Source: an uncultured Alphaproteobacteria bacterium
GTDB taxonomy: Bacteria > Pseudomonadota > Alphaproteobacteria > RF32 > CAG-239
Direction of reading: 5' to 3'
DNA: 64,000 bases
Assembly: GCA_934271195.1 (NCBI GenBank)
Contig: CAKQRB010000052.1
Coordinates: forward strand, 4,352-68,351
The translations under genes and the position numbers were made by a program. The notes under the pieces were generated by a model that ran no database searches, was not told where the DNA came from, and was given only the letters and a program-made list of their open reading frames with translations. Each line of letters starts with the position of its first letter. Positions within the stretch are counted from its first letter, which is position 1. Shown piece by piece: positions 1 to 64,000 of this stretch.

Positions 1-1031
1 TCTCTGCGCGAAACCATCTCAATCAGGCAAATCACGGCCTGTCCGCCGTCCAAAACCGGAATCGGAAACAAGTTAATCAGCCCGAGATTGATGGAAAGCA
101 ATGCCATAAAGACAAAAAAATCAATAAACCCGCGCTCTTTGCTGATATCACCGGTCATTTCGGCGATTCGAATAATGCCGCCGACATCATCGGAAGCTCT
201 TTTGCCAGTCAGCATCTGCCCGACCCCGCGCAGCGTTGCCGTTGTAATATCCCAAGTTTCAGCGCCGGCCTCCGTTAAAGCCTCGCCCAGAGAAAGGTCT
301 TTCTTATCCAGTTCCACGGCGTTAACCGACCGCACGCCGAGCAACAGCTTTTGCTTTTTGGGAGCATTCTCGCTGTCATACTCGCTGGTCGGAACTTCCA
401 GTTCTTTAAGAACAACCGGAATATTCAAAACTTGCTCGCCGCGCTGAACCACTAAATCAGCTTTCTTATCAACGCTCAGATCAACTTCGCGCTGCAAATC
501 TGCAAAAGTGTCAATTTTTTTGCCGTTGATTTCAATAACCTTGTCATTTTTCTGCAAACCTGCCGTCTGAGCAGCTCCGCCATCAAGAACCTCATCGATA
601 ACCGGAGGAAAAGTCAGCCGTCCCCAAAAGAAAAAGATAGCTGTAAAAATCAAGATGGCAAAAAGATAATTTACCGCCGGACCAGCCAGCGTAATGGCCA
701 GCTTTTTATAAGGCGCCTGCGCTGTAAAGGTGCGCTTCAAATCTTCTTCAGAAAGTTTTTTAACCTCATCGCTCTCAGTCGCACTTGCAGCATCAGCATC
801 GCCAAACATCCGAACATACCCGCCCAGAGGAATGGCACACACTTTCCAGCGTGTGCCTGTTCTGTCATTAAACCCCCAAAGCTCCTTGCCAAATCCCAGA
901 GAAAATTCCTCAACTTTCACGCCTGCCGCTTTGGCAACCAGAAAATGCCCGAGTTCGTGCACAAAAACCAACACGCCCAATAAAACGACAAAGGGCACAA
1001 GATAATAAAAGATATCTGTCAACCAATCCAT
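1..1031 (-). CDS. rseP: RseP, regulator of sigma-E protease (S2P/M50 zinc metalloprotease with PDZ domain); partial, C-terminus runs off the window start
   Basis: Minus-strand frame is open from 1031 (ATG; MDWLTDIFYYLVPFVVLLGVLVFVHELGHFLVAKAAGVKVEEFSLGFGKELWGF...) to the window edge. It has the HExxH motif, a PDZ-like middle part and the C-terminal LINLFPIPVLDGG motif. Not in the ORF track because it lacks a stop in the window. Conserved uppS-cdsA-rseP order. Confidence 0.8.
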   Translation of the reverse strand, partial: MDWLTDIFYYLVPFVVLLGVLVFVHELGHFLVAKAAGVKVEEFSLGFGKELWGFNDRTGTRWKVCAIPLGGYVRMFGDADAASATESDEVKKLSEEDLKRTFTAQAPYKKLAITLAGPAVNYLFAILIFTAIFFFWGRLTFPPVIDEVLDGGAAQTAGLQKNDKVIEINGKKIDTFADLQREVDLSVDKKADLVVQRGEQVLNIPVVLKELEVPTSEYDSENAPKKQKLLLGVRSVNAVELDKKDLSLGEALTEAGAETWDITTATLRGVGQMLTGKRASDDVGGIIRIAEMTGDISKERGFIDFFVFMALLSINLGLINLFPIPVLDGGQAVICLIEMVSRR

Positions 1032-1033
1032 CA

Positions 1034-1834
1034 CTACATCCCGCTGTTAATCATATCAACAATTTTCAAAGCCAGATAAAGTACCGGCGCAGAAAAAATC
1101 AATCCGTCCACCCGATCAAACATTCCGCCGTGACCGGGAATAAGACCGCTGGAATCTTTCAGTCCCAAATGACGCTTGATTGCCGATTCGATCAAATCTC
1201 CGATTTGTGCGACAACGGCAACTGCGGCCGACAACAGGCAAACATAAAGAAGAAGCTGTGTTCCGATAAAATAATAAACCAGACTGCCGGTCACCAGCAT
1301 CGCCAACAAGATGCCGCCGATCAATCCCGACCAGGTTTTGTTCGGACTGATTTTCGGAGCCAGCTTCGGACCTTTCAAAGTCGAACCCACAAAATAACCG
1401 CCGATATCTACGCTCCATACCGCCAAAAAGAACAACAGGGCAATCGGAAAACCGGACGTTTCATAAAGCCAGTTAATTGCTCCGGCACCCAGAGAAATAT
1501 ACGGCACGCCCAGCATCAGCAGATATTTATGCTCCTCATTCCGAGCCAGAACAATAACAGCCAGCCAACAAACCGCAATTATCGTTCCCCAGACAATCCC
1601 CGGAAAAGGCACCATGGCAGAAAAAACCGCTGCCACGGTATAAGCCACGGCATAAGCATTCTGACGGGAACTCGGAACCATCGAGCTCCATTCCCAAGCT
1701 AAAATCACGCCGATCAGCATCACCAAAAAGTTCATAAACGGCGCGCCATACCATAATGCCCCGAAAACCGCAGGAATCATAACCAGCGCCGAAAGGGTGC
1801 GCTTTAACAAAGCCTGAGCTTTAGACTTTTCCAT
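1034..1834 (-). CDS. cdsA: Phosphatidate cytidylyltransferase CdsA
   Basis: Multi-TM protein with a typical CdsA C-terminal region, directly downstream of uppS. The listed ORF extends to 1936, but the likely start is the internal Met (MEKSKAQALLKRTLSALVMIP...) at 1834, overlapping the uppS stop by 14 nt. The start is uncertain (1852 is also possible). Confidence 0.8.
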   Translation of the reverse strand: MEKSKAQALLKRTLSALVMIPAVFGALWYGAPFMNFLVMLIGVILAWEWSSMVPSSRQNAYAVAYTVAAVFSAMVPFPGIVWGTIIAVCWLAVIVLARNEEHKYLLMLGVPYISLGAGAINWLYETSGFPIALLFFLAVWSVDIGGYFVGSTLKGPKLAPKISPNKTWSGLIGGILLAMLVTGSLVYYFIGTQLLLYVCLLSAAVAVVAQIGDLIESAIKRHLGLKDSSGLIPGHGGMFDRVDGLIFSAPVLYLALKIVDMINSGM

Positions 1835-2546
1835 ATCTTCTCTCCCTTGCATTAAAATTCTTAATAATTTCCTCCAGACATTTGCGATCAAAATCCGGCC
1901 ACAACACATCGGAAAAATAAAATTCGGCATAGGCAATCTGCCACAACAGATAGTTGCTCACTCGTTGCTCTCCGCTGGTTCTGATAACCAGATCCGGATC
2001 TGGAATATCTTTGGTATAAAGCAGACCGGCAAACATCTTGGCATCAATATCATCAGGCGCGATGTCACCGCGTTTGGCCAAAACGGCAAGCCGGCGGGCA
2101 GCATGAACAATCTCCTGACGAGAACCATAACTCAAAGCAATGCACAAAGTCATTTTTTTGTTATCTGCCGTTTCGTTCTCCAGCTTGCGCATCGCTTCGG
2201 TAATATCTGCCGGCAACATAGAACGTTCTCCGATAAAAACAATACGGATATCATTGTCCTGCAATTCTTTCAAATCAGACTTCAAATATTCGCGCAAAAG
2301 CCCCATCAGCGTTTCCACCTCCTCGGGCGGCCGCTGCCAGTTTTCTGTAGAAAAGGCATAAAGCGTCAGATATTTAATCCCCATTTCGCCGGCAACGCGC
2401 GCAATTTCTTTAACGGTTTCCGCGCCTTTTTTATGTCCGACGGAACGTGGCAAGCCATTCTTCTTGGCCCAGCGCCCGTTCCCGTCCATAATAATCGCAA
2501 TATGCTGCAGACTGTTTGCTTCGTTTGTCACGTCAGTTCTCTTCAT
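1821..2546 (-). CDS. uppS: Undecaprenyl pyrophosphate synthase (ditrans,polycis-UPP synthase)
   Basis: 241 aa with the IIMDGNGRWA motif. Conserved frr-uppS-cdsA context. Confidence 0.9.
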   Translation of the reverse strand: MKRTDVTNEANSLQHIAIIMDGNGRWAKKNGLPRSVGHKKGAETVKEIARVAGEMGIKYLTLYAFSTENWQRPPEEVETLMGLLREYLKSDLKELQDNDIRIVFIGERSMLPADITEAMRKLENETADNKKMTLCIALSYGSRQEIVHAARRLAVLAKRGDIAPDDIDAKMFAGLLYTKDIPDPDLVIRTSGEQRVSNYLLWQIAYAEFYFSDVLWPDFDRKCLEEIIKNFNARERRYGKV

Positions 2547-2577
2547 TCATCCATATTCCAAAAACATTTTGCCTGCA

Positions 2578-3144
2578 TCAAACTTGCAAAATATCTTTCT
2601 CTTTCAGGACCTGAAGTTCGTCGACTTTTTTAATCGCCTCGTCCGTCAGCTTCTGAATCTCGGTTTCAAATCTTTTTTCCTCATCTTCAGAAATTGCATT
2701 GTCTTTCTTCAGTTTTTTAATACCGTCAATCCCGTCTCGACGCACGTTCCGGATGGCAACCTTGGCCTGCTCGGTATATTTGCCGGCCACTTTTACCAGC
2801 TCTTTTCTTCGTTCTTCGCTGAGCGGAGGAATGGGGATACGGATAAGCTGTCCGTCAGAAACCGGATTCAGCCCCAAATCGGATTCGCGAATGGCTTTTT
2901 CGACAGACTTGGCCAAACCTTTGTCCCAAACGCTCACAGCCAAAGTGCGGGCATCAGGCACGCTGACTGTTCCCACCTGATTTAACGGCGTCATTGAACC
3001 ATAGGCTTCGACCGTCATCCCGTCCAGCAGGCTGGCATGGGCTCGTCCGGCGCGCAAACCGCCAAAATCGTTCTTCAGCGCTTCAATTGTTTTATCCATT
3101 CTCGTCTTGGTATCGGTTTTAATCTCATTAAAATCAGACATCAT
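2578..3144 (-). CDS. frr: Ribosome recycling factor
   Basis: 188 aa. Typical RRF sequence ([35 protein letters not shown]...). Follows pyrH. Confidence 0.9.
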
Positions 3145-3864
3145 CTATTCCTCGTTTTTAATTATCGTAAACTCGCCTTCGCCGCACACGGCTTTCATCA
3201 AAGCATTTTCTCCGGCCTGCGCAAACACAACCACAGGAATGCGATTTTCCCGCGCCAGCGCCACAGCCGCCGTATCCATAACTTTGAGCTGCTTATTGAT
3301 AACCGTGTCATAATCAATAACCTGATATTTCTGTGCTTGCGGATTTTTGAGCGGATCGCTGTCATAAACACCGTCGACCTGCGTTGCTTTCAAAATAACA
3401 TCGCATTTCATCTCAGACGCACGCAGTGCCGCCGCCGTATCGGTCGTAAAAAACGGATTCCCCGTGCCGGCCGCAAAAATGACTATCCGCCCTTTTTCCA
3501 AATGATGCAACCCTTTGCGATAAACATAATGCTCGCATACGTCGGGAATATTCAATGCCGACATAACGCGCGACGGAACCTTCAGCCGCTCCAGAGCATT
3601 CTGAATAAAAAGCGCGTTCATGACCGTTGCCAGCATCCCGACCTGATGCGCCACAACCGGCGCCATTTCTTTTGAGGCGTCTTTAGCACCGCGAAAAATA
3701 TTGCCGCCGCCGACAACGATACAAACTTCCACGCCGGCATTGGCAATCTCTTCAATCTGTCCGGCCAGAGTTTTAATGACCTCTTCCGACATTCCGTAAG
3801 GCTTATTCCCCAGCAGCCCCTCGCCGGAAAGCTTCAGGAGGATTCTTTTATATACAGGTTTCAT
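3145..3864 (-). CDS. pyrH: UMP kinase
   Basis: KRILLKLSGEGL N-terminus, amino-acid-kinase fold motifs. pyrH-frr adjacency. Start chosen at the third residue Met (MKPVYK). Confidence 0.9.
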   Translation of the reverse strand: MKPVYKRILLKLSGEGLLGNKPYGMSEEVIKTLAGQIEEIANAGVEVCIVVGGGNIFRGAKDASKEMAPVVAHQVGMLATVMNALFIQNALERLKVPSRVMSALNIPDVCEHYVYRKGLHHLEKGRIVIFAAGTGNPFFTTDTAAALRASEMKCDVILKATQVDGVYDSDPLKNPQAQKYQVIDYDTVINKQLKVMDTAAVALARENRIPVVVFAQAGENALMKAVCGEGEFTIIKNEE

Positions 3865-4057
3865 ACACATCCTTGAGCAAACATATTTTCTCTACATATT
3901 AACGTCTTTAATCGATTTGTCATCATATTTCTTCACTTTTATAAGATAAATTTTCGCTTTAACGCAAGTTATCTTCACCGCAAAAAATAATATTGAAAAA
4001 TCCGCCGGTTCGTTTTAAGTTGATAACAAATTTAAATTTCGAACAAGGAACATTTCT

Positions 4058-4693
4058 ATGACAACAGCTTTTATCTTATCGGCGCTCGGCGGTTATCTGC
4101 TCGGCTCCGTGCCTTTCGGACTGGTTTTGACTCGACTGGCAGGCTTGGGTGACATCCGCAAAATCGGTTCAGGCAACATCGGCGCCACCAATGTCCTGCG
4201 CACCGGACGCAAAGATCTGGCTTTGCTGACCGTTTTGCTCGATGCATTCAAAGCCGGTATCGCCGCCCTGATTGCCAAACATCTGGCAACCAACGAGGCT
4301 ATGATGTTTTGCGGCTATTTGACTTCCATCAACACGGTCGCCGCCTTAATCGCCGGCACCTGCGGCGTTTTGGGACACAACTTTCCAATCTGGCTCAGGT
4401 TCAAAGGCGGCAAAGGCGTAGCCTCTGCTTTTGGTTTTATTCTGGCATTATCTCCGGTTGTTGCCGGCTGCGCATTTCTGACTTGGATTATCTGCGCCGT
4501 CGTCACCCGCTATTCTTCTTTGTCGGCAATTCTGGCTGCTGCTGCTTTGCCGTTGTATGCCTATTTTTACACCTCTCCGGTTTATACAATATTCTACACG
4601 GCAATCGCTTTGCTGGTACTGATCAGACATCACGCCAACATTGCTCGTTTGATAAAAGGACAAGAAAGCAAAATCAGCTTCAAAAAGAAATAA
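4058..4693 (+). CDS. plsY: Glycerol-3-phosphate acyltransferase PlsY
   Basis: 211 aa membrane protein (LGSVPFGLV...GSGNIGATNVLRTG). Conserved plsY-dprA-topA order. Confidence 0.9.
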   Translation: MTTAFILSALGGYLLGSVPFGLVLTRLAGLGDIRKIGSGNIGATNVLRTGRKDLALLTVLLDAFKAGIAALIAKHLATNEAMMFCGYLTSINTVAALIAGTCGVLGHNFPIWLRFKGGKGVASAFGFILALSPVVAGCAFLTWIICAVVTRYSSLSAILAAAALPLYAYFYTSPVYTIFYTAIALLVLIRHHANIARLIKGQESKISFKKK

Positions 4694-5800
4694 ATGGCCT
4701 CAGATACGGAAATCATAGACTGCCTGCGCTTAATCAACTCCGAAAACGTCGGTCCGGTCACCTTTTACAAGCTCGTCAAAGAATACGGCAGTATTCCGGC
4801 GGCGCTTGATGCCTTGCCGTCTGCATTAAAAATACAACCCTGCCCGAAAGCGGATGCAGAAGCTGAATTTGAAAGGGTCAGAAACCTTGGCGCCACAATC
4901 ATTACTTATCGCGACAAAGAATATCCTGCGCTCTTAAAACAACTAAACGACAAACCGCCGCTTTTTTATGTCCTTGGCAACGCCGGATTACTGAACCTGC
5001 CGCTGAGCATATCAATTGTCGGTGCCAGAAACGCAACCGTCAGCGGCCGCAAAACCGCATCAAAAATCGCCCACGACCTGACCAACAACAAAATTTTGGT
5101 AATTTCCGGCATGGCGCGCGGCATCGATTCGGCCGCTCATAAAGGCGCTATGTATGCCTGCGAACAGCAAGGTCCGACAATTGCCGTTCTGGGAACCGGA
5201 GTCGATATTCCTTATCCGAAAGAAAATACTGCCCTTTATCATCAAATTGCCGAACAAGGCGCCGTTATATCAGAATTTCCGCTCGGTACGCTGCCGCAGC
5301 CTGCCAATTTTCCGCGCCGCAACCGCATTGTCGCTGGTTTGTCTTGCGGAACGCTGGTTGTTGAAGCCTCGTTAAACTCAGGTTCTTTAATCACGGCTCG
5401 ACTGGCTTTGGAACAAGGACGCGATATTTTTGCCGTCCCAGGCTCACCACAGGATTTTCGTTCGCTCGGCCCCAATAAATTAATCAAAGACGGCGCCATT
5501 CTGGTTGAATCCGCCGACGATATTTTAGAAACCTTATCCCAAACCCACAGTGTTCAGCTAACGGAATATATTGACAAGTTGCAAAAAAATGCCGATATTC
5601 CGGAAGAAGAAACCAAAGAAGAAGATCTTGTGGACAGCTCCTGCCTGACGGATTACATCAGTTATGACGGTGTCTATGTCGACGAACTGATTCGCGTTAC
5701 CGGCATGAGCGTTTCCGAACTTTCTCCTGCTCTTCTGGAACTGGAATTAAACGGCAAAATCGAAAGACAACCCGGCAACAAAGTTGCTTTAATAAAATAA
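4694..5800 (+). CDS. dprA: DNA processing protein DprA (Smf)
   Basis: 368 aa. Rossmann-like DprA core (ISIVGARNAT...ISGMARGIDSAAHKGA...GTGVDIPYPKEN). The start ATG abuts the plsY stop. Confidence 0.85.
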   Translation: MASDTEIIDCLRLINSENVGPVTFYKLVKEYGSIPAALDALPSALKIQPCPKADAEAEFERVRNLGATIITYRDKEYPALLKQLNDKPPLFYVLGNAGLLNLPLSISIVGARNATVSGRKTASKIAHDLTNNKILVISGMARGIDSAAHKGAMYACEQQGPTIAVLGTGVDIPYPKENTALYHQIAEQGAVISEFPLGTLPQPANFPRRNRIVAGLSCGTLVVEASLNSGSLITARLALEQGRDIFAVPGSPQDFRSLGPNKLIKDGAILVESADDILETLSQTHSVQLTEYIDKLQKNADIPEEETKEEDLVDSSCLTDYISYDGVYVDELIRVTGMSVSELSPALLELELNGKIERQPGNKVALIK

Positions 5801-5813
5801 ATATGGAAAAGAA

Positions 5814-8267
5814 ATGAAGTTAGTTATTGTAGAGTCTCCGGCCAAAGCCAAAACCATTAACAAATACCTCGGCAGCGACTATAAAGTCCTTGCCAGCTTC
5901 GGCCATATTCGCGACTTGCCGAGCAAAGACGGCTCCGTCAAACCGGACGAAGACTTTGCAATGAGCTGGGAACTCAGCCCCGGCGGTCAAAAGCGCCTCA
6001 AAGATATTATTGACGCAGTCAAAGAAGCCGACACGATTGTCCTCGCCTCCGACCCGGATAGAGAAGGAGAAGCCATTGCCTGGCATATTTTGGAAGAATT
6101 AAAAGCCAAAAAGAAAATCAAAGACAAAAAAATCGAGCGCGTTGTCTTTCATGAAATCACCAAACGTGCGGTAACCGAGGCCATTCAAAACCCGCGCACG
6201 ATTGATGACAATCTCGTTTCTGCCTACATGGCCCGCCGCGCTTTGGATTACCTTGTCGGTTTTACATTATCACCTGTTCTGTGGCGCAAGCTTCCGGGAT
6301 CAAAATCCGCCGGCCGCGTTCAGTCCGTCGCCCTGCGGTTGATTTGTGAACGCGAAACCGAAATTGAAAAATTCAAACCGGAAGAATACTGGACGGTCGA
6401 TGTTGACTTAATCACCAAAACTCAGGCGCTCATCAAGTCTCACCTGATAACGCTGGACGGTAAAAAGCTGGAAAAATTTGATATCAATACCGAAGAAAAA
6501 GCTCTTGCCGCCAAAGCCAAAATTGAAGCGCAAGAATTCAGTATTGCCAGTGTTGAACGCAAAAAAACCAACCGCTATCCGGCTCCGCCGTTCACAACCT
6601 CGACTTTGCAGCAGGAAGCCGCCCGCAAGCTGCGCTATTCTGCCAAAAAGACCATGCAGATTGCCCAAAAGCTTTATGAAGCGGGTTTAATCACTTATAT
6701 GCGTACCGATGCGGTCAATCTGTCACAGGAGGCCGTAACCGCCTGCCGCGACGCGATTCTAAAATATTTTGGCGAAGCCTACCTGCCGAAAACAGCTAAA
6801 GAATACAAGACAAAATCCAAAAACGCTCAAGAAGCACACGAGGCCATTCGTCCGTCCGATGTCATGAACACGCCGAAAAAAATGGAAACAAAACTGGATG
6901 CCGACGCCCACAAGCTCTACGAGCTGATCTGGAAGCGTACCGTCGCCTGCCAGATGAATCCGGCCGTTCTTGACAAAGTCACCATTGATTCCATTTCTGC
7001 AGACAAACAAATCATTTTGCGCGCCAACGGACAAGTCATCAATTTTGACGGCTTCTTAAAACTTTATCAGGAAAGCAAAGACGACAGTGATGAAGATGAT
7101 GAGAACAGGATTCTGCCAAACGTGGAAGAAGGCGAAAACGTTGACAAAGGCGAAATCACAACCGCCCAGCACTTTACTACGCCGCCGCCGCGCTTTACCG
7201 AAGCCAGTTTGGTTAAAAAGCTGGAAGAACTCGGCATCGGACGCCCGTCGACTTATGCTACGATTATTTCCGTTCTGCAGGAACGCAAATATGTTCGGGT
7301 AGAAAAATTGCGCTTTATTCCGGAAGACCGCGGTCGTATTGTAACCGTATTTCTGGAAAACTTTTTCAAAAAATATGTAGAATATGATTTCACTGCCCAG
7401 CTGGAAGAATATCTTGATGATATCTCCGCCGGCGAGATGGAATGGAAAAAGCTGCTTGGCGGCTTTTGGGCAAAATTCATCAAAACAGTTGAATCGGTAC
7501 AGCCGTTGCAAATTACCGAAGTCATTAACAAAATTGACGAGGCCTTGTCGTTTCACTTGTTCCCGCCCCGCGAAGACGGCTCTGACCCCAGAGCGTGTCC
7601 GGAATGCGGTACCGGCCGTTTAAGTATCAAACTAGGAAAATTTGGTGCCTTTATCGGTTGCTCCAACTATCCGGAGTGCAAATACACCAAGCCGCTGGTT
7701 GATACGAGTGATGAAGAAGCATCAGATTCTCCCAAACCCAAATCCGGCGAAGATAAAGTTCTGGGCGAATTAAACGGCATGAAGATTTATCTCAAAAAAG
7801 GCCCTTACGGTTTTTATTTGCAATTGGGTGAAGACGCAACGGCTACCACAGAAAAGCCTAAACGCTCGGCCTTGCCGAAAAACTTGAATCCGGAAGAAGT
7901 TACTTATGAACAGGCATCAACCTTACTGAGCCTGCCCAAACAGCTCGGCAACGGAATTGAAGTTAATATCGGAAAATTCGGACAATATATCAAACAGGGC
8001 GGCAAATCAAAGTCTCTGACCGGTAATGATAACATTTTCAACATTACCTTGGAACGCGCCGAAGAAATTTTGAAAAACGTTGCCGAACGTCCGGTCGGAA
8101 AAGTTATCGGCCGGCATCCGAAGGATAAAGCCGATATCACGCTGAATGTCGGCCGTTACGGACCTTACCTGAAATGGGGTAAAAATAATTATGCCCTGCC
8201 TAAAGCCCTCAAAGATAAGGAACCGACTTTGGAAGAAGCCCTTCAGGTCATTAATGCAAAAAAATAA
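5814..8267 (+). CDS. topA: DNA topoisomerase I
   Basis: 817 aa. Toprim N-terminus (MKLVIVESPAKAKTINKYLG...), topo IA core and a C-terminal zinc ribbon (CPECG...CSNYPEC). Confidence 0.95.
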   Translation: MKLVIVESPAKAKTINKYLGSDYKVLASFGHIRDLPSKDGSVKPDEDFAMSWELSPGGQKRLKDIIDAVKEADTIVLASDPDREGEAIAWHILEELKAKKKIKDKKIERVVFHEITKRAVTEAIQNPRTIDDNLVSAYMARRALDYLVGFTLSPVLWRKLPGSKSAGRVQSVALRLICERETEIEKFKPEEYWTVDVDLITKTQALIKSHLITLDGKKLEKFDINTEEKALAAKAKIEAQEFSIASVERKKTNRYPAPPFTTSTLQQEAARKLRYSAKKTMQIAQKLYEAGLITYMRTDAVNLSQEAVTACRDAILKYFGEAYLPKTAKEYKTKSKNAQEAHEAIRPSDVMNTPKKMETKLDADAHKLYELIWKRTVACQMNPAVLDKVTIDSISADKQIILRANGQVINFDGFLKLYQESKDDSDEDDENRILPNVEEGENVDKGEITTAQHFTTPPPRFTEASLVKKLEELGIGRPSTYATIISVLQERKYVRVEKLRFIPEDRGRIVTVFLENFFKKYVEYDFTAQLEEYLDDISAGEMEWKKLLGGFWAKFIKTVESVQPLQITEVINKIDEALSFHLFPPREDGSDPRACPECGTGRLSIKLGKFGAFIGCSNYPECKYTKPLVDTSDEEASDSPKPKSGEDKVLGELNGMKIYLKKGPYGFYLQLGEDATATTEKPKRSALPKNLNPEEVTYEQASTLLSLPKQLGNGIEVNIGKFGQYIKQGGKSKSLTGNDNIFNITLERAEEILKNVAERPVGKVIGRHPKDKADITLNVGRYGPYLKWGKNNYALPKALKDKEPTLEEALQVINAKK

Positions 8268-8587
8268 ACATTTATCGGCAAATGCCAAAAACTTTTGATT
8301 TAATGTATAAAAAACCCCGCCTATTTTGAACAACAGACTTACAAAAGGCGATTCTCAAACAGCGGGGCCATTTTATCCGTAAAACGTCAGCGAAGTCTTA
8401 TTTGAGTATTGGTACAATTTTCGTTTGCAACCGTCCCCATAAAAGCGTTCATATAAAGCTGACATTTTTCAATAATCAAACCATTAATTTCCGTCAGAAG
8501 AAACATTAATCACAAACGAACAGGCAATCGCGCAGACACTCAAAAGAGCAAACACGACCTATGCCGGAATAAATTCCGGCATAATTT

Positions 8588-9748
8588 TTAATCCGATTTT
8601 CCAAGATTGACGTTTCGGTTAATATGCACACATAGAATAATCCCGAAAGAAGCCATCACCGACAGAATCACCGTTCCGCCATAAGAAATCAACGGCAACG
8701 GAATTCCGACCACTGGCAGAAGCCCTAAAACCATCGCCGTATTAATACAAACATATAAAAAGAAATTCGTTGCCAAACCAATCGCCAGCAGCTTTCCGAA
8801 ATAACTTGTGCTGCGTAAAGCAAACGCAAAACTATAGGCAATAATCAGCATATTCAACAAAATAACAAACACGGCGCCAACCATACCAAACTCTTCTGAT
8901 AACATTGTAAAAATAAAGTCCGTATGCTTTTCCGGCAAAAAGTTTAAATGGCTCTGTGTTCCCTTCAAAAAGCCTTTGCCAAACACTCCGCCCGACCCCA
9001 GCGCAATTTTTGACTGGATAATATGATATCCGGCGCCTAGCGGATCCCGTTCAGGATCAAGAAAAGTCAACACGCGGTTTTGCTGATACTCTCGCAAAAA
9101 ATGCCAAGCTACCGGCGCCATAACAATCGCCCCCAGAATAATGACCCCAAACTTCCACAATTGCACACCAACCACAAAAAACATCGCGCCGGCCGTCATC
9201 AAAAGCATCATCGCCGTACCCAAATCCGGTTGGGTTAAGACCAGAAAAGCCGGAAATAAAACCAGCAAAAGCGGAGGAATAATCCCGCGGATTGTTTCAA
9301 TCGATTGCAAAGATGTTGTATGAAAATACTTAGCCAAAGCCAAAACCAGCGCAATCTTCATCAACTCCGACGGCTGCAGATTAAAAAATTTCAAATTAAT
9401 CCAGCGTTGCGCCCCCATACCGACATGCCCTTTAATCTCCACATAAATCAGTAGAAGCAAAACTACAAAATAAAAGAAATAGGCATAGCGCAGCAGGTAT
9501 TTGATGTCAATCATCGCAAAAAAAATCATCAGCCCGAAAGCCACGCTGAAACGCAACAAATGTTTAAGCGCCCATTGGTTCCACTCGCCGTTTGCCGCAG
9601 AATAAAGCATGACAATTCCCACCGACACCAACAGCACAATGAAGAGAATATAAGAAAAACTTAAATTAAAAAATTTTTCTTTTAGTGTCAGGCTCTGGTT
9701 TTTTATACTGGTTTCATAAAACTTATACATCGGCAAAATCCTATTCAA
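8588..9748 (-). CDS. mrdB: Rod shape-determining SEDS protein RodA (MrdB)
   Basis: 386 aa polytopic SEDS-family protein. Immediately downstream of PBP2 in the mreBCD-mrdA-mrdB operon. Confidence 0.85.
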   Translation of the reverse strand: MNRILPMYKFYETSIKNQSLTLKEKFFNLSFSYILFIVLLVSVGIVMLYSAANGEWNQWALKHLLRFSVAFGLMIFFAMIDIKYLLRYAYFFYFVVLLLLIYVEIKGHVGMGAQRWINLKFFNLQPSELMKIALVLALAKYFHTTSLQSIETIRGIIPPLLLVLFPAFLVLTQPDLGTAMMLLMTAGAMFFVVGVQLWKFGVIILGAIVMAPVAWHFLREYQQNRVLTFLDPERDPLGAGYHIIQSKIALGSGGVFGKGFLKGTQSHLNFLPEKHTDFIFTMLSEEFGMVGAVFVILLNMLIIAYSFAFALRSTSYFGKLLAIGLATNFFLYVCINTAMVLGLLPVVGIPLPLISYGGTVILSVMASFGIILCVHINRNVNLGKSD

Positions 9749-11564
9749 TAGTCTTCTTGGACGGATCCAGCTTCAACGCTTCCTGCAGCAATTTACTGGC
9801 CATAGGCGCCGCCACGGAAGAACCGCCTCCGCCATGTTCCACTAAAACCACCACGGCATATTTGGGATTATTATGCGGGGCATAACCAACAAACAAGGCG
9901 TGATTACGCAACCGCCACGGCAATTCGCTTTCTTTCAAAATTCCGGTCTGCCTTTCTTTCAAAGAAATGCGACGAACTTGCGTAGTGCCGGTTTTTCCGC
10001 CCATTTTCATACCATTATAATCAAAACGCGACATATAAGCCGTACCACCTGGCACATTCACCACATTATACATCCCTTCTTTGACAATATCGAGATAAGT
10101 CGGGGATAAATTAATCTTTTTAATATTTTTCTGTTCTTCTTCACTCACCCGCAAAAAGCTCGGCCGAACTTCATAACCGCCGTTAACCAGACGCGACATC
10201 ATCGTCACCAGCTGAATCGGCGTTGTCAGGATATATCCCTGTCCGATTCCGGAAATCAGGGTTTCTCCGGGATGCCACGGTTCTTTGCGTACACGCAGCT
10301 TCCAAGCCTTATCCGGAATCAGTCCGGAATTTTCATTATCCAGCCCGATGCCTACTTTTTCTCCCAGCCCGAGCCGACGAGCCATATCGGCAATTTTCTC
10401 AATTCCGACCTTTTGCGCCGTTTCATAAAAGAAAATATCGCAAGAATGCTGCAATGCCTGAACCACATCTAAATAACCGTGTCCGGAATGCTTCCAGCAG
10501 TGGAACGGATGAGATCCCAAAAACATTTTTCCCGCACAGAAAAAACGCGTTTCAGGCTTAATAGCTCCCGATTCCAGACCGGCCAGCGCTACAATCATCT
10601 TAAAAGTCGATCCCGGAGAATAGCGTCCGGCAATAACCTTATTGGTCAACGGATGCCGCTCGTTATTAACCAGAGCCTTCCAGTCCTCGTTGCTAATGCC
10701 GGTAACCATCAGATTCGGATCATAAGACGGCGTGGAGGCAAAAGCCAAAATCTCGCCGTTATGAACATCCATCAGAACAATCGCCCCGCTCTCCTCTCCC
10801 AGAAGCTCAAAGGCTTTTGTCTGCAGGCGCGCATCAAGGCTCAAATCTATTTTTTCACCCAAAACACCGTCATTTTTTTCAATCTCTTTCATCACCCGTC
10901 CATAAGCGTTAACTTCCAGCTTTTGGTTGCCGCCGCGGCCGCGCAAACGTTTTTCAAAAAGTTTTTCAATACCTGCCTTTCCGATTTTAAACCCCGGAAC
11001 CTCCAGCAACGGATCATCTTTGACATCATTCTCGGAAACTGAAGAAACATACCCCAGAATATGCATCATCATTTCCCCGAAAGGATAATAACGCGATAAG
11101 CCTTCATCAATCACGATACCTGGCAGACTCGGCGCATTCAGCTGGATTTTTGAAACTTCTTCCCAAGTCAGATTATCCTTGATTTTAATCGGAACAAAAC
11201 TTCTCTTGCGTCTGATTTCTTTTTTGATTTTTTCTTCCTCGGCTTCGGCCAACGGCATAATTTTCTTAAAGGCATCAAGCGTTTCCTGAATATCAGGTGT
11301 TTGTTCCGCCACAATCGAAACCTGAAAATTCTGCCGGTTAGATGCCAAAAGCTCCTGATTACGGTCATAAATAATTCCCCGCGGCGGAATCAGCAAACGC
11401 GTACTGATTCGATTCTCATCTGCCAACATTTTGTATCTGTCAGCCTGATAAACCTGCAGATAATACAAACGGAAAATAATCACCATAAACAGCAAAAATT
11501 CCATAAAGGCCAATATCAGCGACCGCTTGACTAAAACCTTTCCCTTATCATTATCACGATTCAT
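9741..11564 (-). CDS. mrdA: Penicillin-binding protein 2 (elongasome transpeptidase)
   Basis: 607 aa. N-terminal TM, dimerisation domain and a transpeptidase domain with the STFK motif. Lies between mreD and rodA. Confidence 0.9.
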   Translation of the reverse strand: MNRDNDKGKVLVKRSLILAFMEFLLFMVIIFRLYYLQVYQADRYKMLADENRISTRLLIPPRGIIYDRNQELLASNRQNFQVSIVAEQTPDIQETLDAFKKIMPLAEAEEEKIKKEIRRKRSFVPIKIKDNLTWEEVSKIQLNAPSLPGIVIDEGLSRYYPFGEMMMHILGYVSSVSENDVKDDPLLEVPGFKIGKAGIEKLFEKRLRGRGGNQKLEVNAYGRVMKEIEKNDGVLGEKIDLSLDARLQTKAFELLGEESGAIVLMDVHNGEILAFASTPSYDPNLMVTGISNEDWKALVNNERHPLTNKVIAGRYSPGSTFKMIVALAGLESGAIKPETRFFCAGKMFLGSHPFHCWKHSGHGYLDVVQALQHSCDIFFYETAQKVGIEKIADMARRLGLGEKVGIGLDNENSGLIPDKAWKLRVRKEPWHPGETLISGIGQGYILTTPIQLVTMMSRLVNGGYEVRPSFLRVSEEEQKNIKKINLSPTYLDIVKEGMYNVVNVPGGTAYMSRFDYNGMKMGGKTGTTQVRRISLKERQTGILKESELPWRLRNHALFVGYAPHNNPKYAVVVLVEHGGGGSSVAAPMASKLLQEALKLDPSKKTIE

Positions 11565-11566
11565 GG

Positions 11567-12085
11567 CTATTCCTCATCTGCAATCATATTATTTTGCACA
11601 AAAGCCAACAACAGACTCAAAAACGGATACACGGCTGCCGTAAACAAAAAGCTGAAAAAAACAATCGAAAACGGCAAAAACTGCGCATAATAAATTGACA
11701 AGACCAGCCATTTGGTAAAAAACGCCACAAAAACCGTGACAATAAATCCATACCAGACAATCACAAAGGGCTTTCCGTTAAAAAAACGCACCAGATTATT
11801 AAGCATGATATATAAAACCAGCACAGAAAAAATATTAGCGCCAAAAGGAACATTGCTGATAATATCTTCAACCAGCCCCAAAAAATAAACAGAAACCAAA
11901 TTAAACAAATCCGGCCGGTGAACCAGCCAGTAATATACACAAATAAAGCCGACGGCCGGACGAATATTGTGCACCGGTAAAAAATCCAGCGGCGTGTAAG
12001 ATATAAACAACAAGACCAGCGAAGAAATCAGCGGCAACAGCCTCTGCAAATAAGAAACCAAATTTTCCTTCCAGTCATCAAGCAT
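11567..12085 (-). CDS. mreD: Rod shape-determining protein MreD
   Basis: 172 aa multi-TM protein directly after mreC. Called on position and topology. Confidence 0.7.
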   Translation of the reverse strand: MLDDWKENLVSYLQRLLPLISSLVLLFISYTPLDFLPVHNIRPAVGFICVYYWLVHRPDLFNLVSVYFLGLVEDIISNVPFGANIFSVLVLYIMLNNLVRFFNGKPFVIVWYGFIVTVFVAFFTKWLVLSIYYAQFLPFSIVFFSFLFTAAVYPFLSLLLAFVQNNMIADEE

Positions 12086-12100
12086 ATTTTTCTTTACCGC

Positions 12101-12946
12101 TTAATCAATCAACACGTCATCCAGATTATAATCAACCAGTTTGATATATTCCAAACGGTCAAGATTGCTGAATGTCGTTACTTTTACGTCATTTTTTTCA
12201 ATTGAGCTGATACGTCCGATTGGCAAGCCCGCGGGAAAAACGCCGGCCACGCCGGAAGTCACGATTCGATCCCCAACCGAAAGCTCTGCTTCCAGCGGAA
12301 TAAAAATCATTCTCGGACAAGGTGTATTATCGCCGGACAAAATACCACGCACCCGCGTCCGCTCAACCATAACCGGAATTTTCGAGTTAATGTCCGTAAT
12401 CAGAATAATCTTGGAATACATCTCGCCAACCTTATCAATCCGGCCGACAACGCCTTTGTCACTAAGGGCAACCTGCCCCTTTTTCACTTTATTGATATGA
12501 CCGGTATAAGCAATCAGTGAATGCGAAAAAGCATCGCCCTCCTCGGCAATAACGCGTGCCGTCACAAATTTTGCTTCCGGCGGCGGCGTATAATTCAACA
12601 TATTGGCCAGCAGTTTGTTTTCAATTTCCAAAGCCTTTGCCCGATCAAGATTTCCCATCAGATAGCGGTTTTCTTTTCGCAGTTTTTTGTTGTCTTCACG
12701 AATCTGCTTCAGTTCCTTAAAATAATCATAAATTCCGGCAACGGCTTTGGCAGGAACCACAAAAACATCAATCATCGGGCTCATGATATCCGTAGCAACG
12801 GAGGAAGTCTTTTCAATCAGAATTGTATCTGTTTTATTAATCAACATCAAAATAAACGCCGACAACACCAGCAGCACCAATGCAAATTTTTTGGCCAGCT
12901 GCCTGATATGACTAAAGTGAATAAATAAACTCTTCCGACGTTTCAT
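12101..12946 (-). CDS. mreC: Rod shape-determining protein MreC
   Basis: 281 aa. N-terminal TM, coiled-coil segment and a beta-rich C-terminal domain. Follows mreB. Confidence 0.85.
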   Translation of the reverse strand: MKRRKSLFIHFSHIRQLAKKFALVLLVLSAFILMLINKTDTILIEKTSSVATDIMSPMIDVFVVPAKAVAGIYDYFKELKQIREDNKKLRKENRYLMGNLDRAKALEIENKLLANMLNYTPPPEAKFVTARVIAEEGDAFSHSLIAYTGHINKVKKGQVALSDKGVVGRIDKVGEMYSKIILITDINSKIPVMVERTRVRGILSGDNTPCPRMIFIPLEAELSVGDRIVTSGVAGVFPAGLPIGRISSIEKNDVKVTTFSNLDRLEYIKLVDYNLDDVLID

Positions 12947-13035
12947 TCCCGTTTTTCCGGTAAATTAATAAAAAAACAAAGGGCTGCCGGACAGACGCCT
13001 ATTCCGCGCCTTCCGGCCCCTCTGCCAAACCGCAA

Positions 13036-14076
<1,041 letters not shown>

Positions 14077-14178
14077 TTAGATTTTCTCCACAAAAAAGAT
14101 TCCACAAAATTTTGCTACTATCCTAATTTTTATAACCATAACAAATTTTGTGCAATAGCTTATAACGTTTTTTTAACA

Positions 14179-15132
14179 TTAATTAACAATTTTTTTAACA
14201 ACGGCTTCGTCACCGTTATAACAATGATCCAAAACCACTTGCGCCTCAAGCTTGTTGGCAAACCATGTCCGTTGGCGCTTGGCATATTGCCGACTGTGCA
14301 GTTTTGCCTGTTCGACGGCTTCTTTCTTAGAACACCGTCCTTTGAGATAATCCAGTAGTTCAGGCAGTCCTAAAGCACGCATTGCCGGCAGTCTGTCATT
14401 ATATTTTTTTTCATAAATTTTTTCGGCCTCCTGCATGGCGCCGGCCTCCATCATCATATCAAAACGGCAAAAACAACGTTCGTCAAGCTCCTCTTGTTGC
14501 GGCAGGATTTTCACAACCTCAAACACCGCCTCCGGCAAAAGTTTTTTCATCGGCAGCTTGTGCCATTCGCTCAACGTTTTGCCGGTATCCAGCCAGACTT
14601 CATAAGCCCGCCGCACCCGTGTCGTATCATTGCGGTTCAGGCGTGCGGCCGCCTCCCTGTCAACTTCCGCCAATCTGGCATGCAAAGCCCGAACGCCGTC
14701 ATTTTCCAACATTTCCAAAACCTTGGCTCTAACCTCAGGCTTTGTTTCGGGGATTGGCGTTGTTCCGTTAATCAGATTATCAATATACAACCCTGTGCCC
14801 CCGACGACGACAGGCGTTTTTCCTTCAGTCCATGCCTTGCGTATTTCCTCAACCGCCAAATTCAGCCATTCCACGACCGAACTGCTTTTTTCAATTCCCC
14901 AGATTTCATACAGCCGGTGCGGAACCGTTCTTTTGTCTCGCTCGTCAGGACAAGCCGACAACAGCGGCGTGCAGTTATATACCTGCTGAGAGTCGGCGTT
15001 AATCACAATGCCGTTCACAGCTTTGGCCACGTCAATAGCCAGCCGTGACTTTCCCGAAGCCGTCGGCCCGGCAATAACAATAACGCGATTTTTCTGCTGT
15101 TTGTCCATCTGATTTCTCACCTTTTGCGGCAA
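14179..15132 (-). CDS. miaA: tRNA dimethylallyltransferase MiaA
   Basis: 317 aa with a P-loop (VIVIAGPTASGKSRLAIDVA). Confidence 0.9.
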   Translation of the reverse strand: MPQKVRNQMDKQQKNRVIVIAGPTASGKSRLAIDVAKAVNGIVINADSQQVYNCTPLLSACPDERDKRTVPHRLYEIWGIEKSSSVVEWLNLAVEEIRKAWTEGKTPVVVGGTGLYIDNLINGTTPIPETKPEVRAKVLEMLENDGVRALHARLAEVDREAAARLNRNDTTRVRRAYEVWLDTGKTLSEWHKLPMKKLLPEAVFEVVKILPQQEELDERCFCRFDMMMEAGAMQEAEKIYEKKYNDRLPAMRALGLPELLDYLKGRCSKKEAVEQAKLHSRQYAKRQRTWFANKLEAQVVLDHCYNGDEAVVKKIVN

Positions 15133-16025
15133 CCGGCATTTTCAACCAGTAAGGCACAAAGCTTTTCATAAGAAATTCCGGCATAAGCGGCCTGCTCCGG
15201 CACCAAAGACAACGGTGTCAGCCCCGGATGCGTGTTGACTTCCAAAAATACCACGCCGTCTTCCGGATTATAGCGGAAATCGCAACGGGAAACCGTCCGG
15301 CAGCCCAAAACCCTATGTACGGTCTCGGCGTATCTTTTGCAGGTTTCGGCGGCTTCCTCAGGAATTTCTGCCGGCAACAGATGTTCTGTCGCCCCGTTGG
15401 TATATTTGGCATGATAATCATAAAAATCCACTTTCGGACGCAGCTCCGTCACCACATAAGCCTTGCCTTCCAGACACATACAGGTCAGCTCCTTACCGGC
15501 AATAAACCGCTCAACCATAACCTCCCGCTCACCGTCTGGATAATTTATTCCGTCCGTATCTTCCGGCTTTTTGATAATATAAACGCCAACGCTTGAACCG
15601 TCGGAAACCGGCTTGACGACATAAGGCATCGGCAAATCTTTCGCCAGTTGCAAAAAGGTTTTTGCACGCATTTTATCTCCGGACGCGACTTTAACGCCGG
15701 CTTGTGCGACTAATGTTTTTGTCAACGCCTTGTTCATACCGATAACCGAGGCCGCCATTCCCGAATGGGTATAAGGAATCTGCAGCATATCAAGCAAAGC
15801 CTGAATTTCGCCGTCTTCACCCCAATTGCCGTGCAAAGCATTAAAAACCGCATCCGGCTTTTCCTCGTCTAAAACGGCAATCAGCTTTTTAACATCTGTC
15901 AAATCATGGCAGACAACGTCATAACCGCTTTTTTCCAAAGCTTCGGCCACACCTTTTCCGCTGACCAGACTAACTTCTCTTTCCGCTGAAAAGCCGCCGC
16001 TCAACACCAAAACTATTTTGCTCAT
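15117..16025 (-). CDS. ddl: D-alanine--D-alanine ligase
   Basis: 302 aa ATP-grasp enzyme (MSKIVLVLSGGFSAEREVSLVSGKG...). Overlaps miaA by 16 nt. It is not in its usual dcw position between murB and ftsQ. Confidence 0.9.
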   Translation of the reverse strand: MSKIVLVLSGGFSAEREVSLVSGKGVAEALEKSGYDVVCHDLTDVKKLIAVLDEEKPDAVFNALHGNWGEDGEIQALLDMLQIPYTHSGMAASVIGMNKALTKTLVAQAGVKVASGDKMRAKTFLQLAKDLPMPYVVKPVSDGSSVGVYIIKKPEDTDGINYPDGEREVMVERFIAGKELTCMCLEGKAYVVTELRPKVDFYDYHAKYTNGATEHLLPAEIPEEAAETCKRYAETVHRVLGCRTVSRCDFRYNPEDGVVFLEVNTHPGLTPLSLVPEQAAYAGISYEKLCALLVENAGCRKR

Positions 16026-16092
16026 TTTTTTGTTCCTTTTCTAAAAATTTATGTTATTCTACGCAAAAATGTTTTAAGAAAGACTAACATAA

Positions 16093-16872
16093 ATGAAAAA
16101 ATTCTGCCTGATTTCATTGTTTTTGCTGCTGTTTCCGACACCTGCACAAACAGCCGCTGTCCAGCATAATTTTACAATTTTTCTCGGCCCGTTCAACGCC
16201 GGAAAAACCCGTTTTACTTATACATTGCACCCTCGGGAATACAATGTGCGCTCCAAAGTTGAAACCGCAGGCATTTTTAACACGCTATACCCTTTTACGG
16301 CCGAATATGCCGCCGCCGGCAAAATCAAAGGCAACAATTTGGAAACGTCAAGCTATAAATACAAATCGCAAAGTCGTTTCAACACCCGCCGCAAAGAGCT
16401 GATTTACGACCCAAACGGCAATCCGGTTTATCGTATCAGCGCCAAAAACGACAAAGTCAAAAAAGTCGAAATTGAACCCTCGCCCGACAACAAAGACACC
16501 ACCGACCTGCAGACCGTTATTGCCGAACTTGCCTTGCAGTATAACAAAAACAAAAACTGCAACGCCCGCATGCAGATTTTTGACGGCAAACGACGCTTTG
16601 ACACCATCTTCAAAGACGAGGGCAAACAAGAAATTGCCGCCAATGAATATTCGCCTTTTGCCGGAACGGCACATAAATGCTCCATGTATATTGACAAACT
16701 CCTCAACGACGGCGATGACCTGCTGTGGGAGTTAACATCAGAAAAACCGATTTACTTTTGGATACTGGAAGACAAAGAGAACCGTCTTCCGTTTATCGCC
16801 CGCATAGAAATCGAAGACACGCCGCTCGGCAAATTACAAGCCTTCACCCAAACCATTCAGACAGAGAAATAA
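16093..16872 (+). CDS. Secreted hypothetical protein (signal peptide), possibly DUF3108-like
   Basis: 259 aa with an N-terminal signal peptide (MKKFCLISLFLLLFPTPAQTAA). No recognisable catalytic motifs. Family assignment is a guess from memory. Confidence 0.45.
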   Translation: MKKFCLISLFLLLFPTPAQTAAVQHNFTIFLGPFNAGKTRFTYTLHPREYNVRSKVETAGIFNTLYPFTAEYAAAGKIKGNNLETSSYKYKSQSRFNTRRKELIYDPNGNPVYRISAKNDKVKKVEIEPSPDNKDTTDLQTVIAELALQYNKNKNCNARMQIFDGKRRFDTIFKDEGKQEIAANEYSPFAGTAHKCSMYIDKLLNDGDDLLWELTSEKPIYFWILEDKENRLPFIARIEIEDTPLGKLQAFTQTIQTEK

Positions 16873-16873
16873 C

Positions 16874-18271
16874 ATGCTTCAAAAATCAGAACTTTTACTT
16901 CCGGCCGGTTCGCTGGTCAAATTGAAAACTGCCATCCTTTACGGTGCCGACGCCGTTTATGCCGGAACACCGGACATGTGCCTGCGCGCCCAGTCCAAAA
17001 TGACCATGGAAGACTTAAAAGAAGGCATTGAGTTTGTTCACGCCCATGGCAAAAAAATCTACCTGACGCTGAATTTGTTTATGCACAACCGCGATGTTGA
17101 AAAACTGCCGCAGTTCATTGCCACACTGCGTGAGCTCGAACCGGACGGTGTCTTAATTGCCGATCCCGGCGTTTTTCAATATGTCAAGGACAACGCGCCG
17201 GAACTTAACCTTTTTGTTTCCACTCAGGCCAATATATGCTCATGGCAAGCTGTTAAATTTTGGCAGAACCAAGGCGCAAAGCTCTGCGTTCTCGGTCGAG
17301 AGGTCACTTATGAAGAAATGAAAGAAATCAGGGAAAAATGTCCTGACATTCTGCTTGAATGCTTCATGCACGGCGCCATGTGCATGTCTTATTCCGGCCG
17401 TTGCCTAATCTCCAACTATCTGGCCGACCGCAGCTCTAATCAGGGCAAATGCGCCCACTGTTGCCGCTGGCATTACAAACTCCATTTACGTTTAAAAGAC
17501 GGAAGTATTAAAGAAATTGAAATCAACGATCAAAACAAAAACGCCTTTGAGTTTTTACTGGAAGAAGAATTCCGTCCCGGAGAATATTTTGAGGTCATGG
17601 AAGACGAACACGGCGGCTATATGCTCAATTCCAAAGACATGTGCCTGCTGCCCAGATTGGACGACCTCTTAAAAATCGGCATAGATTCGCTCAAAGTAGA
17701 GGGTCGCAATAAAACCGAATACTACGCCGGCATTGTTGCCCGCGCCTACCGGCAGGCCATTGACGATTACTACGCCGCACCGGACAAATGGGACTATCAA
17801 AAATACATGCCGGAACTTGATACTTTGCAAAACCGCGGCTACTGTCTCGGTTTCCATGACGGCAAACTGACAAATATCAGTCAGAATTATGAATATACGC
17901 GCACTTTGGGCAATTGGCTTTTTGCCGGTTCAATTGTTGAATGGCAGAATGACGACGCCATTTTTGAAATTCGCAATTACATAAACAGCGGCGAATTTAT
18001 CGAATTTTTAATTCCCGACACATTAGAAAACCTGCGCTTGACGTTAGACCGGTTTGAAGATGCCGAAACCGGAGAAATCACTCCTAAAGTATCTGCCGGT
18101 CAAAGCAAAAAAATCCGCATAAAACCGAAAGACTGGCCACGTCCGGTACAGGAAATCAAAAAACTGCTGCCGCAATACGTCATTGCCCGCAAACTGGCAG
18201 CCTTGACACCGGAAAACGAGCAAATGCTGAAACATAAAAAAGATGAGTTTTGCACCCTCTGCGGTAAATAA
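16874..18271 (+). CDS. Peptidase U32 family protein (YegQ/TrhP/RlhA-like, tRNA or rRNA hydroxylation-type)
   Basis: 465 aa. U32 N-terminal TIM-barrel-like region and a conserved Cys cluster (GRCLISNY...CAHCCRWHY). Confidence 0.75.
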   Translation: MLQKSELLLPAGSLVKLKTAILYGADAVYAGTPDMCLRAQSKMTMEDLKEGIEFVHAHGKKIYLTLNLFMHNRDVEKLPQFIATLRELEPDGVLIADPGVFQYVKDNAPELNLFVSTQANICSWQAVKFWQNQGAKLCVLGREVTYEEMKEIREKCPDILLECFMHGAMCMSYSGRCLISNYLADRSSNQGKCAHCCRWHYKLHLRLKDGSIKEIEINDQNKNAFEFLLEEEFRPGEYFEVMEDEHGGYMLNSKDMCLLPRLDDLLKIGIDSLKVEGRNKTEYYAGIVARAYRQAIDDYYAAPDKWDYQKYMPELDTLQNRGYCLGFHDGKLTNISQNYEYTRTLGNWLFAGSIVEWQNDDAIFEIRNYINSGEFIEFLIPDTLENLRLTLDRFEDAETGEITPKVSAGQSKKIRIKPKDWPRPVQEIKKLLPQYVIARKLAALTPENEQMLKHKKDEFCTLCGK

Positions 18272-18278
18272 AAACACA

Positions 18279-18311
18279 AAAGAGTGATATGAAAACATAT
18301 CACTCTTTTTC
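18279..18311. terminator. Rho-independent terminator, apparently bidirectional
   Basis: AGAGTGATATG-aaaa-CATATCACTCT hairpin, flanked by an A-run on the left and TTTTT on the right. Sits directly after the U32 gene stop and at the end of the minus-strand small ORF. Confidence 0.7.
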
Positions 18312-18315
18312 GTCC

Positions 18316-18549
18316 TTAAAAAAGCAGATGAATTGCACCCACCACTGCAAAAAACCAACAAGACTTGTCAACAAATCCAAACAAAAACAGCAACAAAACC
18401 ATAAAAGCGACAAGACAGTTACTAACAACAGCAAGCTCGTCCTTAATTTCAAATGCCCAGTCAATGACTAAAACAAACACAAAAAGCATTAATACTGCTG
18501 AAGAATAATTGGTATTTGCAAACTCAATAAAATGTTTTATTTCTTCCAT
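18316..18549 (-). CDS. Small hypothetical membrane protein (2 predicted TM helices)
   Basis: 77 aa hydrophobic ORF ending at the bidirectional terminator. No obvious SD, AT-rich upstream. Could be spurious. Confidence 0.3.
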   Translation of the reverse strand: MEEIKHFIEFANTNYSSAVLMLFVFVLVIDWAFEIKDELAVVSNCLVAFMVLLLFLFGFVDKSCWFFAVVGAIHLLF

Positions 18550-18639
18550 ATAATTATATATTTAATAATTCAAAACTATTAAAAGTTAAAACAATAAAAT
18601 TCTTTTGTAAACTGCAAATTTAATATTTTTATAGAATTC

Positions 18640-18985
18640 ACTCTTTTCTTTCCCATATTTTCCTCTTCATATTCTCCCTTATTTCTGTTCACCGACCTTA
18701 TTTTCCACCTCTCATTTTCCGCTTCACATTTTACTCCTCCAACTCCTTTGGCCTCTTCTTTTCTCTCTCACTTCAATACTTATCTTCTCATCTCTTATTT
18801 CAGCCCTCTGCTCATACTTCCAACCATTCTCCTTATCCCCACTTTCTTCTCTCACACCTCGCGGCTTTCCATTCCCCTTATCTTCTGTTTCTCTCTTTCC
18901 TTCCACCTTAGCCTCTTTTAGCCAAAATCCCCTCTGTTTTTCCCGCTCCTCTGCCCAAAATTTCAACATTATTCTTCATGAGTAT
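18640..18985 (+). repeat. Polypyrimidine (CT-rich) tract, copy 1 of a repeated promoter-bearing cassette
   Basis: About 345 bp with almost only C/T on the plus strand. The 3' roughly 100 bp is near-identical to 42110-42207 (…ctttagccaaaatcc[c/t]ctctg…ctgcccaaaatttc[a/c]acattattcttcatgagt[a/g]tttgaca). Confidence 0.8.
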
Positions 18986-19014
18986 TTGACATTATCGTTT
19001 CTTTATGATATACT
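18986..19014 (+). promoter_or_regulatory. Near-consensus sigma70 promoter of Cys-rich paralog 1
   Basis: TTGACA (18986-18991), 17-bp spacer ending in TGA (extended -10 TG), TATACT (19009-19014). Then about a 28-nt leader with SD GGGAGGAAG before the ATG at 19050. Confidence 0.75.
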
Positions 19015-19049
19015 GGTCTTAGGACTTGAACTTTTTAGGGAGGAAGCCG

Positions 19050-20417
19050 ATGAAGAATATTAACACTATGCTACACATGAAACTAAACTCTGCGGTGTCA
19101 GTTTTTGCTGTTGCCGCAGCTTTCTCGGTTTTTCTCCCAACCTCCACATTTGCAGGTGTCTGCTTCCTGCCCGACTGTGCTGATGATGTACCTCTTATTG
19201 AACCAGATGTTAAATATTGTGAAAGCAACGGCTTCACCTACTATGCTGACGGCAAGTGTCCGCAATATTATGCCAATGTCGGAAAATGTTCCCGTGACGA
19301 CCATTATCTTAAATGCGACGCCGCGAAGTGGTGTAAACAAAATGGATATAACACGACCTCATGCTCCATTCCTAAATATGTTGACACTCCTTGTCCGAGT
19401 GACGGTTCTCTTTACAAACAATGCAAGACTGACAATCCCCGCGCTTGTCAGGAGGCCGGTTATACCAAGACTTGTCCTTCCGGTCAGAAACTTAAAAAGA
19501 ACTCCAGCCGTTGCTCTTATGATAATTCTTACGGAACCTGTTGTAAACCGTCAGGTTGTCCCGCTCATACTTCATTAACCTCTTCGTCCTACGGAACTAA
19601 CGGTACTGATGGCTGCGAATATACCTGTTATTACACCTGCAACATGAACTGCCCGTCCGGTACTTCAACTTCCAACCCCGGAGGTTGTGGCGGGTCGACA
19701 CGTAACGGATGTAACACAAAAACTTGTTATTATCCTTATCAATCATGCTGCACACCAAAGTGTTCAGATGAGCATGGTTGCTCATGTGGAACAACTTCCG
19801 TTTCTGACGGATGCGGCGGAACTTGTACAAAATGTAAATCTTGTTGTAATCGCTACTCTTCAAACTGGTGTTCTGTTCACTCAACCTGTCATGGAGATTG
19901 CTGCTCTGATGGAACAATAAAACCTTGTGATACGCAATGCGGGGGTTCAGGTTGCTCTACTTGTAATAGCTCCTCTTCAAACTGGTGTTCCGTTCACTCG
20001 ACCTGTCATGGAGATTGCTGCTCTGACGGATCGATCAAACCTTGTGACACACGCTGCGGCGGATCAGGTTGCTCTACCGGCGGCGGTGGCGGCGGCGAAA
20101 CGGGTGGAAGTTCTAGCTGTTCTGGATACAGCTCTTGTTCAACTGAGTGTACTGGCGTAACCAACACCACACCTCACTGTCAAAATCGTTATAATGATGG
20201 CAGCGGTTACAATTATATCGCTCTGGTATGCAATCTGAATATTTCCAGAACCCGCGTTACCTGCAACGGACAAACCGAAACTGATGGCGGTATCGCTTAT
20301 GAACAGCTAGACCGCTGGAGCACAGGCAACCAAACAAACGACATAGCAGCTTGCGAGGCAAAACGCAAAAACACGACCTGCGTCTGCTCAAGTTACCGCT
20401 GGCCATACAACTGTTAA
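19050..20417 (+). CDS. Secreted hyper-cysteine-rich protein, paralog 1 (unknown function)
   Basis: Start is set at the ATG after SD GGGAGGAAG (the ORF track begins upstream at a TTG at 19026). Sec-type signal peptide (MKNINTMLHMKLNSAVSVFAVAAAFSVFLPTSTFA), no lipobox. The mature part is very Cys-rich with many CxC/CC/CxxC spacings and is Gly/Ser/Thr/Asn rich. It carries a 39-aa tandem duplication. Paralog at 42274-43422. Confidence 0.85.
   Translation: MKNINTMLHMKLNSAVSVFAVAAAFSVFLPTSTFAGVCFLPDCADDVPLIEPDVKYCESNGFTYYADGKCPQYYANVGKCSRDDHYLKCDAAKWCKQNGYNTTSCSIPKYVDTPCPSDGSLYKQCKTDNPRACQEAGYTKTCPSGQKLKKNSSRCSYDNSYGTCCKPSGCPAHTSLTSSSYGTNGTDGCEYTCYYTCNMNCPSGTSTSNPGGCGGSTRNGCNTKTCYYPYQSCCTPKCSDEHGCSCGTTSVSDGCGGTCTKCKSCCNRYSSNWCSVHSTCHGDCCSDGTIKPCDTQCGGSGCSTCNSSSSNWCSVHSTCHGDCCSDGSIKPCDTRCGGSGCSTGGGGGGETGGSSSCSGYSSCSTECTGVTNTTPHCQNRYNDGSGYNYIALVCNLNISRTRVTCNGQTETDGGIAYEQLDRWSTGNQTNDIAACEAKRKNTTCVCSSYRWPYNC
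19857..20077 (+). repeat. In-frame tandem duplication inside Cys-rich paralog 1
   Basis: Two 104-bp units (19857-19960 and 19974-20077) separated by 13 bp, giving a 117-bp (39-codon) period and roughly 90% identity. They encode SSNWCSVHSTCHGDCCSDG(T/S)IKPCDT(Q/R)CGGSGCST twice. Paralog 2 has a single copy. Confidence 0.85.
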
Positions 20418-20429
20418 TCGCATTTATTA

Positions 20430-20485
20430 GCAAAAAACTCTCTTTTTTCCGCCCTGTAAAGGACAGAAAGAAGAGAGTTTTTTAT
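20430..20485. terminator. Bidirectional rho-independent terminator between convergent genes (Cys-rich paralog 1 and ftsZ)
   Basis: aaaaa-ACTCTCTTTTTTCC…GAAAGAAGAGAGT-tttttt: a 13-bp stem with one mismatch, an A-run on one side and a T-run on the other. Confidence 0.6.
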
Positions 20486-20510
20486 GGCAAAATAATTAAT
20501 GCTTTTCCGC

Positions 20511-22211
20511 TTATCTTCTGCGCAAGAAAGACGGAATATCCAGATTCATTTTATCTTCATAGTCATTGTCGGCAAAAGACGGAGAAACCGGCTCCTGAAA
20601 ACGCTCGTTTTCTTTCATCTTTTTACGGTTTCTTCTGGCAATTGAAAAACCGGTGACTCTTTCAATCAGGGTCGGCGTATGTTCTTCTTCGTCGTCAACA
20701 ATGAGTTGCTCCGGTTCTTCTCTCTTCGGAGCAAAAATACCCGGATTATGGTCCGGAAACAGTTCCGGTTCTTCCTCAACAACTCTCACTGTCGTTTTGG
20801 CAGCAAAAACATTGTCGTCAGATGCCAGAATATTATTCAATGTACTGGCATCATTAGCGGATGTATCTTCGTTTTTGTTAATAATAGCTTTGAACAAAGC
20901 CGAGGCTTTTGGCATTTCACCCATGGCAGAAGATTTTTCAATCATGTCAAAATCTTCAAAACGGCTTACTTCTGCGGGAGCTGCCGCTGCAGGAGCCGCA
21001 ACTGTCTCTGCGGCGTCTTCCTCGATTCGCTCTTCTTCAAACGAAACTATCTCTGCAGCATCAATAGCTTCTTCCATTTCTACAGCCTTATCAATATCAT
21101 GGGCTGAGAACTTCTCCAAATTTGAATCAATTTCAACATTTGGAGCAATCGGAGCCGAAACTTTTTCTTCTGTAAAGCTTTCGGCAATATAATCTTGCGC
21201 TTTCGGCGCCTTGGCCTTAACACTGGCTTTTTCGCCAATACCGGTAGCCACGATAGACACACGGATTTTTCCGACCAAAGCTTCATCATAGCTGGAACCG
21301 AAAATAATATTGGCATCTTCATCAACTTCTTCTTTAATGCGGCTGGCCGCCTCGTCGATTTCAAACAATGTAATGTCGGAACCGCCGGTAATATTGATCA
21401 ACACGCCTTTGGCGCCGCGCATGGAACAATCGTCAAGCAAAGGATTGGAAAGAGCCTGCTCGGCAGCCTTCACGGCACGATCCTCGCCTTCGGCTTCGCC
21501 TGTTCCCATAATCGCCTTGCCCTTGTCTTCCATGATCGACTTAATATCGGCAAAGTCAAGGTTAATCAGCCCCGGCATCATCATCAAATCGGTAATGGAA
21601 CGCACACCGGCATACAAAACATTATCCGCCATCACAAAAGCATCGGCCAGCGTTGTCTTTTTATCGGCAACCCGAAACAGATTCTGGTTCGGAATAATGA
21701 TAATACTGTCTACTTCACTGGTAAAAGTCTCAACAGCGCTTTCGGCTGTTTCCATTCTTTTGCGGCCTTCAAACTGAAAAGGCTTGGTCACCACGCCGAC
21801 AGTCAAAATCCCCTTTTCTTTGGCAATTTTAGCCACAACCGGAGCCGCGCCGCTGCCCGTACCGCCGCCCATACCGGCAGTAATAAACACCATATTGGCA
21901 CCTTCAAGCTCTTTCTCAATCTCCTCATGGGCTTCTTCCGCCGCCAGTTTTCCGACCTCTGGCCGCGCACCGGCGCCTAACCCTTGAGTTGTCTCAAGAC
22001 CAAGCTGGATTTTGCGGCTGGCAGCAGAATGAGCCAGAGCCTGAGCATCCGTATTGGCAACAATAAAATCCACACCTTCCAGATTTTGCGCAATCATGTT
22101 ATTTACGGCATTTCCGCCGCCGCCACCGACACCGATGACCGAAATCCGCGGTTTCAAATGCATAACTGTTTTCTCAGGAACGGCTAATTTGATTGACATG
22201 ATGCTTCTCAC
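20511..22211 (-). CDS. ftsZ: Cell division GTPase FtsZ (long C-terminal linker)
   Basis: GGGTGTG-type tubulin signature ([15 protein letters not shown]…), then a long disordered linker and a conserved C-terminal peptide (DIPSFLRRR). The true start may be an internal Met (MSIKL at about 22199). Confidence 0.95.
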
Positions 22212-22279
22212 TCCAAAATACTAAAATACACTTTGGATACCAGTATACGCATTCAATAATTAAGTTTTAGTTACCAATA

Positions 22280-23539
22280 TTAAAAATTTTGTTTTATCCA
22301 CGAGAAAATTTTGCCCAATCCGCCAACGCTGCGAACCGATTTATTAATAATTTTATTCGGACGTTTTTCCGTATAATTCAGGGCATACATCAACAAGCCG
22401 ACACAAGTTGAATAAGCCGGATTCGTAAAGACCTCTGGCTGATTGATGTCAGCCTTTGGCTTCCATACCCGCACTTCCTTGTCCAACACCATTGTCGCAA
22501 CTTCGCGAATACCCGGAAGCTGACTGCCGCCACCGGTCAAGACCACACGATGACTCGGCATATCTTTCAGCCCCTGTTCTTCCAGTTTCATATTGACAAG
22601 TTCAAAAATTTCTTCGATCCGCGGCGTAATAATACTAATCAAATCAGCCTTGGTAATCTGGCGTATGCTGCTGTCGTCTTCCTCTCCGACCGGATAAACG
22701 TTAATTGTTTCTTCTTTGTCTTTGCTGGTCAAAAAAGCACAGCCATGATAAGTCTTCAGACGTTCGGCATTGGCAATGGATGTCGTAAGCCCGTAAGCAA
22801 TATCATTTGTCACATTATTTCCACCTACCGGCAATGCCGCAAAATATACCGGATATCCGTGACGGAAGGTAGCAATGCTGGTTGTTCCGCCGCCAATATC
22901 AATAACGGTCGCTCCGATTTCTTTCTCGTCTTCCACCAGACAGGCCAGTCCGGAAGCATAAGAAGAAAAAGCCCTGCCGACAATTTCGAGATGTGCGTTC
23001 TCAATCACTGTTGAAAGATTACGATATGTAATTTCCGGCACCAACCCGAGCACAATGTCAACAGCCAGCTTTTCAGCAAAAATATTTCGCGGATCCTTAA
23101 TCTCCTCACCGCCGTCCAGACGATAGTTGGTCGGCAGGCAATGCACCAGATCACACCCGTCGACACTGATTTTGTTCAGCCCTTTTTCCAAAACCTTGTT
23201 CAAATCAGCTTCGTTAATCGGACGGTTTTTATTAAGAGAAATCGCCGCATTTTTGATAGAACTGTGTACCTTGTCACCGGAAATATTGACAATAATTTTG
23301 CTGATACGTTCGTTGGCGCGCTGTTCTGCAGCCTCAACAGCATTGCACACTGCCAGTGTCGCCTTGTTAATATCTGTTACCACGCCGTTTTTAATACCGC
23401 TGGAAGCATTGTAGCCATAGCCGGCAATTTTAATTTGCCCTTCACGGCTGACTTTCGCAATCACGCAACAAACTTTTGAAGATCCCACGTCCAAAGCTGC
23501 AAATGTTGACGACTTGTTCAAGTTCTCCCCCTTCTCCAA
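22280..23539 (-). CDS. ftsA: Cell division protein FtsA
   Basis: 419 aa actin-like ATPase (ALDVGSSKVCCVIAK…). ftsQ-ftsA-ftsZ order. Confidence 0.9.
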   Translation of the reverse strand: MEKGENLNKSSTFAALDVGSSKVCCVIAKVSREGQIKIAGYGYNASSGIKNGVVTDINKATLAVCNAVEAAEQRANERISKIIVNISGDKVHSSIKNAAISLNKNRPINEADLNKVLEKGLNKISVDGCDLVHCLPTNYRLDGGEEIKDPRNIFAEKLAVDIVLGLVPEITYRNLSTVIENAHLEIVGRAFSSYASGLACLVEDEKEIGATVIDIGGGTTSIATFRHGYPVYFAALPVGGNNVTNDIAYGLTTSIANAERLKTYHGCAFLTSKDKEETINVYPVGEEDDSSIRQITKADLISIITPRIEEIFELVNMKLEEQGLKDMPSHRVVLTGGGSQLPGIREVATMVLDKEVRVWKPKADINQPEVFTNPAYSTCVGLLMYALNYTEKRPNKIINKSVRSVGGLGKIFSWIKQNF

Positions 23540-23574
23540 ACTTTCCGGTTTGTTTTACGGCAACGGCCTCCTCA

Positions 23575-24444
23575 TCAGGTTGCCCTTTCCTTGCCGTTAT
23601 TAAGCTTAAGCGGTTCTTTAATAGCCGTTTTCTTAAGCTTGATAATCACCTTATCCCTTAACCTTAAATCAATTATGGTTAATTTACGTTTAAGAATCCC
23701 TTTTGTCACATTTAATTTTAACAATTTTTTCCATGCTTTTTCAATTTTCTCTTCCGGCAATTTTACGGTAATACCGTTCCGAATGTCGTCCAAAACCAGA
23801 TTCCAACGCCGCTGCGAAATATAATTCGCCACTTTCACCCGTTTAAAAACAGCATTGTCTTTTTGAATAACCTCAAGCAATGCATTAATATTTTCCGGCG
23901 CTCCTGCCCCGACAATCAGCAAAATCGGCTGATCCGGTTTAAAATCAGCATGAATAACCTTGCCATCTTCATCTATCGGATAAAACTTTTCCGAAATCTG
24001 CCAAATTGACTTCACCTGCTTTTCAACAATACCGATTTGCACCACATTCGGCATAAAAGATTTTTTAACCACTGCCGATTTCACCCACGGCAGTGCCTCA
24101 ACCCTTTCTTTAATCTCCGCTACATTAACCTGAAAAATATTATCATCACGGCTCAGCCTGACTGCTTGCCGCAATTCCTCGGCGCTTGTTTTTTCATGCC
24201 CGAACACCAAAACCTCGTCCACGCCAAAACCGTGCTTTCCGCTAAAAACATAAAACTCCTGCGCCCATTCGCTAAACTGTTTGCTGACCAGACTTTGTTT
24301 AACCGTCGCAGTTAAAGAAGCCAAAACCAGAATCACCCCGAGCACAATCAGACTGCCAACCAGACGATAAAGCCACTCTGCCGGAAGCCTGACAATATCT
24401 TCCAACGGATCGGGCGCTATTTGGGTCTTGCTCTTTCCAAACAT
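23575..24444 (-). CDS. ftsQ: Cell division protein FtsQ
   Basis: Single N-terminal TM followed by POTRA-like domains. Start placed at the Met whose ATG overlaps the murB stop (TAATG); the ORF track extends to 24480. Confidence 0.7.
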   Translation of the reverse strand: MFGKSKTQIAPDPLEDIVRLPAEWLYRLVGSLIVLGVILVLASLTATVKQSLVSKQFSEWAQEFYVFSGKHGFGVDEVLVFGHEKTSAEELRQAVRLSRDDNIFQVNVAEIKERVEALPWVKSAVVKKSFMPNVVQIGIVEKQVKSIWQISEKFYPIDEDGKVIHADFKPDQPILLIVGAGAPENINALLEVIQKDNAVFKRVKVANYISQRRWNLVLDDIRNGITVKLPEEKIEKAWKKLLKLNVTKGILKRKLTIIDLRLRDKVIIKLKKTAIKEPLKLNNGKERAT

Positions 24445-25379
24445 TACTTCTTCATAATTCCCATGCGTTTGACTTCCCACTCTAAAACGATGGAAGTCTT
24501 TTCCTTAACCCTGTTAATAATCTCCTCTCCCAGCGTCTCAATATCGTTAGCTGTTGCCTTACCGGTATTAATCAGAAAATTACAGTGTTTTTCCGAAACC
24601 TTGGCACCGTTAACGCTCAACCCGCAACAGCCGGATTTCTTAATCAGTTCCCAGGCCTTCAAACCCTCGGGATTTTTAAAGGTTGAGCCGGCCGTTTTTT
24701 CATTATACGGCTGATTGGCAATTCTGTACTGCCGCTGCTCTTCCAAAATACGGGCAATATTTTCCTTCTTGTCCTTTGCTGCCCGAAAAGTAATGGACGT
24801 AATAATCCAGTCATCGGGAAAAAAGCTGCTTCGATAAGAAAGCATCAAATCATCGACCGTCACCGTTTCTTTTTCGCCACGACCGTTTACAATCGTCGCA
24901 CGGGCAATCACGTCTTTTACACACCGCCCGAAACAACCGGCATTGGTCTTGACCGAACCACCAATAACGCCGGGAATGGAGCACAAAAACTCCAGCCCGC
25001 CCAGCTCATTCTCCAGCATAATCTTTTTCAAATCGGCATTACGTACGCCGGCAAAACAGGTAATTTCATTATCCTTTATTTCAATCTGCTTAAAATATTT
25101 GCTGTCCAGACGAATAACTACTCCGGTAATTCCACCGTCGCGCACCAACAGATTAGAGCCGCCGCCGACCACGCATACCGGCAGATTATACGGCATCATC
25201 TTAAGAAAAAAGCCCAAATCGCCTTCATCTTCCGGATGATACATTACGTCAGCCGGTCCGCCGACGCCAAACCATGTATATTTTGACATCGGCACGTCGA
25301 TATCATAACGTCCCCTGACTTCAGGAAGAAAATCTACCAGTTTTTTTCTCTTCGGCCACAGCCGTTTTAACCTCAACAT
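24444..25379 (-). CDS. murB: UDP-N-acetylenolpyruvoylglucosamine reductase MurB
   Basis: 311 aa. FAD-binding PCMH domain (WFGVGGPADVMY…) and MurB C-terminal domain. Confidence 0.9.
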   Translation of the reverse strand: MLRLKRLWPKRKKLVDFLPEVRGRYDIDVPMSKYTWFGVGGPADVMYHPEDEGDLGFFLKMMPYNLPVCVVGGGSNLLVRDGGITGVVIRLDSKYFKQIEIKDNEITCFAGVRNADLKKIMLENELGGLEFLCSIPGVIGGSVKTNAGCFGRCVKDVIARATIVNGRGEKETVTVDDLMLSYRSSFFPDDWIITSITFRAAKDKKENIARILEEQRQYRIANQPYNEKTAGSTFKNPEGLKAWELIKKSGCCGLSVNGAKVSEKHCNFLINTGKATANDIETLGEEIINRVKEKTSIVLEWEVKRMGIMKK

Positions 25380-25393
25380 TTTTCCTCCTGATT

Positions 25394-26509
25394 TTATCTT
25401 GCTGAAATTTCACGCTCCACCGCGTCGGCAAAACGCTGCGCAGCATCATTAATTGCGGTCTTTTTGGCATTGTCAGACATTTTTTTCATCTTTTTCGGAT
25501 TCGCAATCGCCTCTTTCAAAATGCCGGACAATACTTCCGGCGTAAAATCTTTCTGCCGAATAACCTCAGCTCCTTTGGCTTCTCCCAAAGTCTGGGCATT
25601 GTACGACTGATGATCATCGGCGGCAATCGGCAGCGGAACCAAAACTGACGGCAAGCCGGCAATTGCAATCTCAGAAACCGAAGACGCCCCCGCCCGCGAC
25701 ACAATCAAATCCGTTGAAGCATAAAGCTCGTCCATATTGTCAAAAAAAGCAGAAACCACAACCTCGGCTCCACAACCCCGATAAGCGTTTTCAATCAGCG
25801 TTATGTCATCTTTCCGGCATTGCTGAAAAATCTTCATCTTTTTTTGCTCAAACTTATCCAAAGCAGCTACCGCAGTCGGCACAACTTCACTGAATACTTT
25901 TGCCCCTTGGCTTCCGCCCAAAATCAGCAATTGAAAAACATCATCTGCCGTACGTTCTTTATATTTTCCTTCTCCGGTTTTGACAATCGCTCCCCGCACC
26001 GGCATACCGGTCAGCAGCGTTCTGACATTTGTCGGCGTATATTTTACATTTTTAAAACTCTGCGCAATCAATGAAGCATATTTGCTCAAAAACCTGTTTG
26101 TCCGACTCATGACTGCATTCTGCTCATGCAAAATCAAATCCGTTCCGAGCAGAATAGCCGCCATTGATGCCGGAAAAGAGGCATAACCGCCAAATCCGAC
26201 CACACATTTCGGCCGCTTTTTCAAAATCAGGAAACCGGCTTGCAAAATACCAATGCATGTTTTGAACAAACTCTTAAGCTTAAACCATTTTGACTTTCCG
26301 ACCATCGCTCCGGCCCAGACCGCATAATTTGGAATCTCACCCAGATGCCCTTTATAATTATCTTTACCGCGGCTGTCGGTAATCAGTGCCAGCCGGTATC
26401 CCCGCTTTAACAGTTCCTCTGCCAGAGCCTCGGCCGGATAAACATGACCGCCCGTTCCGCCGGCTGTTAAAAAGATTAAAGGTTTTGCTTTCTTTTTAGT
26501 ACGTTTCAT
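25394..26509 (-). CDS. murG: UDP-GlcNAc:undecaprenyl-PP-MurNAc-pentapeptide GlcNAc transferase MurG
   Basis: Glycosyltransferase family 28 (LIFLTAGGTGGHVYPAEALAEEL). Start set at the internal Met (MKRTKKKAKPLIF) overlapping the ftsW end; the ORF track extends to 26605. Confidence 0.85.
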   Translation of the reverse strand: MKRTKKKAKPLIFLTAGGTGGHVYPAEALAEELLKRGYRLALITDSRGKDNYKGHLGEIPNYAVWAGAMVGKSKWFKLKSLFKTCIGILQAGFLILKKRPKCVVGFGGYASFPASMAAILLGTDLILHEQNAVMSRTNRFLSKYASLIAQSFKNVKYTPTNVRTLLTGMPVRGAIVKTGEGKYKERTADDVFQLLILGGSQGAKVFSEVVPTAVAALDKFEQKKMKIFQQCRKDDITLIENAYRGCGAEVVVSAFFDNMDELYASTDLIVSRAGASSVSEIAIAGLPSVLVPLPIAADDHQSYNAQTLGEAKGAEVIRQKDFTPEVLSGILKEAIANPKKMKKMSDNAKKTAINDAAQRFADAVEREISAR

Positions 26510-27632
26510 CTTTATCCTCCGCATGAACATTTTTTCGGGTAATTGCCAGCAACATCCCCATTCCCAGCGCTGTCGCCAAAACCGAAGACCCGCCGTAAGA
26601 AACAAAAGGCATGGTCATTCCTTTGGTCGGCATCAGGTGCAGCGTGGACGCCATATTAATAATGCCCTGAACACCGAATGACGCACACAGGCCGGAAGCC
26701 GACAAAATAATAAACAAATTGTTGTCTTTAAGTGATATGATCATTGAACGTATAACTACTATGGCAAAGACTGCAACAATAAACAAGCACAAAATCAATC
26801 CGTATTCTTCTGCCGCTACCGCAAAAATAAAATCGGTATGCGCATCGGGAATATTCATCTTAACTACGCCTTCGCCTGGGCCTTTGCCAAACAAGCTGCC
26901 GTTCTGGAAAGCCTCCAGCGACTTGCGCACTTGATAACTGAGTTCGTTGCCGGAAGCCAAAAATTGGTTCACGCGGCTATGCACATGGTCAAATGTAAAA
27001 TAAGCCGTCACCAGCATAGCCAGGAATCCCACTCCCAGCGCCGCCACGAATTTTATGGATAAACCGGCCAGAAAGAACTGAAAGACCCAAATACAAGAAA
27101 CCACACATGACATCCCGAAATCAGGCTGCAACAACAATAAACCGACCGTTAAAACAAACAGAAAAAGAGAAATCAGATTTCCCGGAAAATTTGCCGACTT
27201 ATTCTGCCCATCAAACAACCACGCCGCAACGACAATAAAAGTCGGCTTGACAAATTCGGAAGGCTGAAGTGTAAAACCCAGAATTCTGATCCAACGCGTG
27301 GCGCCCTTGGCTTCAAAACCCCATATCAGCGTAAAAACCATCAGAACAATCGTTACGGTATATCCCAAAATCGCCACCCTGCGGATAGCCTTCAAACTTT
27401 GCATGGATAAAAACAGCATCAGGGACAACGCCAACGGCATAAAAAACAGCTGCCGTTTTACAAAATGATAACTGTCCGCCCCGATCCGGTTAGCCACCGA
27501 CGGGCTGGCCGAAAAAGTCAGCAGCAATCCGACCATAACCAAAGACAAAATCAACGACAGCAGAATCTTGTCAACGGTCCACCACCAGTTGCTCAAAACG
27601 CTTCGGGAATTTCTGGCCAGATTAATAATCAT
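26496..27632 (-). CDS. ftsW: Cell division SEDS protein FtsW
   Basis: 378 aa polytopic SEDS protein. Lies between mraY and murG. Confidence 0.85.
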   Translation of the reverse strand: MIINLARNSRSVLSNWWWTVDKILLSLILSLVMVGLLLTFSASPSVANRIGADSYHFVKRQLFFMPLALSLMLFLSMQSLKAIRRVAILGYTVTIVLMVFTLIWGFEAKGATRWIRILGFTLQPSEFVKPTFIVVAAWLFDGQNKSANFPGNLISLFLFVLTVGLLLLQPDFGMSCVVSCIWVFQFFLAGLSIKFVAALGVGFLAMLVTAYFTFDHVHSRVNQFLASGNELSYQVRKSLEAFQNGSLFGKGPGEGVVKMNIPDAHTDFIFAVAAEEYGLILCLFIVAVFAIVVIRSMIISLKDNNLFIILSASGLCASFGVQGIINMASTLHLMPTKGMTMPFVSYGGSSVLATALGMGMLLAITRKNVHAEDKDETY

Positions 27633-27636
27633 TTTC

Positions 27637-28722
27637 TTATCTCACGGTTAAAGACATCAGGGCTGTCACGGCCAAAATCAGGGCCATAATCCAAAAACGA
27701 TTAACAACGCGGGTTTCCGGCCAGCCCGATTGCTCAAAGTGATGATGTATCGGCGCCATTTTGAAAAATCTTCTGCCGCCGGTCTTCTTAAAATAGGCTA
27801 CCTGAATCATAACGGATAAAGCCTCAATCACAAAAATCCCGCCCGCAATCGCCAGTATAATTTCCTGCTTGAGCATAACGGCAATCGTACCGAGCAAACC
27901 GCCCAAAGCCAGAGAGCCAGTATCACCCATAAAAACCTTTGCCGGCGCGCAGTTAAACCACAAAAAGCCCAGACACCCACCGATAACGGCAGCACAAACG
28001 ACGGCAACTTCGCCGACATTCGGCAGCTTGGCGATTGCAAAAACGTCAACCAGCGGACTGCCGCCGATATAAGCAAAAACCATAAACACAAACAAAGCCG
28101 CAATCATTAATCCGGAAGCCAGCCCGTCCAATCCGTCGGAAAGATTCACGGCATTAGACGACCCGACAATCACAATCATGGCAAAAGGAATATAAAACAG
28201 CCACAAATTAACCGCCAGATTAAAATAAGGAATTGTCAGGCTAAAGCGGTTTTGCTCAGGCGTCAGATAAGATACAATCAAGACCGAAACCAAAGCGGTT
28301 GAAAACTGCAGAAGCAACTTCATTTTTGCCGTCATGGCGTTTGCAGTCTGTTTTTTGACCTTGACATAGTCATCGACAAACCCCACAAAGCCATAAACCA
28401 GCAAAACCAAAATGCAAACCCAAACCAGAGGATCATTCCAATGCGCCCAGAGGATTGTTGACAGAATGCCGCTGCCCAAAATCATCAGGCCGCCCATTGT
28501 CGGCGTCCCCTTTTTGGTCAGCAAATGGCTCTGTGGGCCGTCTTCGCGGATTGGCTGGCCTTTTCCCTGATGAAGGCGCAAATAATTAATGATTCGCTCC
28601 CCGCAAACCAACACCAGAATAAAAGCGGTAAAAAAAGCGCCGCCGGTACGCCAACAAAGCGTAGAGCTGAAAACAGACAATTCATTCGCTGCAGACTGAA
28701 ACAAACTGTTAAACATTCCCAA
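27637..28722 (-). CDS. mraY: Phospho-N-acetylmuramoyl-pentapeptide transferase MraY
   Basis: 361 aa polytopic glycosyltransferase family 4 protein with MraY motifs (…MGDTGSLALGG…). Confidence 0.9.
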   Translation of the reverse strand: MGMFNSLFQSAANELSVFSSTLCWRTGGAFFTAFILVLVCGERIINYLRLHQGKGQPIREDGPQSHLLTKKGTPTMGGLMILGSGILSTILWAHWNDPLVWVCILVLLVYGFVGFVDDYVKVKKQTANAMTAKMKLLLQFSTALVSVLIVSYLTPEQNRFSLTIPYFNLAVNLWLFYIPFAMIVIVGSSNAVNLSDGLDGLASGLMIAALFVFMVFAYIGGSPLVDVFAIAKLPNVGEVAVVCAAVIGGCLGFLWFNCAPAKVFMGDTGSLALGGLLGTIAVMLKQEIILAIAGGIFVIEALSVMIQVAYFKKTGGRRFFKMAPIHHHFEQSGWPETRVVNRFWIMALILAVTALMSLTVR

Positions 28723-28789
28723 TAGTCCCCCGGATCATAAAATTTTATTTTTAATCCTACCCGCAATTTCTAAAATAAACCTTAAAATA

Positions 28790-29046
28790 TCTGATGAAAT
28801 AAAAAAACTTTTATCCTCTTTTTTCCTTTTATTTCTCTCCGTCCTCTTCCCCTTTCCCTATCTTGCCTCTTTTTTATTCTTCATTATTTTTCTCTTTCTT
28901 CTTCTCTTATCTCTCCGCTTTCGCCATTCTGCTTCTCTCATCATTCCAATTAACCAAAGTCCCCACGGCTTTCTTCACCTGTTATCCCAAACCCTGCTCG
29001 ACTTTTTATTGCATGTCAAATTTTGCACTTCTTTATGCTGTAGTAT
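28790..29046 (+). repeat. Polypyrimidine tract plus degenerate promoter, copy 3 of the cassette (orphan/decayed)
   Basis: CT-rich plus strand (about 28790-29000) ending in …ccaaagtcccc…cccaaaccctgc…ttgcatgtcaaattttgcacttctttatgctgTAGTAT. This aligns with the …ccaaaatcccc…gcccaaaatttc…tttgacattatcgtttctttatgaTATACT of copies 1 and 2, with indels in the spacer. No intact downstream gene. Confidence 0.6.
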
Positions 29047-29329
29047 CCGAATTGTCACCTGCAAGCCGGATGGCGCCGGTTTTATGCGGTGTCTTAAACT
29101 CCGTATTGCTCTGGCGGAATGTATGACAAAGTATGTGCTTTGAAAGGTTTGTCATTGCCGGACTTCAAACCGGCAATTCATAAAAAAAAGAAGCAGAGTG
29201 CCGACTGTGAAACGGTTTCTCGGATCAAGTCCAAGAATGACAAGAAAAGAATTTTATTAACCGTTCTGATCTGGGCACTCTGTTGTTCAGATAAAGAAAA
29301 GAGCAACGCGCAAGCTCTTTGCAAACTTT

Positions 29330-30103
29330 TTACTTAATGTAGCGGCGAGCTTCAACCAAGTCCTCTTCCGTATCAATATCCGCAGGAGCCTCTTGAACCA
29401 GCTTCATGTTATTAATAACTTTTGCCCGAATAGTCATGCCGTTTTCAAGTGCGCGCAACTGTTCCAAAGATTCGCGCGCTTCCAAAACGCCGACAGGCAA
29501 ATCTACCATCTTGGCCAGTGAAGAAGCTTTATAAACATAAATGCCGATGTGATGATACAAATCCTGATTCTTACACTTTTCCGGATTTCGGGTAAAAGGA
29601 GCCACCGCACGGGTAAAATATAAACAACGCCCTTCCGTCTCACCGTCGCGCAATCCCATGACAATCTTAACATTTGCCGGTTTTGCAGCTTCCTCGACAG
29701 ACTCAAATACCATTCCACAAGTTGCAATATCGCACCCCGTCCGCTCAATCATCTCAATCAACTGATTATTGATGTCCGGATCCACATTAATGGCATCGCC
29801 TTGAAAATTAACCACAATATCATACTTGCTGCCATCCGGATCAATCGTCTTTAATGCAGCGGCAATACGATCAGTACCGGAAGGCAGACTCGGATCTGTC
29901 AAAATAGCCTTAGCGCCAAACTTTGTACATTCATCTAAAATCACCTGATCGCCGGCCGCCACATAAACATCACCTTTAATTGCCTTGCAAACATTTTCAT
30001 AAACACGATTAATCAGTGTCTTGCCGTTAATATCGCATAATGGTTTGTTCGGCAGGCGGGTCGAGGCCATTCTAACCGGAATCATCGTCACTATTCTGCT
30101 CAT
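29330..30103 (-). CDS. kdsB: 3-deoxy-manno-octulosonate cytidylyltransferase (CMP-KDO synthetase)
   Basis: 257 aa (MIPVRMASTRLPNKPL…). Confidence 0.9.
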   Translation of the reverse strand: MSRIVTMIPVRMASTRLPNKPLCDINGKTLINRVYENVCKAIKGDVYVAAGDQVILDECTKFGAKAILTDPSLPSGTDRIAAALKTIDPDGSKYDIVVNFQGDAINVDPDINNQLIEMIERTGCDIATCGMVFESVEEAAKPANVKIVMGLRDGETEGRCLYFTRAVAPFTRNPEKCKNQDLYHHIGIYVYKASSLAKMVDLPVGVLEARESLEQLRALENGMTIRAKVINNMKLVQEAPADIDTEEDLVEARRYIK

Positions 30104-30181
30104 CTAAAAAATCTCCGTAAAAGGTTATTGCTAATACGGCATTTATATATTATAACAAGCAAAAAATAAAGGATTAGATAC

Positions 30182-31267
30182 ATGAAAGTGGATATTTTTG
30201 ATTTTGACCTCGACCGCAGCCTGATTGCCAAAGAGCCTGTCTCTCCGCGAGATACCTCTCGTCTGCTTGATTTATCGCAGAAAGATCGGATTTCCGACCG
30301 TCATTTTTATGACTTGCCACAGCTTTTAAATGAAGGAGACGTGCTGGTTTTTAATGACACTAAAGTCATTCCGGCCCGTTTATACGGCCGCCATGGCGAA
30401 GCTTTGGTTGAAGTCACGCTGTACCGTCCGGTTGACGGCATCTGCTGGTGGAGCTTTATCAAAAATTCCAAACGCTTAAAACCCGGTAGCACGGTCAGCT
30501 TTTACACTTCCGAAATCTCTGCCGAAAAGTCTGACTTTACCGCCGAAGTCATTGAAAAACAAGACGAAGACGGAACACTTTTAAAATTTAACTGTGACCC
30601 GTCGCAACTCGGGCATTTGCTGGAAAAATACGGTTCCATGCCGCTGCCGCCTTATATCAAACGTGAAAAACCGGCCGCTGACGGTATCTGGGACAAATAC
30701 AACGATAAAGAAAACTATCAGACGGTCTATGCCAGACACGAAGGCGCCGTTGCTGCCCCGACAGCCGGCCTGCATTTTACCGACCGAGTTTTGCAGGCAA
30801 TTGAAGAAAAAGGCGTGAAAAAAGTATTTCTGACCTTGCATGTCGGCGCCGGAACTTTTCTTCCGGTCAAAACGGACGATACCCAAGACCACAAAATGCA
30901 CGCCGAATACGGCATCATTACCCAAGAAGCCGCTGATACAATCAATGCCGCCAAAGCTGCCGGCAAAAACATCATTGCTGTCGGCACTACTTCGCTCCGC
31001 CTGTTGGAAAGCGCCGCGGACGAACACGGCATCTTGCATCCTTTTGCCGATGACACCAGCATTTTCATCACGCCGGGATACAAGTTCAAAATGATTGATT
31101 ATCTGGTCACAAATTTTCACCTGCCGAAATCTACTTTGTTTATGCTGGTCTGTGCCGTAGCCGGCCTCGACCGAATGAAGCAGGGATATGCTCATGCCAT
31201 TGCAGAAAAATACCGTTTTTATTCTTACGGCGACAGCTCTATTTTAAAATGTGTAAATAAAATTTAA
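30182..31267 (+). CDS. queA: S-adenosylmethionine:tRNA ribosyltransferase-isomerase QueA
   Basis: 361 aa (MKVDIFDFDLDRSLIAKEPVSPRD…). Confidence 0.9.
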   Translation: MKVDIFDFDLDRSLIAKEPVSPRDTSRLLDLSQKDRISDRHFYDLPQLLNEGDVLVFNDTKVIPARLYGRHGEALVEVTLYRPVDGICWWSFIKNSKRLKPGSTVSFYTSEISAEKSDFTAEVIEKQDEDGTLLKFNCDPSQLGHLLEKYGSMPLPPYIKREKPAADGIWDKYNDKENYQTVYARHEGAVAAPTAGLHFTDRVLQAIEEKGVKKVFLTLHVGAGTFLPVKTDDTQDHKMHAEYGIITQEAADTINAAKAAGKNIIAVGTTSLRLLESAADEHGILHPFADDTSIFITPGYKFKMIDYLVTNFHLPKSTLFMLVCAVAGLDRMKQGYAHAIAEKYRFYSYGDSSILKCVNKI

Positions 31268-31312
31268 ACTTTCCGCCACTATACTTTTTTCCTGAAGACC
31301 AAGGAGAAAAAC

Positions 31313-32485
31313 GTGCCAAAATTTGCTTTGATTTTAGATAAAATAATTCCGCTGATACGCAATATGCTGATTCCGGCCTTGTTGTTTGGCGGCGGACTGA
31401 TTTATTTTTTTGCCGCAGAAGAAATTCCACACGCCTCACAACTGACCCTGCACCATCTTTTTTATGCCGCGTCCTGCCTCAGCTTTCTGATTTTGCTTTA
31501 TTTTCGCAAAGGCATTGCCGTTTTCTTCATCCTGACCGGCGCTGTCAGTTATGTCTTAATCAACTATATCAAGATCACCAATCCGGCGGCTTTTCGCGAA
31601 AGCGTTGATTTCGTCAACTTGAGTGTTTTCATCCCGCTTAATTTGATAATTTTTTATTTCTGGCCGCAAAAACAGCTCTTAAAAAAGAAAAACATCTATT
31701 TGTTGCTGCTTATTTTTGCACAGTTTTCTATTGGCGAACACCTGCACAAATATAATATTGCCCTGAACTATACCCCTTTTTCCGCCAATGACAATTTATG
31801 CTTTTTAAGCTACCTGATATTTTTCGGCGCGTTGTTTTCTTTTTTCTGGAAAGCCGTCAACACCGGTAAAATTTATGATTATGCCCTGTTTTTTGCCGCC
31901 GCCGACATTTTCTTCGGCTTTTACTATGCCGACAGCACAACGGCTCTGACCTTGTTCTACAGCCTCTCCGGCATCACAATTTTAATCGCCACTATTTTAT
32001 ACATTTACACAGACACCTACAAAGACGAACTGACCGGATTTTCAAGCCGCAGCGCCTTTATGCTGCAATACCGGAACTTTCCGCTCAAATACAGCCTTGC
32101 CGTTGCCAAGATTGACAACTACATCTCGCTCAAAAACGCCTTTCGCCGCCGTGGTCTGAACAAGCTGATGAAGATGATAGCCCTGCGCATTAACGCCTGC
32201 GAAACCGAAGCCGTAATTTATCGTTACGGTGAAGACGAACTGGTTATTATTTTTAAAAACGAAGACAAAAACAATGCTTATAACAAGATGGAACAAATCC
32301 GCCGTTCCATCGCTTCGGCCTCATTCATGATGTCAAACTTCAAAAAGCCGGTAAAACTGACGCTGACCACCAGTGTAACCGAAAAAAAACGCAGTGATGC
32401 CACTGCGTTGGAAACCCTTGCCAGAACCTATAAGGCCTTGCAGGAAACAATCAAATTCAGCCAGAACGTGACCTCTAAGCTTTAA
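31313..32485 (+). CDS. Membrane protein with a C-terminal degenerate GGDEF (diguanylate-cyclase-like) domain
   Basis: About 8 TM helices in the N-terminus. The C-terminus matches the GGDEF fold landmarks (DELTGFSSRSAF… / LAVAKIDNYISLKNAF… / RYGEDELVIIF in place of RYGGDEF), so it is probably catalytically inactive. Confidence 0.6.
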   Translation: MPKFALILDKIIPLIRNMLIPALLFGGGLIYFFAAEEIPHASQLTLHHLFYAASCLSFLILLYFRKGIAVFFILTGAVSYVLINYIKITNPAAFRESVDFVNLSVFIPLNLIIFYFWPQKQLLKKKNIYLLLLIFAQFSIGEHLHKYNIALNYTPFSANDNLCFLSYLIFFGALFSFFWKAVNTGKIYDYALFFAAADIFFGFYYADSTTALTLFYSLSGITILIATILYIYTDTYKDELTGFSSRSAFMLQYRNFPLKYSLAVAKIDNYISLKNAFRRRGLNKLMKMIALRINACETEAVIYRYGEDELVIIFKNEDKNNAYNKMEQIRRSIASASFMMSNFKKPVKLTLTTSVTEKKRSDATALETLARTYKALQETIKFSQNVTSKL

Positions 32486-33275
32486 GCTTCTGCCGCCAGA
32501 CCAGCCACAATACCATAGTGCCAAGCATAACCAGCGGCAGAGATAAAATCTGCCCCATCGTCAGATGAAAAAAGAAAAACCCCATATGTGCATCCGGCTC
32601 GCGAAATTGCTCCATTAAAATCCGAAAACAACCATACAACAAAACAAACATTGCCGACACCGTCCCCTTATGCTCGCGAACCGGCTTATACCGCCACAGC
32701 AGATTCAGCACAATAAACATCACAATGCCCTCAAAAAACGCCTCATACAACTGCGAAGGATGCCGCGGCAGCCCGCCTCCGTTCGGAAAACGCACCGCCC
32801 ACGGAACATCTGTCACCCGTCCCCACAATTCGTCATTAACAAAATTTGCTAACCTGCCTAAAAAGATTCCGATTGGAGCATATAAAACAACCAAATCCGT
32901 CACACCGAGAAAAGGATACTTCACCTTACGGGCAAACATATAAGCCGCTGCCGCCACACCGGCCGCCCCTCCGTGAAAAGACATTCCGCCTTTCCATATT
33001 TCTAATATCTGCAAAGGATTATGCCAAAAGGAAGATGTTCCGTAAAACAAAACATACCCCAGCCGGCCGCCGATAATAATCCCCAGTGTCATATAAAAAA
33101 CCAAATCTTCAATATCGGTTTTTGTCAGCGGCAGATTATTTTTCTTAATATTACAGTTAACCAGAAACCAGGCAATAAGTATGCCTGCCAGATAAGCCAT
33201 TGAGTACCAGCGGATTACCAAAGGTCCGACAGAAAAAATAATTGGCGAGATTGCGGGATATTCCAAACCAGTCAT
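32475..33275 (-). CDS. lgt: Prolipoprotein diacylglyceryl transferase Lgt
   Basis: Multi-TM protein. N-terminus MTGLEYPAISPIIFSVGPLVIRWYSMAYLAG is typical of Lgt. Start placed at that Met; the ORF track extends to 33338. Confidence 0.85.
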   Translation of the reverse strand: MTGLEYPAISPIIFSVGPLVIRWYSMAYLAGILIAWFLVNCNIKKNNLPLTKTDIEDLVFYMTLGIIIGGRLGYVLFYGTSSFWHNPLQILEIWKGGMSFHGGAAGVAAAAYMFARKVKYPFLGVTDLVVLYAPIGIFLGRLANFVNDELWGRVTDVPWAVRFPNGGGLPRHPSQLYEAFFEGIVMFIVLNLLWRYKPVREHKGTVSAMFVLLYGCFRILMEQFREPDAHMGFFFFHLTMGQILSLPLVMLGTMVLWLVWRQKLKA

Positions 33276-33503
33276 AAACAAATCCTCTTCAAAAAATAAA
33301 TTTGTTAATACTATATTAAAATAAAATAAAATATCCACACTAAAAAAAATTAAAAATTTTATATAGGTTCAGAAGATTGATTTTCAAAGAAAACATGTCT
33401 TAAAAAATTTTTTCCGACTCGATGAAAGTGGAAAACTCCGCCATCGGGGTTGTAAGAAACGACTCGCAAAGGCAATATGGATTCATAAAAAAATTTCGGA
33501 GTA

Positions 33504-34010
33504 ATGACAACAATGCAATTGGCGAAGAATCTGCCTTTATCTTACAATCCCATTGATGTGGTCGAAAATATCTTCTCCGCTCAGTCCTTTGAGCTCGACC
33601 GCCGCAACCTGAATGAAGTAGTCATTGAGGTTCAGGGCAAATGGAACAACATGCTTTTATTTTTTGCCTGGGAAGCTAACATGCGCTGCCTTCACTTATC
33701 CTGCCTGATGGATATTGAAAGCGCCATCGAAGACCGCAGCAAAATTTTTGAACTTCTCGCTCTGGCAAACGAAGAACTCTGGGTCGGCCACTTTTCATAC
33801 TGGGCCGAACAAAATATGCCGGTATTCAAACACTCTATTATTCTTGACGAAACTGAGGAAAGTTTTGAAGGCAAAATACAACAGATTATTGAAATCGCCG
33901 TCAAAGAGTGCGAGCGCCTGTATCCGGTTTTCAAAGTCGTGCTGACCAAAGGCATGGATCCCAAACGCGCATTGTATCCGATGTTAATGGAAACTATGGG
34001 CGAAGCCTGA
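33504..34010 (+). CDS. YbjN-family (T3SS-chaperone-like fold) protein
   Basis: 168 aa soluble protein. Motif resemblance to E. coli YbjN (…CLHLSCLMDIESAIEDRSKIF…). Assigned from memory of the family. Confidence 0.45.
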   Translation: MTTMQLAKNLPLSYNPIDVVENIFSAQSFELDRRNLNEVVIEVQGKWNNMLLFFAWEANMRCLHLSCLMDIESAIEDRSKIFELLALANEELWVGHFSYWAEQNMPVFKHSIILDETEESFEGKIQQIIEIAVKECERLYPVFKVVLTKGMDPKRALYPMLMETMGEA

Positions 34011-34017
34011 AAGTTAA

Positions 34018-34045
34018 AGCGGAGGAACAATCCTCCGTTTTTTTA
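34018..34045 (+). terminator. Rho-independent terminator
   Basis: CGGAGGA-acaa-TCCTCCG followed by TTTTTTT, 8 nt after the stop. Confidence 0.75.
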
Positions 34046-34425
34046 TACCGGCCGCAAGACGCCGATCCGTCACTGTTACAGCCTCCTGCAAAAGCGTTAG
34101 AAGACGTGCAAAGAGGGAAAAGCAAAGGAGATTTTGGTTAATTAGAATAATAGGAGCGTGGAATGAGAAAAAAGAGGAAAGAAAATAAAAAAATGCACCG
34201 GAATAATCCGGCGCATTTTTCAATTCTACTTTCCTCTCGTCCCTTTTCTCGGAACATTTTGAGAGATTTTAACTCTCTGTTCGGCAGAAATTCTGCTCCT
34301 GTCAGCTTCTACCAATTTTTGAGAAGTTCTTCTCGGAGCCAAAATCTGCATCGGTTTGGCCAAAACACCAAACTTTCGGGCAATTTTTTTTAGTTTTTCT
34401 AACATACTCTTAAATTTTAAGATTA

Positions 34426-34959
34426 TTAATATTCACAATAAACCATCTCATCAATATAAATGATATCACCATTTTGAGTACAAGTACAGATAACCTTGTC
34501 ACCCGCGCTCAATTTCTGAAGATAATAAGGAATTGCGCCATACGGCGGCAAATACCTCCCGACAATTTCTTCTTCTTCATCAAACAGAACCAAAATGGTA
34601 TTCGTACCTCGAACCAAAACTGTTCCGACACGTTCATCACCAAACACATAATCAGGAAAACGCGTCTTCAAATACCGAAAACTCAAAGAAAAACTTTTTT
34701 CCGGATCCCATCGGGTTGCAGCCTGAGGCTTATAAACAAGTTCCACCTTGTCCCCGATTTTAAACTGAGATCCAATTCCGGCAAGCGAACCAAGAACAAC
34801 CTTGCAATTTCCTCCCCTGAGCAAATCAATTGATAAGCTATCAGGAGCGCTGCTTATTTCATAAATTGTACCTTCAAAAATTTCCCCAGCCTTATATATC
34901 GGCGCATAGCATGTCAGGCACTTATGCTCCAACATCCTATATTTCATGTTTTTTTGCAT
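34426..34959 (-). CDS. Hypothetical protein
   Basis: 177 aa soluble ORF with no recognisable motifs. Downstream of the ACP-like gene pair and the small membrane protein. Confidence 0.45.
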   Translation of the reverse strand: MQKNMKYRMLEHKCLTCYAPIYKAGEIFEGTIYEISSAPDSLSIDLLRGGNCKVVLGSLAGIGSQFKIGDKVELVYKPQAATRWDPEKSFSLSFRYLKTRFPDYVFGDERVGTVLVRGTNTILVLFDEEEEIVGRYLPPYGAIPYYLQKLSAGDKVICTCTQNGDIIYIDEMVYCEY

Positions 34960-34974
34960 ATCATATCAATAAGA

Positions 34975-35403
34975 TTAATGTTTATAAAAATTCCAGATTT
35001 TAATCCACCAGCTGATTACCATAAGAACAATTATGACAAGCACAAGCCAGTCGCTCTTAAACAGTAGATAAGCCCAAATAGCAATCAGAGTAGCTCCCCA
35101 TAACAGCAGATAAATCAATCTGCGGCGATAAAAAGCCCTTACAGTCTCAAACAATGCATAACCGGCCATCAATGCCAATATAATTTCATTGCCTTCCAGC
35201 TGTTTGGCAGCAAGTACCCACAAAGTCAGAGCCATAAAACCAAAAACAATCACATTGCTGAGCAACTCATACTTTTTGATTTTTCGGGAATAATACACTG
35301 ACATACGCCGGACGTATTCCTTCTTCAATTCCCCGATTTTTCGGGTAAAAAACAGACCGGATGCCGTCAATAGCATCAGGATTGTCCACCAAATGATATT
35401 CAT
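34975..35403 (-). CDS. Hypothetical membrane protein (4 predicted TM helices)
   Basis: 142 aa hydrophobic ORF. 17 nt downstream of ACP-like gene 1. Confidence 0.45.
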   Translation of the reverse strand: MNIIWWTILMLLTASGLFFTRKIGELKKEYVRRMSVYYSRKIKKYELLSNVIVFGFMALTLWVLAAKQLEGNEIILALMAGYALFETVRAFYRRRLIYLLLWGATLIAIWAYLLFKSDWLVLVIIVLMVISWWIKIWNFYKH

Positions 35404-35420
35404 AAGTTAATAATTAAAAT

Positions 35421-35723
35421 TTATGCAACCTTCAAAACCTCACATATCGTCTGATAAGAATCAGAAACAATCTTCCATTTTTCTACCTTGGTATCATCCA
35501 ACCGCGGCAGAGAAAAAGATTTTTCAATATCCATCGCCAGTTCAATCCTGTCCAATGAATCCATGCACAAATCATCACAAAAATTACTGTCCATAGTCAC
35601 ACACTCGTCGCTGGCTTTTAGATTTTTCAATCTTTCAGAATCTTTCCAATCCTGACTCAGCTGTTTGTTAACTCTTTGGGCAATAATTCCCAACAATCTG
35701 CTTTTAATCTCATCTTTATCCAT
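35421..35723 (-). CDS. Acyl-carrier-protein-like protein 1 (phosphopantetheine-attachment DSL motif)
   Basis: Start set at the internal Met (MDKDEIKSRLLGIIAQ…), giving about 100 aa. DDLCMDSLDRIELAMDIEKSF matches the ACP DSL consensus (canonical acpP here has [21 protein letters not shown]). The long N-terminal extension in the ORF track is probably not translated. Confidence 0.6.
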   Translation of the reverse strand: MDKDEIKSRLLGIIAQRVNKQLSQDWKDSERLKNLKASDECVTMDSNFCDDLCMDSLDRIELAMDIEKSFSLPRLDDTKVEKWKIVSDSYQTICEVLKVA

Positions 35724-35832
35724 AATCTTAAATGAATTTAATATGTTAAACAATAATAATAACTTCATAATTTTTTGTATAAGAAAATATACACCATTTT
35801 CGCAAATTACACAAGATGTTTTTTCGTCCAAA

Positions 35833-35862
35833 TACAAAAAAAATGCGGCACAAAGCCGCATT
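35833..35862 (-). terminator. Rho-independent terminator after ACP-like gene 2
   Basis: On the minus strand: ATGCGGC-tttgt-GCCGCAT followed by TTTTTTTT. Immediately after the stop at 35866. Confidence 0.7.
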
Positions 35863-35865
35863 TTC

Positions 35866-36201
35866 CTAATCAAGGTCAAAAACCTCGGAAAGTTTGACGT
35901 CAGAATCCTTATTTTTCAAATATTCCAAAATATCGGCCAAAGTATAAAAGCGCTCCGCTTCATCGTCGGCAATCCGAATATCAAAAATTCTTTCAATATC
36001 CATCACCAGCTGCACCTTATCTAATGAATCCATACCCAGATCATTTTCAAAACTCGTCTCCGGAGTCAGTGTTTTTACCTCTTTGGCTCCGCCGCGATAA
36101 ACAATAAGCGATGCCAGCAAATAAAACCACTCATTCGGAATTCTGTTCTCCCGTAAATACTTTTGAACACTTTCCGGCAAATAAAAACTTAAAATCTCCA
36201 T
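35866..36201 (-). CDS. Acyl-carrier-protein-like protein 2, with an N-terminal extension of about 35 aa
   Basis: 111 aa. NDLGMDSLDKVQLVMDIERIF matches the ACP DSL motif. It has its own terminator. Confidence 0.6.
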   Translation of the reverse strand: MEILSFYLPESVQKYLRENRIPNEWFYLLASLIVYRGGAKEVKTLTPETSFENDLGMDSLDKVQLVMDIERIFDIRIADDEAERFYTLADILEYLKNKDSDVKLSEVFDLD

Positions 36202-36280
36202 AATGATAACTTTTTATATTACATAATAATCTTTTATAATGCTTCCTTATACTCTAATCCATTAATTTTTGTCAATAAGT

Positions 36281-37231
36281 TTATTTATTTTTCTGTCGCC
36301 AAATCTTCACGTTCCGGTTATGATCATTAAGGGAAGTTGCAAAATTATGCCCGCCGTCACCGCTGGCTACAAAATACAGATAATCGCTATCTGCCGGATG
36401 AGCGGCAGCCCTGATAGCTTCTGCCCCCGGATTACAAATCGGTGTCGGTGGCAAGCCATAGTATTTATACGTATTATACGGGCTGTCCGTTCCCAAATCT
36501 TTTTTCAAAAGCGGCCGTCCCAAATCCCGTTCACCTTTTGTCAGAGCATAGATTACTGTCGGATCCGTCTGCAATTTCATTCCTTTCCTCAGACGATTGA
36601 CAAAAACCGAAGCTACCTGCGGACGTTCCGCCTTCACCCCCGTTTCTTTTTCAACTACCGAAGCTAAAATCAGCAATTCCTGCGGCGATTTCAACGGCAG
36701 ACCGGCAGCTCGGTTTTCCCATTCTTCTGTCAAAACTTTGACCATTGCCCGCTTTGCCCTGACAATAATCGAATTTCGGCTGTCTCCATAGGTAAAGCTG
36801 TAAGTTTCCGGCAACAGCTCGCCTTCTTTCGCCGGTTCATTGATCTCCCCCGAAAGCACAGGATTCTCTTCAAGCAGTGTCACAAACTGTGCCACGGTCA
36901 TTCCTTCGGCAAACGTTACCTTTCGATAATAAACTTCACCGGACGTTACTTTTTGGAGAGTTTCGGACAAGGACATCAGAGGCGTAAATTCATATTCTCC
37001 CGCCCGAATTCTCTTGTCTAGCCCGTTCAGTCGGCCAACCACACAAAAAAGCCACGGCTTGTCAATCACACCGGCCTGAGCCAAAAGTCGGGCAACCGTC
37101 CCCGATGTTGCCCCTCTGGGCACAATAACGGTAACAGAATCAGAAAGCGGGCCGCATTCAACAACCCACTTCCTAATTTGCAAAAGTGCAATCAGACTTA
37201 ATAATAAAGCAAAAAAGAGTGCTTTTTTCAT
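36281..37231 (-). CDS. mltG: Endolytic murein transglycosylase MltG (YceG family)
   Basis: 316 aa with an N-terminal signal anchor and a YceG-like domain. Conserved position after fabF. Confidence 0.85.
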   Translation of the reverse strand: MKKALFFALLLSLIALLQIRKWVVECGPLSDSVTVIVPRGATSGTVARLLAQAGVIDKPWLFCVVGRLNGLDKRIRAGEYEFTPLMSLSETLQKVTSGEVYYRKVTFAEGMTVAQFVTLLEENPVLSGEINEPAKEGELLPETYSFTYGDSRNSIIVRAKRAMVKVLTEEWENRAAGLPLKSPQELLILASVVEKETGVKAERPQVASVFVNRLRKGMKLQTDPTVIYALTKGERDLGRPLLKKDLGTDSPYNTYKYYGLPPTPICNPGAEAIRAAAHPADSDYLYFVASGDGGHNFATSLNDHNRNVKIWRQKNK

Positions 37232-38508
37232 TAGTCTTCAAATTTCTTGAAAATCAAAGACGAGTTTGTGCCGCCAAAACCAAATGAATTGGACATAACC
37301 GCTTTAATTTCGCGCTTTTTGGCCTTCAACGGAACCAAATCAAAACCTTCCAACTCGTCAGCCGGATTCTCCAAATTCAGTGTCGGCGGGCAAGACTGGT
37401 CTTTAATGGCCATAATGCTGTAAACAGCCTCTACGGCGCCGGCAGCCCCCAGCAGATGCCCGACGGCAGACTTGGTTGACGACATTGAAACCTTGCCAAT
37501 AAGCTCGTCACCAAACAGGCGTTTGACAGCCATAGCCTCACCGACGTCTCCAGCCGGTGTTGAAGTTCCGTGTGCATTAATATAGTTGATATCCTTCAAC
37601 TCAACCCCATACTCTTTGGCACGGTCTGCAGCCATTTTCATGGCACGGTATGCGCCGTCGCCTGACGGAGCGGTAATATGATAAGCGTCACCGCTCATAC
37701 CATAACCGACAACCTCGGCATAAATCTTGGCGCCGCGTTTTTTGGCATGTTCCAGCTCCTCAAGCACCAGAGCGCCTGAACCTTCACCCATCACAAAACC
37801 GCTGCGCTCTTTATCCCACGGACGAGAAGCTTTTTCAGGCGCATCATTAAAATCCGAAGTAACGGCCTTCATTCTGGCAAAACCGGAAAGTCCGAGAACA
37901 TTAACGGCAGATTCGGCGCCACCGGCCAACATCATGTCCGCATCGTCCATCGCAATCATTCTAGCGGCATCGCCGATTGCATGCGTACCGGTAGAACAAG
38001 CGGTTACACAAGCATGATTCGGTCCCTTCAGACCATATTTGATAGAAAGGTTACCCGATACCAGATTAATCAGGCAGGAAGGAATAAAGAACGGAGAAAT
38101 TTTCTTGACACCGTTTTCATGAAAAGAAATAGAATTGTCATAAATAACCTGCAAACCACCGATACCGGAACCCATCATAACACCGGCACGATATTTTTCT
38201 TCTTCACTGGCTGTTTCGGCATCCCAGCCGGCATCTTTCAGCGCATCTCCGCCGGCAGCCAGACCATACAAAATAAACTTGTCAACTTTCTTTTGGTCTT
38301 TGGGAGGCATTACCGTATCCGGATTAAAATCATTTTCGCCTTCGCCCCAAGGCACCTGTCCGGCAATCTGAACTGGAATATCCTTCAAATTAATATTCTC
38401 AATTTTTTTAATTCCGGATTTACCGGCCAGAATACTTTTCCAGTTATGTTCAACGCCCCTTCCTAAAGGTGAAACAATACCAAGCCCGGTAACAACAACT
38501 CTTCTCAT
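37231..38508 (-). CDS. fabF: 3-oxoacyl-ACP synthase II
   Basis: 425 aa KAS II (MRRVVVTGLGIVSPLG…, active-site Cys in …ACVTACSTGTHAIGDA…). Follows acpP. Confidence 0.95.
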   Translation of the reverse strand: MRRVVVTGLGIVSPLGRGVEHNWKSILAGKSGIKKIENINLKDIPVQIAGQVPWGEGENDFNPDTVMPPKDQKKVDKFILYGLAAGGDALKDAGWDAETASEEEKYRAGVMMGSGIGGLQVIYDNSISFHENGVKKISPFFIPSCLINLVSGNLSIKYGLKGPNHACVTACSTGTHAIGDAARMIAMDDADMMLAGGAESAVNVLGLSGFARMKAVTSDFNDAPEKASRPWDKERSGFVMGEGSGALVLEELEHAKKRGAKIYAEVVGYGMSGDAYHITAPSGDGAYRAMKMAADRAKEYGVELKDINYINAHGTSTPAGDVGEAMAVKRLFGDELIGKVSMSSTKSAVGHLLGAAGAVEAVYSIMAIKDQSCPPTLNLENPADELEGFDLVPLKAKKREIKAVMSNSFGFGGTNSSLIFKKFED

Positions 38509-38562
38509 ACATTACCTCATAAAAAATTATTAATAGTCAAAAGACACGACTACTTCTTATAT

Positions 38563-38592
38563 GAAAAAACTCGCTATAAGTCAAGCGAGTTT
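38563..38592 (-). terminator. Rho-independent terminator/attenuator between acpP and fabF
   Basis: On the minus strand: AACTCGCT-tgacttat-AGCGAGTT followed by TTTTTT. Confidence 0.65.
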
Positions 38593-38617
38593 CATCAATT
38601 CTTCAAGTCTAAACAGA

Positions 38618-38851
38618 CTAAGCATTCTTAGAAAGATAATCGATAGCATCTTTAACAGTAAGAATTTTTTCAGCGGCCTCATCAGGAATTTCGCAACCGA
38701 ATTCTTCTTCAAAAGCCATAACCAATTCTACTGTATCCAAGCTATCTGCGCCCAAATCGTCAATGAAGCTTGCTGTGTCAGTTACTTTAGCCTCTTCAAC
38801 GCCGAGGTGTTCGGCAACGATTTTCTTAACGCGATTAGCTGTATCAGTCAT
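38618..38851 (-). CDS. acpP: Acyl carrier protein
   Basis: 77 aa ([63 protein letters not shown]…). Canonical AcpP. Confidence 0.95.
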
Positions 38852-39151
38852 ATGATAAACCTCAAAAAATATTAAAACAAATTAATCAAACCACCAAGCG
38901 GCCTGTGATTGATTTGTTAGCACAGAAAATCCCAATTTGGCAAGCATTATTTTTTTCAATACGCCAAAACGGGGCATAACCTGCGTCCCAACATACGAAA
39001 AACCCGTAAAATCAGCCATTTTTAAAGGGGATAAAATTTTGCTGTTTCTTAGTTTTACGCACAACTTTAGACTAAAACAAAGAACAAAAATACGCTCAAT
39101 ACGCTAAGTTTTTTATGATTCGTTCTTTGCTTCCGCCTTTCCAACAAATAA

Positions 39152-39184
39152 CAAAAAAAGGCGCTTAACAACGGCGCCTTTTTC
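39152..39184. terminator. Rho-independent terminator (bidirectional) downstream of rpmJ
   Basis: AAAAAAAGGCGC-ttaacaacg-GCGCCTTTTT. The A-run and T-run flank the stem, so it is usable on both strands. Confidence 0.7.
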
Positions 39185-39213
39185 AAAAATCTGTCTGTTC
39201 GTTCAACAAGCAA

Positions 39214-39339
39214 TTAACCCTGACGGGCTTTCAGCTTCGGGTTTTTCTTGTTAATAACATATACGCGGCCTTTCCGGCGAACAACTTTGCAGTCTTTATC
39301 ACGTACTTTTTTCGACTTCAATGAGCTGTAAACTTTCAT
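39214..39339 (-). CDS. rpmJ: 50S ribosomal protein L36 (bL36)
   Basis: 41-aa [44 protein letters not shown] preceded by SD AAGGAAAG. The ORF track shows it only as the tail of an 87-aa ORF. Matches the bL36 pattern (MKVR-S-K…RRGRVYVI…KQRQG). Confidence 0.8.
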
Positions 39340-39488
39340 TTCTCTTTCCTTATACGAAGTGTTTGCCCGCAACTTATGCCAATTATTCTGCTTTGTCAAC
39401 CAAAATTTATACAAATTCTGAAAAAAGATTTTGCAAAAGCAAATATTTTTACTATAATCGGCACAAATCCGCAACACAGGAAAGAAAA

Positions 39489-40112
39489 ATGAAGAAGATT
39501 CTATTGTTTGGTTCTGCCTTTTTTTTGTCTGTCGGCAGCGCTCTTGCCCAACTCCCTTATATGGAAGAAGTCAAGGCTCTTGGAGCCATCGGCGGTCAGG
39601 GCATGGCGTGCGGTTCCACGCGCTATGCCACTTATGAAATGTTGGCCCGCGCCATTATGCTGACCAAAGCGCCGAATGTTGAGATTATGAATCAGGGAAT
39701 TTATGCTTACAGCGAAGCCAAAGCCGATGCTTATATTTCCAAACAGCTTGACGGCTTCTACGAATGCCCGCTGATTGTCCGCCGCTTTGACAATCAGGAA
39801 ATATTCAACATCACATTATATGCGGACGGCACCTTAAAAATGCCTGACGGCAAAATCATCAAACCTTTCCGCCCTTATGACGCTTCTCAAATTTATGACA
39901 CAAGCGCTCCCGAAATCGGTGCCGCACAAAACATTTATACCGAAAAACAACGCAAAATCAATTCTCAGCAACTCAAGCCGCAAATCACGTCTCTCAAACC
40001 GGAAGCCCGCCCTCGTTATGAAAACGCCGTTTCAAACGCCGGCACAACAGCACCGCGGACAGCTTCGGCGCCCCAGCCGTCAGGCATCAAACGCATCAGC
40101 CGCCGGCAATAA
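39489..40112 (+). CDS. Secreted hypothetical protein with a Pro/Ala-rich C-terminal tail
   Basis: Signal peptide [21 protein letters not shown]. Start set at that Met (the ORF track starts upstream, inside the rpmJ complement). Confidence 0.5.
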
Positions 40113-40188
40113 ATAACTTCGCTTGCAAAATCAAAACTTTTCGTTATACTTGGCTCCAATTAAAACTTTTAACCGGAGAAATAAAAAT

Positions 40189-41868
40189 ATGGCTTCTTAC
40201 CAATATATTTTCGTAATGCAAAACCTGACCAAAGTCTTTCCCGGCGGCAAAGAGCTTTTCAAAGGCATCACTTTGTCCTTTCTGCCCGGTGCCAAAATCG
40301 GCGTTTTGGGCGTTAACGGCGCCGGAAAATCGACTTTGCTGAAAATTATGGCCGGAGTCGATAAAGACTTTAACGGCGAGGCTTGGGCTGCTGAAGGCGC
40401 CCGCGTCGGCTATCTTGAACAAGAGCCTAAACTTGACCCGTCAAAAAACGTGATTGAAAACATCATGGACGGCTTGGGAGAAACAAGAGACCTATTAAAA
40501 CGCTTTGAAGAAGTTTCCGCAAAATTTGCCGAGCCGATGAGCGATGAAGAAATGAATGCCTTGATCGAAGAGCAGGCAGCCCTGCAGGAAAAAATCGACG
40601 CCTGCAACGGCTGGGATTTTGAACGGACAATTGAAATCGCCATGGATGCCCTGCGCTGCCCGCCGGCCGATTCCGACGTCACCAAACTTTCTGGCGGAGA
40701 AAAACGCCGTGTCGCCCTCTGCCGCCTGCTGCTGCAAAAACCGGATATGCTGCTGCTCGACGAACCGACCAACCATCTGGATGCCGAGTCCGTGGCTTGG
40801 CTGGAAAAACATCTGCAAAATTATAACGGAACCGTTGTCATGGTGACGCACGACCGCTATTTTCTTGACAACGTTACCGGCTGGATTCTGGAGCTTGACC
40901 GCGGACAGGGAATCCCTTATGAAGGCAACTATTCTTCCTGGCTGGAACAAAAACAAAAACGTCTGGAACAAGAATCCCGAGAAGAGACAGCCCGTCAGAA
41001 AACACTGGCCAATGAGTTGGAATGGATTCAGAAAAATCCTAAAGCCCGTCAGGCAAAATCCAAAGCCCGTATTAACGCTTATGAAGAACTTCTGGCGCAA
41101 TCCGGCAAAGACAAGCTCTCTTTTGCCAGCATCAATATCCCGATGACCGACCGTCTGGGCGATTTGGTTATTGAAGCCAATGGCATTTCCAAAGGCTACG
41201 GCGACAAACTGCTGATTGACAACCTTTCTTTCAAAATTCCAAAAGGTGCGATTGTCGGCATCATTGGCCCGAACGGCGCCGGCAAAACCACATTGTTCCG
41301 CATGATAACCGGTCAGGAGAAGCCGGATTCGGGAACAATCCGCCTTGGTGAAACTGTCGACCTCGGCTACGTGGACCAATCCCGCGACGAACTTAATGCC
41401 GGCAAAACCGTCTGGGAAGAAATTTCCGACGGCCTTGATATGATCCAGCTCGGCAAGAAAGAAATGCCATCCCGCGCCTATGTCGGACAATTTAACTTCA
41501 AAGGTGCTGACCAGCAAAAGAAAGTCGGACAGCTTTCCGGCGGAGAAAGAAATCGAGTCCATCTGGCTAAAATGCTCAAAAAAGGTGCCAACGTCATTCT
41601 GCTTGACGAACCGACCAACGACTTGGATGTCGACACACTCAGAGCTTTGGAAGAAGGTATTATGGAATATCCCGGCTGCGTTTTGGTAACCTCGCACGAC
41701 CGCTGGTTTTTAGACCGGCTGGCAACCCATATTCTGGCCTATGAAGGCGACAGTAACGTTGTCTGGTTTGAAGGCAACTTCGAGGAATATGAGAAAGACA
41801 AAAAACGCCGTCTCGGCGAAGATGCCGCCAATCCGCACCGGATTAAATATAAACCGTTAATTCGCTAA
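40189..41868 (+). CDS. ettA: ABC-F translational throttle ATPase EttA
   Basis: Two ABC cassettes (two Walker A GxNGAGKST, two LSGGE signatures). N-terminus [56 protein letters not shown] is typical of EttA. Start moved to that Met. Confidence 0.85.
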
Positions 41869-41881
41869 CAGTGCTTTTCAT

Positions 41882-41914
41882 AAACGGGGTTTTAAATTAA
41901 ACCCCGTTTTTTTA
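41882..41914 (+). terminator. Rho-independent terminator of ettA
   Basis: AAACGGGGTTT-taaatt-AAACCCCGTTT followed by TTTTTT. Confidence 0.8.
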
Positions 41915-41924
41915 ACTCGACTTT

Positions 41925-42207
41925 CTGATATCCTCCCGCTCTTTCATTTTCCGCCTCTCGCCCCTCTTTCCTCTCCCGTTCCTGCATCACCACTCCTTCT
42001 TCTTTCCAATTTTGCCGCCTTTCCTCTTCACCTTCCAAGCTCTTTACTGCTCACACACCTCTTCTCTCATTCCTGTCTTTTTCCTTGCCCCACTTTCTCA
42101 TCACTTCCGTTTTTCTTTCTCTCTTTCCTTCTCATTCCTTTAGCCAAAATCCTCTCTGCTTTTCCTATTCTTCTGCCCAAAATTTCCACATTATTCTTCA
42201 TGAGTGT
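41925..42207 (+). repeat. Polypyrimidine (CT-rich) tract, copy 2 of the cassette
   Basis: About 280 bp CT-rich on the plus strand. The 3' roughly 100 bp and the downstream promoter/leader are near-identical to copy 1. Confidence 0.8.
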
Positions 42208-42236
42208 TTGACACTGGCGTTTCTTTATGATATACT
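42208..42236 (+). promoter_or_regulatory. Near-consensus sigma70 promoter of Cys-rich paralog 2
   Basis: TTGACA (42208-42213), 17-bp spacer ending in TGA, TATACT (42231-42236). Same SD GGGAGGAAG before the ATG at 42274. Confidence 0.75.
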
Positions 42237-42273
42237 GATCTCTTAGTATTGGAACTTTTTAGGGAGGAAGCCG

Positions 42274-43422
42274 ATGAAGAATACTAACACTATGCTACAC
42301 ATGAAACTAAACTCTGCGGTGTCAGTTTTTGCTGTTGCCGCAGCTTTCTCGGTCCTCCTCCCAACCTCCGCTTACTGTGGCGTTTGCTTCCTGCCAGACT
42401 GTGCTGATGATGATCTTGCCGGTGGCGGCGGAAACATGAATAAGAATGAAGATTCTGCTTTTTGTGAAAGCAACGGCTTCACCCACTATGCTGACGGCAA
42501 GTGTCCGCAATATTATGCCGATGCCGGAAAATGTTCCCGTGACGACCATTATCTTAAATGCGACGCCGCGAAGTGGTGTAAACAAAACGGATATAACACG
42601 ACCTCATGCTCCATTCCTCAATATGTTGACACTCCTTGTCCGAGTGACGATTCTCTTTACAAACAATGCAAGACTGACAATCCCCGCGCTTGTCAGGATA
42701 CAGGTTATACTAACTCTTGTCCTTCCGGTCAGAAGCTTAAAAAGAACTCCGGACGATGCTCTTATGATTCTTCTTACGGAACCTGTTGTAAACCGTCAGG
42801 TTGTCCCGCTTATACTTCTCTTGCCTCTACCAACTACGGAACTAACGGTACTGATGGCTGCGAATATACCTGTTATTACACCTGCAACATGAATTGTCCG
42901 TCTTCTTATCCTTATTCTTCTGATCCGACAGGTTGTTCCAACAGCACGACAAACGGATGCGGCAATAAGTCATGTTATAACTCCGTTTCATGTTGTAATC
43001 GCTACTCTTCAAACTGGTGTTCCGTTCACTCAACATGTCATGGTGACTGCTGTACTGACGGAACAATAAAACCTTGTGATACGCAATGCGGTGGCTCTGG
43101 ATGCAGCAGCTCAGGAGGAAGCTCAGGAGGGGGAGGCTGCTCAAAATACTATACTTGGCAAAGTGGACGCGTAAATGGAAACTCAGTTACATATACCTAT
43201 TCTGTTACCTGTCAATGCTCAGACGGTTCATCCCGTGACTTGGGAACAGAAACAACTTCTAGTGGTTGCTGGGATTGCGATTATTCTCATCTTTCTTGCA
43301 AAGCCGGCTGTGGTTCAAGCTGTTATCACCGCAATTCAGCCTATGCCGGTGCACCTTACTATCACTATATTGATTATTCAGGTGAAGACTATTGCAACTC
43401 CTACACCGGCGGTTCATGCTAA
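42274..43422 (+). CDS. Secreted hyper-cysteine-rich protein, paralog 2 (unknown function)
   Basis: 382 aa. Signal peptide and the first roughly 170 aa are about 85-90% identical to paralog 1. It has a single copy of the 37-aa CCNRYSSNWCSVHSTCHGDCC(T/S)DGTIKPCDTQCGGSGCS module, a Gly/Ser linker, and an unrelated Cys/Tyr-rich C-terminus. Confidence 0.85.
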   Translation: MKNTNTMLHMKLNSAVSVFAVAAAFSVLLPTSAYCGVCFLPDCADDDLAGGGGNMNKNEDSAFCESNGFTHYADGKCPQYYADAGKCSRDDHYLKCDAAKWCKQNGYNTTSCSIPQYVDTPCPSDDSLYKQCKTDNPRACQDTGYTNSCPSGQKLKKNSGRCSYDSSYGTCCKPSGCPAYTSLASTNYGTNGTDGCEYTCYYTCNMNCPSSYPYSSDPTGCSNSTTNGCGNKSCYNSVSCCNRYSSNWCSVHSTCHGDCCTDGTIKPCDTQCGGSGCSSSGGSSGGGGCSKYYTWQSGRVNGNSVTYTYSVTCQCSDGSSRDLGTETTSSGCWDCDYSHLSCKAGCGSSCYHRNSAYAGAPYYHYIDYSGEDYCNSYTGGSC

Positions 43423-43428
43423 TATCAA

Positions 43429-43459
43429 AGAGCTCTGCTTAATGCCAGAGCTTTTTTTT
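43429..43459 (+). terminator. Rho-independent terminator of Cys-rich paralog 2
   Basis: AGCTCTG-cttaatgc-CAGAGCT followed by TTTTTTTT, 7 nt after the stop. Confidence 0.75.
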
Positions 43460-43770
43460 GACAAAACAGCATTGACAAAAAAATCGTCAATATATAATAT
43501 ACATACATAAAACAAACATTATTAATCTTTAATTATTTTTTATTTATGAGAAAAAAACATAATTTTTTAAATTTCGGCTTTATTATTTTCATGCGCAAAT
43601 ACTTTTGCCTGATTAAACGAAAAAGATGTTCAAGGGTTCTGAAAAGGAACAATTTCCTGCCAAAATTCCGTCATCAAAAAAATCACCAGCATTTTTTATA
43701 AAAGATAATTTGCAGGCAGCTTATATTCGGCTGAAAAAAAGAATAAAAAAAAACATCTCTTTACTCAAAG

Positions 43771-43794
43771 ACGCCGGATTTCCGGCGTTTTTTC
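43771..43794 (+). terminator. Orphan rho-independent terminator inside an AT-rich spacer
   Basis: ACGCCGG-att-tCCGGCGT followed by TTTTTT. It lies inside the listed 62-aa ORF (43626-43814), which argues that ORF is not coding. Confidence 0.5.
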
Positions 43795-43810
43795 TATATC
43801 TCGCTCAACC

Positions 43811-43839
43811 TTGACCCCATCATAAAAATATGCTATAAT
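43811..43839 (+). promoter_or_regulatory. Consensus-like sigma70 promoter for the 61-aa ORF
   Basis: TTGACC (43811-43816), 17-bp spacer, TATAAT (43834-43839). The SD AAGGA is about 8 nt before the ATG at 43873. Confidence 0.65.
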
Positions 43840-43872
43840 ACATCTTGGTTTGGACAGTAAAGGACGAAACAC

Positions 43873-44058
43873 ATGAGTATGAACATTTCATCAAATTACG
43901 GTTCTTATCCGCCAATAATAAATTCATCTCAATTAAGTGATATGAAAACCGCCCTTCAGGTTCAGGAAAAAATTGCTGAAACTGAAAAAAATACCCAACT
44001 TCAAACCGCCATTGCGGCAAGTGGCGCCAAAGGACAAATTGTCGACATCAGTATTTAG
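43873..44058 (+). CDS. Small hydrophilic hypothetical protein (61 aa)
   Basis: Complete single-gene unit with its own promoter, SD and terminator. Sequence: MSMNISSNYGSYPPIINSSQLSDMKTALQVQEKIAETEKNTQLQTAIAASGAKGQIVDISI. No family recognised. Confidence 0.5.
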   Translation: MSMNISSNYGSYPPIINSSQLSDMKTALQVQEKIAETEKNTQLQTAIAASGAKGQIVDISI

Positions 44059-44079
44059 AGTTTCAGGTCAGAACACCTA

Positions 44080-44110
44080 AAAAACCTCCGCTCAAACGGA
44101 GGTTTTTCTT
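44080..44110 (+). terminator. Rho-independent terminator of the 61-aa ORF
   Basis: AACCTCCG-ctcaaa-CGGAGGTT followed by TTTTCTT. Confidence 0.75.
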
Positions 44111-44115
44111 GATAC

Positions 44116-44150
44116 AAAAAGCGCCTGAATTTTGTCAGACGCTTTTTCTC
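44116..44150 (-). terminator. Rho-independent terminator for the minus-strand 82-aa ORF; its loop is shared with the ppdK terminator
   Basis: AAAAGCG-cctgaattttgtcaga-CGCTTTT with A/T runs on both sides. The loop contains GCGCCTGAATTTT, the same 13-mer seen at 44538-44550. Confidence 0.5.
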
Positions 44151-44177
44151 CAAATAATAACAATCAAAAAAAACTGA

Positions 44178-44426
44178 TTAATCCAGTTGCCACTCCCGCA
44201 TCAGAAGAATCTGCTCCGCCGTAAGGCCTGAACCTTTTTCACGAATATTTCGCAACAACAGCTTTTGCCTCTGCAGATTGCTCAGAATAACCTCTTTCGT
44301 TTCAATCCAAACAGGAAGTCCGCTATCAAGTTCATATACCACAACGTATTCCCCAAAATCTGCCAAAGCCTTTTCAACCTGAGATATATTTTCGTACATC
44401 TCTCTTAATTTTTCAAAATTATACAT
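44178..44426 (-). CDS. Hypothetical protein (82 aa)
   Basis: MYNFEKLREMYENISQVEKALADFGEYVVVYELDSGLPVWIETKEVILSNLQRQKLLLRNIREKGSGLTAEQILLMREWQLD. Flanked by terminator-like hairpins. No family recognised. Confidence 0.4.
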   Translation of the reverse strand: MYNFEKLREMYENISQVEKALADFGEYVVVYELDSGLPVWIETKEVILSNLQRQKLLLRNIREKGSGLTAEQILLMREWQLD

Positions 44427-44527
44427 AGCATTAACAATTAAAAATTACGCCCTCAAATATAAAGCGATTATCGCAGCCTGTCAAGCTACCAAACAGACAC
44501 TTTCTGCCGCCCTTTTCAAAATAGCCG

Positions 44528-44566
44528 ACAAAAAAAGGCGCCTGAATTTTCATTCAAACGCCTTTT
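44528..44566 (-). terminator. Rho-independent terminator of ppdK
   Basis: On the minus strand: AAAGGCG-tttgaatgaaaattcagg-CGCCTTT followed by TTTTTTT, about 25 nt after the ppdK stop. Confidence 0.7.
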
Positions 44567-44591
44567 GTTTTATTGCTTAAAACGAGCTAAA

Positions 44592-47273
44592 TTAAGCACA
44601 TTTGCAGCAGGTTTTCTCAATCTTTTCGCCTTTATGACGAACAGCAGCCTGAGCTGCGGCCAGACGAGCTACCGGCACACGGTACGGAGAGCAAGAAACA
44701 TAGTTCATGCCGCAAGTCTGGAAGAAATCGATAGATGCCGGATCACCACCGTGTTCACCGCAAACACCCAACCAGATATGCGGGTTAGAGCTGCGGGCTT
44801 TTTCACAAGCCAGCTTAACCAAGCAGCCAACGCCTTCAACGTCAATAGATGCAAACGGATCTGCAACATAAACGCCGCGGGCACGGTATTCATCCAAGAT
44901 AGCACCGGTATCATCACGGCTCATACCCAAAGTTGTCTGAGTCAGGTCGTTTGTACCGAAACCGAAGAATTCGGCAGACTGAGCCAGCTCATCAGCCTTC
45001 AGGGCAGCACGCGGCAGTTCAATCATGGAACCGACTTCATACTTAATCTTCTTGCCTTTTTCGGCGAAGATTTTCTCGGCTGTGCTGTCAATAATAGCTT
45101 TAACAATGTCAAGCTCTTTCTTAGAACCTGTCAACGGAACTTCGATTTCCGGCAAAACTTTAATACCGGCATCGGCACATTCCATAGCGGCTTCCAGAAT
45201 AGCACGGGTTTGCATCTCGCAGATTTCCGGATAGGTAATCGGCAAACGGCAACCACGGTGACCCAACATCGGATTGGCTTCATGCAAAGCATTGGCACGT
45301 TGTTTAACTTTTTCCAAAGTCATGCCCATTTTGTCAGCCAGTTCTTGCATTTCGGCATCAGTATGCGGCAGGAATTCGTGCAAAGGCGGATCCAACAGGC
45401 GGATAACAACCGGCAGACCTTCCATGATTTTGAACAGATCTTTGAAGTCCTGCTTCTGATACGGCAACAGGCGAGCCAAAGCGGTGCGGCGGCCTTCTTC
45501 GTTTTCAGACAAAATCATCACGCGCATGTCAGGAATACGATCAGCGTCAAAGAACATATGTTCGGTACGAGCCAGACCAATACCCTGAGCACCAAAGTCA
45601 CGGGCTGTCTGAGCATCTTTCGGAGTTTCGGCATTGGCACGAACTTCCATTGTGCGGATTTCGTCAACCCAGCCCATCAATTTACCAAAGTTACCGGTAT
45701 TGGTATCGGCTTTAACCGTCGGAACCTGACCTTCGATAATCTGGCCTTTGGCACCGTCCAGAGATACCCAGTCGCCTTCTTTGACAACAACGCCTTTGTC
45801 AGTGGTCATAGTCTTTTTGGCATAGTCAATATGAATTTCATGAGAACCGGAAACGCACGGCGTACCCATACCGCGGGCAACAACGGCCGCGTGAGAGGTC
45901 ATACCGCCGCGGGCAGTAATAACGCCTTGGGAAGCATGCATGCCGCCGATGTCTTCCGGAGAAGTTTCATTACGGATAAGAATAACTTTCTCGCCTTTGG
46001 CAGCCCATGCCTCTGCATCTTCAGCGCTAAATACGGCACGACCGACAGCAGCGCCCGGAGAAGCAGGAAGACCTGTAGCAATAACGTTTTTCTTAGCTTT
46101 CGGATCCAACATCGGGTGCAAAAGCTGGTCAAGCTGATCAGCGCCAACACGCATAATAGCTTCTTCTTTGTTCAACAGGCCTTCTTCAACCATTTCTACA
46201 GCCATACGAACAGCAGCGGCTGCAGTACGTTTACCGTTACGGCACTGCAACATCCAAAGCTTGCCGTGCTCAATGGTGAATTCCATATCCTGCATGTCTT
46301 TGTAGTGTTTTTCCAGATTGTTACGAACATCAACCAGTTCCTGATACAGGTGCGGCCATTTTTCTTCCAGAGAAGTGCCATCGCCTTTAGAAGCCATCGG
46401 TTGCGGCGTACGAATACCGGCAACAACGTCTTCACCTTGAGCATTTACCAAATATTCGCCATAGTAAACATTTTCACCGGTAGCAGGGTCACGAGAGAAG
46501 CAAACGCCGGTAGCGCAGTCATCACCGGCATTACCAAACACCATGGTCTGTACGTTAACTGCTGTACCCCAGTCACCCGGAATATTGTTCAGTTTACGAT
46601 AAGTAATGGCACGATCAACCATCCAAGAACCAAATACGGCGCCGATACCGGCCCACAACTGATCCCACGGATCCTGCGGAACGATTTTGCCCAATTTCTG
46701 ACCGATAGCTTTGTACTGATTAACCAGTTCTTTCAAATCTTCAGCCGTCAAATCCGTATCAGATTTGTAACCTTTGGATTTTTTCATATTTTCCAAAGCT
46801 TCTTCATACAAATCCAAATCTGCACCCAAAACAACGTCGGAGAACATTTGCAGGAAACGACGATAAGAGTCGTAAGCAAATCTCTCAGAACCGGAAGCCT
46901 TGGCCAAAGCTTTAACTGTTTCATCATTCAAACCGAGATTCAAAACGGTATCCATCATACCCGGCATAGAAACACGGGCGCCGGAACGAACAGAGAAGAG
47001 CAACGGATTGTTGGCATCGGCAAATTTTTTGCCCATAATTTTCTCAACGCTGGCAACAGCTTCACGAACCTGATCTTTCAAATCAGACGGATAAGTTTTG
47101 TTATTGTTGTAATAATATGTACAAACTTCTGTCGTTACAGTAAATCCGGGAGGTACAGGCAAACCGACCTTGTTCATCTCAGCCAGGTTAGCGCCTTTAC
47201 CGCCAAGGAGGTTACGCATGCTGGCATCGCCTTCGGCTTTGCCGTCACCAAATGTATATACCCATTTACTCAT
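44592..47273 (-). CDS. ppdK: Pyruvate, phosphate dikinase
   Basis: 893 aa. PPDK N-terminal ATP-grasp region (MSKWVYTFGDGKAEGDASMRNLLGGKGANLAEM…), central phospho-His domain (…GGMTSHAAVVARGMG…) and C-terminal PEP-utilising TIM barrel. SD AAGGAG upstream. Confidence 0.95.
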   Translation of the reverse strand: MSKWVYTFGDGKAEGDASMRNLLGGKGANLAEMNKVGLPVPPGFTVTTEVCTYYYNNNKTYPSDLKDQVREAVASVEKIMGKKFADANNPLLFSVRSGARVSMPGMMDTVLNLGLNDETVKALAKASGSERFAYDSYRRFLQMFSDVVLGADLDLYEEALENMKKSKGYKSDTDLTAEDLKELVNQYKAIGQKLGKIVPQDPWDQLWAGIGAVFGSWMVDRAITYRKLNNIPGDWGTAVNVQTMVFGNAGDDCATGVCFSRDPATGENVYYGEYLVNAQGEDVVAGIRTPQPMASKGDGTSLEEKWPHLYQELVDVRNNLEKHYKDMQDMEFTIEHGKLWMLQCRNGKRTAAAAVRMAVEMVEEGLLNKEEAIMRVGADQLDQLLHPMLDPKAKKNVIATGLPASPGAAVGRAVFSAEDAEAWAAKGEKVILIRNETSPEDIGGMHASQGVITARGGMTSHAAVVARGMGTPCVSGSHEIHIDYAKKTMTTDKGVVVKEGDWVSLDGAKGQIIEGQVPTVKADTNTGNFGKLMGWVDEIRTMEVRANAETPKDAQTARDFGAQGIGLARTEHMFFDADRIPDMRVMILSENEEGRRTALARLLPYQKQDFKDLFKIMEGLPVVIRLLDPPLHEFLPHTDAEMQELADKMGMTLEKVKQRANALHEANPMLGHRGCRLPITYPEICEMQTRAILEAAMECADAGIKVLPEIEVPLTGSKKELDIVKAIIDSTAEKIFAEKGKKIKYEVGSMIELPRAALKADELAQSAEFFGFGTNDLTQTTLGMSRDDTGAILDEYRARGVYVADPFASIDVEGVGCLVKLACEKARSSNPHIWLGVCGEHGGDPASIDFFQTCGMNYVSCSPYRVPVARLAAAQAAVRHKGEKIEKTCCKCA

Positions 47274-47474
47274 GGTCTATTTAGCTCCTTAAGCTTATAA
47301 AGTTAAAATATAGTTGTATCAGAAATACAACCCGTTAAAGTTAAAAACTGCGTTGAATTTAGAACATTTCTGACGATTCTACAAGCAAAATTTTTGATTC
47401 GAAGATTTATACACAGATTCCGCCGATTCGACGGCATTACTCTTTTTAACATTCAACTTTCTCCTCTGTTTTAC

Positions 47475-47555
47475 CGCCTGCATGAGAAGAACTCAAATTT
47501 AGAAAGGTGTAGAATGAGACTAATAAGGCGGCTTTTAGCTGCGAGAAAAATTTTA
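47475..47555. repeat. 81-bp direct repeat, copy A (ppdK-pyk intergenic)
   Basis: CGCCTGCATGAGAAGAACTCAAATTTAGAAAGGTGTAGAATGAGACTAATAAGGCGGCTTTTAGCTGCGAGAAAAATTTTA, repeated with one mismatch at 47651-47731. Confidence 0.85.
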
Positions 47556-47650
47556 ACAACCGCTAAAATTTTAGAAGTTTGATAAAGCCCCCTGCTGCCG
47601 GTGAAGCAAAATTCGACGTGTACAACGTCCAGTACACGAGAATTTTGAAG

Positions 47651-47731
47651 CGCCTGCATGAGAAGAACTCAAATTTAGAAGGGTGTAGAATGAGACTAAT
47701 AAGGCGGCTTTTAGCTGCGAGAAAAATTTTA
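47651..47731. repeat. 81-bp direct repeat, copy B
   Basis: 80/81 identical to copy A, with a 176-bp period. Each copy is followed on the plus strand by a GTGTAC…GTACA(C/T) hairpin plus AATTTT(T). Confidence 0.85.
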
Positions 47732-47801
47732 GTGTACAAAAGAAGTACATGAATTTTTCGAGACAGCGTAAAACCGCCTTAGTAGTCCATTATCCACCCT
47801 T

Positions 47802-49226
47802 CTAAGGAATGTAGACCGTGTGAAGCATATTAGTCCTTCCCTTTTTGCCAAGCGGGAAACCGGCCGTAATAATAATGAAATCACCAGACTTCGCATATCC
47901 GTTTTCCTTGACCAATTTAATGGCAATTTCTTCCACCTTGTCAAAGCTTTTATAACTCTCTTTATTAAGAAAAGGTTTCGTTCCCCAAACCAGTGCCATC
48001 CTCCGAGCCACTTCTGCATCTGGTGTAACGGCAAGAATAGGCTGAGTCGGACGTTCACGCGCTGCCAGCAATGTCGTAAATCCGGAAGTCGTATAAGTCA
48101 CAATCGCCGATACATTTTTCAAAACTCCGGAAATCTCACTGGCCGCAAAAGTAATGGCATCTGCCTCTCCGCAACAACAAGGATGAATGCGAGAATTTTC
48201 CATATGTTTGTAAAACAACGGATCAGCCTCGACTTTGGTAATAATGCTGTTCATCATTCTTACGGCTTCAACCGGATATTTTCCGGCCGCACTCTCGGCT
48301 GACAGCATAACCACATCGGCGCCATCATACACGGCAGTCGCCACATCGGAAACCTCGGCGCGTGTCGGACTGGGATTATTAATCATCGATTCCAACATCT
48401 GAGTTGCCACAATCACCGGACGCGCATATTTGCGGCAGGCCGTCACAATCCGCTTTTGCAAAACAGGTACCGTCGGCAACGGACATTCCACGCCCAAATC
48501 GCCGCGCGCTACCATAATAGCGTCCGAAAGCTCAATAATCTGCTCCAGATCATCAATGGCGCTCGGCTTTTCCAGTTTGGAAATCAGCCAAGCCTTATCG
48601 CCGATAAGCTCACGCGCATAGCGCACATCGTCAGCAGACTGCACAAAAGACATACCAATCCAGTCAACCCCGAGTTTAAGTGCAAACTTTAAGTCGTCTT
48701 TGTCTTTCTCGGTAATAGCCGAAATCGGCAACTGCGTATTCGGCAGGTTCACGCCTTTATGACTTGACAAATAGCCTCCGACCTTAACAATCGTCCGCAT
48801 CATATGGTCATTCGCTTCTTCCACGTCCAAAACAATACTGCCGTCATTAAGCAAAAGCTCGTCACCGGCTTTGACCGCGGCAAAAATCTCGGGATGCGGC
48901 AAATTAACGCGAGTAACATCACCGGGGACTTTATCCATATCCAAAACAAAAGACTGCCCGTCTTTCAAAAAGACCTTGCCGTCGGCAAACTCGCCAACCC
49001 TGAGTTTTGGCCCCTGCATATCGGCCAGAATGGAAATATGAACTTTCTTTTCCTTCTCAAGCTTGCGCACAATCTCATAACGTTCCTTATGCTCTTCATG
49101 AGTTCCATGGCTGAAATTAAAGCGAAATCCGTCCACACCGGCATCAATCAATTTTTCAATTTGTTCACGGGTTGAAGAAGACGGACCGATGGTTGCAAGA
49201 ATTTTTGTTTTGGTTTTTTGCGGCAT
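47802..49226 (-). CDS. pyk: Pyruvate kinase
   Basis: 474 aa (MPQKTKTKILATIGPSSSTREQIEKLIDAGVDGFRFNFSHGTHEEH…). Classic PK. Confidence 0.95.
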   Translation of the reverse strand: MPQKTKTKILATIGPSSSTREQIEKLIDAGVDGFRFNFSHGTHEEHKERYEIVRKLEKEKKVHISILADMQGPKLRVGEFADGKVFLKDGQSFVLDMDKVPGDVTRVNLPHPEIFAAVKAGDELLLNDGSIVLDVEEANDHMMRTIVKVGGYLSSHKGVNLPNTQLPISAITEKDKDDLKFALKLGVDWIGMSFVQSADDVRYARELIGDKAWLISKLEKPSAIDDLEQIIELSDAIMVARGDLGVECPLPTVPVLQKRIVTACRKYARPVIVATQMLESMINNPSPTRAEVSDVATAVYDGADVVMLSAESAAGKYPVEAVRMMNSIITKVEADPLFYKHMENSRIHPCCCGEADAITFAASEISGVLKNVSAIVTYTTSGFTTLLAARERPTQPILAVTPDAEVARRMALVWGTKPFLNKESYKSFDKVEEIAIKLVKENGYAKSGDFIIITAGFPLGKKGRTNMLHTVYIP

Positions 49227-49366
49227 ATGACACCTCGTAAAAATTTAAATCAGAATACTGACAGCAATATCAAAAATAAGTTAATAGCTTATTAAACTTA
49301 TTATTGTAAAACACAAACATCTTTGTTAACTTATACCACGAAGTAATTAATTTTTAGGAGAAAACA

Positions 49367-49627
49367 ATGAGTGAAGAAGAACAAAAATCAGATGTCGGCG
49401 GCATTGCGGCTGACCGTCTGCGTTCGCTGATTGAACGAATTGAACGTCTGGAAGAAGAGAAAAAAGGCATCAGCTCCGACATCCGCGACATTTTTGCCGA
49501 AGCCAAAGGCGCCGGATTCGATGTCAAAACCATGCGCACAATCCTCAAACTGCGCAAGATGAACGCCGCCGACCGCGACGAGCAGGAGTTCCTGATTGAG
49601 ACCTACCGCAAAGCTCTGGACATTTAA
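49367..49627 (+). CDS. DUF2312 / GapR-like nucleoid-associated protein
   Basis: 86 aa (…LRSLIERIERLEEEKKGISSDIRDIFAEAKGAGFDVKTMRTILKLRK…). Closely resembles Caulobacter GapR (…YAEAKGNGFDVKVLKKVVRIRK…). This family is essentially restricted to alphaproteobacteria. Confidence 0.8.
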   Translation: MSEEEQKSDVGGIAADRLRSLIERIERLEEEKKGISSDIRDIFAEAKGAGFDVKTMRTILKLRKMNAADRDEQEFLIETYRKALDI

Positions 49628-49630
49628 GTC

Positions 49631-49660
49631 AAAAGCCCGTTATGCAAACGGGCTTTTTTT
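49631..49660. terminator. Bidirectional rho-independent terminator (GapR-like gene and the convergent chromate-transporter gene)
   Basis: AAAAGCCCG-ttatgcaaa-CGGGCTTTTTTT. The A-run and T-run allow use on both strands. Confidence 0.75.
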
Positions 49661-50177
49661 ACAGTTTGAGCACAATTCCGACAACCGCGCCCAAAAGAAT
49701 ATAAACTATCGGATGCAGCTTGATAAAATGGATAGCCGCAAAGAACGCCATACAGATAACCGCAGTCAAAATATTGACAACCGCCAGATTAAACAACTGT
49801 ACTGAAGCGCCGAAAATAAGCGCCACCACTGCCGGACGAACAGCGTAAAAACCTGTTTGCAGATAACAATTGTCCTTAAATCGAAACAACATTTTGCTCA
49901 CCCAGACAATCACAATCAACGATGGCAGCGTCAGCCCGAACGTCGCAATCATACCGCCCCAAACACCGGCAGTGTTAAAACCGGCATAAGTGGACATATT
50001 CACCCCGAGCGGCCCCGGTGTGGATTCTGAAATTGCAATCATATCCGCCAGTTCCTGATAAGAAAACCAACCGTATTTATCACTCAGATTAAACAAAAAC
50101 GGCACCGTCACCAAACCGCCGCCGATAGCCAGCAGGCCGATTTTAAAAAACTCCCAGAACAACAAAACGTAAATCAT
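49659..50177 (-). CDS. Short-chain chromate-transporter (CHR) family protein, second of a pair
   Basis: Start set at the Met (MIYVLLFWEFFKIGLLAIGGGLVTVPFL…) whose ATG overlaps the upstream partner's stop; the ORF track extends to 50324. About 172 aa with 6 TM helices and a CHR signature. Confidence 0.75.
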   Translation of the reverse strand: MIYVLLFWEFFKIGLLAIGGGLVTVPFLFNLSDKYGWFSYQELADMIAISESTPGPLGVNMSTYAGFNTAGVWGGMIATFGLTLPSLIVIVWVSKMLFRFKDNCYLQTGFYAVRPAVVALIFGASVQLFNLAVVNILTAVICMAFFAAIHFIKLHPIVYILLGAVVGIVLKL

Positions 50178-50713
50178 TATCTGCTCCTCCGCTTTTGCAA
50201 AACGACGCCAAAAGCCACGGCCAAAAACACAATGACCGCCGGTGAAACCTTCAGCCCCAGCAACAGCCCGAAACTGACGACCAAAATTCCCAGACCGGTT
50301 TTGTCTCGGATTCCTTTTTTCCAAAAAGAAATCAACGTTTCCGCAATCAGAGCCACAACCACGATTCGAATACCGGTAAAAGCATGCGCCACATACGGAT
50401 TATCCAAAAAATTCCTCAGCAGCGAAGCAATCAGCATAATCAAAATCATTGACGGCGCAATAATACCGAAAGTTGCAACCACAGCACCGGTTTTGGCCCT
50501 CATTTTATAACCGCAGAAAGTCGCCACATTCACGGCAATAATCCCCGGCGTACACTGTCCGATGGAAAAATAATCCATCAGATCGGATTCGCTTATCCAT
50601 TTACGCCTGTCCGCAAGCTCGGCCTTTAAAAGCGGAATCATTGCATAACCGCCGCCAAACGTAAACATTCCGACCTTAAAAAAAGAAAAAAACAACTGCC
50701 ATAACAATTTCAT
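50177..50713 (-). CDS. Short-chain chromate-transporter (CHR) family protein, first of a pair
   Basis: 178 aa (…FKVGMFTFGGGYAMIPLL…). Paired half-size ChrA proteins, as in the heterodimeric SCHR systems. Confidence 0.75.
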   Translation of the reverse strand: MKLLWQLFFSFFKVGMFTFGGGYAMIPLLKAELADRRKWISESDLMDYFSIGQCTPGIIAVNVATFCGYKMRAKTGAVVATFGIIAPSMILIMLIASLLRNFLDNPYVAHAFTGIRIVVVALIAETLISFWKKGIRDKTGLGILVVSFGLLLGLKVSPAVIVFLAVAFGVVLQKRRSR

Positions 50714-50797
50714 AACATTATCCTCTGGTTTTCTTTAAGCTAATTATTATATCGTTAGCAGACAAGAGACAAGAAAATTTTCCAATAAGGATAAAGA

Positions 50798-51904
50798 ATG
50801 ATTATTGCGTTGCCCAAAGAAACCACTCCGCACGAAAAACGCGTTGCGCTGACGCCTGAAATTGTCAGCAGGCTCATCACCTGGGGATATCAGGTCAGGG
50901 TTGAAAAAGATGCCGGAACGGCTGCCGGTTTTTCTGACAAGAATTATCACAGCGCCGGAGCCGAAATTGCCGAAGGAGCCGCCCAAACTTACGCCGGCGC
51001 GAACATTGTCTGCAAAATCTGGGCACCCCTGCCCGCTGAAGACAAATACTTAAAAAAAAGCATGACCGTTATCGCCAATTTTCAAACGCTCGGCAATATA
51101 AAACGCACCGACAAATTCGCCGCCCTCGGCCTGACCTGTTTCGCGCTGGAGATGATACCGCGGACTTCCCGCGCCCAGTCAATGGACATCTTATCGTCCC
51201 AAAGCAACCTCGCCGGATACAAAGCGGTTATTGAAGCGGTCAAACGTCTGGACAAAGCCGTCCCGATGCTGATGACCGCCGCCGGTACGATTTCTCCGGC
51301 AAAAGTACTGATTCTGGGCGCAGGCGTTGCCGGACTGCAGGCCGTTGCAACCGCCAAACGTCTGGGTGCGCAGGTCTACGCTTCCGATATCCGCCCTCAG
51401 GTCAGGGAACAAGTTGAATCCCTCGGCGGCAGATTTCTGGACATTGAAACCGATGAAAGTCTGGAAAATGCCGGCGGATACGCCAAAGAAACCACCAAAG
51501 ACTATCAGAAAAAACAAAAACAGGCTATTACCGAACAACTCAAAAAAACCGACATCTTAATCACAACAGCTCTCATCCCCGGAAAAACGGCCCCTCTTCT
51601 GATTGACAAAGAAATGCTGGCGCTGATGCCGGACGGCAGTATCGCTCTTGACATGGCCGCTTCATCAGGCGGCAATATCGAAGGCTCGGCCGAAGGCAAA
51701 GAAACCGAGGTCTCGGGTGTCAGGGTACTGGGCGCCTCCAATCTGGCGTCAGAACTTCCCAATACCGCCAGCCGACTGTTTGCCAATAATATTTATAACT
51801 TCTTAAATGCCATGTACGATTCGGAAGAACACAAAATCATTTTCCGTTTTGAAGACGAACTTGTCAACAAAACCTGCATATGCAAAGACGGAGAAATAAG
51901 ATGA
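50798..51904 (+). CDS. pntAA: NAD(P) transhydrogenase subunit alpha part 1 (soluble dI domain)
   Basis: 368 aa ([26 protein letters not shown]…). Alanine-dehydrogenase-like fold with an NAD Rossmann motif ([12 protein letters not shown]). Confidence 0.9.
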
Positions 51905-52200
51905 TAGATATTTGGTCCCTGCTCACGATTTTGGTTTTGGCCTGTTTTGTCGGCTACTTTGTCGTCTGGGGCGTAACGCCAGCGCTGCATTCTCCGCTCA
52001 TGAGCGTATCCAACGCCATTTCCGGAATCATTATTGTCGGCGCGCTGATAACCGCCGGCGTAGCAGAGATGAATACCTCAAAAATCTTCGGTCTGATTGC
52101 CGTATTTCTGGCCAGTGTAAACATCTTTGGCGGCTTTGCCGTTTCACACCGCATGCTGATAATGTTCAAAAAGAAAAAATTTCCTGAGGAGAAAAAATAA
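51901..52200 (+). CDS. pntAB: NAD(P) transhydrogenase subunit alpha part 2 (membrane)
   Basis: About 99 aa with 3 TM helices. Its ATG overlaps the pntAA stop (ATGA). The three-gene split is typical of alphaproteobacteria. Confidence 0.85.
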
Positions 52201-53564
52201 TGAATAACGCATTCTTCTCAGCGTCCTATTTGCTATCAGGGATCTTGTTCATTCTGGCAATCCGCGGGCTGGCCTCTCCTCAAACGGCCCGCAAGGGCAA
52301 CATTCTCGGTATGCTTGGCATGACCATTGCCATCGTAATAACGTTAATGCTGCCGGAAATCAAAGACATCTACTGGATTCTGCTGATGATACTCAGTGGC
52401 GGACTGGTCGGAACCATTTTTGCATTAAAAGTAAAAATGACGGCGCTTCCGCAAATGGTTGCCGCATTTAACGGACTGGGAGGACTTGCCGCCGTTTTTA
52501 TCTCCGCAGCCGAAATTGCCGCCGGTTCCCAGGCCCGTCTGGAAGCCTCTTTCGGAATGCTCATCGGTGCCGTCGCTTTCTCCGGCTCGCTGATAGCCTT
52601 TGCCAAACTTCAGGGGATTATGTCGCCCAAAGCCATCATATTTGCCGGACAACAAAGCATAAATCTGTTTTTTGTTCTTGCCATTATCGGCTTAACCGCC
52701 GCTTACATAATCAACGGCAATATTGAATTATTTGAGATTCTAGTCTGCCTGTCAATCGTTTTTGGACTACTGTTGATTCTGCCGATTGGCGGTGCCGATA
52801 TGCCGGTTGTCATATCGGTTCTTAACGCTTACTCCGGCTGGGCGGCCGTGGGTATCGGTTTTTCCTTAAACAATGTTTTGATGATTATTGTCGGAGCAAT
52901 CGTCGGCGCCGGCGGCGCAATCCTGTCTTACATTATGACAAAAGCCATGAACCGCTTGCTGCTCAGCGTCATGCTTGGCGGATTCGGACTGGAAAAAACC
53001 GAAGACCTGCAACAAAATTCCCGTGACCGCAAAGTTGCCAAAGCTGGGAATCCGCAGGACGCCGCATTTATTATGGAAAATGCCAACAAAGTCATCATCG
53101 TTCCCGGTTACGGCATGGCCGTTGCTCAGGCACAGTATGTCTTAAAAGAAATGGCCGATGACCTCCGCAAAGACGGTGTAGAAGTAAAATACGCCATTCA
53201 TCCGGTCGCTGGACGAATGCCCGGTCATATGAACGTTCTGCTTGCCGAGGCTAATGTTCCGTATGAAGACGTCTATGAACTGGAAGAAATCAACCGCGAA
53301 TTTGCTTCGGCTGATGTTGCTTATGTTATCGGCGCCAACGACGTAACCAATCCGCTGGCCAAAACCGCCCCAGATTCGCCGATTTTCGGTATGCCGATAT
53401 TAGAAGTCGAAAAAGCCCGCACCGTGTTTTTTGTAAAGCGTTCTTTAGGCGCAGGCTATTCCGGTATCGAAAACCCGCTGCTCTTTGCAGATAATACAAT
53501 CATGCTGTACGGTGATGCCAAAAAAGTCACTGAAGAAATCGTCTCGGCGCTGGAACAAAAATAA
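52200..53564 (+). CDS. pntB: NAD(P) transhydrogenase subunit beta
   Basis: 454 aa with an N-terminal multi-TM region and a C-terminal NADP(H)-binding dIII domain (…IIVPGYGMAVAQAQ…). Confidence 0.9.
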   Translation: MNNAFFSASYLLSGILFILAIRGLASPQTARKGNILGMLGMTIAIVITLMLPEIKDIYWILLMILSGGLVGTIFALKVKMTALPQMVAAFNGLGGLAAVFISAAEIAAGSQARLEASFGMLIGAVAFSGSLIAFAKLQGIMSPKAIIFAGQQSINLFFVLAIIGLTAAYIINGNIELFEILVCLSIVFGLLLILPIGGADMPVVISVLNAYSGWAAVGIGFSLNNVLMIIVGAIVGAGGAILSYIMTKAMNRLLLSVMLGGFGLEKTEDLQQNSRDRKVAKAGNPQDAAFIMENANKVIIVPGYGMAVAQAQYVLKEMADDLRKDGVEVKYAIHPVAGRMPGHMNVLLAEANVPYEDVYELEEINREFASADVAYVIGANDVTNPLAKTAPDSPIFGMPILEVEKARTVFFVKRSLGAGYSGIENPLLFADNTIMLYGDAKKVTEEIVSALEQK

Positions 53565-53655
53565 CAATAAAAAATAAACGACTCTATAAAAAGAGGAAAA
53601 TAAAACTAAACATTAAAACACCGTCTGAACAAACTGTTCAAACGGTATCTTAAAT

Positions 53656-54144
53656 TCAGGGACTAACCCATTTTTGGCTATAGACCGGCAAAGCATCCGG
53701 AAAATTGCTGTAGACCTTTATTTGCAGGCTGTTTTTTGTAGTAACCACCTGCAGCCGGAACTCTTCTCCGCTGTCGGCAAATTTTCCCAAACACATCTCT
53801 TTGACACTGCTGTCTCCCGTCATAAAAATTTCAGAAAGAACTGTCACTGGCATATTTTTGCTCTGACGCCTGCCATTCAGATACAACTCTTTTCCCCGAA
53901 AATAAATTCTTTTCAAAACGTAGAGCATTTGTAAATTGTCGTCCCAGATAAATTCAACCCCGAGCTCCGGTATTGAAAAATATTCATTTTTCGGCGGATG
54001 CCGGTAAACCGGATCAACTTCGGCCTGACGAACAAGACGATTAGGAACAAACTCACCTTCGGTATTTCCGTTAAAGTGCTGGCAAAAACATTTCAAAGGT
54101 AGAAACATTGCCGCAAACATAAGTAAACAAAATAATTTTCTCAT
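53656..54144 (-). CDS. Secreted hypothetical protein
   Basis: 162 aa with a signal peptide (MRKLFCLLMFAAMFLPLKCFC). Confidence 0.45.
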   Translation of the reverse strand: MRKLFCLLMFAAMFLPLKCFCQHFNGNTEGEFVPNRLVRQAEVDPVYRHPPKNEYFSIPELGVEFIWDDNLQMLYVLKRIYFRGKELYLNGRRQSKNMPVTVLSEIFMTGDSSVKEMCLGKFADSGEEFRLQVVTTKNSLQIKVYSNFPDALPVYSQKWVSP

Positions 54145-54214
54145 ATTCTAAAATTTATAATAATACTTAATTCCGCACCACATTAGCATAAAAAACATTT
54201 TTGTCGAGTCATAA

Positions 54215-54766
54215 TCACCAATACAAAAGCAGAGCAAACAGCAAAAAACCATAAATCAGTATACCGGAAACAAACATCCCCGCCACACGAAAATCCGCTC
54301 GTGACGGCATGGCATTTTCAATAATAATCGTCTGCAAAAGCACATACAAAATGTAGTTTGTCAAATTCATCGGCAGTTGTGGCAAAATATAACGATTGAT
54401 GTAAAAACCGAGTGGCAACAGCAATAACGGCGCCATGGCTGCCGGCACGGCATTATAATATGTCACATTCTGAAAACCTACGCTTCCCATCACATAATAA
54501 CCGTTCAAATCCCGTTTCGGCCAAAGACTGAAATTCACCGGACGAGCGTTCATCAGCAACCCGACCCAATAATGCATAAATTCATGCAAAATCGTCCCTG
54601 GAATATTCACCAGCGCCGACAACCACAAACTGCGATAAGCAGCATATTTTGCCCGCACCAGAAAAATCACCAGCAAAATCAAATAAAAGCGATTATCAGC
54701 CACCGTCCAAAAAAGCTCTGAACTATTCCAGTAAGACGCCAGTTTTTGCCAAATTTCATACAGCAT
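54215..54766 (-). CDS. Membrane protein with an HExxH motif (putative zincin-like peptidase, DUF3267-like)
   Basis: Multi-TM. ILHEFMHYWVG sits within a hydrophobic context. Start set at the Met (MLYEIWQKL) abutting the TetR stop; the ORF track extends to 54808. Confidence 0.5.
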   Translation of the reverse strand: MLYEIWQKLASYWNSSELFWTVADNRFYLILLVIFLVRAKYAAYRSLWLSALVNIPGTILHEFMHYWVGLLMNARPVNFSLWPKRDLNGYYVMGSVGFQNVTYYNAVPAAMAPLLLLPLGFYINRYILPQLPMNLTNYILYVLLQTIIIENAMPSRADFRVAGMFVSGILIYGFLLFALLLYW

Positions 54767-55371
54767 CAGCCCTCCTGTCTCAAAACTTTCAGACCGGCCA
54801 GATAACAATTAAGCAACAGCTTACAAATGTTTTTACGGCTGTGCTTTCCGCCCTGCTGTGTCGCTAAAAAAGAACTCAGGCTGAACATGGCAAGCATCAA
54901 TACCTGCCGAAAAAGTTTTTTCTCCTTCCGCCCGAAATGGCCGACTTCACGTTCAAAATCCTTCTTCCACACGTCTGCCAGCCTGACAAACCGGCGCAGA
55001 TAAGCAGACGGCAAACTGCTTTCTTTATGGTAAAGATGAAAGTTAAACAAAAGGAACCATAAATTTTCATGCCCCAATACCCAGCCGGCATAAACATCCG
55101 CATACATATTCAGATTTTTATAACTGTCCTGCGAAGGCACAATCTGCCGCATTGCCAGAACCAAATCGTCCAGTGTCTGCATATTCTGTGCAATCACAAA
55201 ATTATCCATATTGGCAAATTGATTATAAATCGTCCCGACGGAACAGCCTGACACTTCTGACAACTTGCGCGCTGTCAGAAATTCAGCCCCTTTCTGTACT
55301 ACAAGCTTCCGTCCGGTCTTAATTAACAAAGCCCTGATTTCTGCTTTCTTATTGTCTTTTGTATCTGTCAT
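54766..55371 (-). CDS. TetR/AcrR family transcriptional regulator
   Basis: 201 aa. N-terminal HTH (LTARKLSEVSGCSVGTIYNQFANMD). Co-directional with, and immediately upstream of, the HExxH membrane protein. Confidence 0.8.
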   Translation of the reverse strand: MTDTKDNKKAEIRALLIKTGRKLVVQKGAEFLTARKLSEVSGCSVGTIYNQFANMDNFVIAQNMQTLDDLVLAMRQIVPSQDSYKNLNMYADVYAGWVLGHENLWFLLFNFHLYHKESSLPSAYLRRFVRLADVWKKDFEREVGHFGRKEKKLFRQVLMLAMFSLSSFLATQQGGKHSRKNICKLLLNCYLAGLKVLRQEG

Positions 55372-55467
55372 TATTATATCATCTTAACAAAATATTTGTA
55401 AATTAAGGCTATATTAAAACAAATCTGAACAGTGTTCAATTTTTTTATTGCCGGTAAGGATAAAAAT

Positions 55468-56316
55468 ATGAAAAAGAGTTTTTACATCATCGCCACTCTG
55501 CTCTGCACAGCTGCTTTTGGGCTCCGTGCTCAGGAAAACGCCGATTTTTATAAAGATATCATGATCTCTGAAGAGCTCAAAATGCATGACAAAATGGATG
55601 ACGCCTCACAACAGGCTCGTAAACTGCTCAAACAAAAACAAAAACCTGTCAAACTCGCCCTGCCGGAGGAAATCGAGCCGGCTCGGCTGCGCAAACGCAA
55701 ACCGGTAGAGATCAAAAAAGCCGCGCCGGAAAACTTGTCGCCGGCACCATTCGGACTTCTCTGGGGAGCAACCATTGCCGATATCAATGACCTCGGCATC
55801 ACGCTTAATTCCATCGAAATCAAAGATTATGTCAACACTTTCAGCGCCAAAAACTTGCCCAAATCCGTCATCGGATTCCGGACGGTTGACGTTGTTTTCG
55901 GACAAGAAAACGAACTTTGGCGGATTATCGCTTATGGCAACTTTCTCAATGATGACGCCTCCGCCAGCAAAGTCATGCTTGAATACCGCAAATATTATGC
56001 CCTTTTGAACAAAAAATACGGCAATGCGCAGGAAACTTATATCCCCGCAGCTACCAACGTTGACCAAAATTCCAAAGATGAATCGGCACCGGCGTTCGTA
56101 CCGTGCAAAAACGCCCCCAACCCGCAAAATGCACCGAACTTGTTAAAAAATCTGCAATCGGGACAGACCACGATTTATGCCACTTTTCAAAACAAAGACA
56201 CCGGCGCGGCTTTAACAGTCAGCGTTGATGGAGAAGGTAAAAGCTACATCACCATTGACTACAGAAGTTTGAGGATTCTCCGCCGGCGCGAAGCGCAAAC
56301 TCTGGATGCTCTATAA
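55468..56316 (+). CDS. Secreted hypothetical protein
   Basis: Signal peptide MKKSFYIIATLLCTAAFGLRAQ. Start placed there; the ORF track starts 36 nt upstream. Confidence 0.45.
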   Translation: MKKSFYIIATLLCTAAFGLRAQENADFYKDIMISEELKMHDKMDDASQQARKLLKQKQKPVKLALPEEIEPARLRKRKPVEIKKAAPENLSPAPFGLLWGATIADINDLGITLNSIEIKDYVNTFSAKNLPKSVIGFRTVDVVFGQENELWRIIAYGNFLNDDASASKVMLEYRKYYALLNKKYGNAQETYIPAATNVDQNSKDESAPAFVPCKNAPNPQNAPNLLKNLQSGQTTIYATFQNKDTGAALTVSVDGEGKSYITIDYRSLRILRRREAQTLDAL

Positions 56317-56326
56317 TTTTTAAGGA

Positions 56327-57706
56327 TTGAACAAAATGAAAAAAGTTAGTTTCTGCGGCATCACCGGCAACGGCATGAGCGCCCTCGCCCAAATCTTAAA
56401 ACTTGAGGGCTGTGAAGTCCGCGGTTCCGACCTGAATATTGACAAAGGACTGGACGGAGACCACCGCCGCGAAAAACTGGAAGCTGTCGGCATCAGATTT
56501 TTTCCGCAAGACGGTTCTGCAGTCTCCGATGATTTGGACACGCTGTATATCACTAGTGTCATCAATGAGCAAAATCCCGATGTTAAAACCGCTCTTGCCA
56601 AAGGCGTTAAAATTCAAAGCCGCTCGGATCTGCTGGCCGAAATTTTTCATCGCAGCAAATATGGCATTGCCGTCGGCGGCACCTGCGGCAAAACCACAAC
56701 CACGGCCATGATCGGATACATTCTCAACGAACTCGGCAAAAAACCTTGTGTCATAAACGGTGGTTTTTTCAAAAACTATGCCTCAGACAAAGGACTTGCC
56801 AACTACATTTATAATCGCGGCGAAATCTGCGTGATTGAAGCCGACGAAAGCGACGGCTCGATTTGCAAATATCATCCTTACATTGCCTTGATTAACAATA
56901 TCGGACATGACCACAAACCTCTGGAAGAGCTGAAAGAATATTTTTCCGAATTCGCAGCTCATACGTCGCGCGGCGTTGTTGTCAATTATGATTGTCCGAA
57001 TGCCCGTATAATCAGCCATCACCCCAATACTTTTTCCTATTCGGTTTCAGATTCCCGCGCCAATCTCTTTGCTTCGGAAATCGGGCTGACAGAACATGGC
57101 GTAAAATACACCATAGCCGGACAAAGCTTCAACCTTCAGCTGCTCGGACGTTTTAACATTTCTAACGCTCTGGCCGCCATCTCGGCCTGTATGCTGCTCG
57201 GCATTGACAAATTTGAAGCCGCCCGCACTCTCGAAGGCTTTACCGGAACCGAGCGCCGTCTGGAATGTATTGGCCGAAGCAAACGCAGCGGCATAACAGT
57301 CTATGACGATTTTGCCCACAATCCGCAAAAAATTGAAGCCTCGCTTGGTACATTAAGAGAATACCCCGGCAGAATCATTGCCGTCTATCAGGCTCACACG
57401 CCTTTCTCCGCCCGCAATACCGGCAAAGAAGACGGCGAAGTTTTCGGCCGTACTCTTAACAAAGATGACATTCTTCTCATGCCGGACATTTATGAACGCA
57501 TTCCGGAACGCGATACCGACATTTCCGGCGCAAACCTCGTACAATACGCCAAAGACAACGGTGTAAATGCACTGTATCTGGAAACCAAAGACAAAGTTCG
57601 GGAATATATTTTGCAAAATGCCCGTCCCGGCGACCGTATTATCGTCATGGGCGCGCATGACAATTCCCTTCCCGATTTTTGCCGCAGTCTTTTGAAGGAT
57701 TTATAA
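56327..57706 (+). CDS. Mur ligase family enzyme: MurC (UDP-MurNAc--L-Ala ligase) or an Mpl-type murein-peptide recycling ligase
   Basis: 459 aa. N-terminal FCGITGNGMSALAQIL… (GxGMS as in MurC) and a Mur-ligase P-loop GTCGKTTTTAMI. The canonical murC slot in the dcw cluster is empty. The adjacent ldcA would instead fit Mpl. Paralog identity unresolved. Confidence 0.6.
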   Translation: MNKMKKVSFCGITGNGMSALAQILKLEGCEVRGSDLNIDKGLDGDHRREKLEAVGIRFFPQDGSAVSDDLDTLYITSVINEQNPDVKTALAKGVKIQSRSDLLAEIFHRSKYGIAVGGTCGKTTTTAMIGYILNELGKKPCVINGGFFKNYASDKGLANYIYNRGEICVIEADESDGSICKYHPYIALINNIGHDHKPLEELKEYFSEFAAHTSRGVVVNYDCPNARIISHHPNTFSYSVSDSRANLFASEIGLTEHGVKYTIAGQSFNLQLLGRFNISNALAAISACMLLGIDKFEAARTLEGFTGTERRLECIGRSKRSGITVYDDFAHNPQKIEASLGTLREYPGRIIAVYQAHTPFSARNTGKEDGEVFGRTLNKDDILLMPDIYERIPERDTDISGANLVQYAKDNGVNALYLETKDKVREYILQNARPGDRIIVMGAHDNSLPDFCRSLLKDL

Positions 57707-57708
57707 AA

Positions 57709-58593
57709 ATGAAAATACCGTCAGGCAGCAAAGTGGGCATTGTATCTCCGTCCAAACCCGTACCTGAGAAAGCCGTAACCCACGGACTGGAATATTTGTG
57801 CGGTCTCGGCTACATACCGATAACAGGCAAACATGCTTTTGATACTTACCGCTATATGGCCGGCACGCCGCAAGACCGTGCCGAAGACCTGATGTCCTTT
57901 TACCGCGATCCGGAAATCAAGGCCATTTTCAGCACTGCCGGCGGCGACGGTTCACAAATGATTGCCCCGTTTCTGGATTATAGCATTATCGCACAAAATC
58001 CCAAACCGCTCATCGGCTTCAGCGACACAACCGCCATACAAAATGCAATCATCGCCCAAACCGGCACACCGCAGCTGACCGGTTTTCTGCTGTCTTATGA
58101 TTTTACTGACGGTTCCCTGCCCGACACCAAAATCAACGCCTCGCTCACAACATTGCTGAACGGCGACAAACTCAAAGTATCCGGCGGACAATGTGTCACG
58201 CGCGGACAAGCGGAGGGCATACTGGTCGGCGGCTGCCTCAGCCTGTTCAAAAGCCTTTGCGGCACGCCTTACTTTCCGTCTTTAAAAAATGCCGTCCTGC
58301 TGATTGAAGACGTGGAAGAAAAAACCTACAAACTGGACTTAATGTTGGAACAACTGCGGCAATGCCCTGATTTTTCAAAAATCAGCGGCATTATCTTCGG
58401 AGATTTTTACAACTGCGAAATCCGTCAGCCGCAAGACGGCAGCACCGACGAGATGATAAACTATTTTACGCGGGAAATAAACATTCCTGTTATCCGCCAT
58501 TTTCCGTACGGGCATAAAAAAAGCCGATACGTTTTACCGCTCGGCTCTCCGATTCGTCTGAACGCAGATAACTGTACTTTAGAACAACTCTGA
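57709..58593 (+). CDS. ldcA: LD-carboxypeptidase (peptidase S66, LdcA-like)
   Basis: Start at MKIPSGSKVGIVSPS, 3 nt after the upstream stop. Peptidase S66 features (…GFSDTTAIQNAI… Ser nucleophile region). Confidence 0.75.
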   Translation: MKIPSGSKVGIVSPSKPVPEKAVTHGLEYLCGLGYIPITGKHAFDTYRYMAGTPQDRAEDLMSFYRDPEIKAIFSTAGGDGSQMIAPFLDYSIIAQNPKPLIGFSDTTAIQNAIIAQTGTPQLTGFLLSYDFTDGSLPDTKINASLTTLLNGDKLKVSGGQCVTRGQAEGILVGGCLSLFKSLCGTPYFPSLKNAVLLIEDVEEKTYKLDLMLEQLRQCPDFSKISGIIFGDFYNCEIRQPQDGSTDEMINYFTREINIPVIRHFPYGHKKSRYVLPLGSPIRLNADNCTLEQL

Positions 58594-59262
58594 GAAAAAG
58601 CGTTTTGCCCAAATCCAGTTCTGATTATTCAAATAATTAATCAGACGCATATAATCGTAAATACCGCTCCAGCTCCGGCTGTTAAAAGCCAGCATTGAAC
58701 CAATGGCCCATAAATTCGCCGACGGCAGAAACAAAAAACAAAACTTATAAGACACTTTAATCAGGTCTGTCTGTTTTTCATGAATCTGTGATCCGACGGC
58801 GTCAAGGTGTTGGGCAATAAAAAAGCCCAAAATTCCGTTCAAAATAAAATTAGACGGCGCAAAATGCGTATAAATTGAAATTCCGAACATTACAAACAAT
58901 GCTACTAGCGGAAAGAAATACGGCGCAATGATAATCAGCCAGTTTCCTCTTCCGGCAAAAGCCATCTCGCCGCCGGTATCATCTGGATTAACACGGATAC
59001 TCTTAACCTTGTGCAGCGTCAGCAATGCAAAAAAACCATGTGCCAGCTCATGCGTTGCCACCTCAAATGTCTGGTTGATTTCTTTGTCCATCATGGAGCG
59101 GCAGATAAAAAAGAAGATAAAACCGGCAATCAACCATACATAATGCAGCTCAAAAAAACGAAAATACCCGAAAGACTGGATAAACGCCGGCAGACTTAAA
59201 AACATAAATATCCCCACCGGCCATTTGAACAAATCAATTAATCTGTCGACTAAAATACGCAT
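58579..59262 (-). CDS. Membrane protein with a HELAH motif (M50B-like putative zinc metalloprotease)
   Basis: 227 aa, multi-TM, with ATHELAHG in a TM context. Confidence 0.45.
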   Translation of the reverse strand: MRILVDRLIDLFKWPVGIFMFLSLPAFIQSFGYFRFFELHYVWLIAGFIFFFICRSMMDKEINQTFEVATHELAHGFFALLTLHKVKSIRVNPDDTGGEMAFAGRGNWLIIIAPYFFPLVALFVMFGISIYTHFAPSNFILNGILGFFIAQHLDAVGSQIHEKQTDLIKVSYKFCFLFLPSANLWAIGSMLAFNSRSWSGIYDYMRLINYLNNQNWIWAKRFFSELF

Positions 59263-59458
59263 ATAAAAAACCTCCGTATTTTTGCACTATACATAAAAAA
59301 AAACCTATTTTCATCATAAATTTGCGATATCAACACCTATCCCTTTCCGCCGCGCTCTTGCGCCAAAAGATAAACAGGATAATAAAAACTATTGTCTTTC
59401 CAAAGTTTTCAGGCTATTATAATAAGAAAGATATGGATAATAAATAAGGAACAGTCCA

Positions 59459-59767
59459 ATGGATAAGGAAAATAGCGAAGAATACCGGACTTTTGACTTC
59501 CTGATTAATGATGAAGACGAAGTCATGCTGCTGTTGTATGAACAGGAAAGCGAACCTAAAAACGCAGCAATCGAATTAAACGAAGAAAAAAAATCTGCCG
59601 TTCTTTATCGTAATGAAAATGATGAAATCATGCTGACTGATATTCCTGAAAACGTTTTTGACAGCCTGCAGGATGCTGACAAACTTATGGTCTGTGAGTT
59701 GAGCGTGGAAGAAAAAGAAGAAGACACAAAAATAGTCTATGCTTACGAAGCCGAAATCAGCGATTAA
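59459..59767 (+). CDS. Small acidic hypothetical protein
   Basis: 102 aa, very Asp/Glu-rich. Own terminator downstream. Confidence 0.45.
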   Translation: MDKENSEEYRTFDFLINDEDEVMLLLYEQESEPKNAAIELNEEKKSAVLYRNENDEIMLTDIPENVFDSLQDADKLMVCELSVEEKEEDTKIVYAYEAEISD

Positions 59768-59781
59768 AAAGCAGTTTTTTT

Positions 59782-59812
59782 ACACGCTCCGCAATTTGCG
59801 GAGTGTTTTTTA
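59782..59812 (+). terminator. Rho-independent terminator
   Basis: CTCCGC-aattt-GCGGAG followed by TTTTTT. Confidence 0.6.
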
Positions 59813-59902
59813 TCAGACAATACCGAAAATTATCAAATATTGCCAAACGGCTGCAACAAATCAATAAGCACATTTTCCGCTGTTTGTCAGACAACAACCG
59901 CA

Positions 59903-61195
59903 TTAATGCTGGGAGGTAAAAATAACCTGCTTACTGCTGCGGCGAGAAAGCAACCTCTGAATATAGCGTCCTTGATAAAGATTAATCCCTAGCGAATTAC
60001 CGACCTCAACCGCCTGTGGTTCATCTACCCGACACAAAATCATTTTAGCCCGTTCAGCCTTGTTCACATAATCCATAAAATGTTTGTCTTCATGAATCAC
60101 ATCCATAAAAGTAGGATGCCAGATAATCTTAATCAAATCGGCATCAAGCTGCTCACGGTTCAAATACTTCAGCTTATCAACCGTAATACCATCAATACAA
60201 ATTTTATACCCGCGTGACTGGGCAAAAGTCTTGGCCAGAATAAAAGCCTTGATATCACTGAAAATATCCAATAGCTGCAACTCCAATACAATCGTCGACC
60301 GCATGGAGGCGTTAATATCCTCGTCAAACTCCAAAAACTCATCCGACAAAACTGTTGAAACATTCAGGTTAAGGCTAAAATTGCTAGTCAGAGAGCCATC
60401 GTCATGATTACTGATACTGGCCAGCACACGCTTGTCAAGCGTTTCGGTCAGATATTGAAACAACCATGGATTGGCCGTCAAATCCACGTCTGGCAAAAGC
60501 GTATCCCGCAAATCGGCAATTGAAACATAAACTTCCTCAAACAGCATTTGCGGCTCTGACTTTCCGATAATGGCACAAATGGCCTGCCGCCGAATAAGGC
60601 TGGAAAAATCCGCCATTGACAATGTTTTGGTCAGTTTACCGAGCATATAAGGCGTCAATTCGTTTTTTGAGCGAGTTGTCACCTTAGAAAAGGTCCACAA
60701 TTTGCCCTCGCCGCCGCCAGAAACCATAACCGGTTCTTTCTTTCCTGCAGCCTGTTTGCTCGCTTCGCTGGTTATCAGACGCTGAAACTCCGACATATCG
60801 GTGCGCAAGGAAAAAAACTTCAAAAAGCCAGCGGTCTCTAGATCAAAATTATCCTTTATCAGCCTGTCATCATGCAGAATAAAACGGATTTTAATAATAC
60901 ATGCCTGAATTTCTTCTTTTGCCTTTGCTCGATATATCACCACCAAATCATCATTGGGCAGAGAAAAAATCTCACCGTTGTTTTTACGGTTCAAATTATC
61001 AAAAGTATCAAGCAGCCCTTGCTTCTGAACTGTTTTAAGACTAGGGTTTTCCAGCTGGTTGATTTTAATGTAAAGAGCATTATAGTCATTAATGTCTTTT
61101 TCAATATTTTTCAGATAATCCAAAACAACCGCATCTTTTTTCAAGGTTGTTTTTTCTGCCGAAACAGGATTGGTGTTTTTTGAAAAATTAAACAT
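59903..61195 (-). CDS. Degenerate GGDEF-EAL tandem-domain protein (c-di-GMP-receptor-like), paralog 1
   Basis: 430 aa. The C-terminal half matches the EAL landmarks (NLSL…N, …ICIDGIT…, LDADLIKIIWHPTF, …MILCRVDEPQAVEVGNSLGINLYQGRYI) but lacks the catalytic EAL Glu (…LTANPW…). The N-terminal half has a GGDEF-like remnant (…NDDLVVIY…). Confidence 0.5.
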   Translation of the reverse strand: MFNFSKNTNPVSAEKTTLKKDAVVLDYLKNIEKDINDYNALYIKINQLENPSLKTVQKQGLLDTFDNLNRKNNGEIFSLPNDDLVVIYRAKAKEEIQACIIKIRFILHDDRLIKDNFDLETAGFLKFFSLRTDMSEFQRLITSEASKQAAGKKEPVMVSGGGEGKLWTFSKVTTRSKNELTPYMLGKLTKTLSMADFSSLIRRQAICAIIGKSEPQMLFEEVYVSIADLRDTLLPDVDLTANPWLFQYLTETLDKRVLASISNHDDGSLTSNFSLNLNVSTVLSDEFLEFDEDINASMRSTIVLELQLLDIFSDIKAFILAKTFAQSRGYKICIDGITVDKLKYLNREQLDADLIKIIWHPTFMDVIHEDKHFMDYVNKAERAKMILCRVDEPQAVEVGNSLGINLYQGRYIQRLLSRRSSKQVIFTSQH

Positions 61196-61198
61196 CAG

Positions 61199-62515
61199 CT
61201 ACCCTTCCAACAACTTTTCCAAAATCTCTTTCTGCGTACATTCGTCTCGAAAAGCGCCCCACAACAAACGGCGGCGTTTCAGACAAGTTTTGGCGGAACA
61301 ATATTTTGCATCGGGACATTGCTGCTGGACACAAGCCGCTTCCAGCCGATCAATCAACGGTCCCTGAAAGGTATGAAGCCCGTATTTCATACCCCAAACC
61401 AGCGCCTTATCACTGTCACATTTGGCCAAAACCACATTATCCGCCCCTAAAAACTCAACAATTTCCTTAATTCCTTCGTTTGCTACATCATATTCCATCA
61501 GCGGCTCCCAAAAAAGCTTAATCATATCCGGCTCCAGCCGCTTGAGATTCAACATATTCAACAGCGTTGGACTCATATTGTCAATCAACAGACGATGCCC
61601 GCCGGCTTTCAAAATCTCTTTCACCTTAAAATAAACCGGCAAATTGTTAAACACATCCATAAGCTGGACTTCTACAATCAGCTTTTGTCCGGGCTGTAAA
61701 AAATTTTTAGCCAACGTCACAAATTCCACAGAAAAGACAGAAGACAGATTCAAATTAAGACTGATTTGATTCGGCCAGTTCTTAATGTCTGAAGCAAAAA
61801 AAGAACTCATTGTTTTTTTATCAAGTTTTTGTGTCAGATACAAAAACAGCCAGCGGCTGGCCAGCAAATCCAACTTTCCGTCCAAATAAGAACTCAAATC
61901 CTTGACAGCAACAAAAAACTCCTGAAACTCGACCTTAAACTTCCCCGGTCCGCAAAGCTTCATCACGCTCTGGCGCTTAATGATTTCAGGAATATCAATC
62001 ATATCAAGCTGTTCCATCACCATATCGATTTCATCGGCGCGGATCGGACGCTTAACTTCGGGCTGTACGGTAATATTGGCCAGATAATCAGCATTGTCAC
62101 GCATTTTTTCAATAAAAGCGCAAAAAGAAATATAATCAGCCGGAAAAGAATAAAGAACCGCAAAATCTTTGACGTCATGACCATGTAAAACCGGATCGGA
62201 AGACAACCCCTGCCGGATTTTAAACACGGCCTCTTCAACCATACCCGACGTAATCCCCTTACCCAGAATGGCAAAATCGCCATTACTCATTACAAAGAAA
62301 GAACCCTGCGCATTACCGACCATACTGTCAAACAACTTGGCAAAAATCTTCACAAATTCCGGATGCCTGTTTTTGGGTTTCAGCTTGGAGATATTAACAT
62401 ACAACACCGAATATCCGAAAGGATTCCGTCCTATCCGGTTCAAAGCATCCAGCAAATATGTTTCGCCCATATTATTAGCAGATTTGGCCATTACTCTCCC
62501 GACAACCCCCATCAT
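61199..62515 (-). CDS. Degenerate GGDEF-EAL tandem-domain protein, paralog 2
   Basis: 438 aa. Clearly homologous to the adjacent gene (…NLNLSSVFSVEF…, …LLIDNMSP…, LEPDMIKLFWEPLM, …VVLAKCDSDKALVWGMKYGLHTFQGPLI). Has DLLASRW where EALxRW is expected and SNGDFAIL where GGDEF is expected. Confidence 0.5.
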   Translation of the reverse strand: MMGVVGRVMAKSANNMGETYLLDALNRIGRNPFGYSVLYVNISKLKPKNRHPEFVKIFAKLFDSMVGNAQGSFFVMSNGDFAILGKGITSGMVEEAVFKIRQGLSSDPVLHGHDVKDFAVLYSFPADYISFCAFIEKMRDNADYLANITVQPEVKRPIRADEIDMVMEQLDMIDIPEIIKRQSVMKLCGPGKFKVEFQEFFVAVKDLSSYLDGKLDLLASRWLFLYLTQKLDKKTMSSFFASDIKNWPNQISLNLNLSSVFSVEFVTLAKNFLQPGQKLIVEVQLMDVFNNLPVYFKVKEILKAGGHRLLIDNMSPTLLNMLNLKRLEPDMIKLFWEPLMEYDVANEGIKEIVEFLGADNVVLAKCDSDKALVWGMKYGLHTFQGPLIDRLEAACVQQQCPDAKYCSAKTCLKRRRLLWGAFRDECTQKEILEKLLEG

Positions 62516-62583
62516 ACATAACCATCAAATCATAAACTTGCTTTAGACTGATAGCAAGAACCTTTCTGAGTTTCTTCACATGC

Positions 62584-64000
62584 TTATAGCATTTTTGCCA
62601 GTTTGTCATGAAGTTCCTGAATGCTGTATGGTTTTTTCACAAAAGCCGTATTACGGTTTTCTTCCACAATTTTATTAACCTCCCGATCCTGCGTATAACC
62701 GCTCATAAAAATCGCCTTAAGCTTCGGATTTTTCAAAAGCAGTTTCTGATAAACCTCAACGCCGCTGATTTTAGGCATCACGACATCAAGCATCACCAGA
62801 TCAAAACTCCGGTCATACAAGACCAATGCCTCTTCCGGAGCATTGCACGAAACCACGTCGCATCCCAGTCGCATCAAAATGTCTTTAAGCAGTTCATTCA
62901 AAATTTTTTCATCGTCCAAAACCAGAATACGCCCGTTAAGCTTTGCCGGCTGCACAAATTTTTCCGGCTGGCAGGCTTTAGATTTTTTAAGCGGAAAATA
63001 CACATAAAACACCGTCCCCGCAGCAGAAGTTTCCACCCTGATGGTTCCTTTGTGCTCCCGAACAATACCATAAACCGCAGCCAAGCCGAGCCCCGTTCCT
63101 TTTCCGGTTTCCTTGGTCGTAAAAAACGGTTCAAAAATATTATGCAAAATCTTCTTGTCAATCCCTCGTCCGGTATCCCCGACCGAAAGCTCCAGATACC
63201 GCCCCGCCCTGACTTTCAAAAGACATGCCGAAATTTTTTCCTCATCCAGCATCACGGCCTGTGTTGCAATCGTCAGTCTGCCGCCCGCGGGCATGGCATC
63301 TTTGGCGTTAAAACCCAAATTAAGCAAAAGGCTCTGCAGATAATTCTTATCCCCGTAAATACAATAATTGTTTTTTTTGTTTGTCACGGAAATCTCAATA
63401 TTTTTCGGCACGCCGTGCTCAAGCAGACACACTGCGTCATCTATTGTTTCCTTGATATTAATGTCTTCAAAATTCTTCTCTCTGTCACGGGCAAAAACTA
63501 AAAGCTGCGACGTCAAATAAGCCGCTCTTTTGCAGGTCCGGATAATAATGTTCACATATTTGCCGTCACTTTTCTCGTCTTTCTGCAGCCTGATAAACTC
63601 GGCCGCTCCCTGAATCCCCGCCAGCATATTATTAAAATCATGCGCCACGCCGCCTGCCAGCCGTCCGAGGGATTCCATCTTTTGCAAATGGCTCAACTGC
63701 GCCGCCTTTTTTTGAGCCTGTTTATTCCTCCACACCACCAGCACCAGCAGCATCAGTAAAAACAACATGGCGCCAAGGACATAAGGGCTGTATTTTTCCA
63801 CCAGAGCCTCCCAGTGCAGATATTCAATATTCTGCCATTGTGAACGAATCTGCCAATGCTGCTCGGCATCGATTTTTTTCATAACGGCGTTTATATCCTG
63901 AAGCAATCTCTCATTTTCCGGCATGACGGCAAATCCGAACTCATAAGCCGACCCGACCACCGGCGCCACATAGAACAAACGGTCCAGTCCCAAACGGCTC
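62584..64000 (-). CDS. Hybrid sensor histidine kinase with a C-terminal receiver domain; partial, N-terminal periplasmic solute-binding-type sensor domain runs off the window end
   Basis: HisKA H-box (GGVAHDFNNMLAGI), HATPase_c (…GTGLGLAAVYGIV…) and a REC domain (ILVLDDEKIL…DLVMLDVVMP…). The frame stays open to the window edge. The first residues (LFYVAPVVGSAYEFGFAVMPENERLLQDINAVMKKI) resemble the end of an SBP_bac_3 domain, followed by a TM helix. Confidence 0.8.
   Translation of the reverse strand, partial: SRLGLDRLFYVAPVVGSAYEFGFAVMPENERLLQDINAVMKKIDAEQHWQIRSQWQNIEYLHWEALVEKYSPYVLGAMLFLLMLLVLVVWRNKQAQKKAAQLSHLQKMESLGRLAGGVAHDFNNMLAGIQGAAEFIRLQKDEKSDGKYVNIIIRTCKRAAYLTSQLLVFARDREKNFEDINIKETIDDAVCLLEHGVPKNIEISVTNKKNNYCIYGDKNYLQSLLLNLGFNAKDAMPAGGRLTIATQAVMLDEEKISACLLKVRAGRYLELSVGDTGRGIDKKILHNIFEPFFTTKETGKGTGLGLAAVYGIVREHKGTIRVETSAAGTVFYVYFPLKKSKACQPEKFVQPAKLNGRILVLDDEKILNELLKDILMRLGCDVVSCNAPEEALVLYDRSFDLVMLDVVMPKISGVEVYQKLLLKNPKLKAIFMSGYTQDREVNKIVEENRNTAFVKKPYSIQELHDKLAKML

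Follow-up and report, generated by a model that had tools for sequence, protein, structure and literature searches.

The coding sequence at 42274..43422 of the window (the whole stretch of DNA analysed, 64,000 nucleotides) probably belongs to a functional gene that is transcribed on its own and comes from an undescribed family of exported stalk-and-head proteins with exchangeable binding heads, a reading to which we assign a probability of roughly 55%. The evidence consists of its paralogy with a second gene in the window, the mosaic structure of the pair, the architecture of their family, a conversion tract, and the turnover of whole gene cassettes. A Sec signal peptide would export the protein; the trunk, made up of a CFLPDC motif and three 38-aa Cys repeats, would be disulfide-rich and serve every member as its stalk or anchor; and the heads, exposed outside the cytoplasm, would make up a set of adhesin- or lectin-type modules for binding ligands. 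In this reading, full-length copies in one genome convert each other, which homogenizes promoter, signal peptide and trunk, domains are shuffled at linker or module joints, and whole cassettes (CT tract, promoter and gene) are replaced, gained or lost at fixed chromosomal sites. A stalk with exchangeable binding heads is suggested by the lectin-like Lcl_C adhesin heads of distant and some close relatives, and also because the family loci searched contain no silent cassettes and no downstream immunity genes and keep their Shine-Dalgarno sequence and start.

Gene layout and flanking signals

The gene, called par2 here, starts with ATG and encodes 382 aa, of which 43 (11%) are Cys. Its paralog, par1 (19050..20417), encodes 455 aa and has a class-0 tail ending in ...RWPYNC. 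The ORF listing begins par1 upstream, at TTG 19026; its start was placed at 19050 because the Shine-Dalgarno sequence and ATG there are common to the two genes. Both genes, and all elements described below unless stated otherwise, are on the forward strand.

A strong promoter, a Shine-Dalgarno sequence and a terminator bracket par2. The promoter is of the sigma-70 type (42208..42236; TTGACA-N17-TATACT with a TG extension, 11/12 consensus matches) and almost identical to that of par1. The Shine-Dalgarno sequence AGGGAGGAA (42261..42269) lies 4 nt 5′ of the ATG, and GGGAGGAAGCCGATG is conserved over 74 family loci. The intrinsic terminator (43431..43460) has the stem AGCTCTG / CAGAGCT followed by T8, and its hairpin was also found computationally. 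Beyond it, a 61-aa ORF (43873-44058) has its own promoter and no family match; Pfam did not support reading it as YjfB-like.

The protein begins with a Sec-type signal peptide (42274..42378, aa 1-35), read from the sequence, with K2 and K11 in the n-region, the h-region AVSVFAVAAAFSVLL and small residues at -1/-3. The signal peptide is nearly invariant across the family, and cleavage by signal peptidase I is predicted after A-Y-C. The invariant CFLPDC motif (42385..42402) would then lie at the mature N-terminus; F39, L40, P41 and D42 are invariant or nearly so in the family alignment. We considered a lipoprotein and rejected it, there being no lipobox [LVI][ASTVI][GAS]C in par2: Y precedes C35 (A-Y-C35) and V or I precedes C38 (G-V-C38), and in the family at large the invariant Cys is preceded by V or I without exception. 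A heme-binding (CxxCH) reading of the motifs was likewise dropped on sequence grounds.

After a variable acidic/Gly/Asn spacer (42403..42459, aa 44-62; 37-55% identity to par1, with a 21-nt indel) comes the trunk (42460..42801), three tandem 38-aa four-Cys repeats (R1, aa 63-100; R2, aa 101-138; R3, aa 139-176). The repeats are homologous (hhalign probability 93% for R1-R2, 93% for R1-R3 and 81% for R2-R3), and AF2 models the trunk with pLDDT >90. A fourth Cys-rich segment (GTDGCEYTCYYTC...) and a divergent stretch (42802..42990), together 99 nt shorter than in par1, lead to a single copy of a 38-aa Cys/His module, CCNRYSSNWCSVHSTCHGDCCTDGTIKPCDTQCGGSGC (42991..43104, aa 240-277), for which pLDDT is <50. 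Par1 has two copies of this module in tandem (19844-19960 and 19961-20077), 88% identical to each other. The Gly/Ser linker SSSGGSSGGGG (43105..43137, aa 278-288) is the final homology breakpoint, and the 94-aa C-terminal head (43138..43419, class 2) is predicted to form three long beta-strands and a helix before a Tyr/Cys-rich tail without similarity to the par1 tail. The initial annotation had described a Cys-rich paralog with one module, a Gly/Ser linker and an unrelated Tyr/Cys-rich C-terminus, and the analysis bears this out.

Mosaic similarity and gene conversion

By BLASTP, par1 and par2 share 70% identity over aa 1-286 (E = 5e-134). At the nucleotide level 42116-42902 matches 18888-19657 at 86.8% identity, the par2 module (42988-43104) matches par1 at 19839-19955 (89.7%) and 19961-20072 (83%), and no blastn match between the two extends beyond 43104. 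Promoter, 5′UTR, signal peptide and trunk are 85-100% identical, with dS about 0.1. The high identity claimed for the 5′ half is real, but its extent had to be corrected: the block begins ~158 nt 5′ of the ATG and includes the promoter and 5′UTR. The antisense ORFs pointed out in the initial annotation, one of 87 aa in par2 (42322..42585, minus strand) and one in par1 (19098-19340, minus strand), also exist, and are alike because the sense strands are 85-100% identical there; they are merely shadows of the duplicated sense sequence, the one in par2 not being a gene. Software for calling antisense or chimeric ORFs can go wrong on this family.

Uniform divergence along the pair would have counted against the initial annotation, and divergence is not uniform. 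Sliding identity has sharp breakpoints at ~42116, 42382-42470, 42890, 42988 and 43104/43105, and dS (NG86) differs several-fold between segments: 0.10 in the trunk, 0.66 in the module and 1.7 (saturated) after the trunk. The longest identical run is 69 nt (42285-42353; permutation p = 0.003). In the module, ~90% nucleotide identity goes with dN 0.011, dS 0.66 and dN/dS 0.02; its likeness is due to strong purifying selection on an older divergence and not to the recent 5′ conversion.

It could be argued that there was no recombination at all, and that the genes are old duplicates with a 5′ part simply under stronger purifying selection. The trunk is indeed well conserved across the family, with invariant Cys columns, as this explanation would have it. 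The explanation is scarcely credible, however, since trunk dS (0.10) is well below that of the module (0.66) though the module is the more constrained of the two, which contradicts it. In addition, identity runs 158 nt into non-coding upstream DNA, trunk differences between par1 and par2 are mostly non-synonymous (dN/dS 0.57), and a conversion tract is seen directly.

This tract lies in a conspecific contig, L001, which is 99.35% identical to the window downstream of the gene. Inside its par1-locus gene is a 414-nt tract derived from par2 (nt 110-523), 99.8% identical to the par2 allele in L086, and the sequence on either side of the tract is par1-like; this contig begins a mere 32 nt upstream of the gene. 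Informative sites 109/110 and 511/524 bracket the two switch points, and from these positions the paralogs lack the 118-nt identical stretch needed for a mis-join in a k=119 assembly. L086 is the one orthologous contig of the par2 locus and has the same tail as par2; the P0004 and P0003 loci were checked and neither is the par2 locus, and an exact-sequence look-up gave no record for par2 or P0002. Gene conversion between exactly the par1 and par2 loci is seen in L001.

Conversion of the 5′ part, one half of the history first put forward, is upheld by dS, the 69-nt run and L001; a recent exchange of tails between par1 and par2 is not. In the simplest history the paralogs are old and have different tails, their 5′ parts have been homogenized recently, and domains have occasionally been shuffled. 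We prefer it to a recent tail swap because both tail classes recur elsewhere, in other species or metagenome samples. Signs of homogenization and shuffling extend to the rest of the family. In 45 of 66 genes the closest trunk comes from the same genome, in a paralog whose tail is different, yet only 17% of all pairs are within a genome. The same tail class is found on trunks that are 57-65% identical, the par2-type tail occurs in three different architectures and on trunks only 50-65% identical to that of par2, and P0001 and P0002 have similar trunks and different tails. We also considered par2 as the target of a diversity-generating retroelement and rejected it: blastn of 41500-44000 against the window found no second copy of 43105-43422, and tail variation consists of whole domains, not point substitutions.

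Segmental conversion raises the question of classical antigenic variation, in which one expressed copy is altered from silent donors (as in pilE/pilS, vlsE and msp2). The directly observed conversion between paralogs, the size of the family, the probable exposure of its products in the animal gut, and a tract of odd composition upstream of the genes, which recalls the pilE G4 element, are what such a system would be expected to have. We nevertheless regard it as very unlikely. Start and Shine-Dalgarno sequence are kept in 74 of 74 copies with alignable upstream DNA, many of them with recognizable promoter-like -35/-10 elements; the genome scan gave 79 copies, 66 with complete ORFs and the others cut by contig ends; and neither the window nor the 842 kb around the 79 loci yielded a partial copy without a promoter. 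The silent C-terminal cassettes that the initial annotation suggested looking for did not turn up either, with no orphan tails in the window or within ~6 kb on each side of the 79 family loci (842 kb); the only ‘orphan’ matches were neighbouring genes cut at locus or contig ends. Moreover, tail classes recur across species and samples and are not scrambled, and conversion affects the conserved trunk instead of the variable head.

A G4 element upstream of Neisseria pilE is needed for pilin variation (PMC3547852). The CFLPDC family resembles pilE/pilS in its segmental conversion between copies (the 414-nt L001 tract and the dS heterogeneity) and in having a tract of unusual composition just upstream of the gene. 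It differs in having no silent donors and in that conversion homogenizes the conserved part and not the exposed one, and its tract, whose role is putative, is a pyrimidine run and not a G4 motif.

The family and its heads

A homolog search with par2 gave 258 matches, none of them named, with E down to 1e-248, and a search of 1.84 billion proteins gave 188 cluster representatives. The confirmed copies number 113 in six species-level gut MAGs (human, mouse, water-deer and other samples); a metagenome scan yielded only three short contigs. Each genome has about 15-25 copies, a number that, like some of the mosaics, could be affected by assembly, because all comparison genomes are metagenome assemblies, in which many contigs stop within or beside a family gene. 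Such ends show that the family disrupts metagenome assembly. Par1 and par2 have no match in Pfam, NCBIfam or PADLOC (for par2, none in Pfam at E <=1); trunk and par2 head have none in Pfam, NCBIfam or PDB, the trunk being without either structural or sequence match in PDB; Pfam gave nothing useful on 103 family members; and Rfam had 0 matches on the whole window. With the par2 head alone as query, the homolog search found no matches, the word index probably being limiting. The literature searched held no paper with the motif CFLPDC and none describing the CFLPDC-trunk family. The family is undescribed and confined to a narrow clade of uncultured mammalian-gut Alphaproteobacteria. These bacteria, known from MAGs alone (among them human and mouse gut MAGs), devote ~15-25 genes to a single unannotated, predicted-exported and disulfide-rich family whose trunk and most heads match no known fold.

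Members share a Sec signal, G[VI]CFLPDC, three 38-aa Cys repeats, variable Cys modules, usually a G/S linker, and a C-terminal head. Par2 has the signal peptide, G[VI]CFLPDC and three repeats with the invariant Cys spacing. The Gly/Ser linker stands directly before the tail in about half of 120 homologs. Tails fall into 77 unrelated classes among 181 proteins, that is, at least 77 heads, by single-linkage clustering on 55 aa with SEG filtering; clustering on 70 aa would merge 67 proteins via linker and module residues. Nearly every copy in a genome has its own tail class (17 genes with 14 classes, and 9 genes with 9 classes).

Some heads can be placed. Distant members of 750-974 aa keep the CFLPDC motif and have the same N-terminal trunk, including ICFLPDC, together with Lcl_C domains above the Pfam gathering threshold. 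Among close members, the tail class of P0023, P0096 and P0048 is homologous to Lcl_C (hhalign probability 99.2%, E = 1e-19). DUF1566 was also tried for tail classes 5 and 33 (WRIPS..EL) and rejected (Pfam E = 0.04, sub-threshold; hhalign probability <1%); these classes only resemble Lcl_C. The link to Lcl_C concerns a minority of heads and excludes par2. Lcl is an extracellular glycosaminoglycan-binding adhesin (PMC11162425). The CFLPDC family is organized like Lcl and other Lcl_C (PF07603, formerly DUF1566) proteins, which are secreted and in which a repetitive stalk joins an N-terminal part to a binding head at the C-terminus (PMC11162425), and true Lcl_C domains occur in its distant members and in one tail class of close members. 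Its stalk, however, consists of 38-aa repeats, presumably disulfide-rich, where that of Legionella Lcl consists of collagen-like triplets, the par2 head is not Lcl_C, and dozens of other heads occur in the family. Should the heads be binding modules, the family is probably the main interface with host mucus, glycans or other microbes, and would be a source of new small protease-resistant binding domains.

An improbable alternative to such display is that these are periplasmic or envelope proteins, for instance Cys/His metal or redox buffers, with tails under relaxed constraint. The only recognizable targeting signal is of the signal peptidase I type, no outer-membrane anchor, autotransporter, sorting tag or secretion-system signal being recognized. 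Cys content (11-13% across the family) and conserved His residues in the module (CSVHSTCHGDCC) and head (CWDCD..H..C...C..CYH) would also suit a buffer. Yet the conservation of tail classes from one species or sample to another points to purifying selection on the tails and away from drift; the module has a dN/dS of 0.02; Lcl_C adhesin-type heads occur in the family; and buffering does not readily account for a repertoire in which each copy has its own head class.

The genes could instead encode polymorphic toxin or bacteriocin-like effectors, in which an N-terminal delivery module carries variable C-terminal toxins against competitors. Polymorphic toxin systems, in the definition given by Zhang, Aravind and colleagues (Biol Direct 2012; PMC3482391), have a conserved N-terminus, unrelated hypervariable C-termini at a defined junction, many paralogs and recombination; the CFLPDC family has the same layout, with its linker, many copies and recombination. 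The disulfide-rich tails are also faintly like laterosporulin, a defensin-like bacteriocin (Foldseek E = 0.39, not significant). We think a toxin unlikely, given what lies downstream: over 65 loci the next substantial ORF is mostly on the opposite strand, ~35-200 nt from the stop, and no recurrent co-directional small ORF is apparent when all tail classes are taken together. Par2 itself is followed by its terminator and the separately promoted 61-aa ORF. The family is also unlike polymorphic toxins in that no adjoining immunity gene was recognized at these loci, the 64-kb window and 842 kb around 79 loci held no standalone tails, the 103 members had no Pfam toxin domain, no trafficking domain was recognized beyond a plain Sec signal, and some heads are lectin-like adhesin domains of the Lcl_C type.

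The stalk-and-head reading has parallels outside these systems. Myxococcus TraA is a polymorphic cell-surface receptor, encoded at a single locus, in which a stalk of Cys-rich repeats bears a variable domain for recognition. Like the CFLPDC proteins it combines a Cys-rich tandem-repeat stalk with a polymorphic distal domain that sets specificity, but its polarity is opposite (the variable domain is N-terminal and the sorting tag C-terminal), it has one locus against ~20 genes, and there is no sequence relationship in NCBIfam or Pfam. The variant-specific surface proteins of Giardia have ~11-12% Cys, a conserved C-terminal membrane anchor and mutually exclusive expression. They are similar to the CFLPDC family in Cys content, in forming a large family of gut-lumen proteins, putatively at the surface in the CFLPDC case, and in having one conserved and one variable end; they differ in being eukaryotic and unrelated in sequence, and in that their conserved end is a C-terminal anchor.

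Pyrimidine tracts and cassette turnover

A pyrimidine-rich tract (41895..42211; A44 C116 G22 T135, with C+T at least 80% and G ~7%) lies 5′ of the par2 promoter. A second is upstream of par1 (18618..18978), and the only other such tract in the 64 kb is at a relic site described below. In 842 kb of related loci, 16 of 16 tracts are pyrimidine-rich on the coding strand of the family gene, with 13 of the 16 ending 63-719 nt before that gene begins. A conserved box, TTAGCCAAAATCC (42140..42152), stands between CT tract and promoter in par2 and is common to the par1 upstream region.

A bolder and unlikely idea is that bacteria have in this family their own equivalent of the variant surface protein systems, with ~20 cassettes per genome, each made up of a strand-specific, G-poor pyrimidine tract, a promoter, the shared stalk and a head of its own, and with the pyrimidine tract as the active element. 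The tract might be a non-B-DNA or R-loop-prone recombination initiator that drives conversion or cassette replacement, like the pilE G4, or alternatively a Rho-loading insulator or switch that chooses which heads are expressed. If this were true, the bacterium would be able to change its binding or immune profile while in the gut. The strand-specific tract at the cassette edge is in any case a separate, testable puzzle.

The tract of par2 is the left-hand part of a variable gene cassette. At the par1 locus of L072, a contig from a related species, the flanks are 90-93% identical to the window and the family gene differs, with 59% trunk identity and a different tail class. Similarity breaks at 18630 and 20432, and 18630 is the edge of the par1 pyrimidine tract. 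With their defined breakpoints and a directly observed conversion tract, the loci are a tractable system and illustrate cleanly how concerted evolution, domain shuffling and cassette turnover operate in a natural bacterial chromosome.

Loss or gain is seen between mraY and kdsB, where four other species have a family gene and the window has a relic, or empty, site (28780..29323). This site keeps a CT tract, a promoter-like element and a leader remnant without a gene, and the box recurs there as TTAACCAAAGTCC at about 28950. Homology with the occupied sites breaks at 28812 and resumes at 29311-29327.

Structure of the two paralogs

The ORF at 42274-43422 (+) was confirmed and encodes a 382-aa protein (paralog 2), with a relative at 19050-20417 (+; paralog 1). 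The start of paralog 1 was set to ATG 19050, from the Shine-Dalgarno sequence and ATG common to both paralogs; the mechanical ORF list has TTG 19026. All peptides quoted in the initial annotation were found in the sequence, as were its antisense ORFs (42322-42585 and 19098-19340), which only reflect the duplication of the sense strand. Upstream of paralog 2 lies a 317-nt pyrimidine tract (41895-42211; C+T ≥80%, G 7%). The box TTAGCCAAAATCC is located between this tract and a near-consensus promoter (TTGACA-N17-TATACT, 42208-42236), a ribosome-binding site (AGGGAGGAA) separates promoter and ATG, and a hairpin with T8 lies 8 nt 3' of the stop codon.

The protein has a Cys content of 11%. It opens with a Sec-type signal peptide, predicted to be cleaved after A-Y-C35. 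Next come the CFLPDC motif, which is invariant, a variable spacer (acidic/Gly/Asn), a trunk built of three 38-aa repeats in tandem, each with four Cys (hhalign probabilities 81-93%), a fourth Cys-rich segment, a single 38-aa Cys/His module, the linker SSSGGSSGGGG and a variable head of 94 aa. A lipoprotein reading was dropped, since V or I always precedes the invariant Cys, contrary to the lipobox rule. Conserved His residues occur amid Cys in the module (42991-43104; WCSVHSTCHGDCC) and in the head (43270-43330; CWDCD..H..C...CG..CYH), and these residues could form metal-binding sites, replacing or alongside disulfides. AlphaFold confidence for the module was low despite very strong purifying selection.

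BLASTP aligned residues 1-286 of paralog 2 with paralog 1 at 70% identity (E = 5e-134). In the DNA, 42116-42902 matched 18888-19657 at 86.8%, and 42988-43104 matched the two tandem module copies of paralog 1 at 89.7% and 83%, whilst the sequence 3' of 43104 had no match anywhere else in the window. A sliding-window profile gave background identity upstream of 42112, 82-100% over 42130-42380, 37-55% over 42382-42470 (21-nt indel), 85-98% over 42472-42890, ∼50% over 42892-42987 (99-nt indel), 88-90% over 42988-43104, and a random level thereafter. Nei-Gojobori values contrasted sharply among the trunk (dN 0.059, dS 0.103, dN/dS 0.57), the module (0.011, 0.66 and 0.02) and the post-trunk segment (0.51, 1.7 and 0.29). 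The longest run of identity, 69 nt, covers the signal peptide (permutation p = 0.003).

Identity and dS vary by segment, and uniform divergence along the gene, which would have refuted the initial annotation, was not seen. The sliding identity, the segment dS values and the 69-nt run together argue that the promoter, signal peptide and trunk were homogenised recently between the paralogs. The observation of the initial annotation stands, and its interpretation holds in part; one detail is corrected, in that the module is an older element under strong constraint and does not owe its similarity to this recent event. As far as sequence comparison can reach, the two heads appear to have no common ancestry. 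The tandem duplication of the module in paralog 1 (19844-20077) is polymorphic, a conspecific contig (L001, 844-960) having one copy; at dS 0.60 between the two copies, this is not a recent duplication.

Family size and tail diversity

A search of 5.8 billion proteins returned 258 relatives, all unnamed or 'hypothetical protein, Alphaproteobacteria bacterium', the majority aligning with no more than the first 60-71% of paralog 2; among 1.84 billion cluster representatives, a profile search matched 188. When one genome per GTDB species was scanned, 113 copies were confirmed in only six MAGs (human gut, mouse gut, water-deer rectum and three other samples), with ∼15-25 copies per genome spread over many contigs. 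MAG contigs often terminate within or beside family genes (L026, L027, L036, L037, L039, L040, L042, L059, L060, L064, L071, L080). The family fragments short-read assemblies, and thus the copy numbers must be read as minimum values, with a risk of chimeric gene models.

In roughly half of the homologs listed, a Gly/Ser linker precedes a tail of 40-130 aa. Clustering of the last 55 residues gave 77 tail classes among 181 proteins, with nearly one class per copy within a genome (genes/classes: 17/14, 12/11, 10/9, 9/9, 8/8). The paralog 2 class recurs in seven homologs (P0001, P0029, P0079, P0089, P0093, P0119, P0253), where it is part of three different architectures and its trunks share just 50-65% identity with that of paralog 2; for the paralog 1 class, three of the six species have members, with trunk identities of 57-83%. 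The literature search found no paper with the CFLPDC motif or describing the family. Multigene families that combine a conserved N-terminus, exchangeable C-terminal domains and gene conversion are already known in principle; what is new here is the domains, the taxon, the absence of immunity genes and silent donors, and the strand-specific tract upstream.

Exchange between loci and the upstream tract

For 45 of 66 genome-assigned genes, the closest trunk belongs to a same-genome paralog with a different tail, same-genome pairs being only 17% of all pairs. This likeness despite different tails points to concerted evolution. From 19961 onwards, L001 matches the window at 99.35% identity and is thus the paralog 1 locus beside ftsZ in the same species. 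Its nt 1-109 are paralog 1-like (97%), nt 110-523 are 99.8% identical to L086, the orthologous paralog 2 locus from a sister sample (96.5% identity over 42221-43695), and nt 524-840 are again paralog 1-like (96%, versus 75% to paralog 2). With the switch points between informative sites 109/110 and 511/524, the paralogs are not identical there over the 118 nt that a mis-join in a k=119 assembly requires. We read this tract as a real ∼414-nt transfer from paralog 2 to paralog 1. Set beside it, the alternative of no recombination whatsoever is extremely unlikely.

Whole cassettes (tract, promoter and gene) are also replaced. At L072 (MGYG-HGUT-04444), identity to the window is 90.5% for the U32 peptidase flank and 93.5% for the FtsZ flank; homology is lost at 18630, where the pyrimidine tract has its edge, and returns at 20432, 15 nt past the stop codon. 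The gene between has a trunk 59% identical and a different tail class. A ∼52-nt palindrome (20432-20486), probably a bidirectional terminator, separates the stop codons of paralog 1 and the convergent ftsZ, and marks the point where synteny with related genomes picks up again. Between mraY and kdsB, four other species have a family gene. The site in the window (28780-29323) has a pyrimidine tract and the box, together with a promoter-like element (CTTCTTTATGCTGTAGTAT) and a leader remnant of 217 nt, and lacks the gene; homology breaks at 28812 and 29311-29327. It is a relic or empty cassette site, reflecting gain or loss of the gene, and could still give a small transcript. For the family as a whole, we consider this evolutionary account likely.

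Antigenic variation from silent cassettes was rejected and is very unlikely: all 74 copies with alignable upstream sequence have retained the start and the ribosome-binding site, many with recognisable promoter-like elements as well. There were no orphan tail cassettes in the window or within ∼6 kb of 79 loci, seven apparent ones being neighbouring genes truncated at locus ends. A diversity-generating retroelement target was rejected, as no template repeat is present.

With C+T ≥80% in 150-nt windows, three tracts were found in the window: 18618-18978 (before paralog 1), 28780-29000 (relic site) and 41895-42211 (before paralog 2). A further 16 occur in 842 kb around family genes of other genomes, all pyrimidine-rich on the coding strand of the family gene; 13 end 63-719 nt upstream of its start (tract-bearing loci L019, L020, L024, L025, L035, L052, L055, L060, L070, L072, L076, L078, L080). 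The tracts, 200-600 nt long and found in three of six lineages, precede a subset of family genes, and their left edge is a synteny break at two independent sites. In being G-poor and C-rich, the tract resembles a Rho-loading site. Homopyrimidine runs of 17-24 nt occur in it, and the whole window has 11 purine or pyrimidine runs of ≥16 nt, versus ∼1.3 in shuffled sequence. Candidate roles are a Rho-loading insulator, regulation of the gene and non-B DNA promoting recombination. In many paralogs of other genomes (L007, L008, L012, L013, L015, L019, L021-L025, L029, L032, L035), the start codon is preceded by a conserved ∼90-nt leader (TATTAACCATTCGACGTGCTCGAAAAAGAAAGGCCGATGATGACAAACGATCGGG...), in which small hairpins occur and the CCGATGA start-region sequence is present as a copy. 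This leader may be a regulatory 5'UTR; paralogs 1 and 2 are without it.

A candidate stalk and binding head

Distant relatives of 750-1843 aa retain the N-terminal signal peptide, the ICFLPDC motif and the trunk, and end in one or more Lcl_C (PF07603) domains (44-85 bits, threshold 34.9). The tail class of P0023, P0096 and P0048 is homologous to these domains (hhalign 99.2%, E = 1e-19). Lcl_C heads on trunk proteins thus suggest that the trunk is a recurrent N-terminal module for presenting binding heads. Paralog 2 would be a disulfide-stabilised stalk with a small binding head, and the heads of a genome would together form a repertoire of specificities. This functional assignment is tentative; for the evolutionary account and the stalk-and-head function combined, we estimate a probability of about 0.55. 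That the proteins are Cys/His-rich envelope components that are not displayed seems, beside the Lcl_C heads, distinctly improbable.

The variable tails could alternatively be toxin or bacteriocin effectors, which we consider rather unlikely. No toxin domain was detected in the family, and no recurrent co-directional small ORF was apparent downstream of the family genes at the 65 loci with enough downstream sequence; at most of these, the ORF of substantial size that comes next is on the opposite strand and begins shortly after the stop. A polymorphic toxin system was rejected by its defining features, the orphan tail cassettes looked for above among them. Downstream of paralog 2, in the region 43811-44100, a 61-aa ORF (43873-44058) is served by its own signals: promoter (TTGACC-N17-TATAAT, near consensus), Shine-Dalgarno sequence and terminator. 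It has no Pfam match and no link to the family at other loci.
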